Assembly (NCBI GenBank): GCA_907165135.1
Contig: OU015568.1
Coordinates: 9,114,001 to 9,178,000 of the forward strand
Reading direction: 5' to 3'
Length of the DNA: 64,000 nt
Origin: Oikopleura dioica
Lineage: Eukaryota > Animalia > Chordata
The notes under the pieces were generated by a model. That model did not search any database and was not told the origin of the DNA. It saw nothing but the letters and a program-made list of their open reading frames with translations. How positions within the stretch are numbered: the first letter of the stretch is position 1; each line of letters begins with the position of its first letter. The position numbers and the translations under genes are program-made. Below, piece by piece: positions 1 through 64,000 of the stretch.

Positions 1-3000
1 TTCACATGCGATCTGGCGAATTTGAAGGCTATCAATTTGATCGATGGCCGCCACCCGACGTGTCTTAATTACGCCGTCAGCGCGTGTTATAAAATCAGAC
101 GCAGAATAGCGATTGAGCCGGAAGCGCTCTTTGGAATCGTTTGGTCCGATACAGCTGGATTTCTAGGAAGGATTAAGTCTGCTAATCCGACCAATAGCGG
201 CTTTAGTTCAACAGCTTTGTTGGTGGATCGCCTCATGCTGCAATCAGGACTTATTGAGCTACATCTTGAACCGAGCCCGAAATGCATTCTCTTCCCTGGC
301 TATTTAGACATCTCTCCTGAGCTACAACTGATCTGCGCAAAGATGGAGAAAAAAGACGACGAAAAGAAAGTCGTCCCTTGCTTCGATCGAGACACTGGAA
401 AAATCTGGGTTCGTTCAGATGCGCTGAAGGAAAAGCATTTAGCTAACTTGCCAACTTTGTCGGATAACGTTTTCAATATGAGCATAACTGGTGTGCCAGG
501 AACTTGGGTAGATACAGGCCTGATTGGAGCGCAACTTGATGACAAGGTTTTCATCATTTCGAGCGCGGAAGAGCACTTTCCGGTGGCAGCAGCAGATATT
601 GATGCAAACTCAAACATTTCCATTTTGCCAATTCAGTGGGATCTACTTGCTACAATCATCACAGCTGATAAGAGCGCCATGATCTTCCGTCAGCGCTGTC
701 ACGTTTACACGGTTAGAATCGCTAGCTCTTACAAACTTGTTGTTTCCGCCGAGTTGAGTTCTGACTCATTCAGCGACGAGCAAATCTCTGGTCTTGTCGA
801 TTCAGTTGTTGATGGATTGGTGCAGTTACATGGTATCAGTCCTTATTCCATTTCTCTTCACGCTCCTTTCTCTCTTCCTCAAAATCCAGATGGCACACTT
901 GACTATTCGTTGATTGAGTCGAAATATTCATCTGGCGATTTGGAGAGTATTTATTGCCTTTCTTTGCCTTGGCGAACGCTAGAAACATCTTTACCAAGCT
1001 CGATCGCGCCTGGATGCGTTGTTGGTGCTGCTGGTATGGTCTGTGGTGCGGTCATTTCAGGAACTGAACTCAGCTACGCTTCTGGACGCATTCTTCAGGA
1101 AAAGACTGGCCAGATGGAGACACTTGCTCAACGATTGGCGTCCAGAGTGAAGCAGAACTCCGACATGCCTGACGAACATCCATTGATAGACGTTTTTGGA
1201 TCGAAGGAGTTCTCGAAGCCCTTTGAAAAAGGAACACGACCGAAGGGACTGCGATTGACAGCTCCAGAACTCCACAAGATGTCAACAAGAATATCTATCA
1301 TTTTGGGAAAGCATGAAGTAGCACATGGTGACCTGGTTCTTGTCGCTTACAATTGTCCGATAAGACTTCTCTGTGCGATATACGGCTGTTGGTATCGTGG
1401 AGCTGTACCTGTTCCAGTCCGCGCAGGTTCTGATCATTTGGGAACTTTCAAAGTTATTGCCGAAGAATCCAAAGCAAGCTTTGCTATGGTTGCTTCTAAG
1501 AAGCTCTACGCACAAGTAACTGAAGCCATTCCGCATCTTCATGTTGTTGAAATCGAAAATCCAAGTAAAATGGACTCCATGACGAATACATCTCTGGCGA
1601 GAATACCGTACTGTCCACCAACACTGGAGCTTCAGTGCTTGCTTGACTTTACAGTGACTCCAGTTGGCTCTCTTGTCGGGCGGCAGTTCACTTGGAAGAA
1701 TTTGCTTAGATTATCGCAAAGTTTGAAAGATCAGACAGAAGTGTACCCAGGCCGCGAGTTGGATTTAGCCGTAGATCCTATGCAAGGATTCGGTTTGTTC
1801 ACTCTCATCTCTCTTCCAGTTCATTCCGGGTGCAGTCTGGTCTGGCACAAGGTTGCGGAAATAGAGAAGAATCTCCCCGAATGGATCAAAAATACCATTC
1901 CTCATGCAAGAGATGTTTTCATTGGCGCCGCTTTTGCTAAGAAGATTCAGTGGGTTCAGCAGAAGAGCATCGCCACCGCAAAACTGACGAATGTCAGAAG
2001 CTTCAACGGTAATTGACGGTTCTCATTCGTTCATTATTCATCTTTTAGTTGTTTTCCAAAATGTTCGTCCAGACGCCGATGTTCTCTCGCGCGTTTCCAA
2101 GCTCCTCGAGACAGTTGGACTCAGTCCTCGGGCCGTTTCTTGTTCCACTTCTTTATTACCCTCTCCTCTGATTTCACTGAGAAGTGGTATTGCCAGGCCC
2201 TTGAGGACTTCCTGCGTCGATTTGACTGGACTCAAGAATGGCAGGATCAAATCTTCAGCTAGAGGTTCGAAATACTGCGCAACACTTCAAGAAGCAGGGT
2301 GTATTCTTCCTGGAATGGAGATCGTCATTGCTGATGTGATGAACCAGGGACAGTGCGGAGTTGGCAGACTGGGAGAGGTAAGAACAGGAGTCTCTTTTGG
2401 TCGTAAATGATTGCCTAGATATGGATCAGATCTGACTACATCTGCAATACCTTCGTCTCTTCTTTTGGAGGCGATCCATACGTTCCTGTTGAGACACTTC
2501 AAAGCATGCTTTGCAAAAAACTTGAAGTGGGGACGGCAAAAGGGACCTGGGCGCGAACAGGTTTGCTATTTGAAAAATCGGCTGAAAATTCATCAATAAT
2601 CGATCCTCTGATGCTGATATAAGAAAATCTATTATTAATTTTAGGAATGTTGGGATTCCTCGAGCGCTGTGAAGATTCAAAAGAGCTGTCGCTTTATTTT
2701 ATTGGCAACATGAATGAACACATTCAGCACAGAGGTTTCCAGTTTCACCCGACTGATCTCGAAGCCTCCCTGCGTCGTTGTAATAGGTACGATTTATTTG
2801 AGGAAGGAGAAACTTTCTATTTTTGTTTCTAGTTCAATAATTAACTGCTGCGTCTGTCAAGTCGACGGGCATATGATTTGCCTCGTTGAAACGACGAAGG
2901 AAGTGCCTCATTGCCCGATTCTAGCGTCGAAGATCACGGCGACGCTCTCCGACGTTCACCACGTGATTATTTCTGTCGTTGTCCTGCTCCGTCCAAGTTC

Positions 3001-3145
3001 AATTCCTATGTCAACTCAAGGTAATTCAAATATTTCTGAAAGCAAGGAAGACAACGAATTTTAAGGTACACCTCAGCGTCAGCGTGCCGCCGAAATGTTG
3101 CTTCAAGACAAATTCAATCCAATCCTCATGTCTTACAATTGTTAG
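1..3145 (+). CDS. DIP2: Disco-interacting protein 2 homologue (tandem adenylate-forming-like domains), 5' part outside window, spliced
   Basis: ORF 22-2016 plus later exons give YGCWYRGAVPVPV, LDFTVTPVGSLVG, EVYPGRELDLAVDPMQGFGL, HRGFQFHPTDLEAS and the C-terminus IPMSTQG..QRQRAAEMLLQDKFNPILMSYNC*. These parallel DIP2 motifs (LDFSVSTTG, YHPIDIE, IPINSRGEKQR...LDPIYVAYNM). Stop TAG at 3143-3145. Confidence 0.85.
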
Positions 3146-3720
3146 ACAATTGTTGCTCCTCCCCTCTCCGCTTTTACCTTAAAACCTTTAACTACAGAAT
3201 TGATCGTTGCTTTATTATTATTTAATTTAAACTTGCTAAACTAATGTTGGATTCGCCGTACTCAGCCTGGAACCGCCTTATCGTACGATTTCTTCTTTTT
3301 AAAAAATATTCTGACCTCAGATAGAAATAATTTTTGGCCTCTCGTGACCTAATTTTGTTTACCATTCCTAATTACTCTTTCCTTCAAAAATACCGGCCAC
3401 AAGGTGGTGTTTGATCATTCTTTTTATCGCAACAATAAATATTAAAAATGTTCTTCAATCGTTTGTGTTTTTTATTTTGCAGGTGAGTTTTTACAGGGCA
3501 AGTTTTTTATTCTTTGGATATCTGACTAATAAAAGGTTCCCAAATCTGAAGCAAGAGTGTTTATTGAAAAGTGAGAACCCGGAATCAGCGGTTCGAAGTG
3601 TTGTCTGGCTCAATCTTTTGAACCTGTAGTTGTTGCTGTTGTACCAGCTCGATAGGTGCCACTTCTGCTGACCTTTTGGACGGCTTTTGAATCGTTTTGG
3701 AAAATCTTGCTGGTCGTCTT

Positions 3721-4800
3721 TCATTTCAAAAGCCGTAGCAGAGCAAGAATCAATCCGGCAGAAGCAGCTTTCAGAGCGGCATTGAGGATGAGCATTGCGA
3801 AAGAGATTGTGACGGACCAGTGCCAGATCGAATCCTCTCCTTCAGACATCAGATCTTTCAGAGGGTTCGCGGATGACTTATTATGTATTTTTGCAAGTGC
3901 ATTTTGAACCCTAAACATGTTGAAACATGATCATAAAGAAGATGAAAATTCCACCAGAGAGAAGGCAATCCAATATCGAAATCGCGGACACGACTTTAGA
4001 AAACCCTTCAAAAGATATGTCTCAACTCGTCTCACAAGAAAATCTCACCATTCTTCCTAATGATCAAGGAGAGGATAACGAGGAAAGTAACGAAAAGGGA
4101 CGCCGATTGTGCTGCGATTTCGAGTATTTTGGCTAAAAATATAGCTAATTTGCAGCTTGAATTGGTGTTTTCTTACGTTTTCGAAATTCACTCAACGAAA
4201 ATGGTGGCTCGTGTTCGAGAACTAAAAACATTTTCAAAGGTTTCCTCTGTAATCGTTATTACCAAAATTTTCGAGGAGACAGCAAGCAAGGCCAGCACCT
4301 GATGCAAGTAAATTGAAACCCGTGATAAAATAGCTTAAATCGGTTATTCTCGCATTTAGAAATTCTTGAACCTTGACGTCTTCGTTGTTATCTTCATCAC
4401 AAGCTCTTTCAGGTGATAAATTAGAAAAGTTCAACAATGGAAGAAGTAGAATTGACGAGTATATGTACTCTACGAATTGATTTCGAAGGCGTAGAATCAA
4501 CGAGTAAACAAACCATCAGAAAACCTATTATGAGTCTGGGCAAAATAAAAGTCTGAGTAGTCACGGTCGCTGGCTCATTATCAATCATTGGCACACTATT
4601 CAAGGATTGAGGGATGAAGCCTCAAGAGTACTCAAAAGGACGCTGAGGGTGATTGATTCGAACTCGGAATCATGAAAGAGGCAGACCACTTCAATCGGGA
4701 CGGTCTTCTGATCGTACTCAAAGGATTTAGCATCAAAGATGGTTCTTAATCCGTATAAATGCCCTGATACCGTTGCTAGAATACAAGTCTCGCTCAAACA
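3721..4800 (-). CDS. Putative multi-pass membrane protein (possibly claudin/PMP22-like topology), spliced; start uncertain
   Basis: Minus-strand hydrophobic segments FITGFNLLASGAGLACCLL, ILEIAAQSASLFVTFLVILSLII, VVSAISILDCLLSGGIFIFFMIMF and WSVTISFAMLILNAALKAASAGLILALL, separated by short intron-like gaps. No diagnostic motif recognised. Confidence 0.35.
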
Positions 4801-4893
4801 TGAAAATGGAACAAGGTTTTGTTTTTCGAAATATATTATGTTGGAGATATTTGCAATAAATAATTTACAGGCAGAAAAGAGTGAAAATTCAAA

Positions 4894-5420
4894 TCAGCAA
4901 ATAAAAAGAACATCAAGGTCGCTTGAAGAGTCCATTGAAGAAACACCAGATGAAGAATTTGCTTCTTTCTCGATGTTCGCCTTTCTGATCTTTCGGCTGA
5001 GTCGTTTTTGTCGGTTCTTGATGACGAGAGTGCGTTTCTGTTCCTTGAGGTTTTCGATTTCTTCCTGAAGTTTTACCATTTCTGCTTGGTAGCTGAGCTC
5101 GACAAGGCGAAAGCAGGGGTCGGATTGTTTGGTTGTCATTGGGGTTTTCTTCAACTCTGGTGGAGGAGCAACAACTTCTGGTTTTTCAACTCCGCAGGCG
5201 AAGAGCTTCATTAATTTCGTGATGAAATTCTTTGACGGCTTCTTCTGGTTCTCTTTCTTTGGTTCTTCAGATTCTTTTTCGCCGGCTGCATGACAAGTTC
5301 TCGGCAGCGGAGGGTAGACATGTCCGCCCAGCGATCATCGTCGAGCATGGACGAGTTCTTCATTGGAAGGTTGAAAAGTTCTTCGCAGAAAGTGTTGTAG
5401 TCGAATCTCTCGGTAGTCAT
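4894..5420 (-). CDS. Small coiled-coil protein of unknown function, split across two frames (frameshift or unresolved intron near 5290-5330)
   Basis: ORFs 5211-5420 and 4894-5211 abut. The second frame stays open upstream (EKESEEPKKENQKKPSKNFITKLMKLF...) and includes the heptad-like MVKLQEEIENLKEQKRTL. Confidence 0.35.
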
Positions 5421-6146
5421 TTTTCTTGTTGAAAGGTTGTTTGAAATTAGAATAATTGTTTGTTGAGTTTGTATGCTTCCGAAGCGGACGAAGCAAAAGT
5501 TTTATAATCCGAGAAAACAGCGCCGGGAAATGGCGCGCGAGGGCGGAAAATAGCAAGCGCCCCAGCTGGCCGAGGTCGGCCAAGCTCGCTCGAGCGGTAC
5601 ATCAAAGGAGATCAGAGCACAATCAACAAATTATTGGGTGAAGGAGCATCGGGCCTGCCCTTCTTTCTCAGGTCAGGAACAAGGAAATAAACATCCTGCC
5701 ATGGTTTTTGAAAATCATTTTTATCTAAGGGTGTAAACGTTTTGGAATCAAAAAATGGATGAAATAATCGAGAGTTATCATCCGGGAATCTTATGTTTAA
5801 TATAAAAAGTCCTGAAAAATTACCAGCTTATGGTTATCTATCTAAATACTCACATTATATAAGTAACTAATACATACTTTATTCGAGACAGCCACTACCT
5901 ACTAGGGTAGTAGAATTTAAAAAAATGAATCTTACTTGGAAATAACGACAGGCGGATAAGTCCACTTGAAAGTCCTCCCCACTTCCGGCAAAGCAAAGGT
6001 GAGAATTTTCGAAGTCTAATCCTTATTTATAAAAGTGTTATCCCCCTTTTCTGCGTGGCAATATACAACAAATAAATACACATCTTTGATTTTTGTGGTC
6101 GCGAGACCTTTCAAGTGGAATCGACGGAAAGGCGAAAAAGAGCAGA

Positions 6147-6625
6147 GGTAGAAGTCTCCAATTGTGGCAGGTCGAAAAAAATTTTTTTTTTTCTGATTGG
6201 CTCATCTGAAAGAGCTTCTCAAACTGTATAAAAAACGTTTTTAGAGTCTGCTCAAATCTTCGAAATTTTCGACATTTGGACTTGATAAAGGTTGAAATTC
6301 CGAAATTTTAACTGCTCATAGAGCAAAATTTTTCCATAACAAAATTTTTTTTTTATTTTTTTTTGGAATCTCTATAGTCGAATCTATGTGCTTGCGAAAA
6401 TTGAAGCAAATCGGGCAACATTTGGGCTGTAAAAATTTTTTGAGGATTAGTTTTGCACTAATTTCGCAAATACAAAGCATATACTTTTATTAAATTACAA
6501 ACTACAAAAAGTAATCAAATAGTGCTCTGAGGTCACTTGAGGTCATTTGAGGTCATCTGAGGTCATCTGAGGTCATTTGAGAACAATTTTTTTGCCGTTA
6601 AATTACATTTTTTATTTTTTTAATT
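6147..6625 (+). repeat. Left terminal inverted repeat (~480 bp) containing five 10-bp TGAGGTCAYY units
   Basis: By-eye alignment to the reverse complement of 19285-19763. AGGTCA occurs at 6530, 6540, 6550, 6560 and 6570. Confidence 0.92.
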
Positions 6626-7276
6626 TTGAAAATAATAATTTTGAGCAAAAATATTGCTCATTTGATTTTGAAAATTTTTTGTTTCAATATCGATCGACGG
6701 TGAAGTGTACACATGCGCTCGCGATTCCGGAACTACCTCGCTCATTAATGATTATTTAATGGATGCATCAATCAAAATCACAGTATGAAAAAATTTCCAA
6801 ACTAATTTCTGGCTGGCAGTTCACTTCGAGAAAGTTAATTCTGTGAAACACACAAAATTGAAAGAGAAGAAGAGAAAGCTAAGAGAAAGATTGTTAATAA
6901 TTTTCGATACCAGTGACAGGTATACTAAATATATATATTTATTCTTAAAATTATATAAGACGCTTGTTAATTGCAGAAAAATCAAAAACAGAAGAAATCC
7001 TGCCAACGACTGACTCCAAAGAAAGTAGAATTCAAACGAAGACAGAAGGTATGCTTTAAAGACTTCCCCACGGTTTTGGCCTAGATGGGCCTCGCGCAGA
7101 AAAATTCTGAAAAAACAGTATGTTCGGTGGTCCTTCTTATACTTATTTATTATAATTATCGTTTGACTTATTTTTTAAACAGATATATCTATTACAAGTC
7201 TAAAATTATAAAAGGGAATTTAGGCCATTATAATTCCCTCATTTTACATTTTTCCGTAAATCGGAATAGCGCGGAC

Positions 7277-8487
7277 CAGAGTTACAAATTTTGTGAGCTA
7301 GCTGAGGTGAGCTATATGAGCTAGATGAGCTACAGCTCAGCTCAGCTCAGCTCAGCGATTTCGAGGTGAGGGTCAGCTCAGCTCAGCTCAGCTTAATTTT
7401 TCTGAAGAAAGCAAGCTCAACTCAGCTCAATGGTTCTTCGAGAAAAGTCAGCTCAGCTCAGCTAGCTCAATTTTAACCTCGACTTAGCTAGCCCAGCTCA
7501 GCTCAGCTTGAAAAATTGTCAGCTCAGCTCAGCAAGCTCAGATTGAAAAATCATCAGCTCAGCTCAGCTCAAGAACTAACAGATAAACCCCAGCTTAGCT
7601 CAGCTCAATTTTTCGACAAAATCCAGCTCAGCTCAGCTCAGCTCAGTTGTTTTCAAAGGGGTCAGCTCAGCTCAGTTCAGCTTAAAAAAATTGTCAGCTC
7701 AGCTTAGCTCAAAAATTTTCAGATAAGCCCAAGCTCAGCTCAGCTCAGATGCTTTACAAGGGGGCCAGCTCAGCTCAGCTCAGCTCAATGGTTCTTCGAG
7801 AAAAGTCAGATCAGCTCAGCTAGCTCAATTTTAACCTCAACTCAGCTAGCTCAGCTCAGCTCAGCTTGAAAAAATTGTAAGCTCAGCTCAGCTAGCTCAG
7901 TTTGAAAAATCATCAGCTCAGCTCAAAAACTAACAGATAAACCTCAGCTCAGCTCAGCTCAAATTTTTCGAAATAATCCAGCTCAGCTCAGCTCAGCTCA
8001 GTTGTTTTCAAAGGGGTCAGCTCAGCTCAGTTCAGCTTAAAAAAATTGTCAGCTCAGCTCAGCTCAAAAATTTTCAAATTAGCCCAAGCTCAGCTCAGCT
8101 CAGCTCATTTTTTCGAAAAATCCAGCTCAGCTCAGTTGCTTTTCAAGGGGCCAGCTCAGCTCAGCTCAGCTTAAAAATTGTCAGCTCAGCTCAGCTCAAA
8201 AATTTTCAAATTAGCCCAAGCTCAGCTCAGCTCAGCTCATTTTTTCGAAAAATTCAGCTCAGCTCAGTTGCTTTTCAAGGGGCCAGCTCAGCTCAGTTCA
8301 GCTTAAAAATTGTCAGCTCAGCTTAGCTCAAAAATTTTCAAATTAGCCCAAGCTCAGCTCAGCTCAGTTCATTTTTTCGAAAAATCCAGCTCAGCTCAGT
8401 TGCTTTTCAAGGGGCCAGCTCAGCTCAATTTCGACCACAGCTCAGCTAGCTCAGCTCACAAAAAATTTTCAAAAATCTGCAACTCTG
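7277..8487. mobile_element. Non-autonomous hAT-like element filled with a (GCTCA)n complex satellite, nested in the large transposon
   Basis: TIRs CAGAGTTACAAATTTT / AAAATCTGCAACTCTG. 8-bp TSD GCGCGGAC (7269-7276) versus GCTCGGAC (8488-8495). The interior is CAGCT pentamer blocks with 358-bp and 132-bp higher-order periods. Confidence 0.85.
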
Positions 8488-10122
8488 GCTCGGACCGAGA
8501 ATTAAGATCACTTACGTTCGTTACACCTTTAATAGGGATGAACCTGAAATTGTCAACAAGGCAATCAAGGCCATCACGGCCAGCATGGCCATCAAGGCCA
8601 TCGACCCGACCAAAAACTCGACCTAGTCGGAAATGGTGGGGTTTATATTGGCACCGAACGATCCTACCATGGATTTTTTTGATTTGATCGGTGGTGGGGT
8701 TTGGTCGGTGGGTGGTCGGCTTAAGTCGGTTTCTTTGTGTTTTTCGTTTTGACCGATTTTTTTCATTTCTCTCTGGCGATAAAAGAAAAAGAGATTGTCG
8801 ACAAGGCCATCAAGGACATCATGGCCATCGAGGCTATAAAGACCATTTTAGAAATCAGCAAAAGTCCCTATAACCTGAATTCAACAACGCCCTCAAGGCC
8901 ATCAATTCTAGAAAGTTGCGGGTTTCCTTTAAGACAGGCGCGGAGCGCACACCCGCTTTTTCTGCTTTCTGATCGTTGATTATTGCTTCAAAAGTATAAA
9001 AATTGATCTGCTTAGTTAAAACCATGGATGCTCGAAAACAATACCTTGGAAAAATCCCACGATTCCTTAATTCCTTCGAAGTGTCAAATGATGGCTCGGG
9101 GACCATGGCGAATCTTACCTTTATGATGTCTCGTGTCGTGCAAAGCCAACTCCCTGAGTTTGCTCCAAAGCAAATGTACAGGGCATTAGAAGATATATTG
9201 GAAAGAACCGAAGCCACTATGACTGTCGAGTCGTTTTTCGTTTTCCATTTTCAGGGCGGGCCTGTCATAAATTGCTCTTTTGAATGTGCGGTACCGCTTA
9301 TCATATGAATTTTCGATTATAATCGGGATCATGGCTGTCGAATTCGCGTCCTATGATCTGTCAAAAAAATTTTAGTGTGCGAATTAATATTTACGCGTCG
9401 TTTTTCTATCTTTCGCGTTCGTCTCGTTCAATCATCTTCAGAAAGCTTTAGAAAAAAGATAATAGAAGTAAGCGCTTTAAAAGTCTCCAAAATTTCTCTA
9501 AAAATTAATTCTTTTTCTTTTCGAGTGACGACAGTTATCAAATAACCAGCTCTGATCTAGACGATCGAGAAATTGCAAAATTTATGGTTAAGAGGCCTCT
9601 TGAGCTTGCTGTTATATTTAAGACGATCTCTTCGAAAGAATGGCTCAGATTAAAAGCTGAACGATTGGTTAAAAGTTTTTTCTTCCAAAAACTTGACAAG
9701 CCTTCAAATTGGAATCAAATATCTAAAGAAACAATAGATGTTTTGGAAATGACGAGGTGTTTAGACTACAGAATATATCAACTTCATCGTGCATATGATG
9801 AGCTACGTCTCCAACAAAGAATAAGACGATCTTACAATCAAGGTGGACGACATCAGGGTTATTACGAATTACTGTGTGGAAAATTTGTCTCTCTCACATC
9901 GTTGTTTCCAAAAAACTTGTGGTAAAATCGAATTATATGATGTGGAGTTCATTTTTCTTTTTTAAGTCGTCGTCGTGGATGAGAAGTTCTGTTATGATGT
10001 CAATGTTCTACGATGTTTATCCTTTTCTTTCACTCTTTCCTTATTTTTTACGTGATTGTTACCCTTAAGCAATTTGTTCGATAAAATCTTGGATAAGGAT
10101 TAATTGTTAAAGTATTTAGACG

Positions 10123-13100
10123 ATGTCCGAGTTTGGCGTCTCTATGATGCCTGTTGAACCACCACCAGATGATTTATGCGCACTTGGTCCAGCGCCAAGC
10201 GTCATGAATATCGATTCTATTGATGCTGTGTCTAACTATGACTTTGACCCCAATGAAGCTCCTGTTAATCTTCTTCAAGTACCAAGGTTTTTATTCGTTC
10301 AAGATTGATTGAATTAAAGTTAATTTTGCATTTCAGTGTTCTTGATCTCGAGAGACTTGATAATCTAAATGAACCGCTTGGCACAGCTCCGTCAATTCTT
10401 AATATTGACACCATTTCTGTTTATTCCCACGATGAGGTTCAGGCGAATAACTCTGAACTGACTGATTTAACGGAGGTTTTTTATGGTCGAGTTCCAAGTG
10501 TGATGAATCTTGACCAGGGTTTCGAAAAATTGGCAGCCATGCGGCGGCGAGGATTTATTCATACTCCGCGCGCCCTTCGCTTACGGCCTCCATTCATTTT
10601 TCGAATCCACGCTCTGGCGGCAAAGCCAGCCGCTGGCCGCTGGATTCCACTGGAGACCGAATTTCAGCCTCGGATAATGTAAAATTCGGACTGGGTCGCG
10701 TTAACGCAAGATGAATCACCAAGTGGCCGCTGAACCCTGGCGGCCAGCGGAGGTGGGTCTCTAAGAGGTGGAAACCAAAAGAGTATGAGTGGGTTGTGGC
10801 TGCCGCCTGGCCTCGTATTTTTCGAGACCCTGATCTTGACCATATAAACACAATGAACGAATGCGTTCCAAGTGTACCGTCTTCATCAGATTTCGACATA
10901 ATGAACGGATGCGTTCCAAGTGTACCATCTTCATCAGATTTCGACATAATGAACGAACGAGCGCCTTCTGTGCCAGATATAAGTTCTCTTACGATTGATG
11001 AGGATTCAGAAATTCAATTATCGACGTCTTCAGTGAATGAATTAGGAGCGGAAGCAGATTGCTCTTCGCACCTGCAAAGTTATGGTCATGAAAATGTGAG
11101 TGAGGATATACAAGATTCCGACTACACTTACAATCATGTCAACGGGACAGAAATTCAAAATTCGATGGACACACCGGAGAATCAATATCTGCAAGATCAC
11201 GAAGAAACGATGGAAATGATAAAACAATCGCAAAATGGTCACCTTGAGGCGCTTACGAAAACTGAAAATGTCACACGATCACGCTTCCAAAAAATCGCAC
11301 GCAAACCAAGCACTCATAGACCAAGTCTTCTTGAGTGCAGTCGGACGAAGAATTTTCCATTAACCAGAACAAATTCTTCAACTCGTTCCCTAAGAAACGC
11401 GTTCAAGAAAGAATCAAAAGCAAAAACAACAGGCTTAAGGCAAGCTCTGGCAAGAAGTAGGCTCCGCGAGATCGCCGCATCGGTCGAAATCACCGATCAA
11501 CGGTCTGCAGACTCTCTAAGAGAGCTTAGTTTTCTATCAATGACTGATAAACTTGCCACGAAAATAATCAATGATGTGACAAAGATAATATCGTCAAAGA
11601 AAAAGTCAAAATTAGGTGATATTCTCTCAAAGGTATAATCGTTTTTTTTTAAGAATTTTCTAACATTCTTAAGCTGAAATCTTCTCCCGCTTTTACGGCG
11701 AAAGAAGCAGAAAAACTTTTTGCAAAGTTTTTAGTTAAAGAGCTTAATACAAAAAGGGTGGTAGGCGGCCTTTTGAACAGACCTTCAAAGAATGAAAAAT
11801 ATTTTACCTAAAAATTTTTCTATCTTTACTTGTCTGCCCAAACGACCGCTTACAACCCAATAGATACAATGGACCGACGTCTCGTCCATCGATTAAATTG
11901 TCCAATTATAAAGGTGATGGGTCCTAGCAGCGCTCAGGCCCGACCGTTCAGAGTATCATTTCAAAATCTCGATAGAGATCTCGGCGAGTTGATCCAGTGG
12001 TAGCACACCCCGGCCGGACGCGGGAAACCGTTGTTCAATCCCAGGACTTGTCTAGCTTTTTAGCTTGAGCGCTGTTAAAATCCATCAAAGGATACTCTTG
12101 TTGTCGTAAATGTGGAAATAATTTTCCAACATCTTCTACTGCCTCAGCATTTCATGATCATGTTAAAATATGCTCTGGTCGAGTCTGCACAGGAAAGATA
12201 ATAATTATCAGGATTGTCTAAGTATGCTGTGTTCTTATCAAAAATAAGATTGCAAAAAGCACTTTTCTTCTTTGGATTTATACAATAATCACCTTGGTAA
12301 CTGTACGGCTTCCGTCACAAGCAAAGACTATGATGTGAAGCTATTGAAGAGAAAAGATGCCTACAAATGCTGTGGAAGTCGTCCAACAAAACAGAATGGC
12401 CGGGTAAAACGACAGCATGAGATCAGACAATGCGTTTTGCCAACCTGCTTTATATGCTGCCAGAGGATCCCATTAGAGCATATTGAAGACCACGTGAGTA
12501 ATCACAAAGATGACTTCGGCTCCGGTCTAGTTCAAGCTGTTAGAGAAGAACCTGTCAGGGTGCAAAAATCATCTGAAGAGCCTTATCTTCTTGAAAATCA
12601 AGAGGCACCGCATTCATCAAAAAATTTGCCTACAGTGTTAACGAAAAATGTCGAGGCAAGTGAGCAGATGCTTTTTATGCCTCAAGAAGTCGGGATTCTA
12701 TCAAAATCAACGATAGAGCATTTGGATGCTGACGTTCGTCTCGAAAAAATATCACGCGCCTCTAGAGAAGAGGAAGGAAGTGTTGAACAGAACCAAGAGC
12801 AGGAACTAAACATTCAGCCTCGCTCTATTCTTAAAAAGAATAAAACGACGAATTCTGAGGAAGATGACTCTGATCCTGATTGGATAGATGAAAATCCCGC
12901 TGAGCGGCTTGAACTTGAAAAAGAAAACTTGATAGGTGCACTTGAAGAAATTGCCAGTACATCTTCCGTTCCAAGTATTTTGGAAGCTCTGTCAACTTTG
13001 AAAACAACCGAGGAAATTAAAAGTGAAATGCAAAACCTGAGTGAGCAGAATCAAAATACTCTCATCAAAATGCAGCTTTTACCAAGGTTTGTGAAGAGAA

Positions 13101-16100
13101 AATTTTATAAAAGAATAGAACAATTTATAAAAGATTATAATTCTAGTGAAATAATGAAAAATATGCTTGACAAATCAACTTGGAAAAATGAGAACGTGAT
13201 TTTAAAAGCGGTATTAAAAGAAAATAATTCGCAAGAAAGAATTCATGTTCTTTCCTCGACATTTGGAATTAAGGACCGGTCAAAAAGTCCAAAACAATAT
13301 TGATAGAGTAAATGGAAAAACACCCTATTATAAATATCGGAAAGTTGAGCGACCTCGCTTTAGAAAAAGAAACTGAAGAAGCTTGCAGATGAAAAAGAAT
13401 CTGGGGAAAATTATGCCAATTTCAATCAGATCAAAGCCGCGAATATTTCATTAGATTGGATTATAAAATTAATGAATTTTACGATCTCCATCATGTCTAT
13501 AATCCTATATTTGTTTCGGCAATAGACGCATTTCTTGACGAGAGAGCTTTCATTGATCCGAGTCAAAAGAAAGCAACTCTAAGGGAATCCTTAATTCTTG
13601 ACCGCACTGTCTTGAAATATCTTCGTGAAAAATGTGATACGCGAACCCATAAAATTGACTTGCTACGACCAACGACTCAGTCTCTGACCACTTCGAGAAG
13701 AATACTGAAAAAAACTCTTGAAGAACTTCACGCTGAATTTATTAGTGAATATCCACAGCTTACACACCTAACTTTGAAGGAGTTCAAAAGTATGACTCCA
13801 TTTTACTACATTCCGCCCTCACGTACAACGCAAGTTGTATGCGCCTGCGAGATAGGGTCTTAAATCGTGAATTATTATAAATTTATTGTCACTGTAATGG
13901 AAATCACACCATGATATGATTAAGACCATTTATTAGTCCTGCCTTAACAAGGGAACTTATGAGAAGGCTGCGCAGAGCCTTGGAAAGAAATTAGGACAGG
14001 AGACTCTTTTCTTAGATATCACAGTTCATCGCAGAATCCGTTAACAGGTCCTAACAAGATCTTGAGGATAAAAAAGCCCCCCTCCATAAGACGTTCCCGC
14101 ATTGGCAGGCTTCAATTTCAAAGAAATCTTGGAAAGGAGCACCTGTGCAACAACGGACAAACAATATTGTGTCACTGATCGTAAAAAGAAGACAAGTTGC
14201 TTTGTTCACCCAAAAAAATTCAACATCCTGCAGCGACTGCACTCACAAGAGTTGCGTTGGTCCGGATGAATTTATGGAAGACTTTGATCGAGAAATATTC
14301 GAAAAAGTCGTACAAATGCATCCTGACGAGACCGTTGCCTTTGACAGATTCGAACTCCTCAAAGCTGGAGTTAAAGCTGAGACAGCTTTTGTTTCTGGTA
14401 GCGAAACTCGCGGTAAAATGCCAATACGGCAATTCTTCGATCAGCTTAAAAGTATGACGAGAGAAACACTTGCCCATAGCATCGACAAGAGCAGAAATAA
14501 AGAAGATCTTAAAGTATATGAACATGGAGATGTTAAGCCAGGGAGTCTTCATCTTGAGCCGAGGGTCTTAAATTGTATCGAATGAATACGTCAAGTGTGT
14601 CTATAAGCAAGAACTTTCTGAGACCCGTGGAAAGCTTGACTACGCCTCGACGTTTGTTCTTCAAAATAATACTGCGTCACAGTTCGGGATCAGAAAATTC
14701 ATTAATTTCGCTTGGCTTGTTTACATGAACCCTAAAAATAGCATGAATATCTTCAAGCCGGGCGCCTTGGATTGAATTGTAACGTTTTAACGGCGGTCGC
14801 TCGATGGAATGAAAACGAAATACAAAAAATGCAATACTTTCATTTTCTTATGGAGAAGAAATTTGCCGGAGCGCCGATTGAGGCGGAAAAAATGATTGTT
14901 GAAAATTTTAAAAATCGAAACATAAATTTCACAGTCATTAACAGGATTTCTGAAAGGGTTCGAAAGGGTTAAAATTTGCATTTTAATGTTGACGATAATT
15001 CCATTATGGCTCGTCGGTAGGTAATGGTCTATTTCGATCTTGCGGATTTATAAGATCTTTGAATTTCCCGAACCCTGTTTTACATAATGCGAGCTCTGAA
15101 TTCAAATCGAGGGAACATTTTCACCATGCCATTTCAAATAACGATGGCCTGCGGAGAACTTATATTTTCAAAACCAGCCGCCATGGAAAAGGTATTTTTT
15201 CCGCGAAACTAATTCTAGAATTCTGAGGCCTCGTCGATGGCGCCCATAGTCACTGCGCTACCACGATAAAAAATGCGAAACTTGTAAATCGCTGTGGTAC
15301 TCTTGATGAATGCCTCGGATTCTTGAAGGAAAATGAGCAGAAGCTGCGGACAGAAGAAAAAGAAAAACGCGCAAAACAAAATTTTGCTGGGCGAGAATAT
15401 GCCATTCTCAAGAATAAAAATGAAGAGACCACGAAATCTTCCGTAAATCTCAACATACCGTCAATTAAATCGATTCGTATGATAAACTTCGACGCAGCAA
15501 GAGGAGCTCTTTATGCAAAAGACATAGTCTGCAGCTGCGATCTCTGTTCCAGTGGAAAAATTAGTCTCTGTGTTCGAAATTCTGGAAACACATTTTCCAG
15601 AAAAATCGGACAGAAAGACGGAACAATAATTATTGATAATAAAAATCAGCCTCAAAGAAGACCCGTCAATCTTCGAGAATTATCAAACAAACAAACAATC
15701 AGCGATTACGTCTACTCTGCAACAGATATTCAAGCTCAGTTAAGGGTTTTAACGACCGAACGTCATTAACTAAAACAGGGCTATATGCTCTAGAGAACCC
15801 TGATTAAGATTGCGCTCTTAAGATTAGAAAATACAAATAAAACAGTCAGTATCCTCTACCCTGTGGCCCGCCAAAGGTGTGACTCTAGAGCTTTAAAACC
15901 TAATTTTCTGTTTTTCTTAAGCGAAATATCAAAATCTTCTCTGAAAGCGGAAATTTCCAAAGTCCGGGGTCAAAATCGTTATCTTGTCCGAATTTAAAAT
16001 TCGAGAAACAGATTTTTGCTCATATCCTACATCTTCCGTCGGAAACATGACTCAAGGCACTTATAATGACCCAAGCCTTAAGAAACGAAAAAAAATTTGT

Positions 16101-16625
16101 GCACCATTATTGCTGTCATCAAAAGATGAAAACCACGCGGCACTCTTGATCGTTAATGTCAAATCTCGCTCAGTTACTGTCTATGATACAAATGGGGCTA
16201 TTGGAAATTATCAAAACGCCATTGATAGTTCGAAAAAAAAACTTCTTGATACTATTGGAAAAATTCTGAATGATCAGGGCCCTTGGAAGAAAAAACGCGA
16301 AAATGTTCCGCAAACGAATCGTGATTGCGCGGTCTATGTGCTCAACAGGTTAAAAAAAATCTTTAAAATTATTTGTTGCTTAAAATTATTTATAAAAATT
16401 ATTAAAGAATTGAGCAAGAATTCAAAGCTGGAACACCAGAAATAACATCGTCGAATATTCTTGAGATCAAGGAAAATCAACTCAAAAAAATTAAGTATGG
16501 CAATATTAATAAATACAGTTCATAAATTTAAGTCATTGGGTGTGCAATAAAACAACTCCATCAAAAAGAGTCGCACAGCATTCAAGTGAAGTCAATGCTG
16601 AATCGAAAAGAGTCCGTTTTTCCTG
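10123..16625 (+). CDS. Multi-exon Sola2-type DDD transposase with N-terminal repeats and zinc-finger-like motifs and a C-terminal Ulp1 (peptidase C48) domain; may start near 9584; possibly decayed
   Basis: Transposase-like motifs: TLEELHAEFISEYP..LKEFKSMTPFYY..VVCACE followed by a Cys cluster; LDYASTF (first Asp); IS/(D)NASSEFKSR (second Asp); YIFKTSRHGKG/LVDG (third Asp; HGKGxxDG is typical of Sola2); CSCDLC. Protease motifs: NHAALLIVNVKSRSVTVYDT...PQTNRDCAVYVL (His/Asp/Gln/Cys of C48 proteases). Confidence 0.72.
10515..10832. mobile_element. 318-bp hAT-type MITE inserted in an exon of the transposon gene
   Basis: TIRs CAGGGTTTCGAAAAAT / ATTTTTCGAGACCCTG (15 of 16 match). Perfect 8-bp TSD ATCTTGAC at 10507-10514 and 10833-10840. 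Removing the element restores VMNLDHINTMNE. Confidence 0.93.
10852..10975 (+). repeat. 48-bp coding tandem repeat (MNxCVPSVPSSSDFDI), about 2.5 copies
   Basis: ATGAACGAATGCGTTCCAAGTGTACCGTCTTCATCAGATTTCGACATA is repeated almost exactly. Confidence 0.85.
11983..12053 (+). ncRNA. tRNA-like (Gly/Asp-related) degenerate Pol III unit in a probable intron of the transposase gene
   Basis: 71 nt. GGCGAGT pairs with ACTTGTC (7-bp acceptor stem, two G-U pairs). A-box-like TGATCCAGTGG, B-box-like GTTCAATCC, T5 run at 12057-12061. Anticodon and T stems are imperfect. Confidence 0.55.
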
Positions 16626-16816
16626 ATCTGGAAATATCACGATTACATTTTTTTTCCTCGTTGTTAAATACAAATATTCCTAATTGTTAATTCTTGTTTT
16701 TGAAATTCTCTTTTCTGTGAGTAAAAGAAAGGCAAAAGAAAGAAGAAATCAAATCATTGAATTCAGAATGCTTATAATTTTTTTTTTATTGCCCGTGTGA
16801 CTATAAAATAAAACAG

Positions 16817-18760
16817 CCATTCTTCAATCAAATCCTGAAACACAGAAGATATTTAATATTTATCATCGATTCAAACTGTCTGTATGTTCTCATAACGGAA
16901 CATGGGTGATGCCTCGACACAGGTCAGAAAAATGAGCGCAATATCTATGTTAGAAAAATGGAAAACTAGTTAATTGAAAAATTGTTTTCTCCATCTTAAG
17001 CGTAAAATATAAGATCGGCTGCCCGTTTAGCGCCCCGTCGTTATATATTTTTCAGAGACCCGTCTAATCTGAACGATGAATTATATTCTTCGATTTTGTA
17101 GAGCTCCGACTTCTTCACTTTTAGTCTTCTATTTCACTTCTACTTTCCTTTTATTTCTAGTCTGAGTTTCAAAATAAATCTTTAGATTTTTATAGAGGGC
17201 TTTGAAAGAGTCGCTCTCATTCCGAGACTTTGACCAAGTTATCCCATTTTGATATTTTCAAATTGTTTGTATAAAAGAATAGGCTTTGATGATCATAAAG
17301 CAAAAATAATAAAGATAAAATCATTTACCGTTCAGATTTGACGGGTCTCTGAAAAAACGGTCATGGCGGGGCGCTAAACGGGCAGCCGCGCTCAGCCGAT
17401 GTTCTATCCATAATATCCATGTTCTATCCTTAATATCATACATTAGTTATGGAGTCTTTATGGTTCAAAGGGCATGAACGAGAGTGCTGGCGCCGACCAT
17501 GTTTCTTCGGATACGAAAAACAAATTTCCTTCTCGGAGATTCACAGGACTGTTTGAATATAAAAAGATGATAGAACAGTTAGGTCTACGCGGAAAAAATA
17601 CTTTAATGGGGGCGTCCTTATGGAGAGATAATTTTGAACACATTTTCTTAAAGCTCTTGATATGCCTGTTCAGAATCGCGAATAAACATCATATCGGGGG
17701 TATTGGGAATTCGAGAAAAATTCGATTTTATGGTTTGTGGGCCTCTTTTCGGCGGCCATCATATCTATATCCCGATGCCCCCGATACAATTTTTAATCGC
17801 GATTCTGAATGAGCATCTTGAGATCTTTAAGTAGACGCGTAAAAATTTTCAAAATATGAGGGTGCGACCTGCTTTTGGTTTTCCGCGGAGTCCCCTTATA
17901 TATGTGTTTCATTAGCTAAAGTAAGAAATTATTCAAACACCACTTTAGATAAAATATTTCGGAAAACACAAATTAAAGAAAAAAAACTGGATTATTACGT
18001 CATATTCTGGTGCCTGTTTAACTGAATTAGCAGTCCTGATGAAAGTAGGACAAATCTGCGATGAGGAAAGAAGACCAATTCTTCAAATCAAGAGCCGGAA
18101 TGCCTGGAACTATGGTGAAAATCTACCGGAGAGATTTTTATGCGAAAATTGCCATACAAATTGTCATTCGCGCGTCTCCGGAACAGTTCTAGTCTATGCT
18201 GGACACAACAATATTCTGAAGGCATCAACACTGGCATTCCAAGATGTTGACCTAGATAAAGCAATTCAGGATAGTTCTTTCTCTATCTAAATCGTCGCAA
18301 GAACATTTTTTTTATCTATGTCCGATTATAAAGATAATTAACAAAATAAAAATAAAAGAACTTTTCAAAGGTTTTACATAGAACCCTTACATCGCTGTTT
18401 ACGAATGCAAGAAAAATCCTCTTTGTTCAACCTTTTCCACTTGCTAAGCCGCTTAGAACAATTGAAGAATCAACACAAAAATGGCTCAAGAAGATATTAA
18501 GTGCAAAAGTACCTAGCTTAGCTAACTATTATCGAGTAAAACAGGAAGAGGTTTTCATTTAATTGGAAATAGAACTAAAAAATTGAATGTTTTTGAGTAC
18601 CGATTCTTCAGAAGCCTCAAACAGCATTTTTTTTCGCCAGATAAAGTTCATCTGAAAGACAATTATGCTCGTCAATTAATCGTCTCAATTATTCAGGTAA
18701 AATTGAGGATACTCATAGAAGCTTAGATTTAAGGACCCTGCCCCCGGCATCATTCTTTTC
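16817..18760 (+). CDS. SGNH/GDSL hydrolase-like cargo gene inside the transposon, spliced, with MITE-like insertions in an intron
   Basis: Block I-like YLIFIIDSN (exon 16817-16881, bounded by AG and GT). Block III-like VLVYAGHNNI. Strand motif KILFVQPFP. Block V-like FSPDKVHL (about 18631-18654). Confidence 0.55.
17014..17400. mobile_element. MITE with ~55-bp imperfect TIRs
   Basis: CGGCTGCCCGTTTAGCGCCCCG..TTTTTCAGAGACCCGTC (from 17016) is mirrored by GACGGGTCTCTGAAAAA..CGGGGCGCTAAACGGGCAGCCG (ending 17388). TSD unclear. Confidence 0.8.
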
Positions 18761-19284
18761 GAAAAATGGATATTAAGCAAACAAGTCCTTAAATAAAGAA
18801 TATTTTACAGTAACTTCAAATATCTTACTATCTGAAATCTTTGCCTTTTAAATTATTTTTAATAGAGCGTCGAAAAACAAATTTTAACAGCGAATGACAG
18901 TTATGCAGAACCACGGAGTCTTCCTAAACGAAAGAAAGGTATTTATAAACATGAAAAATATGGTCGAAATCCTCAGTGTTAAAGTTTCAGATCGTCAAAC
19001 AATCTTCTTTGACTGCTCTAAACTCTCTCTTATGCCGTCGAGAAAAAAAAGTAATTGCTTGTATCTTTATTTTTTTAAATTTTAAAAATATTAAGGAAAT
19101 TTTCATCGCAGAATGCCTGGATTTTCTGACTGAGAAGATTTTTAAAAGAAGAACAAAACGAGAAGGAACAAACACAACATGCCTCATTCTTTTTAGTTTA
19201 AAGTGCTTTTACATTTGCATCTTACACATATGCACGGTATAAAAATTATTTTTTGTTTTTAAAATTGATAAAATAATCGTTTTC

Positions 19285-19763
19285 ATGTTTCAAATAAATA
19301 AAAATATGTAATTTACCGGCTAAAAAAAGGTGACCTCAAATGACCTCAGATGACCTCAAATGACCTCAAGTGACTTTAGAGCATTATTTGATTAATTTTT
19401 TGTAGTTTGTAATTAAATAAAAGTATATGCTTTATATTTGCAAAATTAATGCAAAACTAATCCTCAAAAAAAAATTTTTGCAGCCCAAATGTTGCCCGAT
19501 CTGCTTCAATTTTCGCGAGCACATAGATTCGACTATAGAGTTTCCGAAAAAAAATAGAAAAAAAAATTTGTTATGGAAAAATTTTGCTCTACGAGCAGTT
19601 AAAATTTCGGAATTTCCACCTCTGACAAGTCCAAATCTCGAAAATTTCAAAGATTTGGGCAGACTGTAAAAACGTTTTTTATACAGTTTGAGAAGCTCTT
19701 TCAGATGAGCCATTCAGAAAAAAAAATTTTTTTTTCACCCTGCCACAATTGGAGACTTCTACC
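19285..19763 (-). repeat. Right terminal inverted repeat with four TGACCT units plus one variant
   Basis: TGACCT at 19331, 19341, 19351 and 19361, TGACTT at 19371. The remainder mirrors 6147-6625. Confidence 0.92.
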
Positions 19764-21882
19764 AGACCACAAATATTCCGCGCGAAAGAAGAAAGGAACG
19801 GTTGGATTGAAAGATTGAAAATTAGGAGGTTTCGCTTTTTGGTTCACCGCGTGGAGGAATTAAAGTTGACAGAAAGAAGCGGCGCTAGAAAAGAACGACA
19901 AGTGTCAAAATTATACGATAAAGTAGAAGGGATCAGCCCGGATTTTGGAATTTTAATTTTTGATTCTAGTTGCTAGATTTTAGATTTAAAATGAATAATT
20001 CAAAGAATCGAAGTCCAAATGCGAATCTTGAATTGAAGATCGATTTCTGATTGACTTCATAGAACGCTTACTTCAAAGCCAAAAATACAAGGGCAGTAGG
20101 TACCCCCAAAAATCCGTCTTCAGTACCGCCGATTATATTTTTCCGCTAAATCAACGGTCGATACAAAATGTATCTCTTCCCCTTTCAAGTGCCGTTTTTA
20201 GCGGATTAATTAGGCCACCCGCGATGCGCATCTCTCTGTCGAAGTCGAATTTCGCGGAAAATTCAGAACTTGCTGGTTGAAAATTTCAGGCTTTGGCTTC
20301 AGGTTCATCTTTATGGAAAATTTTTGGCAAACCGGAAACTGCACGTGCGTTTTGGAAATTGCTGGAAATGCTAAAAATTATCTGATGTCGATAAAATTTC
20401 AACCTCGAGGATCTCCTAAACCCAGGAGGCTTTTTCCAAGATTTCAAGCTTGAAAATTCCTCGTCTCCAAGAGCCCCAATCGTTTGATAAGATGCCAAGA
20501 AAAAAAAAGAGACCCGTGCGGACGATTTTCGCTCCATAAAGTTTTGACGATCACGCCGTTCAAAAAAAAGGTTTCTTTTTAATTTCGGGGAAATTTTAAA
20601 AGGGTGACATTTTATTGTCATAAAAACGCGTGTTGAGCGAAAGTACTAAGAGTAGTAAAGTGACAGGGAGGGGATTAGCGCGATGCGCACGAGATAAGAT
20701 GGGTGTAAATTTGTATCGAGAGTTTTAGTGATTTATGAGTAAGAGTTGATGATCTGATCTAATGATTTTCATCAACAGAATTGTAGTAGAGGTCCTCCTT
20801 TGAAATGGTCAACTAGAGAGGAGCAAGTTAAGCTGGCTCTGACTGCCCTAACGCTAACCCTAACTGTCAGAGTCTGGCAAAAGGAGCCAGACATTTTCAC
20901 ATGTTTCTTTCTTTTTTTTTAATTTACTTTTCTTACGCCCGGATGTATCTTCCCTTTGAGCCGCGCATCTTACACGCATCTTGTTGCCTCAAAGAAGAGT
21001 CCTAAGGGTAATCCCTCGGAAATGAAAAAGCAAACAGCCGTAGCTCATTTCCGCTTGAAGCCTTGAAGATCGAAGTAAAAGTAATAATTTTGTCCGCGTG
21101 AGCCTCGTTTGATCCTCGGACGTCCGAGTTAGCAGCTGCTCGATTTCTCGCGCCTCGCCACGTGGATTGAGGAAGGGATCAATCGAGCAAACTGAGTTTG
21201 ATCTCACAAGGAAGGAGTTTGTTGACGTTGCTGATCCCTTCAAGCAGCTAGTTATACTTGAACTGGCTGGGAAATTGAGTTTTTCAAAATGGAAATTTCG
21301 CTATTTTTGTCTTGCTATTTTAATCCAGCTCCTTTGAACAGTTCTTTGAGAGGATTTTCAAAGTCATCGAAGGGTCGATGGTTTTATTCTTGAACCCGAT
21401 TGTAGACAAAAAATGCTTATTGGACGTTTTCGAGAAGCCTAATTCTTGTAATTGATCCCTAAAATTCATGGGAGAGCGCTTGAAACTTTCAAGCAAGCTC
21501 TAAAAAGGGTACCAAACATTGTCTCCGACTTACTAGGCTGAATCAACAAATTATCGACCGCTCGTGGCGGCACAATTACTAAATTGAACGGGTCGTAAAA
21601 TCAAAACTCGATCTAATTCGAGGCGAGCGCCTTTGGCCAAGCCGATCACGCGGAAAATCTCACGTCGATACAATTTGTACTACTGCTCTTTGATCCAGTC
21701 ACTATTACTTCTTTGTTGTGGGGCTTAATTAGGGCGATCTTGATCCCTACTTCATCACTGTAAGATGTGAAACTGACGCTTCAAAGCTTCCCTGGAATTG
21801 TTCTGTAAAATTCCAGCACAGTAGAGTAGAGAACCAAATTGATACGGAGCTCGTTTTATTTTAGTCTTATGTACAGTTATAT

Positions 21883-23678
21883 TTACGCGCTATTCTCTCC
21901 GCATGCAGCAGCATAATCGGAATCGGACATTGCTAAAGTTGGCTTCTTTGAACTTTTTGGCTTTGCACATCTGAATTTACAAAGTTAGAATGAGCTTTGA
22001 AAAACGCTTTACTTTTTATAAATGGAAGCGAGATCAGACGGGAAGATAATTGTGACTGTAACATTGTCGCAGCCAGGCAGTGAGGTCGAGGGTTGTTCGG
22101 CGATGCACACTTCCAACAAGCGTTGGCAGATCTAAAAAAGACACTGCTGAACAAACAGTTGAAATCATTGCCGAACTATGTTGACTTTCCCTGTCAAGAA
22201 TCAATTACGAGCTGGAATTCAAGTGAATTTTGATTTACTGCAATTTGCCTTGAACTTTTTCTTCAACGCGGCACAATAAAACAAGTAATCTAACCTCCTT
22301 GGGATGGATCTTCTGTGCCAACTTGTTCCGCACGAATTTAATAACTTCAGCATTGGTCATCATGTCGAAAACGCCATCGCAGGCGAGAACGAGAAACTCA
22401 AGTTCCTTCTGCTTGCAGATTATCACATCGGGTATCGCTACAAATCAAACGACGTGTCAACCGTTGTGTTACTCTTTCAAGGCGCTCACCTGTGACAATT
22501 TGCTTGTGAAGTGGGCTTAGTGCTCGGGTTAGACAAATCGTAAAAAAAGAAAGATGTGAACTTGTGACTTACTAAGAAAATAGCCAACTTTGATTCAATA
22601 GTTACTCTCCTATAGTTTAATACAGAAGTAATAAGGATCAAGCACGCCTTTAGAAAACTTATAGAAAACAAGCAAACTTGACAGTATCTAACCATGCCTG
22701 TCAATATTCTGTTTGAAGAAAAAGTCTCCAAGAGCCCTTGACATGGCCAGTGCACCGTTGACTCTGTTGAACTCGACCCACCCTCCGCCAGATTCGATCC
22801 TCTTCAGTTCATCCCTTCGATTTGGCTTGTGGTCGAAACTCAGCGGACAGACGTGGCCTTGAAAGGATCTATTTAGAAATCAATGAAGAGATTCCGCAAG
22901 TTTTTCAATATTGACAATAGTTATCGACAAGAACAGCGTCAATAGGAATTTTGAATAACGTTACGATCGCGTGAGCAAAAAAGTATGCCAAAGGTCAGCA
23001 GGTACAGGCTTACCTGCGATAGAAGCGACAGCTCGCGAATCGCCAATGTTTGAACAATAAACTTGATCCGAGTCGATGAGAATTGCACAGGCGGTCGAGC
23101 CAGAACATTCTTCTACCTTTTGCGATATCAATCGATCCGTCTTTCAACAGGGATCAACAATGGAAAATCATTATAAGGAAGTTGTTTTCTACTTCAATGT
23201 TGGATGTTACAGTTCTTTTAAGAGCGCAAAAGACACGCTTAAAAATGACACTGTAAATAATCGTCTCAGATTGATCCCGTTGACAGAATGAATCCTTCAA
23301 CACAGGCTCTAGCGTAGTCGCTCTTTTCGAAGAACTGACTTTCCTTGATCATCTGGTGAATGTGATTTGCAGCGAATTCTGCTGTCTTCGCTCCTCCGTG
23401 TCCGTCAAAAACTGCGCTGAGGAAGACCCCGGGGTTCAGTTCCATTAGTGTGATGTGTCTGTCTTCCATTTCTGAAAAGAGAGCATAATTGCTGGGCGAT
23501 TTCTCATGAAAAATGAAGCGAATAACTGACTGTAGCTGATTGCGATTCTTACAGGATATTTTCCAATCGTCGATTACCTACTTGGTCTCCAGCCCTGGGC
23601 GGAACAAGTCACAGCTGAGAATCTCTCAAAGCTCTTCTGCTCAACATTTGGCTCCAATCTCGACCCATATTGTCCCAT
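21883..23678 (-). CDS. Protein phosphatase 2C (PPM family), spliced
   Basis: MGQ...SAQGWRP/MEDRH, AVFDGHGG, SNIGDSRAV, LSFDHKP, RVNGALAMSRALGDF, FLVLACDGVFD, GCDNVTV. Confidence 0.93.
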
Positions 23679-24069
23679 TTTTTCTTAGTGTGTTTCAGCT
23701 CGTTTATCTCTTGTTGAATATTGAATATGAAGAAGGCGACCGAGTTGTTCTCTGATTATAAATTGCTCTTCTGCTGGTTCGAATTGTAATTGCACTTTGA
23801 TTGTCTTTTTCGTCGTTCTATTTTGCTCCTCCTTTCTTTTTTCAATCAACTTTAACGAGAGTCAGAAGCAAGTGAAAATTACCACTCTCTTCTTCATTAA
23901 ACGAACAGCGAGTTGCAATAAACAGAGTGCGTTAATTTATCTATCTATCACATGATTTGCACGATGCTCGACAACTCTTCCCTGACGAATGTGTGGATAC
24001 CGCAAGACTGTAGGCTACAGTGACTGCAGCGATGGCGAGCCGCACTGCGTAATTTGTATCTTGACTTAA

Positions 24070-24380
24070 GGGTGTCAACTACGGTCAATAATACAGTGGG
24101 ACAATTTCTCTCACAAGAAAAATTGAAGATAGTTAGTCGAAGTCAATTTTTCTTTTCAGGAAGACGATGAGGTTATTTATCAATCATTTCCGCACGGGCG
24201 AAAATCTTGAAGGGTAAATTATGATGATTTGAGATGATCGATTCGGCCACTTTTTCGCTGTGAAGAGAAATATTGCTTTAAAATGCAATTGATAAAAATC
24301 TTATTTAATAAAGTTAAAGATTTTCGTCAGATCGAGTCTGACAAGATCAGAATAGAAAAAAAATTGCGCAGTTGACACCC
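24070..24380. mobile_element. ~310-bp Tourist/PIF-Harbinger-like MITE
   Basis: TIRs GGGTGTCAACTACG / CGCAGTTGACACCC. Flanks TAA and CAA suggest a 3-bp TSD with one mismatch. Confidence 0.6.
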
Positions 24381-24740
24381 CAATGGCTTTGGCTAATCTT
24401 TGGGTGGGCAGTCTCTTCGGCTTATCTAGTTAGTTCTTTTTTGTTTTCTTGCGACGGCAGGGGATGTTAGCCTTCTGAGCAAGTTGCTGCCCTCGGGCGT
24501 GTTTGTCAATGCGTGTCTCTTCTGCGCCCAGTAAGAGAACGGGAGGCCCCCTGGCCTGATTATAACCGTGGCGCGCGTTTCAGCAGAAATTCGACTGTTG
24601 AATAATTCTGAATAACTTTTTTCCGCGGATAAATATTTTAACAGAATGTATACTTTAGATAAAATAAACTATTTATCCATGTAATCAAGAGCTAAAGGGG
24701 TCAGAAAGGGGCACATTCTAAAGGACCAGAAATTTTCCGA

Positions 24741-24828
24741 CGGGGACATTCGGGGACATTCAGGGACATTTGGGGACATTCGGGGACATTCGGGGACATT
24801 CAGGGACATTCAGGGACATTCGGGGACG
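24741..24828 (+). repeat. 10-bp minisatellite (CRGGGACATT), 9 copies
   Basis: Directly visible tandem array. Confidence 0.95.
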
Positions 24829-26439
24829 TAACAAGCGTCTGCCGAAGTCCTAACACTAGAATCAAGATTTTTAATTACCTGAAGACTCGAAATCTCGTTA
24901 TTTCTTCCTTTCTCTGTCCAATTCTATTCAGGTTATATTTTTCCAAGCTCGGCCTGTTTGTCTGACTGGTTTAATATTTTATGAGCTAGAAATCGACACA
25001 TCTGGTGGGGGAGGAGTTGTTGTATCTCCCTTCAAAAATATTCGTTGAGACGGTGATTCAATTAATTAGCTCCTGTTTTGAGAGGAAAGACGGTCTTGCG
25101 GAGAGCAATAAGTCGCAATTTGCCTTTTCTGAAAATGAGACTCGCATTTTATTCGATGCTGCCCTATCCTTTATTTAAAGCTTATTGAGACAATCTCGAT
25201 CCGCTGATCAAAAACCGAGCAAGGCCAAAAACATTTAATAAGTAACTCAATTGCTGGCCGAACGCCTGAATTACAGTAATTTCTTTCTTAGCATACATTT
25301 CGTCATTTCTCCTTCTAATCTCCAAAAATAAACTCGCTTGACCACGGCTTGTCCTTATCCTTTCATCAGTCAATCACGGAAAAGAGGCAAAAAGGAATCA
25401 CACATGGAAGAAGTCTTTATATAAATATCACGCGCCTCGGGCAATCTGTCCAAGCTTTTGAAAATTGTCTTCATTCTAAATTATTACAAGTTGTATTTAT
25501 TACAACCTTCGACTTTGATGCTTTATCGACACCGGAAATTAATGAAAAAAAATACTCCTCTGCACGCTAGAGGGCGTAATTGTGACCAGGTCTTTTCGGG
25601 GGTGCAGTACAGGCACTAGTCCAGCGGTAGAAGCAGCAAAGAATCGTAGGCGAAGTGCAGTATGTTTCCGCCCCTCCTAATGGCCCATAAGGTGCACATG
25701 CGCATCCGGAACTGACCAATCAACGAGTCGGAAACGCGGCGCCGCTTTGAGATCACTCAGATTGCGACTCAGAATTCACTTTTTCAGAATACACGAAGCT
25801 GCTATCAAAATTTTTTCAAATTTTTTCCAAGATTAAGAGAACTCTTACTACTCCTTTTAGCACTACTACTGTCCACTAGACATGTTTATCACAGGAGTTG
25901 GGTTAGACTTTTGTCCCGATTCCCCTCTTTTTGAGTGCCAAATTTATTCATTGATATTTTCTTACATTTTATCCTTTTTAGGGTGTTTATGAGAGAAGCG
26001 ATTCCCATTGCGTCTAGGTACTGCTGGGATATGTAGTATCTATTGGCAATGGATGCGCGATTTGCTGCAGGTTTTCCTGCGATGGCCCAGTGGCAGGTTT
26101 CCGCACCAAGAGGCAACGATGATCCTTCGAACCTGAAGATTCGGTAAGCTCATATTCGATTCACTTTCGGATATTAATAAGGACCAACGATTTATCAAAA
26201 TTTCAGAAGGCTGTTGCCTAGACACTGGTATGCCACGAAACGTGAACGAGAGCGTTCACGTGTTTTCGCTCTTAGTCCGTTTGCGACCCTCCTGTGTTCT
26301 TATCCAGAAGAGCCGAAGCGAAATAAGCTCCAGACGGAGATTTACACGAATATCTAACCTATGAAAGGTTATATGATTCTATTTGTTGAGAAAAATAAAT
26401 TCAATTCACTTTTTTATTTGTCTTCTTTTCATTGCAGGG

Positions 26440-27083
26440 GATGATTTCAAAAAACTTTTTGTGGGGCCGGAAATCGTAAAAAAACTGCTAGTGCAGTTTT
26501 CTCCAGCTCGTCAAGACGAGTCGAATGATGGGTCTAACTCCTGATAATTCTAAGGATTGACCGGTTTACCGGCTGGTTACCGGAAAATACGTTGTCACCT
26601 GCCGTTTTTGTTCTAGAAGTGATAGACTTATGTTTGACACCGGAAATTGTTCCTTATAGTCAGTTCTCCTGCAGGCTAAAAGATGAAGAGTTTATCAATA
26701 CTCTGAAGAGAGTTATCACTAAAATACTATTTTTCGCGAAAATGGGACTAGAAATTAGGAACGTGCAGCAACAACATAATTTTAGTAAAAATTACTGTTT
26801 TTAGTGATAACTCTCTTCAGAGTATTGATAAACTCTTCATCTTTTAGCCTGCAGGAGAACTGACTATAAGGAACAATTTCCGGTGTCAAACATAAGTCTA
26901 TCACTTCTAGAACAAAAACGGCAGGTGACAACGTATTTTCCGGTAACCAGCCGGTAAACCGGTCAATCCTTAGAATTATCAGGAGTTAGACCCATCATTC
27001 GACTCGTCTTGACGAGCTGGAGAAAACTGCACTAGCAGTTTTTTTACGATTTCCGGCCCCACAAAAAGTTTTTTGAAATCATC
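26440..27083. mobile_element. 644-bp palindromic (foldback/MITE) element with 285-bp arms, 74-bp spacer and 4-bp TSD
   Basis: 26440-26724 is the reverse complement of 26799-27083, with no mismatch seen by eye. AGGG occurs at 26436-26439 and 27084-27087. Confidence 0.95.
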
Positions 27084-27106
27084 AGGGCATGAAAACTCTA
27101 TGTTAA

Positions 27107-27557
27107 CCCGATAACGCGAATTTGAAATTATACGATAACGAGAGCGGGAGCACTTAGTGCACCCAGGCCATCTAGAACAATTTTAAGCAAAAAGAGGACA
27201 AAACTGCTTGCTTTCTCGGTCTGTAAGACGGGGTTTTCGTCGTAATTTTGAAAAATGCTCGGTCTAGAACTCTTGAGAACTCTATTTTGTGAGGAAAAAC
27301 GCGAAAAGAACGCGCGCTCTGTTGATGAATGTTATGTAACATTGAGTTCTCGAGACGATTTTCCAAAAATTTGCACCTTTTTTGTAAAAAAAAGGGATTA
27401 AATATAAAGTATGAAAATTTCTTAAAGTCAAACTAAGTGAGGAATAGGTGTTAGAATTTAAGTTTTTTTGAATTTTTGGATTACCTCCATATTGAAGAAA
27501 ATCACAATGCAACAACTAGCTCTGGGAGCACTTAGTGCTCCCGCTCTCGTTATCGGG
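27107..27557. mobile_element. piggyBac-type MITE
   Basis: TTAA|CCCGATAACG...CGTTATCGGG|TTAA. Asymmetrically spaced subterminal inverted repeat CGATAACGAGAGCGGGAGCACTWAGTGC. Confidence 0.88.
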
Positions 27558-29966
27558 TTAACGAATTCAATAGCACTGAACTTGTTTGAGCTAAAACAGG
27601 GGGCACTCCTGTTGCTGGTAAGTAGGCAGGTCATTGAAGAACCTTAACTTGGGCGCGTTCTTCCCGAAAGAAAAGTCAAGGGCTAAGTTTCCCGTTCATT
27701 CCGCTGACAAGAGCCGTGTTCCAAGGCCTGAGCTTGTTTTTATGCATTCTTTAGGGAGCCTTGAAGAGATTCTTACGTACTTATCTGTAAGTCCATGATC
27801 AGTTACGGGAATGAGTGGTCCCAATCTGTTTGAAAGATGATCGAACCAAATCCGCAAAATCTACAAATGGGATTCTTTTATCATCGTTAATGCAGGTCCT
27901 ACAGTGTGTTAATTTTATTGTCTTGTTGAAAACCAAATCAAGATTGGTATAGTCTATACCAATAGTCTATACCGTATAGACAGGATTCTGAATAACATGA
28001 TTATGATAATTTGAAGCGCAAAGAGAATCAGCGAAATGAAGACATAGAGGAGGACTCTTATTTCGCTACATCTACCAAGATAGACCATCTTTTTCTTCGC
28101 CTTCAGAGGTTTTTTCCTCAAAAATGTGATTATTGAGCAGAAAAAAGAGAATTCTCCTCGAATTAATATCTGATTCCAAGTAAGATTAATTAACAATCAT
28201 ATTCTTCGATCGTGAGAAAGACAATAAACAACAACGGATTCCTCCTTCCCCTTCTTGATCAGCAACCAAAGATAGTTTACGTCAAAGCTGCATTCCGAAT
28301 GGATAAAAGCAGCCATCTCTCAGGCTTCTTACCTCTTTCAAGTCAGAGACTAGTAGAGTACGCCACGCCTTCCTTTCAAAAAGGTGAGTTTGAAGTTGAA
28401 GTCTTGCAGCTTTTAACTAGCGGAGGTGATTCGGAATAACTGAAATTGTCGTAAAAATATACCGTTATTTGTGCTGAATCCTCACTTGCCAGAGCGTAGT
28501 AAACGAATCATTTCCTAAGAATTCAATAAAATAGTATTTTTTTACTTTGAAATGTAAAAAAGAGCCTCTTATCTACCAGCAAGTACAAGAGCCATCGAAA
28601 ATTCCTTTGCACATATTTTAATGACGAGAGAAATGTAACTGTTTCAGGTAAACGCGGCATTTCATGTCCATAAAGGGTGCTAAGTTGGGAATTGGGCTCG
28701 CGCTTGAAACTGAAAATTGAGTAGAAGCGAGCCAGAGTGTCAACACTTTCGAGCCCAAGTTTAATCATCTTCTTACAAGCCCACTTGAAATGACGAACGG
28801 TTTTTTCAATAACGAGAAAGAGATGGAATTTCAGTGAAGACCTATTTATGCCCTGTGTTTTTCTCGCGATTAAAAGTTATAGAAGCAGATAAAACTTTTG
28901 ACTTCCGGTCCAAGTCGCCGCAAGGAAAATAACTTTAATTTACAATTATCCAAATATGGAAGAGATAATTATGTGGAGGGTGATCAAAGAGGCTACATCC
29001 CTCGTAATTTTTCTGCTTTCTAACGAGGGGGTCAGACGACATGTGATGATGCTCAGAGAAAAAAAAGAGCGTGACAACGATTTTGTGATGAAAATGCACT
29101 GTTTTGATAGACATAATTCAGACAAAGTATTTTCAACTTTCCATAAAGAGAATATTTCAACAAGAGCGACTACTGTTAGAAATTCATCCATTAAACCAAG
29201 TGGGAAATACATTTTCAGCTAGAATACCAAAAATATAAGAGAATCTTCTGTTTTTGAGAATCTTTTTATTGGTCTGAGTTGGTCGGTTTACGAAATTATA
29301 ATTACGCCATTTTTTAATATGCTTCGCTTGTCGGTATTTTTCCATAAACGTGATGGCTCTGATCCAAGTTCCTGTCTAGCTATCCCTCTTTTTTTCACGG
29401 TTTCTTAAGAAAACGATGAGAACTTTGCACATGCACTTCGTTTTAAAATGAGCTTGGGCCCTTTAAAACCCGATAGCTTCTCTAAAATCCCCCTAAAGTA
29501 CCCTAGAATTAAAGGAGAAACATGTTAAAGCCCTTCGGGTGTTAAGATTCATGCGCACGCATATGTTTCCTGACGCCTCTAAGGCAAAACACCTTCCATT
29601 GAAAATCTGCCCTATTCTGAATCTCAATTTTCTTTTGAATTCGTGGCTCTTTTAAATTGAGACCCTCTCTTTCTGAAAATCTCCCTCTCGTTCGTATTCG
29701 ACTCACACGTTCGATCTTTTGTTAGAGCCCCTTCTCCTCTACCCAGCGAGAAAAATTTCCGAACAATTAAAAAACTAACGCCTTGCTGGGTTTAGACCCC
29801 GTTCTGACCGATAATAAACGACACTGAAGAAAATACCATCACAGTTGAAAATAAACGAACCTGATCCTTGAACCCACGACGTGGCAGTTCCCTCGCCAAG
29901 CGATTAACTCAAGAGGAGGAACTTTACATTCCGAGAGTAACTAGAGACTTATAATTACAGAAGAGA

Positions 29967-32397
29967 ATGAATTGGACCGTGGCAGATTGGCTTAATTACT
30001 TTTCATCGGTGTTCAATTTATTGGTAAGTTGAAATTTTATTATAATATCTGAACTCCTTTGGCAATTTTTGCGTTTTTCTTTTATTAATAGTGCGCTTTA
30101 AAAATTGGTCATAAAGATAAAATTAATGAGTTTAACGTTTGTTACGTAAGAAAAGTCAGATGAGGGCCTTTTTCAGTTTGAAAGCAGAAAAGGTCAACAG
30201 CGTTTTCTTATTTTTGAATTCAGAATGTCGCGATCGGATCTGGCATCATCGGACTTGGATCTGTCGCTGCAAATATGGGGATCATTCCTTACATGGTGTT
30301 TAATGTTCTGGTGGTGGCGATTTCGATATTTACTTTGGTAAGTGAGTTTTTGGGGTGGTTGAGTTTATTTTTTGGTCGTGAGAAATTAGAACTGAAAATT
30401 TGTTGATTTTCTTGTTTGTCATTAATTTTGGTATCTTCGTTGATCTTTTTAAACCCTGGGTTGTTGTCCGTTTCATTCCCTAACTTGAATTAGGCGAAAT
30501 GTCGCGGATGTTCGGACTCACAACCCATTCGTGCTCTCTTGAATGATTGACACTAAGTTAGTATCGTGGCAAATTTGATTCGAAAAAGAACTGACTGTTC
30601 TGATTATTTTGTTGATTAGAATTTGGTGTGTAAATCAGCAACAAGAGTTTACAAATGGGAAGCGGAGAACAACGCAAACGAAATGCAGAAACTCAACTCG
30701 ACGCTCGACGATGAAATGAATGATGATTGTGAAGGTAAAGCACCCGGGGTTTCTTCTTTTACAGTTTTCTAAATTAAATTTTTCTTACATTGCTTTTGAA
30801 GATATCATGGAAAGCCGACATGATCACATCATGACGTCGTTGGAGCACATCAAAATCACCGAATTCGGAAACGACGAGTTGAAACGTAAAGATCACCCGA
30901 TTGCTTATTCCTACGAAGATATAGCCTGTGTTCTTTTCGGAAAGAAAGTGCTCATCATGAACAATATTTGCATCTTGTTCTACCTCTTCTCATGCATTTG
31001 CTCTTACATGACTCTTATCAAGGTAAAGCTCTTAGGATTCATAACCAATCATAATTTTAATTGAGGATACAATGCCAGATATCGCCATTGGAATCGTTAA
31101 AATGTTCAACGAAGAAGCAGAGATTACCAATCAATGGTACAATAATGGAACTCTTTGGCTCTTTCTAGGAAAGGCTTTGATTCAAAAATAGCTAGATTTT
31201 ATTCAACAAGTTTCAAGCCTCGTTCAGTTTTTCTTTTAATTCTCTTCCCACTTGGCTGTTGCAAGCGAATCGACTTTCTTGGTTTTACCTCAGCGATTGG
31301 CATGTTCGCTATGGGTACTTTTGTCGTTATGATTGTCGCGAAACAACCTGAAGTCGCTGGAATGTGCGAAGATCCAGGAATCGACTATCCTTTTAGAAAC
31401 AAGAACAACTCCGACATCATCAAATTCAACCACAACATCACGACCGAGTGCGAAGTCAAGTTTGTGAATCTCAGCTCGCAGTCGATCTTCTCCGCTGGAA
31501 TCTTGATCTTTGCGTACATGAGTCATTGCAACGTGCTGGCTATTTTTGCGGAAGTCAAGACTCGATCCTTGGAGAGAATGAACAAAGGTAAGAGAAACTG
31601 AAATAGGCGTGTCTTGAGTTTGACTCATCGGCCCTCTTTTGAAGGTGCTAAATTGAAGTGCATTTTAAGTGATTTACGGCGCGCTTATTCCCTGCACTGT
31701 TCTGTACATGACTGCTGCCATCTTTGCCTACTCGTCATTCTTCAATCACACGCAGCCCCAACTGATCCAACTTTACAGGTACTAAAAACGCACAGCTCGA
31801 CCAAAAGTGTGAGCCAAATTTCTAGTTTTATTCACACAGATGGCTCGAACGCAATTACTGTCTGCAACATTCTCGTTATGACTTGCATCATATTTTCAAT
31901 TCCACTCGCACTTTACCCGGCTAGGAGCACGCTTTGGAAACTCATTCATACTTTCATGCCAAGTTTTCCAGCGGTATGAAATCCGACTTTTTCTTCTGTT
32001 CATCCAATTTATTCTTCAGCCATTTGTCCCCGCTGAGCTCGACCTTCCTCGTGGAAAAGGCCGACCTTTCCCGGCTGCGATTTTCTACACTTTAATGGTC
32101 TCAATTTACTTGTTTGTCTTTTGCGTCGTCGTCAGTAACGCGGATTTCGGCCTCTTCTTGGCTTTGGCTGGCGCTGTCAGTGGATCGACTGTAATTATGA
32201 TTTTCCCAACAATGTTTCACTTGAAAATGGAAAATTGGGACTATAAATCGTTCGATAATTTCTGCGCTTTTATCAGTAAGTAATTTATTTAACAGTCAAG
32301 CTCTTATTTTTTATCTTCAGTTTTGATATTTGGCGTGTTCATCCTTTTTGGAAATACGAGTCTGGTCCTCTACAAAGAACTCTCAGCTTCGGAATGA
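29967..32397 (+). CDS. Amino-acid transporter, SLC38/Aa_trans family, spliced (start may lie in an upstream exon)
   Basis: SSVFNLL/NVAIGSGIIGL, SYEDIA..LFGK, IDFLGFTSAIG, ILIFAYMSHCNVL, IFSIPLALYPAR, GAVSGSTVIMIFP. Confidence 0.9.
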
Positions 32398-32967
32398 ATC
32401 TCCGCTCTAGCATCAGGGGGTCATCGCTTGCTGCCAATCCGTCCGTTCAGCGACCAGATAAAACAAGATAGAAACAGTGAATCTACGTCTACTCCGCCTC
32501 CTCCACCGCTGCCCGGGCCGGTCCGCCGCAAAATTCAGATGTTGCTTACATCGCTTGAAGCGGGAAAAAAGACATTCCTATCTTTAAAAAAACATTTAAA
32601 CTACACGCACTTGACCCCTTATGCCTGTAAAGTACATCTTACTGTAACGAAATTTTGTAAAAACCAAAAGAAACACTGTATACTTTTCACGCAAAGTGTA
32701 CGTTTAGTTGAGTTTCGTTTCCGTTTTTATTCAATCTTTAGTTAGAATATATTAACCAGTACACAAAAAGCTTGATATCAATTTAACGCAAGAAAGCAGA
32801 CAGTTGTCAGGCAGTTTGAGGAGAAAATATGCCGGATCTGCATATTTTTAATTGATCCTGTCTGAGCTTTAACGATGGTCGTCTGATCGTCATGATTGCA
32901 CAAACAGTTATTATGCTCATAATACCCGTAAAATATACACAAAAATTCAGAGTTCAGAGAGAAACAA

Positions 32968-34804
32968 ATGTTGCTTTTGCTCTTTTATAAATTTTTTATC
33001 ACAAAAGCTTCAAGTTGTCAATATTTTGACCTAAGTTGCAATCAAACACATGCGGTTCTCTCGCTAAATCAGACGTGTTACTCAGCGCTGGAACCCGCAT
33101 TCTCGACAAATTTTACGGACCTGTATGTTTCACCAACTGAGAACATTACTGCGAATACGGCGATTTCAAATGAGTGTCAGCTATCAAAGACATTAGAGAT
33201 CTCCTACGAAAAATGTTTCAATCAATCGACAGCTTTTATTCTTCATTATACAGAAATTGATGGTTTGAATATGTTTCTGTCGCCGGCACAAGAACTCTTC
33301 TGTAATAATACTGAAACAAATACTCAGACTCTGAATATGTCGAAAGAAGGTTTGAATCAAGGATCTGAGTGACACTGTTATAAAAATTTTTATAGCAAAA
33401 CTTTCTCGAAGTTTGATTACATCTGCCTCGATTCCTCGTGAAGCAGAAGTTATGTTAACTCTAAGAGGTTTGAAAGGGTCTTTTTAGATTCTTTTTCATC
33501 ATTTTAGGGGAGACAAACTTGGAGATACAATTACAATCGATGCTTCAACAGCGTCAATTGAACACGATGTCAATCTTGTTGACTGCGACATAAAAGTCGA
33601 CACTAAAACGTTTAACGTGATGAATGGTAAAAATCTTACTTCGACCGGAAATGTGCTTGGAGCGCGAAAAATATGCGACCATTCCTTCACCTTCCCCAGA
33701 TTTTCTACATCAACGAGCGTTGTAGATGCTGTAACGGTTGAATGTAAATCGGAATTGAAATCAAAGACGAGTGATACAGCCATGGTTCTGTCTGGAAAGA
33801 ACGGGCAATCGCAAATTAGTTTTTTGATTTCAGCCGACGGAACGGTTGAAGACCAGTTTTTCAAAACCCCAGCTGTTAGTGGAAACGATAACTATGTAGC
33901 TGGATCGAAATATGCGATCTTGAAAGGGATCGGATACTTGTTCGGAAGTACTGATAATTACAAGGTAACAATTCGTCGATAAATAAGGTTTTCTCATTGA
34001 CTTTCAGATTGCGATGCTTCACTGCTGCGAATTCGTTGAGCTCTCTGTCAGGCTCAATCTAAAAGTTCAGAGTCATTCGTCGATCCTGACTGTTGTTGAA
34101 CCAACGAAATCTTACAGTATGGAAGTTGACATGGATAAGTTTATTTTCATTTTTCAAGTTCTGATCTGTTTCGGCTCTGCACCAAATACGGACTGCGAAA
34201 TATTCGACGGAACTTCAGTAACTCAACTTGGCTTCCAATCAAATTACGATCACTACTCTGGCTGCCTTGTCTCGTACAATGGGACTCCAACTGCTGTCAA
34301 AAGCAAATACAGTGGTGGAAATCAAAAAGTCGAGATTCTCGGAGCTTCAAGTTGGACAGAAATTGCTGACCATCCGGGAGTGTCCTTTGCTCAAGGATGC
34401 GTGGAGGTTGAGAATGGGTTTTTGACTCTTGGCGGGAAGGATCCGTCGACTTCTGTGGACATTTTGGACATTCATCTTTTACGAAACGATGTTTGGTCGA
34501 ACGTTGGGACTCTTCAAAAGGTTTTTACAGAGGTCAGAACTTGCGCTAATATTTAAAATTTAGGGTGTGAAAGGACCGGGAGTGATCTCTTTTGGTCAGA
34601 AGATTCTTGTTGTTGGCGGTGTTGATCCAGATGGGTAAATCTCGTCGCGTTTTGGCTCACTATTTTGTCGATTTTAGAGCTGAAGTAGAATCACTGCAAT
34701 GGGATGGCAACAATGTGACAAGCAGTGAGATTATTTACAGTCTGACAGAGGCTTCTACACGACCGATGGTATTTAGGGCGTCAAGTGGCATGTGTCCTCC
34801 TTAG
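32968..34804 (+). CDS. Secreted protein with Cys-containing N-terminal region and C-terminal kelch-like repeats, spliced
   Basis: Signal-peptide-like MLLLLFYKFFITKASS. C-terminal GG/W repeats (VEILGASSWTEIADHP, FLTLGG..NDVWSNVGTL, ILVVGG). Confidence 0.6.
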
Positions 34805-35490
34805 ACCATTCTTTTTGATTTTCATTTACTGTTTTTTGTTATCTATTAATTTCCAAAATAAAATCAATACATAGACCTTGATTATAATAAATTATATGTA
34901 TTTTCGATCAAAGTCAACGTAATCAATGAAGATTCATTCGAAATAAAATCGATCTAAAAGTTGATTTTTCTCCTCGTTGATTTCATGATGCGGCTGTTGA
35001 TTATCATCAAGAATAAACCGCCTGAAAAAGTATGTTTGTGAGCTGAAGTGTATAAAATCGTTGTTGATTGCTGAATTTTTTAGATTGGCGTTGGTGGAGT
35101 CAGCACCACCGGGCTCTCGCCGGGCGATGTAGTAAAGTGTGGTGGCGAGTTTCCATGGTGGATGTTCGCGCCCGTGTGCGAATCTCACCGGCGTTTTACC
35201 GCGGTGTGGTGGCGACCGCGGTCTAGTAGCATAGGAGCTTCACGTGGTGTTCAGAGTTCTTGAGAGGCCAGGGCGACCCCCGCACACCGGTAGAATATAA
35301 AAAATATCGAGAAACGCCAGCAAAAAAAAAGAAAGAGAAACGAGAAAAACAAAAAGCGGCGAATCACCACCACCGCCCGCCACGGCACCACCGAATTAGC
35401 CTCCTTTTCAAGCTCCAATTTTATCAAGCGCGAGAAGAGTTACAGAAAGAGTGACTAACTGTAAGAAAAAAAGCAAATAAGAGAAAAGAA

Positions 35491-38400
35491 ATGGGAGGCG
35501 TGGTGAGCTCGGAGGACGAGAGCAGAAAAAGGGATGAAGAGGACGAATCAGAAGATGAAGATTCTATAGAAGACTCTGATGGTAGGAGATTTTCATGTTT
35601 TATGTTATAGTTTTTAGATTTTAATGGTAGGTGAAGACGAGTATTACGGGCAGTAGCTATTATTGATCTGTCAAATCTTATCAGCATAAAAAACTTATAT
35701 TCATTTAAAAGTAACAAAATTTATGGTTTGTTCATTTTCTCTTACATGAAAATGACTACGTCATCGATGACGTATGCCAGCATCTGAGATTTTTTTTCGA
35801 GAAGTTATTAGTCGCCTTCATTGCCGCCTCGCTATTGGTGAAATTACTCACTCAGAATTTCATTTTTTCAAAAGAGGAAGTCCAGAGCACGTGCTGCTTT
35901 TTTTCCCAGAGAATTTTTTTTTCGCATTTTTTTGTTTCCACAATTTTACTCTTATTGTTCAACTATCAATTACTAGATCAATTACTAGATATTGATGTCA
36001 TTTTACTGATTATTTTACTGAGATTCTAAAATTGGGTTTTTTCAGACTCCGGCGACAGCTCAGAAGAAGAAGACGACTCTGAGGAAGAAGATTCCGACGA
36101 CGATTCTGACGAGGACGGGGAGTTAATAGAAGAAGTCGATTCTGACACGAGTTTTTTCGGCGAATCGGACACGACAGATTCGTCTGATGAAGATTCGGAG
36201 GACGAGGATGACTTTATCAAGCGAGAGGTTATCATCACGTGAGTAGTCGAATTTTCCTCTCAATGTACTGATCCTTGATTTTCAGTGAAAACATGCTCGT
36301 TGGATTCGGTCTGCCGCTGCTGGAGATCAAGGCCAAAGTTGGAGCCGGTTATTTAGACAGGTAACTTTATTGGACCCTCAGTTATTATTCTTGATTATTG
36401 ATTCGCCAATGAAATCATTTCTTTACGGCGTATTTCAGATTTGAATTGACTGCTGGTTCTCGATCCGTCGCCGGCGAAAAACAGATCTCCCTTTACGATG
36501 AACTATGTGGCTGGTTTTCAACGGAATTCCTCCCCGGCGGAGGAGCCCTAAATGTGGTCCGGGTAGCACAGGTAAATTCACTGACATCCGGGTTTCAGTA
36601 TGAACACCGTCACAGTTTCCATCAACCAAGGCGTGATTCCAGAAAGCTCCCTTCATTTTTAACCGGAGCATTGACCGAACACCGCTCTAACTCTATTTTT
36701 CTAGTGGATGCTTCCTCTCCCCAAAGTCACCTCCATCATCGGCGCCGTGGGAGCTGATGCTAATGGCAAGCGTATTTCCGAAGCCTGCGCCGCTGCCGGC
36801 ATCGTGCCCCTCTTTTACGAGCAAGAAAGCGACTCCACCGGCTGTGTGGCGAAATTGTCCGTCGATTCCAGCAGCGTTACTCAAATTACTCACCTGTCAG
36901 CAGGAAACGCTTACTCCAAACAAAGACACTTGGACTTGGGTAAGTGGCCGCTACGCTAGTTCTAGTCGCCGGTAAACCAGAGCCAAGGTTCAACTGATTT
37001 ATTCAGAGGAGAATTGGAACCGAGTCAAGGAAGCTGAATACTTTTTCATTCCCGGCCTTTTCCTAACAGGTAAAAAACAAGAAAAAATAACCAGTTCCGA
37101 TCCCCGATTCTAGTTTGTCCTGAAACAGCACTGGCAGTCGGTGAGATGTCCTCTGAAAAGGGAAAAACCTTCGCGCTAACACTTGGAAATCCCCAGCTCT
37201 GCCGACTGTACAAAGACACTCAACTGGCAGTCCTTCGATACGTCGACTTTTTGTTCACCAATGCAGAGGTAAGACCCCAATTAAACCTCAGTGGTACTTT
37301 TGATCATTTTTTTCGTCTAGTAGCCTAGTTACACGTGGAAAAGGTTAATCATCCGGCACAATAACGCCACGTCTAAAACAATGGGCTCTTTTGTCGATTT
37401 CTTTTTTTTTTCTTTTCGGCGATTAGAAGTGGAGTCTATTCTTAATACTATCAGTACATTAGTTGTCGTTTCTGCTTATTTTGGATACATGCATATAGAG
37501 AACGATATGCGTCTTTTGGAGGAATTAGACTTGAGATATCCTGACTAGTTTATACTTTTTATATGTAACCGGCATTAGCACTGGTATCGAAGCAGGTGCC
37601 AGTGGGGGCGGTCGGTCCTTCTAATTTTCGCCCAGCGCCGTCTGCGTTTTGCGCTGCCCCCAGGGACGGGCGCGTTTGTCAAGTTCAGGCTCTTCTGCTG
37701 CTGCCCGCCGCATTTTGGGTTTCCCTCTTTCCGGGAGCACAGAGCTGCTAAAAAGAGGGGACCAAAAGGCGGCGATTTTCTCACCTCGTCCGCTCCCCCC
37801 AAACGTGGCCCAACAAAGCCCTACCATCCCCCAGAACCCCGATTAAAACTCCCAAAAGAAACAGAAGAGTAGGTTAACCCCTGACTCGCCAAACCAACCC
37901 ACGCCCCATGGATGCCCCGGACTCGCATCAGAGAGATACCACTTGCGAGAGCTTACTTTTACCAACCGTTTCAGTTCTTGAAAATTTAGCAAGAGAGAAT
38001 CCACGAGGAGGAAATCAATGAAGAGAAACCCGAACCCACTTTTCTCCCTGAGGGAGACTCCCTCTAAAAACTCAGATCGGCTTGGTGTCGTTGAGGTAGT
38101 GGTTGTAATAGCTCAAGAACTATTAATAAAAAACTACTGAGCGCTATTCCACAATCTACTTCTCCATCACCGATCCACAATCGACTCCATCCCCTAATTT
38201 TCCTCAGAATGCAAAAAAAAGAGACAAAGAGAGAGAGAGAGAGCGCGATAAATATACGAGTGGGATCGTTAAAGAACATGACACAATGAGGTAGTGGACT
38301 GTTTAGGAAGGACAATATTAAAAATAACAATTCCTAAACTTCGCACTAACTCGTTCAGTCGCCCACACCATCGACCATAGCGAGCGTTACGAATCGCCCG

Positions 38401-39158
38401 GGCCCCGCGGGCAGGCACCTGCATGTTTATGCAGAAGAATCTTGACAACAAGCCCATTTCCCCATCTCAGAAGAATATCCCAAAAATACAAAAACAAAAC
38501 CTCCATCCAGGAGCGCTAAATAATCGATACATGTTTAATTAATAACCCAAATCAGAGTCAAATCAAATTCATTCCTCCCATAAAAAAGAACACCGAGTAT
38601 AACTGTATAAATTACAGTAAGCAAGACAAAAGAGCCTCTATTAACATGAGTGTAGCGGGAAATTGAATAATTGATGAGAGAACATTTTGAAAATGATAAT
38701 TTTTCAGACTGCCGTGGCCTTTGCCCAAGAAAATGAGTTTGAAACGACAGATCTTGCAGAAATTGCGCGAAAAATGTGCCTTCTGCCCAAGGTCAACTCG
38801 AACAAACCGCGCGTAGTCGTCATTACACAGGTATAATCGTCAATGCATCGTTACAGTACCTTACTGTCTTCATCAGGGAGTTGGGCCGACAGTAGTTGCT
38901 CGAGGATACGATGAAGTGCACGAATTCGAAGTGGACGTGATCGAGAGCAGTTCTGATCCTTCAGGCCTCGGCGATTTCTTCATCGGAGGTTTGATCTCAT
39001 TCCCTATTCATTTGGTGATGTTAATTTCTAATTAAGGTTTCCTCGCTCAATTAGTGCAAGGCCACGGACTTGAACGATGCGTGGAAGGAGGCCACTTCAC
39101 CGCCCAGGAACTTCTGCAAAACGGAAACGAACTAGCCGGCGCTTGTCCCTTCGAATAA
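35491..39158 (+). CDS. Adenosine-kinase-like PfkB protein with an acidic N-terminal extension, spliced
   Basis: ENMLVGFGLPLLEI, PGGGALNVVRVAQWML, GAVGADANG, TGCVA, YVDFLFTNAE, LPKVNSNKPRVVVITQG and DPSGLGDFFIGGFLAQL are collinear with ADK. The first two exons encode D/E/S tracts. Confidence 0.85.
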
Positions 39159-40749
39159 CTCAAAAAGCAACAATAGCAAGTCAGTTCAACCCCATTTATC
39201 GTGCCCAAAATACGCGAAAAAACTATCAATGATCTACCTCACTAAAATATGATGATGCATTTTACTGTACTCGAGCTACTCGACTGTCATTTCTCGTGTC
39301 ATCGAGTCTAACACCATATTCATATTTATTTATATAGAAGCCTAAAAATAGTATATTTTGCCTATCAAATGAAGAATCTTGTTTACCTGCTCTCTTTTAC
39401 CTATATCCACATTACCTAAACTTTCAACACTTTCTGTACGATTATCCAAATACTTGCCTTTCAAAATAAATCCAACAAGAATAAAACTTAATCCTTTCTC
39501 TCTGAACATGGCTAAAATCAGTTGACTTGAACTGGCGATTTGCTAAATCGAAGCCCGGAATCCGGATTTTTCACGGAAACGGGAGCAAAGTCCGGCAACA
39601 GGCGCTAGTCCAAGTGGAAAATATCAAATCTCGAATTGGAAAGCGTTCAAGTCCTTTTTTTTCTCAAAGGCGGAAAGGATCCCCTTGTAGAGGTCAGAAT
39701 ATATCTCAGGTCAAAATAAGCAGTTGCGGTTTGACTTTCTTTTGGCTGAAGACTTTGGTTTCCAAGAGGGAGTATTAATATCTCTTCTTTTATTTCAAAA
39801 TAAACCGAGCTGGGAGGGACAGATTTCATCTTGGATTTGAGAGGCATTTGTATTGGAAATACCGGTTGGTTGAACCGGTCGGATGAAGTGGCGATCTTGC
39901 GCAACCAAAATAGTCATTTCGCTCGAAAGGGTGATTTACAAATCAATTCTCCAGCCACCTTTTTATCGAACACCACAACAGTTCTTCTGTCGTTGATACT
40001 TTGCCATAATCTCTGTTGTTGGCAAAAATAACGATGATAACGAAGATGCAAGCTTGAACGAGGAAGAACTGTGGAGAATTTCATAATTGGATGAGCTTGT
40101 AATGAGATGAAATTGGGGCGGCGTGGAGACAATTCCGAGAAATTCAAGGTCAGATCGGTATCGTGACCGAGTTCGGAGAAAGTCAATTTTATGACCTGTG
40201 TTTGGCCTTGATCCGAGATCAAATCGATTTATAGTACTCTTGATCAAAACAGTTTATCAGAAAATGCTGATCTTGAGAATTTCTTGAAAGACCCAAGTTA
40301 GAATTTGGATTTAAAGTGAACTCATTCGCTGTCAGATACCTTATCAAAATACTTTTTAGCTATGATAAAAAAATTTCATTTCACTAAAATAAGAAGCTGT
40401 TTACTTCCCAATTGAATGCTCCGATCCTGTTTTGAGTCAAGAAAATGTGAATAAGTCTCGATGTCATTCAAGCAAATACCGTATTTGAAATACGAAGTCT
40501 GAGTAAAGAATCCTCAAAGGAAACAAGCTACACCTTGCCACTAATGATTCTAGCTTCCAGGAAGTGTGTGTAGCACCTGTTTTTAACAGCGCGCACCTTG
40601 ACTTTTCGAATCCGGCGCGCCTGTTGCTCCCTCGCGCGCCTCCTCCCTCCGAGTATTTAACTTCCGCTGCCAAGGTCTTCTCCATCAATCAACCGTTTGG
40701 TTTTCAATATTTACTCACTTGCGAATCCGAGAAAAACTAACTAGAAGCC

Positions 40750-41235
40750 ATGAACATAGTCGTTGTTTTCCAACTCGTCGCCGTCATCTCGGCTCGATCC
40801 TTCCACCACTTCTGCAGCAACCACCAAATGAAGAACCTCATCAACTTGTCTAATGTTGTCAAGCAAGTCTACGAAAACGACATTCTTGAGAGAAAAGTCT
40901 TCAGCAGCCGACGACGACGACACCACCCAGTTAACGTCAATGCTCCGATCGATGAGTTCTTCGTCTCTCTCGAATCCGAACTCAGCATGCTTCAACGAGA
41001 GCTTGAATACACCCCTTCTGAAATGGTCGTCTTCACTACTATCGCCGATACAGTTCGAGTTATGAACGATCTTGTCCGACAAGAATTGACAAAGAAAGAG
41101 TTGGCCATTTCCGACACTGTCCGATCGCACAAAAAGCTAGGAGTTAACTCTGAATTCGTCCGGGAGCGCGTTTCTTTGAAGCTCTCCAAGCTTGTTAATA
41201 GCTTTCTCTCTATCAAAGCCCAGTGCAACTTGTAA
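40750..41235 (+). CDS. Intronless secreted helical protein (161 aa) of unknown family
   Basis: Clean ORF with a signal-like N-terminus, an RRRR site, one Cys near each end of the mature region, and AATAAA downstream near 41319. Confidence 0.7.
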   Translation: MNIVVVFQLVAVISARSFHHFCSNHQMKNLINLSNVVKQVYENDILERKVFSSRRRRHHPVNVNAPIDEFFVSLESELSMLQRELEYTPSEMVVFTTIADTVRVMNDLVRQELTKKELAISDTVRSHKKLGVNSEFVRERVSLKLSKLVNSFLSIKAQCNL

Positions 41236-41925
41236 ATTTGTCCGTTACTGTATATTTCCTTGCACATTCTGTTTATAACTGTATATTTTCACTGGTGTAG
41301 ATTTTTAATATATATTTTAATAAATTCGAAAAATTGAAATTTGACGCTTTATTCTTTTATTTATCTGAGAGCTTCTGAATTAAAGAACTTCAGCAACGGA
41401 AGACTTAATATTTACTCTCTGCAGTTTTGTATATGTGGTTTGCAGCAATAAAATACAACGAGTATATGTTCTATCGCTCTCGTTGCTTACTCAAACAATC
41501 ATAATCCCATCGTCTTTTGTCGCTATCCATAAAAATGGACGATTTCGGAAATAGCACCGAGAGATCCATGTCTGCCAAGGGCAAGGCCCCAGTAGCAACG
41601 GGCCCAAAGGGCACACGGCACATTACAGCCTCGCTCCGCGTGAAAACAGAAATGCCCAAAAATTCCAAGTCCAAGGTTGTTCAAGAGAGACAAGTGACGA
41701 AAACGCCGCTGGATCTATTTAACGCAATGCCTTATTGTCAGGTAAATGTCTATTTATTTGAATTATTCTAATAGATAATTGGAAAAGCAACAAGAAGAAA
41801 AGTACCGCCGATCGAAAGAAGAAAAGTCCAATGACGATTATGGATCGGTCAAGTTTCCTGGCGAATTCGGTATACGACGAATTACACATCAACTCGTACA
41901 AAGTTAGAAATAAAGTGAATTGAAA

Positions 41926-44316
41926 TTATTCGTAAACGGAGAAGTCGAAGTTTTTGAAATCTTTTTGTCGAATTGTTGCGTCAGAGTCAGTTCTTTTGCT
42001 GGTTATATTTTGTATGATCAAGGCGGCTTTCATGGTTTTAACCAGTTCCTAAGAGATTGCGGATCATCCAGCCCAAATTCAGGCGGAGCGAAATCGATTG
42101 GAGAATCTTGTTCGTGGAGATTTTCGAACTCGATGTCTTCGAAAAACGAGGTGCGCTTCAGTTTTCTTGCTGATGCGCGCTCTTTCGGTGCCGTTTTCAA
42201 TGCTTTTACAAGCAGTTCTTTTGCGTCTGATTCTATTGTATCGCCGTCCAGCTCGAATTCGAGTGTTTTCTTAAGATTGAGAATAGAAATTTAAAATCAG
42301 CAGATTTAAGTCATCAATTGATATGAAATAGGTCTGTTTATATTTTACCTGTTTGAGTGAGGTAGAGTCTTCAGCCTCAATCATAAGTTTCTTCTCCGTC
42401 ATTTCATAAATCAACACTCCGAAAGCCCATACATCAGCTTTAATGCCATACCTGGCGCCAGAATAAACCTCAGGCGCAATGTAGCCATGGGATCCGCAAA
42501 GCGTTGTGGTTTTGTGATCCTCAGATTGAGACAGATCTTTCGACATGTTAAAATCAGCAAGTTTTGCGTGAAGACGGCCAGTAATCAGAATGTTTCCAGG
42601 TTTAATGTCGCGATGAATTATGTAGATACCGTGGAGAAATTCAATGGCACAAATGATCTGATTTCTGTTTTCAAAATATAAATATTCTATGACCCTATCT
42701 CCTATCCAAAAATAGAGGTCTTGTTGAAATATACCTAACCTTCTGCAGAAGCTAAGAAAACTTTCCTCGGCAAGAATAAATTTCGCAGATGTGCCCGATA
42801 TGTTACCTTCGTAGAACTCTGAAAAAAGCTCAAGATTTTACTTTCTTCATTTTTTACCATAAAGATCGAGCAGACTGCCAACCTCGCAGAGTTCAAGCTC
42901 AAAGTACAAATTTTCCGTATCTTGGAAGGCCCTATAAAGCTCAACAATGTACGGCGATCCTTTAATCATCACATCCCGTTCAGCGAAAACGTCGTTGATC
43001 GCACCACTCGAAGCGACTTTCAATTTGCTCATGCACTTCACGGCCACTTTTTCGTCGTCGTCGTTGATTGCAAGTAGAACTTGTCCAAAAAACCCATTTG
43101 AAATTGCTCCTAATGCATTTTTTATAAATGCAACTCTTTTAATCTTTTATTTACCTTGAATGTTAAAATCAGTGATAGCAGTTCCAGATTCTTCTCCTTC
43201 ATCACTTAATATTACTTAAAAAACACTTTCAATCTTCTGTCCCATACTCATCCATTTCTTCCCAGATCTGTTCAAGTTTTTCCTTTGAATATCCAACAGG
43301 AATATTATAAAACACCGACTCGGTTTTTCCCAACAATCTAAACCACCCATCCGCCGGATTTTTCATCAGCTCATTTCCTGAAATCGAGAATCCGCCAATA
43401 AGATCATCATCCGAAAACCCATCCCAATCATACACTTCAATAAGCACTCGACAAGCTGTATCAGCGGTGTCAAGGAAAACGGTCAGTTTTTCATTCCAGT
43501 TCGGGTTGAGCGTTTTCTTCCTTGTTCGCGTTTTTGAACCATCTGACCAACCACTCCCTCGATGGTAGGAGGATATTTTTACGTAAGGATCCGATTTTCC
43601 ATTCACGTCCATTGCGGTGATGTGTTTTGCTTCATGAACATGTACTGTCAATCTACTGTCGTCGAAATAAGTCTGAAAGAACATTGATGCTCGATGTTTT
43701 TATGCAACATTTATTTTCACCGTAATACGCAATGTTCCCCGTAATTGATCACCAGCCATGCCGCAAGTAGAAGGAATGAAATTCAAGCAATCTTTGTGCG
43801 CCCTGATGCCACAGTGCGCGCAATGAAAGACTTTATTTTCATACATAACCCCGCACTGATCGCATTGCGCCGGGTTCTTAACGACGCGCTCTCGGTACTC
43901 GTGAACAGTTGAGCCCTCGGCGGCGCGCCCATGATCGACGCCTGGGCAGTCGAAGATTATCTGCGCGAAAAAGGTTGAACAACAATGCTTTTAGTCACAT
44001 GGCGCAATATAAGCGGCTTGACCTTTTTGCCTGGGAGATGCAGGATTTATGAATAAGCACGTTGCATGCTCGGCAACGGAACGCATCGTTGCCGAAAATG
44101 TAATCGTCGCAGTAGTCGCAGAAGATCGGAAGTTTGAGCATCGTTTCGTTACATTCATGCCCCCGGACGGAGCGAACATCGCGCTTTCGTATCTTATCTC
44201 TGCTATATTTTTGGGATGATTGTTTAAATTTCACGTTTCTCTCTCTTTTTTTTTGTTAAAACAGTTTATTGCTAGCTTGCAATCCCTCTCCTTTTCATCT
44301 GATACCTCCTTCCCAT
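41926..44316 (-). CDS. Divergent conventional-type protein kinase C (C1-C1-C2-kinase-AGC tail), spliced; start approximate
   Basis: Two C1 domains (H..CDYC..CRAC..HKSC; H..CDQC..CAHC..HKDC). C2 domain with MDVNGKSDPYVK and VYDWD. Kinase motifs VAVK, HRDIKPGN, DFN, CGSHGYIAPE and DVWAFG. Tail FKNFDF. Confidence 0.88.
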
Positions 44317-44629
44317 GGCAAGTGCTTTTCTACTAAGACCCATTTGAGCAAATCTGTTTCTATGAATTTTAAACTCTTGCACTTCTATAATTCAGGTTCG
44401 CCCGCACAGTTTGTAGAAATATTGTTTTATTGCGAATCTTGATTCTTGCGCAGAATATGTTTCACACACAATCATGTTAGTCGTGTGTATGATCGAGTAT
44501 TTATGTTGATTATTATGTACAGTAAGATGTATAAAAGATGTACAGGCGATTCAATTTTCAAGTTTCAGTTTTTGAATATTCATATTGTTCTTGAAGTGAA
44601 TATGAATTCCGTTGGATGAGAAGAGTACT

Positions 44630-47600
44630 TTAGCAGTCTGATAAACTCTTGGCACCAGCTACTGTAGATTCACTACCAGCTGGACACTGCCTACAATTGG
44701 TCTGGCCTTCTTTTGGATTGAACTTTCCAGCAGGACATTGAAGACACTGCGAGCTTTTCTGATAAGTTCCAGCGGGACACGCCACTAGATTAAAGAAAGC
44801 ATAAAGAGAAAGTGCTAATGAGTTTTAAATTTTACCGCAAATCTCTTCGCCATCATGAATTCTCTTCACTTCTCCATTTAGGCAGCGGTCTTCTTTTACT
44901 GTATCGTCGGCGATTTCTGCGAGCTGTAGTCTCGCCAGAAGATGTTCTTTGCCACGTTTGTGAGATCGGAGGTCGAGAAGGGTTGAGTTCATTGCTTTGA
45001 AATGGTTTCTGAGAAAGGCGGGGAGGTTGAAAGTTGTTGAAGAAGATGCTGAATAGAAGTGTAATATGTACGTAAGTATCTTCGAATTTTACCTTGTTGA
45101 GAGAACTGCAAAAGTCTAAGTTCGACGAATACACTAGAATTGTCAATTGAACGCCTTGATCTATCTTTGCGATTTTGTTTTCTTCGCTCTTGTCGTCTCG
45201 ATTTTCTGTTGGCCTTCTTTTTCTGGCGGCGAAATTCCTCTTTGGAGAGCAAAGTTCGAGAGGGCGCTTCTTAAAATTGGAGATGCTTGTTTAGGTTGAC
45301 GAGAGTTTGTTTCTAGTACCTGGTTCTAGATTCCCGAAGCCGGACGATCGTGCGGAGATGAGCGTCGACACCGGCCTTTGATCTTCGACTTGAGCCGTCT
45401 TGAGCACTTCCTCCTTCCTTCCGCAGCGCATTCGGACGCGGGTAAAGAAGCTAAATCCACGGAATTAATCTCGCAAAGAAACCTTGCGTGTTTACACCCT
45501 TTCTTCACGTTTTAAATTGAACTATGCACGAATTAAGATCTGCTTACTCGAACCCAGGAAGCACAGGTTCGCCATGGAGCAAGGCAAGAATTCCATCTGT
45601 TGTTTGTTTGAGGCTCTGTTGTTTGAACGCTTGTTTGAGCTCGTGAAGATTCTCCTCGCAATTATCTCCATCCTCCAACTTGTACTCCATGTAAATGTCA
45701 GAGCGTTGTCCCTTCGTGGAATGTTTGCGAGTGCAGTCCGGCCAATCGAGCGATCTCCCTGGAGGATTTGTGAAGACGACCCCGGAAGGATGGCTAGAAA
45801 ATACACGTTGACTGATGAATTACTAAAATATTGCTTTGAAAATGCAATTTTAAAATATATTTTCAATAATTAGCAACAGAGATGTAGGAATAGCTTCTTT
45901 TCTCCATATTGAATACAGTGAATGAGATAATTGCTGACTCAATTTTAAAGAAAAAAATAAATATTGGTTGAGCTTACCAAAAATACTTGTGCGCTGGTTT
46001 TTCGACAAAATCGTGGCCTGGATTGCACGTTACGCTGCATGCGATGGAAGTTGTCTGACGATGTCGCTGGCATGTGAGTTGCCCGTTGCGCGGCGCTTCC
46101 CGCTTCATCAATTTCTGGCAAGTTTCGTTTTCCGCAGCTGAGTTTGCTTCAACAGCATCGGCCCATGGGTCAGCAACCGGTTCTTCTTCATCAATTATAT
46201 TCGCGCTAATGAGCGAGGAGGTAAAAGTACGGGATGGAAAGCGACCGCCAAATCGATCTTGAAAGGAGAAGGCTCCGGCGTCATCAGCGGTCATTTCGTC
46301 TGAAAAATCAGCTTCCTCGCGACAGCACTGTCCAAACCAACCCGCGTCGCAGGTGCATCCTAAACCATTTCAAACATTAGAACATCTTCAATCAATGGAA
46401 TCTTGCCTTCTCCGTCCCAGACGCCGTACACGCCACAATCTGGATTGCATGTCTCCTCCTGCTCAGGACGACCAGAGCAGGATCCTCCGCAACTTGCTTC
46501 TGTTACTTTTAGGAGTTAACTTGAGGTTACTTGATTTTTTTCATTAAACAAAGTGGATTCTAACCAGCAATCTGGCATTTCTATTTAAACTCTCATAATG
46601 CGACGTTCAAAGTCGCGGCCTCTATATCCGATCAATTTGCATCAGCGATGACTGGTGATCGCGCCGATTAGCATAATCACAAATTCTAATAACTCCGTTC
46701 CTTTCTCCCGCTTGCGGGTTCGAGAGCCACCGTGGCATCCGGCGCTGCATTCGCTCCACTCGCCCCAGGCAGACCATTCGCAATCGACGGCGCAGCACGA
46801 ATCTGAACCGCAGTCCTCGACTTCATAATCCTTACCTGGGCATTCATCGATATTCCTTGGCTTGAACAGTTCTTTTCTTTCTCGATGACGGATTCCTTTC
46901 TCCCCACATGTGGAAGAACAACTAGACCAGTTTGACCACTCCGACCAGTGACAGATAGAGGTCAAGGGGCAGCAGAATTTGATGATGTAGTCGTCGCAAT
47001 TACTGTCATTTGGATAGCAGCGCACACCCATCGTTGGTCCTTCATATTCAACAAAGAGTCCAGGAACATTCTCGATGTCGATAGAAGATCGTGTGCTGGC
47101 CAAACCGACCTAAAAACAAAAATCAGTCTTCGTGTGAACGAAAATTCATGCTTTAGAAAAGAAAATTATAGCAGCAAGGAAACAAACCTTGAATCCGATC
47201 GGCGCGTGGCATAATCTTTTAGATTCAAGCCTTGCTCGATCGAGCGTTTCAAGATCGCCGCGGCGCAGCTCGCCGGTCAACGTGACTGGATCATCTGTGT
47301 TGAACCATTTCGTCCAGTCGCCTCCGAGACACATTTCCGCGCACGTCAAATGGGCACTTGGAGCTGCGATGGTTGTGATGTCGATTTCGCCGCTCAGGGG
47401 GTTGACGCAGAAGCATTTGGAAGAATCACATTGCTTCGGCTCCCAGAGGCCGTCGGGGCGACATTTTGAAGGGTAGTCTTTTTTGCGGAATTTAGAGTTG
47501 ACGAGTTAAAACTCAATTTTTATAGCTAAGTTTAGTATGAACAACTCAGTATTAAATTGAGCCTCTTTATAGAGGAGGTGTTGATAACCATTTCAGACAA

Positions 47601-49702
47601 CCTATTTCAGATAAATCGAAAAACGCTGAAAAATTAAATCTATTTGTACAATTTGTCGAAGTACCGACTTATGGTATTCCATTCCTGTGGAATTCTTGCC
47701 CTCCTCGCATGGTCTATCAATCGCTGCTAGTCGTGCTGGATTGAACTTGCTCGATAACCGACTAGCTTCTGACAAACCAAGGCCTGAAAATCACAAATTA
47801 GTTAGTTAGTGATTTAATCAGTCCTAGAACGTAGAGGAAGACACGTCTTCTTACGTGAATTCTAGCGCCGCTTAAAATTTTAATTTTTCTTTTACATTTT
47901 TGGCATTTTTATGACACGATTAAAATTTTCAACATTTTTGAAGCGATTTGGATCGCATTAGAAAGTGGGTTAAAATTAATAAGAAATTCCAAAAAAGAGT
48001 GAGTCTGAACTTGGAGGGTGGGACTGAACTCGGGGATTAGAGGGCTTTCAAGGGGACGAGCGCTTGTTTGGAAGACGCGAAAGGCGAAATGCCCGACGTC
48101 AACGTTGTCACAAGAACCAACAACGTTTTTCGTCTTTCTTTTCTTTGCGCAGCTGCGAGAAAGTTTTGTTCCATAACTTTCATCCCTTTGTTTACTCAGT
48201 CTTCCAGAGATATGAAATAAATAAAATAATTTTGTTCTGTTCTTATCAGAAAACTAAACAAGCTAGAATAACGAATTTTGAAGTCTAAAAAGATCGATTC
48301 AACAAAAATGAAAACGATGAGTCAGAAAAAGAAATTGAAAAAAAAGGAGCTATAAAATTTTCAAAATTTCAAAAACGGGGCTGTCTCTCTCTCGAATTTC
48401 ACGCATTTTAGAATTCTGCCTTTGTTCTACTAGTACACGCTGCGCTAGAAAGGGCAAGCCCAGCCAGTTCGGACGCGCTAAAGGCCACTTTCTCAGTCAG
48501 CTTACGTCGTGGACCCTGTTTATCGCAAATTAGAAAAAAGAAAGAAGCAGATCAGCAGATTCTCCTACTTCTCTAACTCATTTTTTGCTAATTACTGTGA
48601 TCATTAGAGTCAGCGGAATAATGATTTTGGAAGGCCACGTAATTGACCTCTGTTTAGCATAGAAATGAGAGGCACGTTGAAGCTCGAAAATTTTAGGGGC
48701 TGAACTTTTGAGTCAAACTAAAAATGAGAGTAAAGCAAAAGTAGGGTTTTGAATTTTCTTTTGGGATAATAAAATAAGGGCGTCACTACGTTAACTCCGC
48801 AGAAAAGTCCCTTTGTAAATCGGGCTTATCGATGCTTATCCCCTTAAAAATGAAGCTCCATAGATTCCAAAATAATCCCAAAAACCCTGGCTTACGTTTC
48901 GCCTAAATCCGTATTTCTGAATTTACCCAGGATTAGCGACCCAGTTGTACAAATCTACGTGCACAATAATAGACTGCCGGATATACCCAGTTAGAGTCGT
49001 CTCTAAAGGGAAATCTGCCTTCCAAAATGAGTCGAAGACAGAACCCAGTCATCGAGCGCTCAGAAGGGATCAGTACTCGTTTCAGAAGGCGGTTTCGAGT
49101 TTCGCTTTTTTTGCGACAGACGATCCGCTCTCGCCGCATGCACCGTCATTTCAGAACACGGCGAATTATTTCGAAATAATTTCGAATTGCGATTTGCGCT
49201 AATCTGAAAATCTGAAAGTGGCGCTGCTAATTGCCGCTTCACATCAGAAAGTGTAATTTGCAGAGGATCATCCGGGTTCAAACAAACGGATAAAGCGCGG
49301 ATTTATGCGGCTCTAAAATTTGGCCATATTCGGAGTGGAAATTCTTAAGGGGATCACTTCGTATTGCAATGTGAAAGAAAAACCTTTTTGAAATACCCTG
49401 AAAATGAGACATGATTAATTCTAAACTGGTCAATCCAACGGGTCAATTGATATTTACTCAAAATATAGTTCTTGAGGTATCTTGAGTTAGTAGAAATATT
49501 CAATTTTTGTTCATCAAAAGTTTGGCTAAGCGGGAAATTTCTTATCTAAAAATAAAAATAAAGTTGATAACGGCGAAATTTATCGAAGATCGTGGCCTAT
49601 TTTTACTTTTTTTATGCTGCATTTTATTATTTTTGTAAAAAAATTTGAAGAATAAAATGGCTTGAATAACTTACCAAGTAGAAAAGTCTCCACATTGACC
49701 AT
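44630..49702 (-). CDS. Extracellular mosaic protein: thyroglobulin-1, mucin WxxW, 2x TSP1, EGF, sushi-like, ephrin-receptor-like Cys repeats
   Basis: WEPKQC..CFCVNPLSG, WTKWFNTDDP, WSEWSNWSSCSSTCG, WSAWGEWSECSAGC, CTCDAGWFGQC, CSVTCNPGH, CPAGTYQ/CPAGKFN. The putative first exon MVNVETFLL at 49702 is uncertain. Confidence 0.8.
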
Positions 49703-50484
49703 GACAAGATTTATTTTGTTGTTTCTCTGTTCCACGAATTCCAAAAGCCAGATTCAAGGATATGTTTCTCTTTCAGAATTTGAAGATTCACGAAAAAATC
49801 GGTACTATCCTTGTGAAAAACATCGGACAGTCGAGCGCGCGCCGCTCTGGAGCGCCACCTGAGCTGTCATGATCCGCCAGATTTGATAGAAAGATCAGTA
49901 TTAAAAGCTAGGCGGCTTTGACTGAGTCGAATTGCTTTGCTGGATAATTTCTAATGATGAAATTGAACTTAGATATACATTTGCTAAGCTTGTTTGTATG
50001 AATATTATTTTCTAACAGTACAGCATTTTGGGGGCAAATTATAAAGATTGCTGGAGCTATTTTAAAAGCAAAAGATTCAAGTCGAACTGGTAAAAAGGCC
50101 AAAAAATCACTGGGATTCCTTGATAGAAGACGTGATTGAATTTGTACTAAGCAAGATTAAACCTGCTGAGTTGAGCTCAACGGCAGTGTTGGCCTTTCGT
50201 CTGATCTCAATCGGATCGAATTCAATTTTGAGCCCTTTTACGCAACTTTTTCGCCTTCCTTCCTTTTCCTTGAGTCATTTTTGAAACAAAATCAACTTTT
50301 AAAAATTAAAGCAATCCGACGAATTCCAGGAAAGGTCAACATTTTCCAAGAAAAAACAAAATAACCTCTAGAATTATGTAACATATTGTTGATAACACAG
50401 ATTAATTTAGTTTACAGGAATTCGTCTTTGTTTCCAGGTACCAAAACTACGGCAAAATTAAAAATTAAAACAGAAATTTAAAGG

Positions 50485-51849
50485 ATGATTGGTTTTCGGC
50501 CAAACTGGAATGAGACCATTCCTCAATACTGGATCGACAAGGGACTTACTAAAGAGGTGATGCTACAATGGTACACAAATTTGTCAATACGTAATCTGGC
50601 GCAAGTACTTTCAAATTATTTTTACCGGTTTTTAGTGGTAATTACTCTTCAAATCCTTGCCCTTTCAAATTATGCATTCACTTGGTGGGTGCGTAAAAAC
50701 ATCGACCCCTTGAAACTTATCGGAGAAAAGCCCCTCACGAAACTGGAGAAATATGCGCAAGCTTGTAAACTCGGCCAAGAACCTGCGATGAATTTTATTT
50801 CCTCAACTCTCGTCACCAATGACAGAACATACATCATCATTCGAATCATTCTGGCTCTTTGGTCATCGGCGCTAACTCTTGTCACTATAAAATGGGAAGG
50901 AATACGAGCACTTTTCAGTGGATCCTACTATCCGATCGGTGAGTCTCTTCGTTCTGTCAAAGGATATTTGAAATTTCTTAGCCGTGTGTATGACAATTTA
51001 CGTCAACTTCAATCGAGAACTCATCATTGATGGATTTGGAGGCAAAGTTCAGTTTGTCAACAAACTTCTGTCGTTATTATTCAACTGTCAGGTAAAATGT
51101 TGCAAATGGCATCCTTGCAAATGATGGCACTCGACAATATGTTTAAAATTCAGACTCCGATGAGGCTTTTTGTTGCGCTTACGTGGTGGACACAATGGTT
51201 CGGACTTGGATACCGCTACAGAGACATGTCTCGGCCGTTTCCGATTCCGAGGTGGGTGCTCTTCAACAAAGAATTCGCTCCCATCCTCTTCATGCTTGTT
51301 GAATTGCTTTGGTTTGATACAATGGGTAATTTACTCGATAATACTGTAAATTAGGAGCTGATTTTAGTTACTTACTTGGGAGTTTGGGGACCAACCTTTG
51401 TCGGGAATTTCGTTGTATTTCAAATACAGTATTTGGAATGCTCAATGACGTCGTTGTAGAACCTCCTCAAGCTTTAGGGTAAGCATCAACATTATGAAAG
51501 AATAAACACAGAAAATTAAAGTGCACCAATTGAACGAGCTGCCAGAACTTTGCTTCAGTTCTATTGTTTTGCCTTTGGAATGCCATTGATTCAGATGACC
51601 CTTGCTACTTTCTGTATGTTGAAAGTGTGGATATTCAAGAAGATTCCGATACTGGGAGAACGACTCGTTCATCGACAGAAATGCGTCACTAACTTCAGAA
51701 AACGACAAGCTTTCAATGCAAATTTTCAAACCGGAGGAAAACGAAGAAATAGTGCAGTCAAAAGTGTTTTCCAAAATCTTGGTCGAGCCTCAATGAAGAA
51801 ATCTGTCATTGCTCGAAGAACCAAAATCAGCATTAGTTCAGATTTGTGA
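50485..51849 (+). CDS. Multi-pass membrane protein of unknown family, spliced
   Basis: Collinear ORFs 50485-51030, 51097-51354 and 51550-51849 contain several hydrophobic segments and a basic cytoplasmic-type tail. Confidence 0.6.
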
Positions 51850-52119
51850 AACATATTTTCAATAAACAAACATTTTGACCTTACTTCTGTGTATTAAAAA
51901 TTGTTTATTGTGTCTTGTCAAAAGTACTTATTAACAATACTTACCCACAAAGACCAAAGAGGAGCCGTAACTTTCAAAGTGATTTTGCCGCGAGCGAAAG
52001 CCTGAAATAATGTCAGCTGGTCATCAGTTTCCCTTCGCGGAATAGGCGCTTTGACCTGATTGTTCACCTGGGTTGACCTGATTGCCACCAGTTGACTCTG
52101 GCGCCCTTTTCTGCCCATC

Positions 52120-52126
52120 TATATAA
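52120..52126 (+). promoter_or_regulatory. Candidate TATA box for the Pim-like kinase
   Basis: TATATAA about 60 bp upstream of ATG 52186, followed by an A-rich leader. Confidence 0.5.
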
Positions 52127-52185
52127 GCAATCTCCTGTCTATGGGACTTATCACAAAAACAAAACACAAAGCAAAAAGATTAAAA

Positions 52186-53031
52186 ATGTCTCAACACTCT
52201 ATCGAATCCGGATACACTTCCGAAGAAGAAACTTTCACTTTCAACAAATCTGAAATCATCGCTGCCGATGCTAAACGATTTTCGAAAAGCTTCACCATCG
52301 AAGAAGAAATCATCAAATCCGCCAATGGCATCGTCTACTCCGGTTTCGACCTTTCCACTGGCGAAGCTGTCATCATCAAGCAAATTCCAAAGACCTGCGT
52401 CTCCGAATACATCTCCATGGACGGTCGTCAAGTTCCTTCCGAAATCTACTTTCAGTTCAAAGCCGCCGAAGCTTCCGAAGCCGTCGTCCAGCCAATCGAC
52501 TTCTTCGAGCGAAAATCGTCCTTCGTCCTCGTCATGGAAAAGGTCGACAACGTCACTGACCTCTTCGACTTCGTCCGTCAACACGGTGCTCTTTCCGAAG
52601 AAGCGGCTCTCTTCATCTTCAAACAAGTTCTCGAAGCCGTCGACGAAATGAAAAGCGCAGGTATCTCCCACCGTGATATCAAGGACGAGAACATCCTCAT
52701 CGATCCTGAAACTCTTCAAATCTTCATCATCGATTTCGGCTGCGCTTCCGTCATCAGTGATTCCTCCACTCCTCGAGGAACTCCCGACTACTGGGCACCA
52801 GAAATCTTCACTAATGGTGTTTCTTCAACCGAATCAGCTGACTCCTGGGCGCTAGGAGCTCTTCTCTACGTTTTGCTCACCGGAACATGGAAATTCGAAA
52901 ACAACCGAGTCATTCGAAATTTCATCGCTGAAAAACATCTTCGAAAAGAAATGCGATCAATCTTCGACGAAATCTTCCATCCTTCCCCTGAAAAGCGACT
53001 TTCTCTCTCTGACATGATTTCCCTGTTTTAA
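52186..53031 (+). CDS. Pim-like Ser/Thr kinase, intronless
   Basis: VIIKQI, VPSEI, DLFDFV, HRDIKDENIL (Pim signature), IDFG, GTPDYWAPE, DSWALG. Confidence 0.9.
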   Translation: MSQHSIESGYTSEEETFTFNKSEIIAADAKRFSKSFTIEEEIIKSANGIVYSGFDLSTGEAVIIKQIPKTCVSEYISMDGRQVPSEIYFQFKAAEASEAVVQPIDFFERKSSFVLVMEKVDNVTDLFDFVRQHGALSEEAALFIFKQVLEAVDEMKSAGISHRDIKDENILIDPETLQIFIIDFGCASVISDSSTPRGTPDYWAPEIFTNGVSSTESADSWALGALLYVLLTGTWKFENNRVIRNFIAEKHLRKEMRSIFDEIFHPSPEKRLSLSDMISLF

Positions 53032-53194
53032 CTTGACTGTTTACTATTGCTCTGTTCATCTTTTCCAAAAAGTTCAATACAAACAACACTTTCATAATTC
53101 TCCACATATTTTTTAATATTGATAGGGTGCCAAATCACACCTACCGATACCAATTTTAACTTTGACTTTGCTAGAGTAAGCTAGTAGTTTTGTC

Positions 53195-54833
53195 ATGGTC
53201 TTTTGTCTTTTTATCAGCAATTTATTGCTTGCAACTGCATCACTGCATTTGACAGAGAGAAGAATTCAGATAACTTGGGATCGATCACCAAGAATATCCG
53301 GTACTGTTTCTGTAATCTTTGCAAACAAATCCGTTTTTAGAGAATTTGATATCAATAGCGGCTGGTCCTGGTATTTTCTTTAACAACCAAGGATGTGTTT
53401 TTGAAAATTCCCGTTTCATAAAATACATAGCAGCTTTGAGACCTGGCTATTTAAGATTCGGCGGAACTAGGTTGGTAAAATGATGTTGCTCCCAAAGAAT
53501 AATTTTTACCAAAGAGCAGATCAAATGACGTTTATAAATGCTTCAAATCCGGAAGAAATTTGTGATCTTCGAAGTCTTCATAAAATTCAGAAGCCTTTTC
53601 TTCCCGTCACTCTTTACAGAGAGGACATTGAAAAACTCATCAATTTCTCAAGAAATACAAGCAAGAGAATGCTCTTTGGACTAAATCTCAACTCTCGCTC
53701 AAAAGACGGATCCTGGAATTCGAAAAATGTAGAATTACTTCTCGACTTCTTCAAGGAGCAAAACTTCTTTCCGGATTTTGAGCTTGGGAATGAGCCGAAT
53801 TCTTATCTTCATCATTTCAACTACACAATGACACCTGAGCAACAAGCAAACGACTTTGAAGTTTTGAAGCTGATTCTTGCGCGCAAAGGCTTCCACAGCT
53901 CCAAGTTGATCGGCCCGTCGACGACTGGGAGAGGACCTACAGCGCTCAATTACTTTTCAAAATTTCTCGAGACAAAGCCACCGGTAGAATTCGCAGCTTA
54001 CCATCATTACACTCTCAACGGGCGAAACGCGACTGTCAAGGACTTTATCAGCCCTTCTTCGTTTTATGAAATGGCTTATTGAAGATTGTTGATGTTTTTA
54101 AAATCATTATATTTCAAAGCCACTTGCAAGGCATACGAAGATGAAGCAAAATTATGGACAGAAACGAGCAAGGAAAATGATAAGAAGCCATTCATTTCCG
54201 AAGGAGCGCTAGCATTTGGTGGCGGAGCGAAGAACATTTCTGACAGATTTGTCAGTTCATTTCTTTGGGCCGATAAGTTGGCGATGAGCGCTCTTACTGG
54301 AATACACTCTTTTTGCAGGGAAACTGCGTTTGGTGGAGCTTACGCTTTATGAACGGCTATCGAAGGATTTGAAGAACAAAGCCTTTTCAAATAAACTAAG
54401 ATTGATAGCCTCGAAAGTAAATGAAGATCTTCTACCGACACCGAGTTATTGGATTTCTTTCTATTTTAGAAAATTCATCCACGGTAGGATTTCTTCTTTG
54501 CAAACGTTTGACGACAATCAGCAGTTTTACCGAATTTACAATGTCTGTACAAATAAGAATAAGTAAGAGCGCTTTATTACTATCAAAAAATTACTAATAA
54601 TCAGGGTTACGAAGCTCATCATCAATCCGTCCAAAGCAACAGTTCTTCGAATAGAAGGAAAATTTGAATCCTACCAGCTCATACCAAAAGGACGACATCT
54701 TCTAAGTAAATATATTCTTATCAACGGTCAGCGCCCTTCGATTCACCGAACAAGAAGAGAAACTGGATCAGGGTCTCTTCTTTTGCAGCATTACTCTGTT
54801 TCATTTATTCGTACCAATATATCTTGCAAATAA
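53195..54833 (+). CDS. Heparanase-like glycoside hydrolase family 79, spliced
   Basis: LRPGYLRFGGT/ADQM, LFGLN, FELGNEPNSY (acid/base Glu), ISEGALAFGGGAKNISDRFVSSFLWADKL (nucleophile Glu), PTPSYW. Confidence 0.9.
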
Positions 54834-54939
54834 AAAGATTAAAACTTCTTCATTTCAATAAAAAAGAAGAAGCTGATATATTTTTGTTTATTTTTGACGA
54901 GAATTATTGATATTCAGTTGATTATATTCTCAAATCAAG

Positions 54940-56900
54940 TTTTCAACAGTAAGGATTTGTGAGTTTTTCGATAATTTTAGAAACTCGTTTCGTTTCTCTC
55001 TTGTTGTTATTCGCTTTGCAAGCATAGTTATCGACCCATGCGTTCAATCCAGCTTGAACTCTTGTAGTTTGAGTACAGGGGTCATCTGAACGGACCGCAT
55101 CTTTTCCCAAACAGCAAAGTCGTTTTGACCAAGCAAGTTGGCATTGAAAGCCTGTGTGCAGTTCGGATCATAAGTAAAAATACCGTTTCGCAGGATTTTG
55201 TCAATTCGAACTCTGAATTTTCCAGCTCTGCCATGCGAAGCTACGACATCAGCAGTCATATCGATCCAGTTTTGAATAGTCAAGAGGGCGTCGGTGTGTG
55301 GCATTGGAAGACGAATGCATTCGAAGGAACCAACGAGATTTTCGCATCTATCTTTAACCCGATCGCACGTGTCGGTTTCCCTGGAGCATTCATCAATATC
55401 AACACAAACGCCATTTGCATCCTTCTCATATCCATTTATGCAGGGACAAGTGTAGGAACCAATTGTATTCGTGCAAGTTTCAAGAGGAGTGCACGAGTGA
55501 GAACCAGTGGCGCACTCATCGATGTCGACGAGTCGAATGGTGATGCACTGGCGATCGGAAGCGCGACCGAATCTATCGTAGACTACAACGCAATGTGGAT
55601 GATCTCCTTGAACAACTTGTTCAGGTGTTGGGAACCAGGAGCAGGTAGCTTGTCCTTTGCTATCAAAAGCTGAACAAGTCATTCCTGTCGGACGAGAGAA
55701 CTGGTATCGAGTGATATCGTAGAAAGTAGTTCCGCCCATTTCGTAGGATGCGTCCCAATCAATAACAATTTCCACACCTGGCGACCAGTTCCACGAGAGC
55801 TTCATTCCTTGGGCCGGAGAGTTTCCACTGAAGCTTGGTCTGCCAAGACAGTGAGCCGGCTCAGTTGATCGTGCCTGTTGAGATGGATGGTCCAAAGATC
55901 TGCGCCGTCGACCTTCGTGATCTTCGTCATGATCGTCCGTTCCTTGAAGTATTCCTGCGTAAAGAGGATTATTTATCGAGGACTTTGACCCCTCTAAATC
56001 AGGAGTAAAAACAACGGCGACGAATGATAGAGGGACCGAGTGCCTAAAAATATTTTTTAAGAAAAAATTTGCAAATAGCTCTTACAAAAGATTTCCATTA
56101 GAATCGAAGTCTTCGACTTGGATCGCAATTGGCTTCGAGCCTTCCCCACTGGGGAAGTTCCCCAGTTTGATCGAACTCAGGGTGGTAAGTCACGATGCAG
56201 TTTTCTTCATCAAGGGAGAACTGCTGGAGACCAGTATTCCAGGACATCGCTCTAGCCTCGTCATATGTCGACCAACGGCATCGGACAGTATCGCCTTCTG
56301 GATCGACTGGATTGACCATGTAGGTCTGTCCGCCACAGCCGTCAAGCATATACCAAATCGGAGGAGAGATGAACTGGGGCGAACTGTTGTTTACATCATT
56401 GACGTAAGCTTTGTATCCATATTCACCACCGAATGAGCTACCGTCATCTTTGGTGAGTGAAATTGTGCAGCAACCCCTAAGAGAATGCTCAAAGCTGCTT
56501 AGGTATTCAGTGGTTCCGTTTTGGGTTAGATCAAGTTCGAACGTGTAGCTTCCAAAGCAAAAATGCGAATCTAAAAGAGTTTCAATCAGTTAAAATTAAT
56601 ACAAAAACAAACTTACTGGAATCAATGGCCGGGTTGTCTTCTATGTTCGTCACGGTGTACCAAGCGGGAATCCATCCAACGCCACTTATATTCTCGGACG
56701 ATTCTGCAGCCGAGACTTCGTTATCAATGTCATCTTGAGTGCAGCCGCCCGAGTAACCGCTCATTCCTCGACGCCATCCTTGATACCTAGTTACTTCAAT
56801 TTTTCCAGGCGTGGTTGATTTTCGATACTAAATAAGGCTTAACTGAGAGTATCAATAATTAATAGATTTACTGTCAGAATAAAATTTACTCCTAGAATTT
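54940..56900 (-). CDS. Secreted protein with DPEGDTVRCRW domain and two Ca-binding EGF domains; frameshifted at about 56142-56157
   Basis: NSSPQF, DPEGDTVRCRWS, IAIQVEDF, DIDECATGSHSC..CTNTIGSYTC, DIDECSR..CENLVGSFEC. Ends approximate. Confidence 0.7.
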
Positions 56901-57243
56901 TTTTCATCGCACCTAGCTTTGATCCGCGAGAAGCAGCAATTTTCTGATGAGACCCCAATTTGTCGACCGTATATTTGCGGTAAGCACGTTTTGGCCTGCT
57001 AAAAATTCGATTCGAAACAAGATAAAATGTTCCGTAAAAGTTCGTTTTATATGTTTTCACGAACTTTATATAGTTAATGATAGAAAAAGCATCTGAAAGA
57101 AATCAGGTCAGAAATATAGAAAAAATCCATTTTTGTTGACAAACTGGGCGGTTTTCCAGCGACAAATATTTGTAAAATTAGAGTTCGTACTTTCTCAAAA
57201 ACAATCATTACAAATTAAAAGAGAGCATAAGAATTCATCACTC

Positions 57244-58251
57244 ATGATCGACAGAAGGGAATTTCTCGCAGGAGGTGTCGGTGGAGCATTGAGCGTCATC
57301 ACTGCCCATCCTTTTGATACAGTCAAGGTTCGGCTCCAAACAACCACACAGTACTCAGGCGTCTTTAATTGCATGAAGACGATGGTGGCAAAAGAAGGGG
57401 CGAAATCTCTTTTCAAGGGGATGTTGTTTCCTCTTGGAAGTGTCGCTCTAGTCAATGCAGTTGCTTTCTCGGCGTACAATGCAGGAGTTAGGCAAGTAGC
57501 TATGAATCCAGAAGATCCGACAATGGGGAAATGTGGGTCGGTGGAGTTGCGGCTGGATGCGCCGTTTCTTGTCTCAGTCCCGTTGAGTTAATCAAAATTC
57601 AGGTTCGTTGCTATCATTTTTGCATGCAGAAAGAGAATGGTGTTGTAGTGCCAAAGAGTTCAAGGAAAACACATGGTTTCGCCTTTTCAAATGACGAAAA
57701 AAATCTTCACTCGTTCTGGAGTACCTGGTCTTTTCCGCGGCTTTTTTACTCAACTATCTCGCGATTCCGTCGGTTATTCTTGCTTTTATCTGCCGTATAC
57801 AATCTTTGGGATTTATTTGCTGGACAAGGGTTTTGAAGATCCGACGAGAATTTGTATAGCTGGTGCTTTTGCCGGTCTGTTGTCTTGGGGAGTGACGAAT
57901 CCAATGGATGTTGTCAAGACTAGGTAAAAAGACTTTCATTTACTCGTTTATTGCGATCTTCAAAGATATCAATGCGATCTTGATGCAAAATCAGGACGAT
58001 CAGTTCTCCAAAGCCTCCTGAAAACAGAAGGCCTGGTTGGTTTCAGCAGAGGAATCGTCGCCAACTCCCTTCGTGGAATTCCCCAATGTGGCGCCTTATT
58101 TTTGGGTATGAATACACGCTGAAATATATTTGAAAAATTCTTCAAAAAACTGTTTCCTGACAATAAAAATTCAAAATTCGAACTCTTCTGCACCACTGAT
58201 CCGAATCGAGCACCGCCTCAAAATATTTTCAACACAGCTTTGGGCTATTAA
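57244..58251 (+). CDS. Mitochondrial carrier (SLC25, carnitine/basic-amino-acid carrier-like), spliced
   Basis: Three PX[DE]XX[KR] motifs (HPFDTVKVR, SPVELIKI, NPMDVVKTR), plus FLAGGVGG and GLFRG. Confidence 0.92.
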
Positions 58252-60101
58252 AAATTTCTCGGTTTAGTACCCATGTTTTGTCCGTGTTGCGTCTTGAGAG
58301 AGTAACAACGTAGCAAAGAATACGAACGTCAACGCCTCTATAAAAATGGACGCCCACGGGGTAGGGGACAGTGCAGTTGGCAGCGCGACGAACTCAGAGA
58401 TGGTTGATCTCGAAGATCAGCGAAAGCTGAGCGTTTTCGGAAGAGAGAAAAATGTGCAGGTCGATTGGAATGATTTGACAGGTTTGCGAGGCTATTTTTA
58501 TTAGAAATTCTAGTCAAGGATAGTGTAAAATTCATTTTTTCTGAAGTACATTTTGTAAACTGCTGACTATAAATGCAAACAAAGCAATTTATTTTGGAAC
58601 CTTTAGGCGATGTTAAAATTAAGATCTCTCTGTTTTCTCAGAAGATCAGAAATTAACAGATACCAATATAGATAAAAAGCGTAGACAATCGGTCTAAGAC
58701 GACCTCTTTGCCCCCGTCGTGAACGGGTCATAAATTTAGTAAATTACGACTTTTTTTGATTGAGCTCTTCTAGAACATTTCTTTCATAGTCACGGCAGAA
58801 GTAAAGAAGCCAAATGCGGGTTGTTGCAGTAAGCAAACAGTAACCAAGACGATTTTGACTGGATGTACCGGTTCCGCCAAGTCCGGCGAGATCATGGCGA
58901 TCATGGGCAGCTCCGGAGCTGGAAAATCGACGTTTATGAATGCCTTAACGCATCGAAATGTGGAGACATTGAGTATCAAAGGAAGCATCAACATTGCCGG
59001 AGCGCCGATAAAAGACCAGATTTCCAAAATCAGCGCATATATCCAACAAGACGATCATTTTGTCGGAGCATTGACTGTTCGCGAGCATTTGAACTTTCAC
59101 GCCGATTTGCGACTCTCGAAGGAATCTGCGGAAATGAGAAAGGAAACAGTCGATAGAATCTTGCGGATCATTAGGTTCCGACATGGGTCTTCATCCCTCT
59201 TTTGAATCGTCGAGTTCGACACCTCTACTTGTTCCTTGGATCCCAGGGATTCCAAATCTGGAAAAAAAGTAGGGGTTGGTCACGTGTTTTGGCTCGAAAT
59301 CGGCGATTTTTCATTTTGGGCCGGAGGATTTTCACAAGTTTGTTAAACAATCCTCCGCCTCAGGCAAAACGGAGGTAACCAATGAAAAGAGCGCCCTTTT
59401 TTACCCTAGAATCCACCTTCAAACCTTCCGGCCTCGCTCTCATTTCCCTAGAATGAACAAAAGTTTGGAACTTTCTTGTTTGTCGGAAAACACTGAGCGG
59501 AGGACTTTCGCTGGTGGAAGACCTCCTGGAAGACCAATATTAAAATAAATGAATAAATGACCTTCCTCGGTCAGTAAATGGCCACTTGAGGTCAACTTCG
59601 GTCACTTTGTGCCGGAGGACCTTCCGGAGGACCCCTCTGGTGGAAGACAAGCTCGTGGAAGACCAAGATTTAAAAACAAAAAAGAAATAAAATAAAGAGC
59701 TATGATTGGCTTGTTATTGCCGCTTATGGCCAATTTCGGCCGTTTTCTGCCGGAGGACCTCCCGGAGGACCTCCTTACTGGAAGACCAACTGCTGGAAGA
59801 CCAATATAAAAAAAAATAAATAAATAGCCTTGCTTGGTCACATATTGCCACATTTGGCCAACTTCGGCCGCTTTCTGCCGGAGAACCTCCCGGAGGACTC
59901 ACTTACTGGAAGACAAACTGCTGGAAGACCAATATAAAAAAAAAAAATAAATAGCCTTGCTTGGTCACATATTGCCACATTTGGCCAACTTCCGCCGCTT
60001 TCCGCCGGAGGACCTCCCGGAGGACTCACTAACTGGAAGACCAACTGCTTGAAAACTTGTTGGGAATGAATCTGTCTGGGATAAAGACACGCAAGCACAT
60101 A

Positions 60102-60878
60102 CAATTCAGTCAGGCAGGGGGCCAAGCCGACCCGTAGGGGAGGCCACGCCTGTTTATTGAATTCAGTCAGGGACAGGGCGAAGCCGACCCGAAGGGGAGG
60201 CCACGCCTGTTTATTCAATTCAGTCAGGGACAGGGCGAAGCCGACCCGAAGGGGAGGCCACGCTCGTTGATTCAATTCAGTCAGGGACAGGGCGAAGCCG
60301 ACCCGAAGGGGAGGCCACGCCTGTTTATTCAATCCAGTCAGGGACAGGGCGAAGCCGACCCGAAGGGGAGGCCATGCCTGTTTATTCAATTCAGTCAGGG
60401 ACAGGGCGAAGCCGACCCGAAGGGGAGGCCACGCCTGTTTATTCAATTCAGTCAGGGACAGGGCGAAGCCGACCCGAAGGGAAGGCCACGCCTGTTTATT
60501 CAATTCAGTAAGGGACAGGGCGAAGCCGACCCGAAGGGGAGGCCACGCCTGTTTATTCAATCCAGTCAGGGACAGGGCGAAGCCGACCCGAAGGGGAGGC
60601 CATGCCTGTTTATTCAATCCAGTCAGGGACAGGGCGAAGCCGACCCGAAGGGGAGGCAACGCCTGTTTATTCAATTCAGTCAGGGACAGGGCGAAGCCGA
60701 CCCGAAGGGGAGGCCACGCCTGTTTATTCAATCCAGTCAGGGACAGGGCGAAGCCGACCCGAAGGGGAGGCCATGCCTGTTTATTCAATTCAGTAAGGGA
60801 CAGGGCGAAGCCGACCCGAAGGGGAGGCCACGCCTGTTTATTCAATCCAGTCAGGGACAGGGCGAAGCCGACCCGAAG
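60102..60878 (+). repeat. 57-bp tandem array, about 13.6 copies
   Basis: Unit CAATTCAGTCAGGGACAGGGCGAAGCCGACCCGAAGGGGAGGCCACGCCTGTTTATT; 19-aa periodicity in the ORF track. Confidence 0.95.
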
Positions 60879-61480
60879 ATCCAGGCGGATTTTGCTATAT
60901 TCGCTCTCCCCGGACACATTTAAAATAATTTAATTCATATGCGTCTAAGGTCCCTAGTTAATTTATAGAAATTCCAACCTTGCTCTCACAATATGCGATT
61001 AAGTATAAATGAACACGATTTCTTGGACGAAGATAGCTTTACCATAGTGTCTAGATAAATTTATTCTTTCTATTACTTTTTTCTCGATGATAGTGTTAGT
61101 AACTCGCAAATGCGCCGTGATTCGTCGACAATCGGAAATAGGCCCCAGGCCCGAGATTCGCTCGACTCGCGAGAGCGCCCGCCCGGTCTGCGCTTAACTC
61201 TTCGAAGCAAGAAACTCGGGCTTAAATCAATTTTAATATTCTCAGATTTTAAATACTGCCCTGTACGTCCAGATTCTACAATCCTGCAATAAAATCGACA
61301 TAAAGAATAATTTCTCAGCCTCGTCAATGATTTTAAACCGCGGTGCAATGTAGTTGAGTTTAATCTAAGATTAAGTTGAGGGTTATAAGCTTAGCATTTA
61401 TTGTAGTCAGAAAAAGGAGAGAGTTAGCGAAGCTAATAACACTAGCATCGAGCACGAGAGAGAATAACTGACTTAATTTT

Positions 61481-61833
61481 ACAAACGGGCGTGGCCTCTC
61501 TTTTGGGTCAGCTACATTCTCTCTCTGATTGAATCGATTAACTCGGCGTGGCCTCCCCTTCGGGTCGGCTTCGCCCTGTCCCTGACTGAATTGAATGAAA
61601 AGCATGGCCTCCCCTTCGGGTCGGCTTCGCCCTGTCCCTGACTGAATTGAATTAACAGGCATGGCCTCCCCTTCGGGTCGGCTTTGCCCTGTCCCTGAGT
61701 GAATTGAATAAACAGGCGTTGCCTCCCCTTCGGGTCGGCTTCGCCCTGTCCCTGACTGGATTGAATAAACAGGCATGGCCTCCTCTTCGGGTCGGCTTCG
61801 CCCTGTCCCTGACTGGATTGAATAAACAGGCGT
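61481..61833 (-). repeat. Same 57-bp array in inverted orientation, 5 copies plus one degenerate copy
   Basis: Reverse complement of the 60102-60878 unit. Confidence 0.93.
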
Positions 61834-63528
61834 ATTCCAGCCGATCATTTTATCCGCGAGATCTCGAAATTCAAGGACTTGGAAACAGGAACCAGCGACA
61901 AGGATGCAAATGAAGTCCGAATCGGCCAGATCTGCGACAAATACAAAGAATCAAAATACGCAATGGCCATGGAGAATCAACTAATAACAGACGGATCGGA
62001 TAATTATGTGAAACAAATGATCAAGGCGTCGAAAGAATTCAGGCCAAATCCATTTTATGCGTTTTGGAAAGTTTTGATTCGCGGGATGATCGCTCAGGTA
62101 TGCTTTGATAATCCTCTTTGCCTGGGTTAATACAGTTTTCTTTCAGTATCGGGACAAAACATTGGTTGTGATCAAAATCATGCAGAATCTTGTTGTTGCA
62201 TTAGTCATTGGGCTCATTTATTTGCGCCCTGCTCGGCCGGGTAAGCTTTTATGCGGGAAGTACTGATCTATAATAAAATTTAGGTGTGAGCACGTCTAAT
62301 CCAACCATACAACCATACGATTCCAAGGATGTTTTCAACTCTAACGGCGCACTCTTTGCATATGTCTGCTCTTTTTCTGTAAGTTTAGGAATAAGTTCAA
62401 TTTTTAAATTGATTTTCAAGTTCAACTACATGTTCCTCGTTGTCTTCACCTTCCCACGAATGGCGATCATTTTGCGACGCGAGTACTATTCTGGTCTCTA
62501 CCAGCTTTGGACGGCTATCATGGCGGATATGTTAGCCTTGGTTCCTTTCACGATTTTAATGCCCCTTGCTTATACCGCGATCACGTATTATATGGTCGGC
62601 TTGAACCCTGCTGCCGGGTCATTTTTCTTACAATGGCTGACTTTATTCCAAATCGGTACGAGTCTCAAAGACGCTTTGTCTTCAAAAGCTCTTTTTTAGC
62701 TTTCTGCGCGACTGGCTATGGCTACTTGATTTCAGCTTTGAGTCCGTCAGTCGAAGCAGCAAACGCTATCGCCTCACCGATGATGCTGCCGATGCTGATT
62801 TTTGGCGGATTCTTTTTACAATCGGACACGGTTCCGAAATACTTCATCTGGATTAAGTACCTGTCATGGTTTTACTACGGGTCGGAAAATCTCTACAGCG
62901 GACAGTGGGAGAACCTTGGTTACTGTAACACTGAGTTTGTTAATACAAACGATGCTAACAATGTGGTAAGATATCGATTCTTTCGACACTCTTATGACTT
63001 TTTGAAGGTTCGAAGCTCGAATGAAAAATGCGAAGAGTTCTACCCTCCAGGAACAAAATACTTAAGTGGCGAGACAATATTGAACAGGTTCGGGTACAAC
63101 CCGGACAATATCGAAAGAAATATTGGAATTATGTTTGCTCTTGCCATTGGCTTCCGATTGATTGGGTACCTCATCCTTTCACTAAAATACCGCTCAAAGG
63201 CGTGATATTCTCTGCTTTACATACAAATAAAGTCATCATTAGCAGTCATATCTTCGAGGGGTTATTTTTCGAGTCTTTGACAATGATAAGACTCTAATGA
63301 TAAGAGCTTATTTATCTTGGTAATTGGTGAGCATAACTAATATTTACACATAAGAATCATATTATTACTCTTCCTTTCTTGCTCAATCGAGCTGAAAGCA
63401 AATATAAGAAGAATGCAGCATTCCGAATGCTAGATTAATGAGTAATTCTGATTTATGACACGCATGCAACGTGTGTAAATATAAAACGCTTGTGCGGCAA
63501 AAAGCAGCATTATATTTGTGTCCTAAAG

Positions 63529-64000
63529 ATGGAGAATACGAAGGCACTCTTAGAGACTAAAGATGTCGAAGAGCAGACGCAAAAGGTCAAGGCAGATCTT
63601 CAAACCCACATTTCTCTTCTTGAGAAAATGGAGAATTCGGGAGAAAGCGCAATTGATAAACCCGCAGAGTTTCAGATTGCCTTGAATGTGGTCGATTCAC
63701 TCGAAGAAAAATACAAAGATCTTCCAGAGTTCACTTCACTCAAAGAAAAGATCGAAGTTCTTCGTTTTCCAGAAGGCACGAAAGACCTAACCTCATCAGT
63801 CGAAGCTAAACTTTCCGATTCCGAAGCGCAACTAGCCACCACAGAAGTGAAAGCAGTCTCTCTCAGTGGTACGACAATTGAAGAAGCAAAAGCTGCGGTT
63901 ACTCAGGTCTACACTGATCTTGTGATGGTCAAAAACGATCTCGAGCAGTTGATGTCAACCAAACGAAAGCTTAATGAGCATGGGTTTATCGATAAAGACA
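63529..64000 (+). CDS. Helical/coiled-coil protein exon (possibly spectrin-repeat-like), running off the window
   Basis: Open frame MENTKALLETKDVEEQTQKVKADLQTHISLLEK... continues to the window end and is preceded by an AG acceptor. Confidence 0.55.
   Translation, partial: MENTKALLETKDVEEQTQKVKADLQTHISLLEKMENSGESAIDKPAEFQIALNVVDSLEEKYKDLPEFTSLKEKIEVLRFPEGTKDLTSSVEAKLSDSEAQLATTEVKAVSLSGTTIEEAKAAVTQVYTDLVMVKNDLEQLMSTKRKLNEHGFIDKD

Follow-up and report, generated by a model that had tools for sequence, protein, structure and literature searches.

The locus examined here raises the question of whether a stretch of the genome of the planktonic tunicate Oikopleura dioica lying between two long inverted repeats is a single mobile unit and, if so, what kind of transposase it encodes. 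In the analysed window, a 64,000-nucleotide stretch of contig OU015568.1, positions 6147-19763 comprise 13,617 bp between two inverted repeats of ~470 bp each that are 94% identical, in agreement with the original prediction of long inverted repeats around 13.6 kb. The analyses indicate that this is most probably a very young DNA transposon of cut-and-paste, autonomous type, with a transposase combining zinc fingers, a Sola2-like DDD core and an Ulp1 protease, and with an SGNH-like second gene. The genome of O. dioica is among the smallest and fastest-evolving of animals, and an apparently active DNA transposon of 13.6 kb is therefore notable in this species.

Boundaries and copies of the element

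The left terminal inverted repeat (6147-6620, + strand), with the terminus GGTAGAAGTCTCC, pairs with the right terminal inverted repeat (19290-19763, - strand), and the element is bordered by a 3-bp target-site duplication, AGA at 6144-6146 matching AGA at 19764-19766. Searching the O. dioica OKI2018_I69 assembly identified six copies of the 13.6-kb element at unrelated, unique sites, with pairwise identities of 99.5-99.96% and 6-20 substitutions per 13.6 kb, one of the six having an internal deletion of 2.7 kb. All six terminate precisely at GGTAGAAGTCTCC, their left arms are 98-100% identical to one another, and their flanks are unrelated and single-copy, identity beginning and ending exactly at the termini. 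Six dispersed full-element copies with identical termini are far beyond chance, and together with the target duplications and unique flanks they bear out the claim of a single mobile unit.

Collecting the terminal repeat genome-wide also defined the length of the duplication. A perfect 3-bp duplication was found at five of the six copies (TTT, CAT, TGA and AGT in addition to AGA of the window copy) and as ATT at a related, non-coding 2.4-kb element, the only other element of the assembly with the same termini, i.e. at six of seven insertions. Reading the duplication as 4 bp failed at all six copies and at the related element, and no target consensus was obvious among the insertion sites. The rival view, that copies of a common repeat inserted separately on either side of host genes or that the copies are segmental duplications, is refuted, as copy identity stops at the termini within unrelated flanks, the duplications are separately present at the copies, the terminal repeat sequence occurs genome-wide solely as the 12 ends of the six copies, and nothing was found in favour of either.

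Subterminal 10-bp tandem repeats of the sequence TGAGGTCAYY (~5 copies; 6528-6581, + strand) and a mirrored array at 19331-19374 are candidate transposase-binding sites. The transposase would bind the terminal and subterminal 10-bp repeats and then excise the element, and reinsertion would follow via a 3-bp staggered cut.

The SGNH-like second gene

Two genes lie on the + strand of the element. The transposase-Ulp1 gene (10123-16442) has many short introns, and its exons were placed by homology only, its start being uncertain. The SGNH-like gene (17449-18700) has its own ATG and at least four exons. All splice junctions given here are predictions, because no RNA-seq reads covered the element (two reads from four RNA runs). 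In the window copy, each gene has a 1-nt frameshift, at 14212 and 17515, respectively, and this copy may be defective, but these frameshifts could instead be Nanopore homopolymer errors.

Downstream of the transposase, the SGNH-type blocks GDSQ, SYSG, GHNN and DKVHL follow in order. Block I (GDSQ) lies in exon 1 (~17449-17560), where the frameshift of the window copy is located, and is intact in five copies; blocks II and III lie in exon 2 (17949-18266) and block V (DKVHL) in exon 4 (~18600-18692), with exon 3 at ~18380-18535, all on the + strand. Homologues of these exons form a small gene family in O. dioica with GDS/G/GxNN/DxxH blocks (tblastn E 8e-13 against chr1.g824). A profile of this host family matched exon 2 with an E-value of 6.6e-12 where this exon is intact (four copies) and ~1e-8 in the remaining two copies; exon 1 was matched in five copies (E 1.2e-3). 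The gene gave no Pfam match, and the AF2 model of the domain had a pLDDT of 53 and a best fold-search Z of 6.2, yet SGNH/GDSL structures predominated in three independent fold-search lists. Thus, of the SGNH hydrolase gene that had been predicted, the blocks are present and the gene travels in all six copies, whereas Pfam offered no match and the fold match was weak.

It is quite possible, although we do not favour it, that the SGNH-like stretch is a decaying piece of a captured host gene (Pack-type capture) rather than a functional accessory gene. Its homology is confined to the C-terminal domain of the host family, the gene is split by long introns with inverted repeats, two copies besides the frameshifted window copy have 2-nt indels, and no such gene accompanies the transposase paralogue L023 or the metagenomic relatives described below. 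However, the assembly is Nanopore-based and the indels coincide with its homopolymer runs, the gene is on the transposase strand and starts at an ATG of its own, and the catalytic Ser, Gly, Asn and Asp/His of all four blocks are retained at just ~32% identity to the host family. An accessory gene of this kind would resemble the esterases of LINE ORF1 proteins, which likewise place an SGNH-type domain in a mobile element, and the ZfL2-1 ORF1p structure (PDB 4c1b) ranked ninth in the Foldseek list of the SGNH-like domain. The gene described here differs in being a separate spliced gene in a DNA transposon, with weak fold evidence, and its nearest relatives are the cellular-looking O. dioica genes chr1.g824 and XSR.g16540. 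A tRNA-like RNA that had also been proposed inside the element was not borne out, as ARAGORN detected no tRNA anywhere in the window, the element included, and the sole Rfam match at E<=1 was a spurious bacterial sRNA.

The transposase-Ulp1 protein and its relation to Sola2

The predicted exons of the transposase-Ulp1 gene, all on the + strand, begin with several zinc-finger exons of the CxxC...HxxxC type and an acidic linker (12069-13300), which were aligned to residues 287-401 of the metagenomic relative P0003 and to L023. They are followed by a pre-core exon ending in a PFYY...CAC block (13393-13860; tblastn E 5e-5 to P0003 and 4e-15 to L023) and by a Cys-rich exon (14090-14564) that is a 164-aa open frame in four copies and whose frame is broken by an extra A at 14212 in the window copy and in copy C3. 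The D1 exon, LDYAST...ASQF (14635-14686), comes after a GT-AG intron (14565-14634), and the middle core exon, ...NVLTAV...YFHF...NRIS (14758-14951), after a predicted GG-AG intron (14687-14757). The D2-block exon, NASSEFKS...KTSRHGK (15086-15191), is separated by a GT-AG intron (15192-15227) from the D3 exon (15228-15745), which contains G-LVDGAH... and a C-terminal CxC...C cluster and runs into the protease region. A further in-phase GT-AG intron (15746-15947) joins the exon of the Ulp1/SENP-type Peptidase_C48 domain with its His, Asp, Gln and Cys (15948-16442). In total, the gene would need at least 10 short introns, some of them non-canonical, among them one that splits the codon of the second catalytic Asp. 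On the + strand, LDYAST, NASSEFKS and HGK-G-LVDG are all present, and the DYAST and HGKG-LVDG motifs on which the original prediction drew were thereby recovered.

Aligning the core motifs of the window exons with L023 and the metagenomic sequences P0003, L026, P0004 and P0011-13 gave the consensus [LFS]DY[GA]., [IL][ST]DN[AC]..EFKS and HGK[GS].[VI]DG.H, the D1 block reading LDYGSD, SDYASK or FDYANP in homologues. The paralogue L023 (chr1 of the same genome, G000:C4:5754001-5764000) has the same domain order of zinc fingers, Cys blocks, DDD core and Ulp1-like tail at 26-38% identity, exon by exon; unlike the element, it is single-copy, without long terminal repeats or an SGNH-like neighbour, and has fewer introns. 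Searching 1.8 billion representatives with phmmer returned just three real relatives, and neither this search nor k-mer searches reached a named Sola2 protein. Pfam/HMMER gave no named-family match for the core, and Pfam scans of the window exons and full-length P0003 gave no rve, MULE, KDZ or CxC family match. In the AF2 model of P0003:860-1060, the elements are arranged as b1-b2-b3-a1-b4-a2-b5-a3, with one of the three Asp closing b1, the next directly behind b4 and the last in the helix that follows b5, and the best Foldseek matches were pAgo PIWI, retroviral integrase cores and IstA; judged on this relative, the core is probably an RNase H-like DDD domain. Membership of CMC/CACTA, PIF-Harbinger or KDZ/Zisupton was rejected because their Pfam transposase domains matched neither any exon nor full-length P0003. 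In addition, the element termini are GGTAG and not CACTA, and the duplications TTT, CAT, TGA, AGA, AGT and ATT are not TWA.

Sola2 DNA transposons were reportedly described by Bao et al. in 2009. The motif blocks were compared visually with those of Sola2_DFa-2 and Sola2_PPa-1 (Bao & Jurka 2013, PMC3627910), which have the blocks DFKEN, SDGAKHFKS/CDNARHFKS and YHGKSDVD/YHGKSECD and an upstream FY..VP...C.xC block. The element shares with them the blocks D-[FY]..., [SCT]D[GN]A..FKS and HGK[SG]..D in the same order and at similar spacing (83 aa between D1 and D2 vs ~87 aa in published Sola2), as well as the upstream FY...P...CxC/CxxC block, its PFYY...CAC corresponding to FY.FVP...C.xC of Sola2. 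It is likewise a large, TIR-bounded cut-and-paste element carrying a second gene, and Dictyostelid Sola2 examples are 12-15 kb and can carry a second gene, Fanzor (PMC3627910). At the level of motifs matched by eye, a Sola2-like transposase is thus supported. In contrast, D1 is DYA/G and not DFKEN, the terminal repeats are ~470 bp as compared to 12-22 bp in published Dictyostelid Sola2 elements, the target duplication is 3 bp and not the 4 bp by which Sola2 is defined (PMC3627910), a C-terminal Ulp1 protease is fused, and the companion gene is SGNH-like. Hence, the predicted Sola2-like character holds for the motif blocks, but strict membership of Sola2 is not supported.

These differences in duplication and terminal repeat length, the failure of phmmer to reach a named Sola2 protein and the DUF7869 clusters found as language-model neighbours of the core would also suit a separate, unnamed DDD lineage that shares short catalytic motifs with Sola2, as its sister group or as part of the DUF7869 group. 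We consider this unlikely, though worth weighing, since the three catalytic blocks and the upstream Cys block agree with Sola2 in residues, order and spacing, HMMER gave no DUF7869 match on the core, and the length of the target-site duplication varies within several other transposon superfamilies.

The His-Asp-Gln-Cys protease domain of the original prediction was confirmed by a Peptidase_C48 profile match at 15984-16445 (32.2 bits vs a cut-off of 20.7) and by alignment of the four residues to human SENP1. Its fusion to the Sola2-like transposase is real, because both parts lie in one uninterrupted ORF in the metagenomic relatives L026 (370 aa) and P0003 (1461 aa, intronless). During transposition, the protease would act on host or element proteins conjugated to SUMO-like modifiers. 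That the element is a module with anti-silencing enzymes of its own, as originally suggested, is not supported. Zisupton/KDZ transposases are also Ulp1-fused. For Ginger1 and Mutator transposases, Ulp1 fusion has been described before (PMC2836005), and the combination found here is therefore a variant and not a new principle. As in Ginger1, Mutator-like and Zisupton/KDZ proteins, the transposase polypeptide has at its C-terminus a Peptidase_C48 domain whose catalytic set is complete, whereas their cores are unrelated (integrase-like, MULE or KDZ) and their duplications are 4 bp or 8-10 bp. In the literature searched, a fused Ulp1 protease was not found together with 'Sola2'. Long-TIR elements and second genes in transposons are already known as well.

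The second catalytic Asp and the activity of the family

Of the motif predicted as (D)NASSEFK, NASSEFKS is present, but the codon directly before it in the window sequence is His and not Asp. A 131-nt intervening piece (14953-15083, + strand), found only in the six copies, lies inside the D2 codon; it has 8-bp inverted ends (AGGGTTCG/CGAACCCT), is without in-phase GT-AG borders and does not fold in a special way (z 0.07). Asp at D2 is obtainable only by its removal, an unusual splice with borders AA..AC or AA..CA, whereas the sole in-phase GT-AG model around D2 (14968-15020) gives ...HNASSEFKS.

With canonical splicing the six copies would no longer encode an active enzyme, and the family would have moved in trans or just died, a scenario consistent with the lack of RNA reads over the element, the frameshifts of the window copy and the 2.7-kb deletion in another. 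We nevertheless regard it as improbable. No other element of the assembly except the 2.4-kb non-coding relative has these termini, the copies differ by few substitutions and have intact duplications, and the exon before the gap ends ...NRIS, exactly where relatives go on with DN. Moreover, L023 has a GA-AG intron two codons away, and non-GT/AG introns make up 11% of all introns in O. dioica (PMC8008620).

A young, autonomous-type transposon being the preferred reading, we speculate that it might represent a live Sola2-related lineage with 3-bp duplications, a message that needs non-canonical splicing within a catalytic codon to be restored, and a SUMO-type protease plus an esterase like those that O. 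dioica retroelements and some of the cellular genes carry. This composite picture is doubtful; if it is true, convergence would have given unrelated transposon classes of a very compact genome the same accessory enzyme. Should it be confirmed, the element would broaden the range of Sola2-type enzymes by a 3-bp duplication and a protease fusion, provide a natural test of the role of the Ulp1 domain in transposition, and be a clean case of a non-canonical intron in a gene whose product element mobility requires. It could also become a native insertional tool for O. dioica, a chordate model that to our knowledge lacks one.

Two further repeats are located inside the element. An AGCTC-rich satellite with higher-order periods of 132-355 bp (7328-8427) is partly common to the related 2.4-kb element, and a nested 373-bp MITE-like piece with 72-nt inverted ends (17016-17388) is present in all copies.

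Termini, copies and target-site duplications

A repeat search of the window returned the inverted repeats of the element, which is located in the PAR, as three abutting blocks (6147-6593 against 19323-19763), and direct alignment of one arm against the other gave terminal inverted repeats (TIRs) of approximately 470 nt with 94% identity, bearing out the long TIRs first noticed around 13.6 kb and delimiting an element of 13,617 bp. Both ends of the element carry GGTAGAAGTCTCC with AGA directly outside (6144-6146 and 19764-19766), and the inner end of each arm consists of about five tandem copies of the 10-mer TGAGGTCAYY.

In a genome-wide search, the left TIR arm had exactly 12 matches, corresponding to both ends of six elements (two in the PAR, two on XSR, one on chr2 and one on a 2.9-Mb scaffold). 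Five of the six copies are 13.6 kb long, with 99.85-99.96% pairwise identity among the full-length copies, and the sixth (G000:C1:1226606-1237465) has a 2.7-kb internal deletion of 2,732 bp, corresponding to window 11113-13844, by which the zinc-finger and pre-core exons are lost. This deleted copy is also the most diverged (99.55%) and the sole copy with an imperfect target-site duplication (TSD; TTA/TTT). Perfect 3-bp TSDs, reading TTT, CAT, TGA, AGA and AGT, flank the other five copies, and a 4-bp reading fits none of the six. The flanks of the copies show no similarity to each other, and both flanks of the window copy are single-copy. These copies, with their unrelated flanks and 3-bp TSDs (perfect in five of the six), thus show that the element transposed recently and that the cut was staggered by 3 bp, and we conclude that the element is a genuine, young transposon that is probably still mobile. 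The copies, flanks and TSDs likewise rule out chance, segmental duplication and independent repeats as the origin of the TIR unit, the last including the case considered in the original prediction, in which the two TIRs would derive from separate insertions of a common repeat.

A related 2.38-kb non-coding element (L028, G000:C4:10707111-10709489) has the termini GGGAGAAGTCTCTAATTGTGG, with 2 mismatches in 21 positions to the 13.6-kb family, is flanked by ATT as a 3-bp duplication and has AGCTC-rich satellite sequence in common with the 13.6-kb element, and is probably a non-autonomous relative of it. A solo end was observed at C3:2277347.

Compared to the majority of copies, the window copy carries an additional T at 10477, lacks one A at 17515 and has further small non-coding indels, and it shares an extra A at 14212 with one other copy. 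All these indels lie within homopolymer runs and may be either real inactivating slips or Nanopore errors; the O. dioica OKI2018_I69 assembly is Nanopore-based (PMC8008620).

The transposase-Ulp1 gene and its relatives

Since RNA evidence was unobtainable (two partial reads on 12770-18769 across four runs carrying the species label, three bulk and one single-cell, possibly of another O. dioica lineage), the exons of the main gene were located by homology and left unjoined, and searches were run exon by exon or with database relatives. Homology-guided introns were placed at 14565-14634 (GT-AG, 70 nt), 14687-14757 (GG-AG, 71 nt), 15192-15227 (GT-AG, 36 nt) and 15746-15947 (GT-AG, in phase, 202 nt). 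This fourth intron links the exons for transposase and protease. Introns in O. dioica OKI2018_I69 have a median length of 49 bp, and 11% of them deviate from GT/AG (PMC8008620).

The ORF at 15984-16445 scored 32.2 bits against Peptidase_C48 (cut-off 20.7), and its HAALLIV, VYDTNG and PQTNRDCAVYV segments aligned to the catalytic His, Asp, Gln and Cys of human SENP1, confirming the protease domain with these four residues that had been read from the sequence. Ulp1 is already known as a fusion partner of Ginger1 and Mutator transposases (PMC2836005), and our literature search found no paper containing both 'Sola2' and 'Ulp1'; the gene described here is a transposase-Ulp1 fusion in a Sola2-like transposon.

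A single-copy paralogue on chr1 (L023, G000:C4:5754001-5764000, minus strand) has the zinc finger, DDD core and Ulp1-like domain in the same order as the element, with fewer introns and longer exons (a 276-aa ORF holds D1 and D2, two of the three putative catalytic Asp blocks, D1 to D3) and without long TIRs, and could represent a relative that has been domesticated or is immobile. An exhaustive phmmer run with this 276-aa core ORF against 1.8 billion representatives gave four matches, three of them real, all from marine metagenomes. One relative, P0003, is a 1461-aa intronless protein with zinc fingers, core and an Ulp1-like tail; downstream of it, its source contig (L025, 5970 bp, ENA metagenome ERZ27290853) carries a 203-aa ORF whose start resembles a signal peptide. 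Another, P0002, lies on contig L026, where a single 370-aa ORF spans the D2 block, HGKGRVDG and a CxC cluster and continues into the protease segment GHAALVKINV. A profile search yielded the further relatives P0011-P0013, and queries of a word index with P0003 and the family profile returned metagenomic fragments alone and no named proteins. Additional fragments (P0004, P0011-13) were seen in TARA and other marine metagenomes.

The core-motif alignment of the family (A5) contains the conserved blocks [LFS]DY[GA]., [TA]QSEF, LTA, FH, [IL][ST]DN[AC]..EFKS and KT..HGK[GS].[VI]DG.H, and the window exons match every one of them (LDYAST...ASQF; NVLTAV...YFHF...NRIS; NASSEFKS...KTSRHGK; G-LVDGAHS). 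The DYAST and HGKG-LVDG motifs of the original prediction are thereby found in homology-placed exons, the latter divided between KTSRHGK and G-LVDGAHS.

Within the element and upstream of the gene, window 7328-8427 is a satellite of approximately 1.1 kb composed of AGCTC pentamers, with higher-order periods of 132 and 355 bp and small palindromes. Window 10515-10832, in the N-terminal region, lies between two coding-looking frames, with the private extra T (10477) just upstream.

The catalytic core, its Sola2-like motifs and the predicted split D2 codon

When every exon, the paralogue and full-length P0003 were searched against Pfam, Peptidase_C48 was the sole match and the transposase core had none; the Pfam SGNH models also gave zero matches on the element. 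DUF7869 (PF25273), a lead from an Atlas search, had no HMMER matches in the genome or proteins. An AlphaFold model of residues 860-1060 of P0003 (input A5), representing a relative and not the window protein, had a mean pLDDT of 67, with core strands at 80-95, and the RNase H-like order b1-b2-b3-a1-b4-a2-b5-a3, in which the three Asp are positioned at the end of b1, directly after b4 and in the helix following b5. The best Foldseek PDB matches of this core were Argonaute PIWI domains, retroviral integrase cores and IstA (E 1e-4 to 1e-3).

CMC/CACTA, PIF-Harbinger and KDZ/Zisupton were rejected, having no profile, terminus or target support. The D1, D2 and D3 blocks of Sola2 read LMDFKEN, FWSDGAKHFKS and YHGKSDVDRHF in Sola2_DFa-2 and LCDFKEN, WCDNARHFKS and YHGKSECDQHF in Sola2_PPa-1 (Bao & Jurka, PMC3627910, Additional file 3), with FY.FVP...TD.CP.C upstream of the blocks in both (PMC3627910). 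In a by-eye comparison, which carries no E-value, block order, many residues and spacings agree between Sola2 and the Oikopleura family, the D1-D2 distance being ~87 aa in Sola2 and 83 aa in the Oikopleura family, and the D2-D3 distance ~43 and 37, respectively. In contrast, Sola2 elements make 4-bp duplications and have TIRs of 12-22 bp in that paper's examples (PMC3627910), whereas the Oikopleura element has a 3-bp TSD and TIRs of ~470 bp. The Sola2 likeness originally proposed is accordingly retained for the motif blocks, their order and spacing, and not for TSD or TIR length; given these termini, we call the element Sola2-like rather than a member of Sola2.

In the relatives the D2 region reads ...RITDNCAREFKS, and the paralogue L023 has ...RISDNAP-S-EFKS, where a GA-AG intron separates DNAP from SEFKS. 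In the window family, the exon stops with ...NRIS at 14951 and NASSEFKS restarts at 15086, and the D2 Asp codon is possible only as G(14952)+AT or GA+T, which requires removal of 14953-15083 with the borders AA..AC or AA..CA. The sole in-phase GT-AG model (14968-15020) retains 24 extra residues and places His at D2, and a GG-AG model (14957-15093) is also in frame, with the product ...RISESSEFKS. Of the (D)NASSEFK motif first reported, NASSEFK is therefore present, and the adjoining Asp depends on excision of 14953-15083. This 131-nt piece, which interrupts the second catalytic Asp codon, has 8-bp inverted ends (AGGGTTCG/CGAACCCT) and was found by genome search in the six copies alone, and its predicted RNA fold, a closing stem with three hairpins, is no better than those of shuffles. 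With no further genomic copies and no special fold, it was rejected as a MITE or tRNA-like unit. That the copies, every one of which contains this piece, have moved recently suggests its correct removal by splicing.

The SGNH-like companion gene

A 113-aa frame at 17949-18287 matches a 462-aa chr1 ORF annotated as chr1.g824 (P0005; L024:4521-5909, minus strand), which has an XSR paralogue, XSR.g16540 (P0006), and relatives in other assemblies. The C-terminal 235-aa domain of this host family contains VVLGDSQ, SYSGC, GIGLNN and D.VHL, and its profile matched exon 2 of the element gene with E 6.6e-12 in the four copies with intact exon 2 and ~1e-8 in the remaining two, and exon 1 with E 1.2e-3 in five copies. 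The five other copies have an open exon 1 running from an ATG through ...LLGDSQ, and in the window copy it is broken because of the A missing at 17515. The element version is ~32% identical to the host family, and Ser, Gly, Asn and Asp/His are all retained. AF2 gave a poor model for this host domain (pLDDT 53) with middling Z-scores (<= 6.2); SGNH/GDSL esterases, OatA/PatB and the Oskar OSK domain top three fold lists, including that of an unbiased 48,161-chain scan. A search of the PDB with an SGNH sequence profile gave TALE-repeat matches alone, which were judged spurious. Host-family homology, the kept blocks and the fold lists thus assign the predicted SGNH-like companion gene to the element; the putative hydrolase of the original prediction is backed by homology and block residues, and not by a Pfam match or a good fold model. 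The gene is absent from L023 and from the metagenomic relatives.

The chr1.g824 family is cellular-looking, with an N-terminal helical domain, a coiled coil, a basic low-complexity stretch and the C-terminal SGNH-like domain, a layout that resembles esterase-type LINE ORF1 proteins, although an adjoining reverse transcriptase is absent.

The tRNA-like RNA also proposed for the element was not borne out, as ARAGORN found no tRNA in the element or the entire window and Rfam gave nothing meaningful at E<=1. Two inverted-repeat units with a MITE-like look were observed, one upstream of the SGNH-like gene (17016-17388, 72-nt arms, 83%) and one within it (17630-17848, 79-nt arms, 75%), and the region containing both is present in all six copies with few substitutions.
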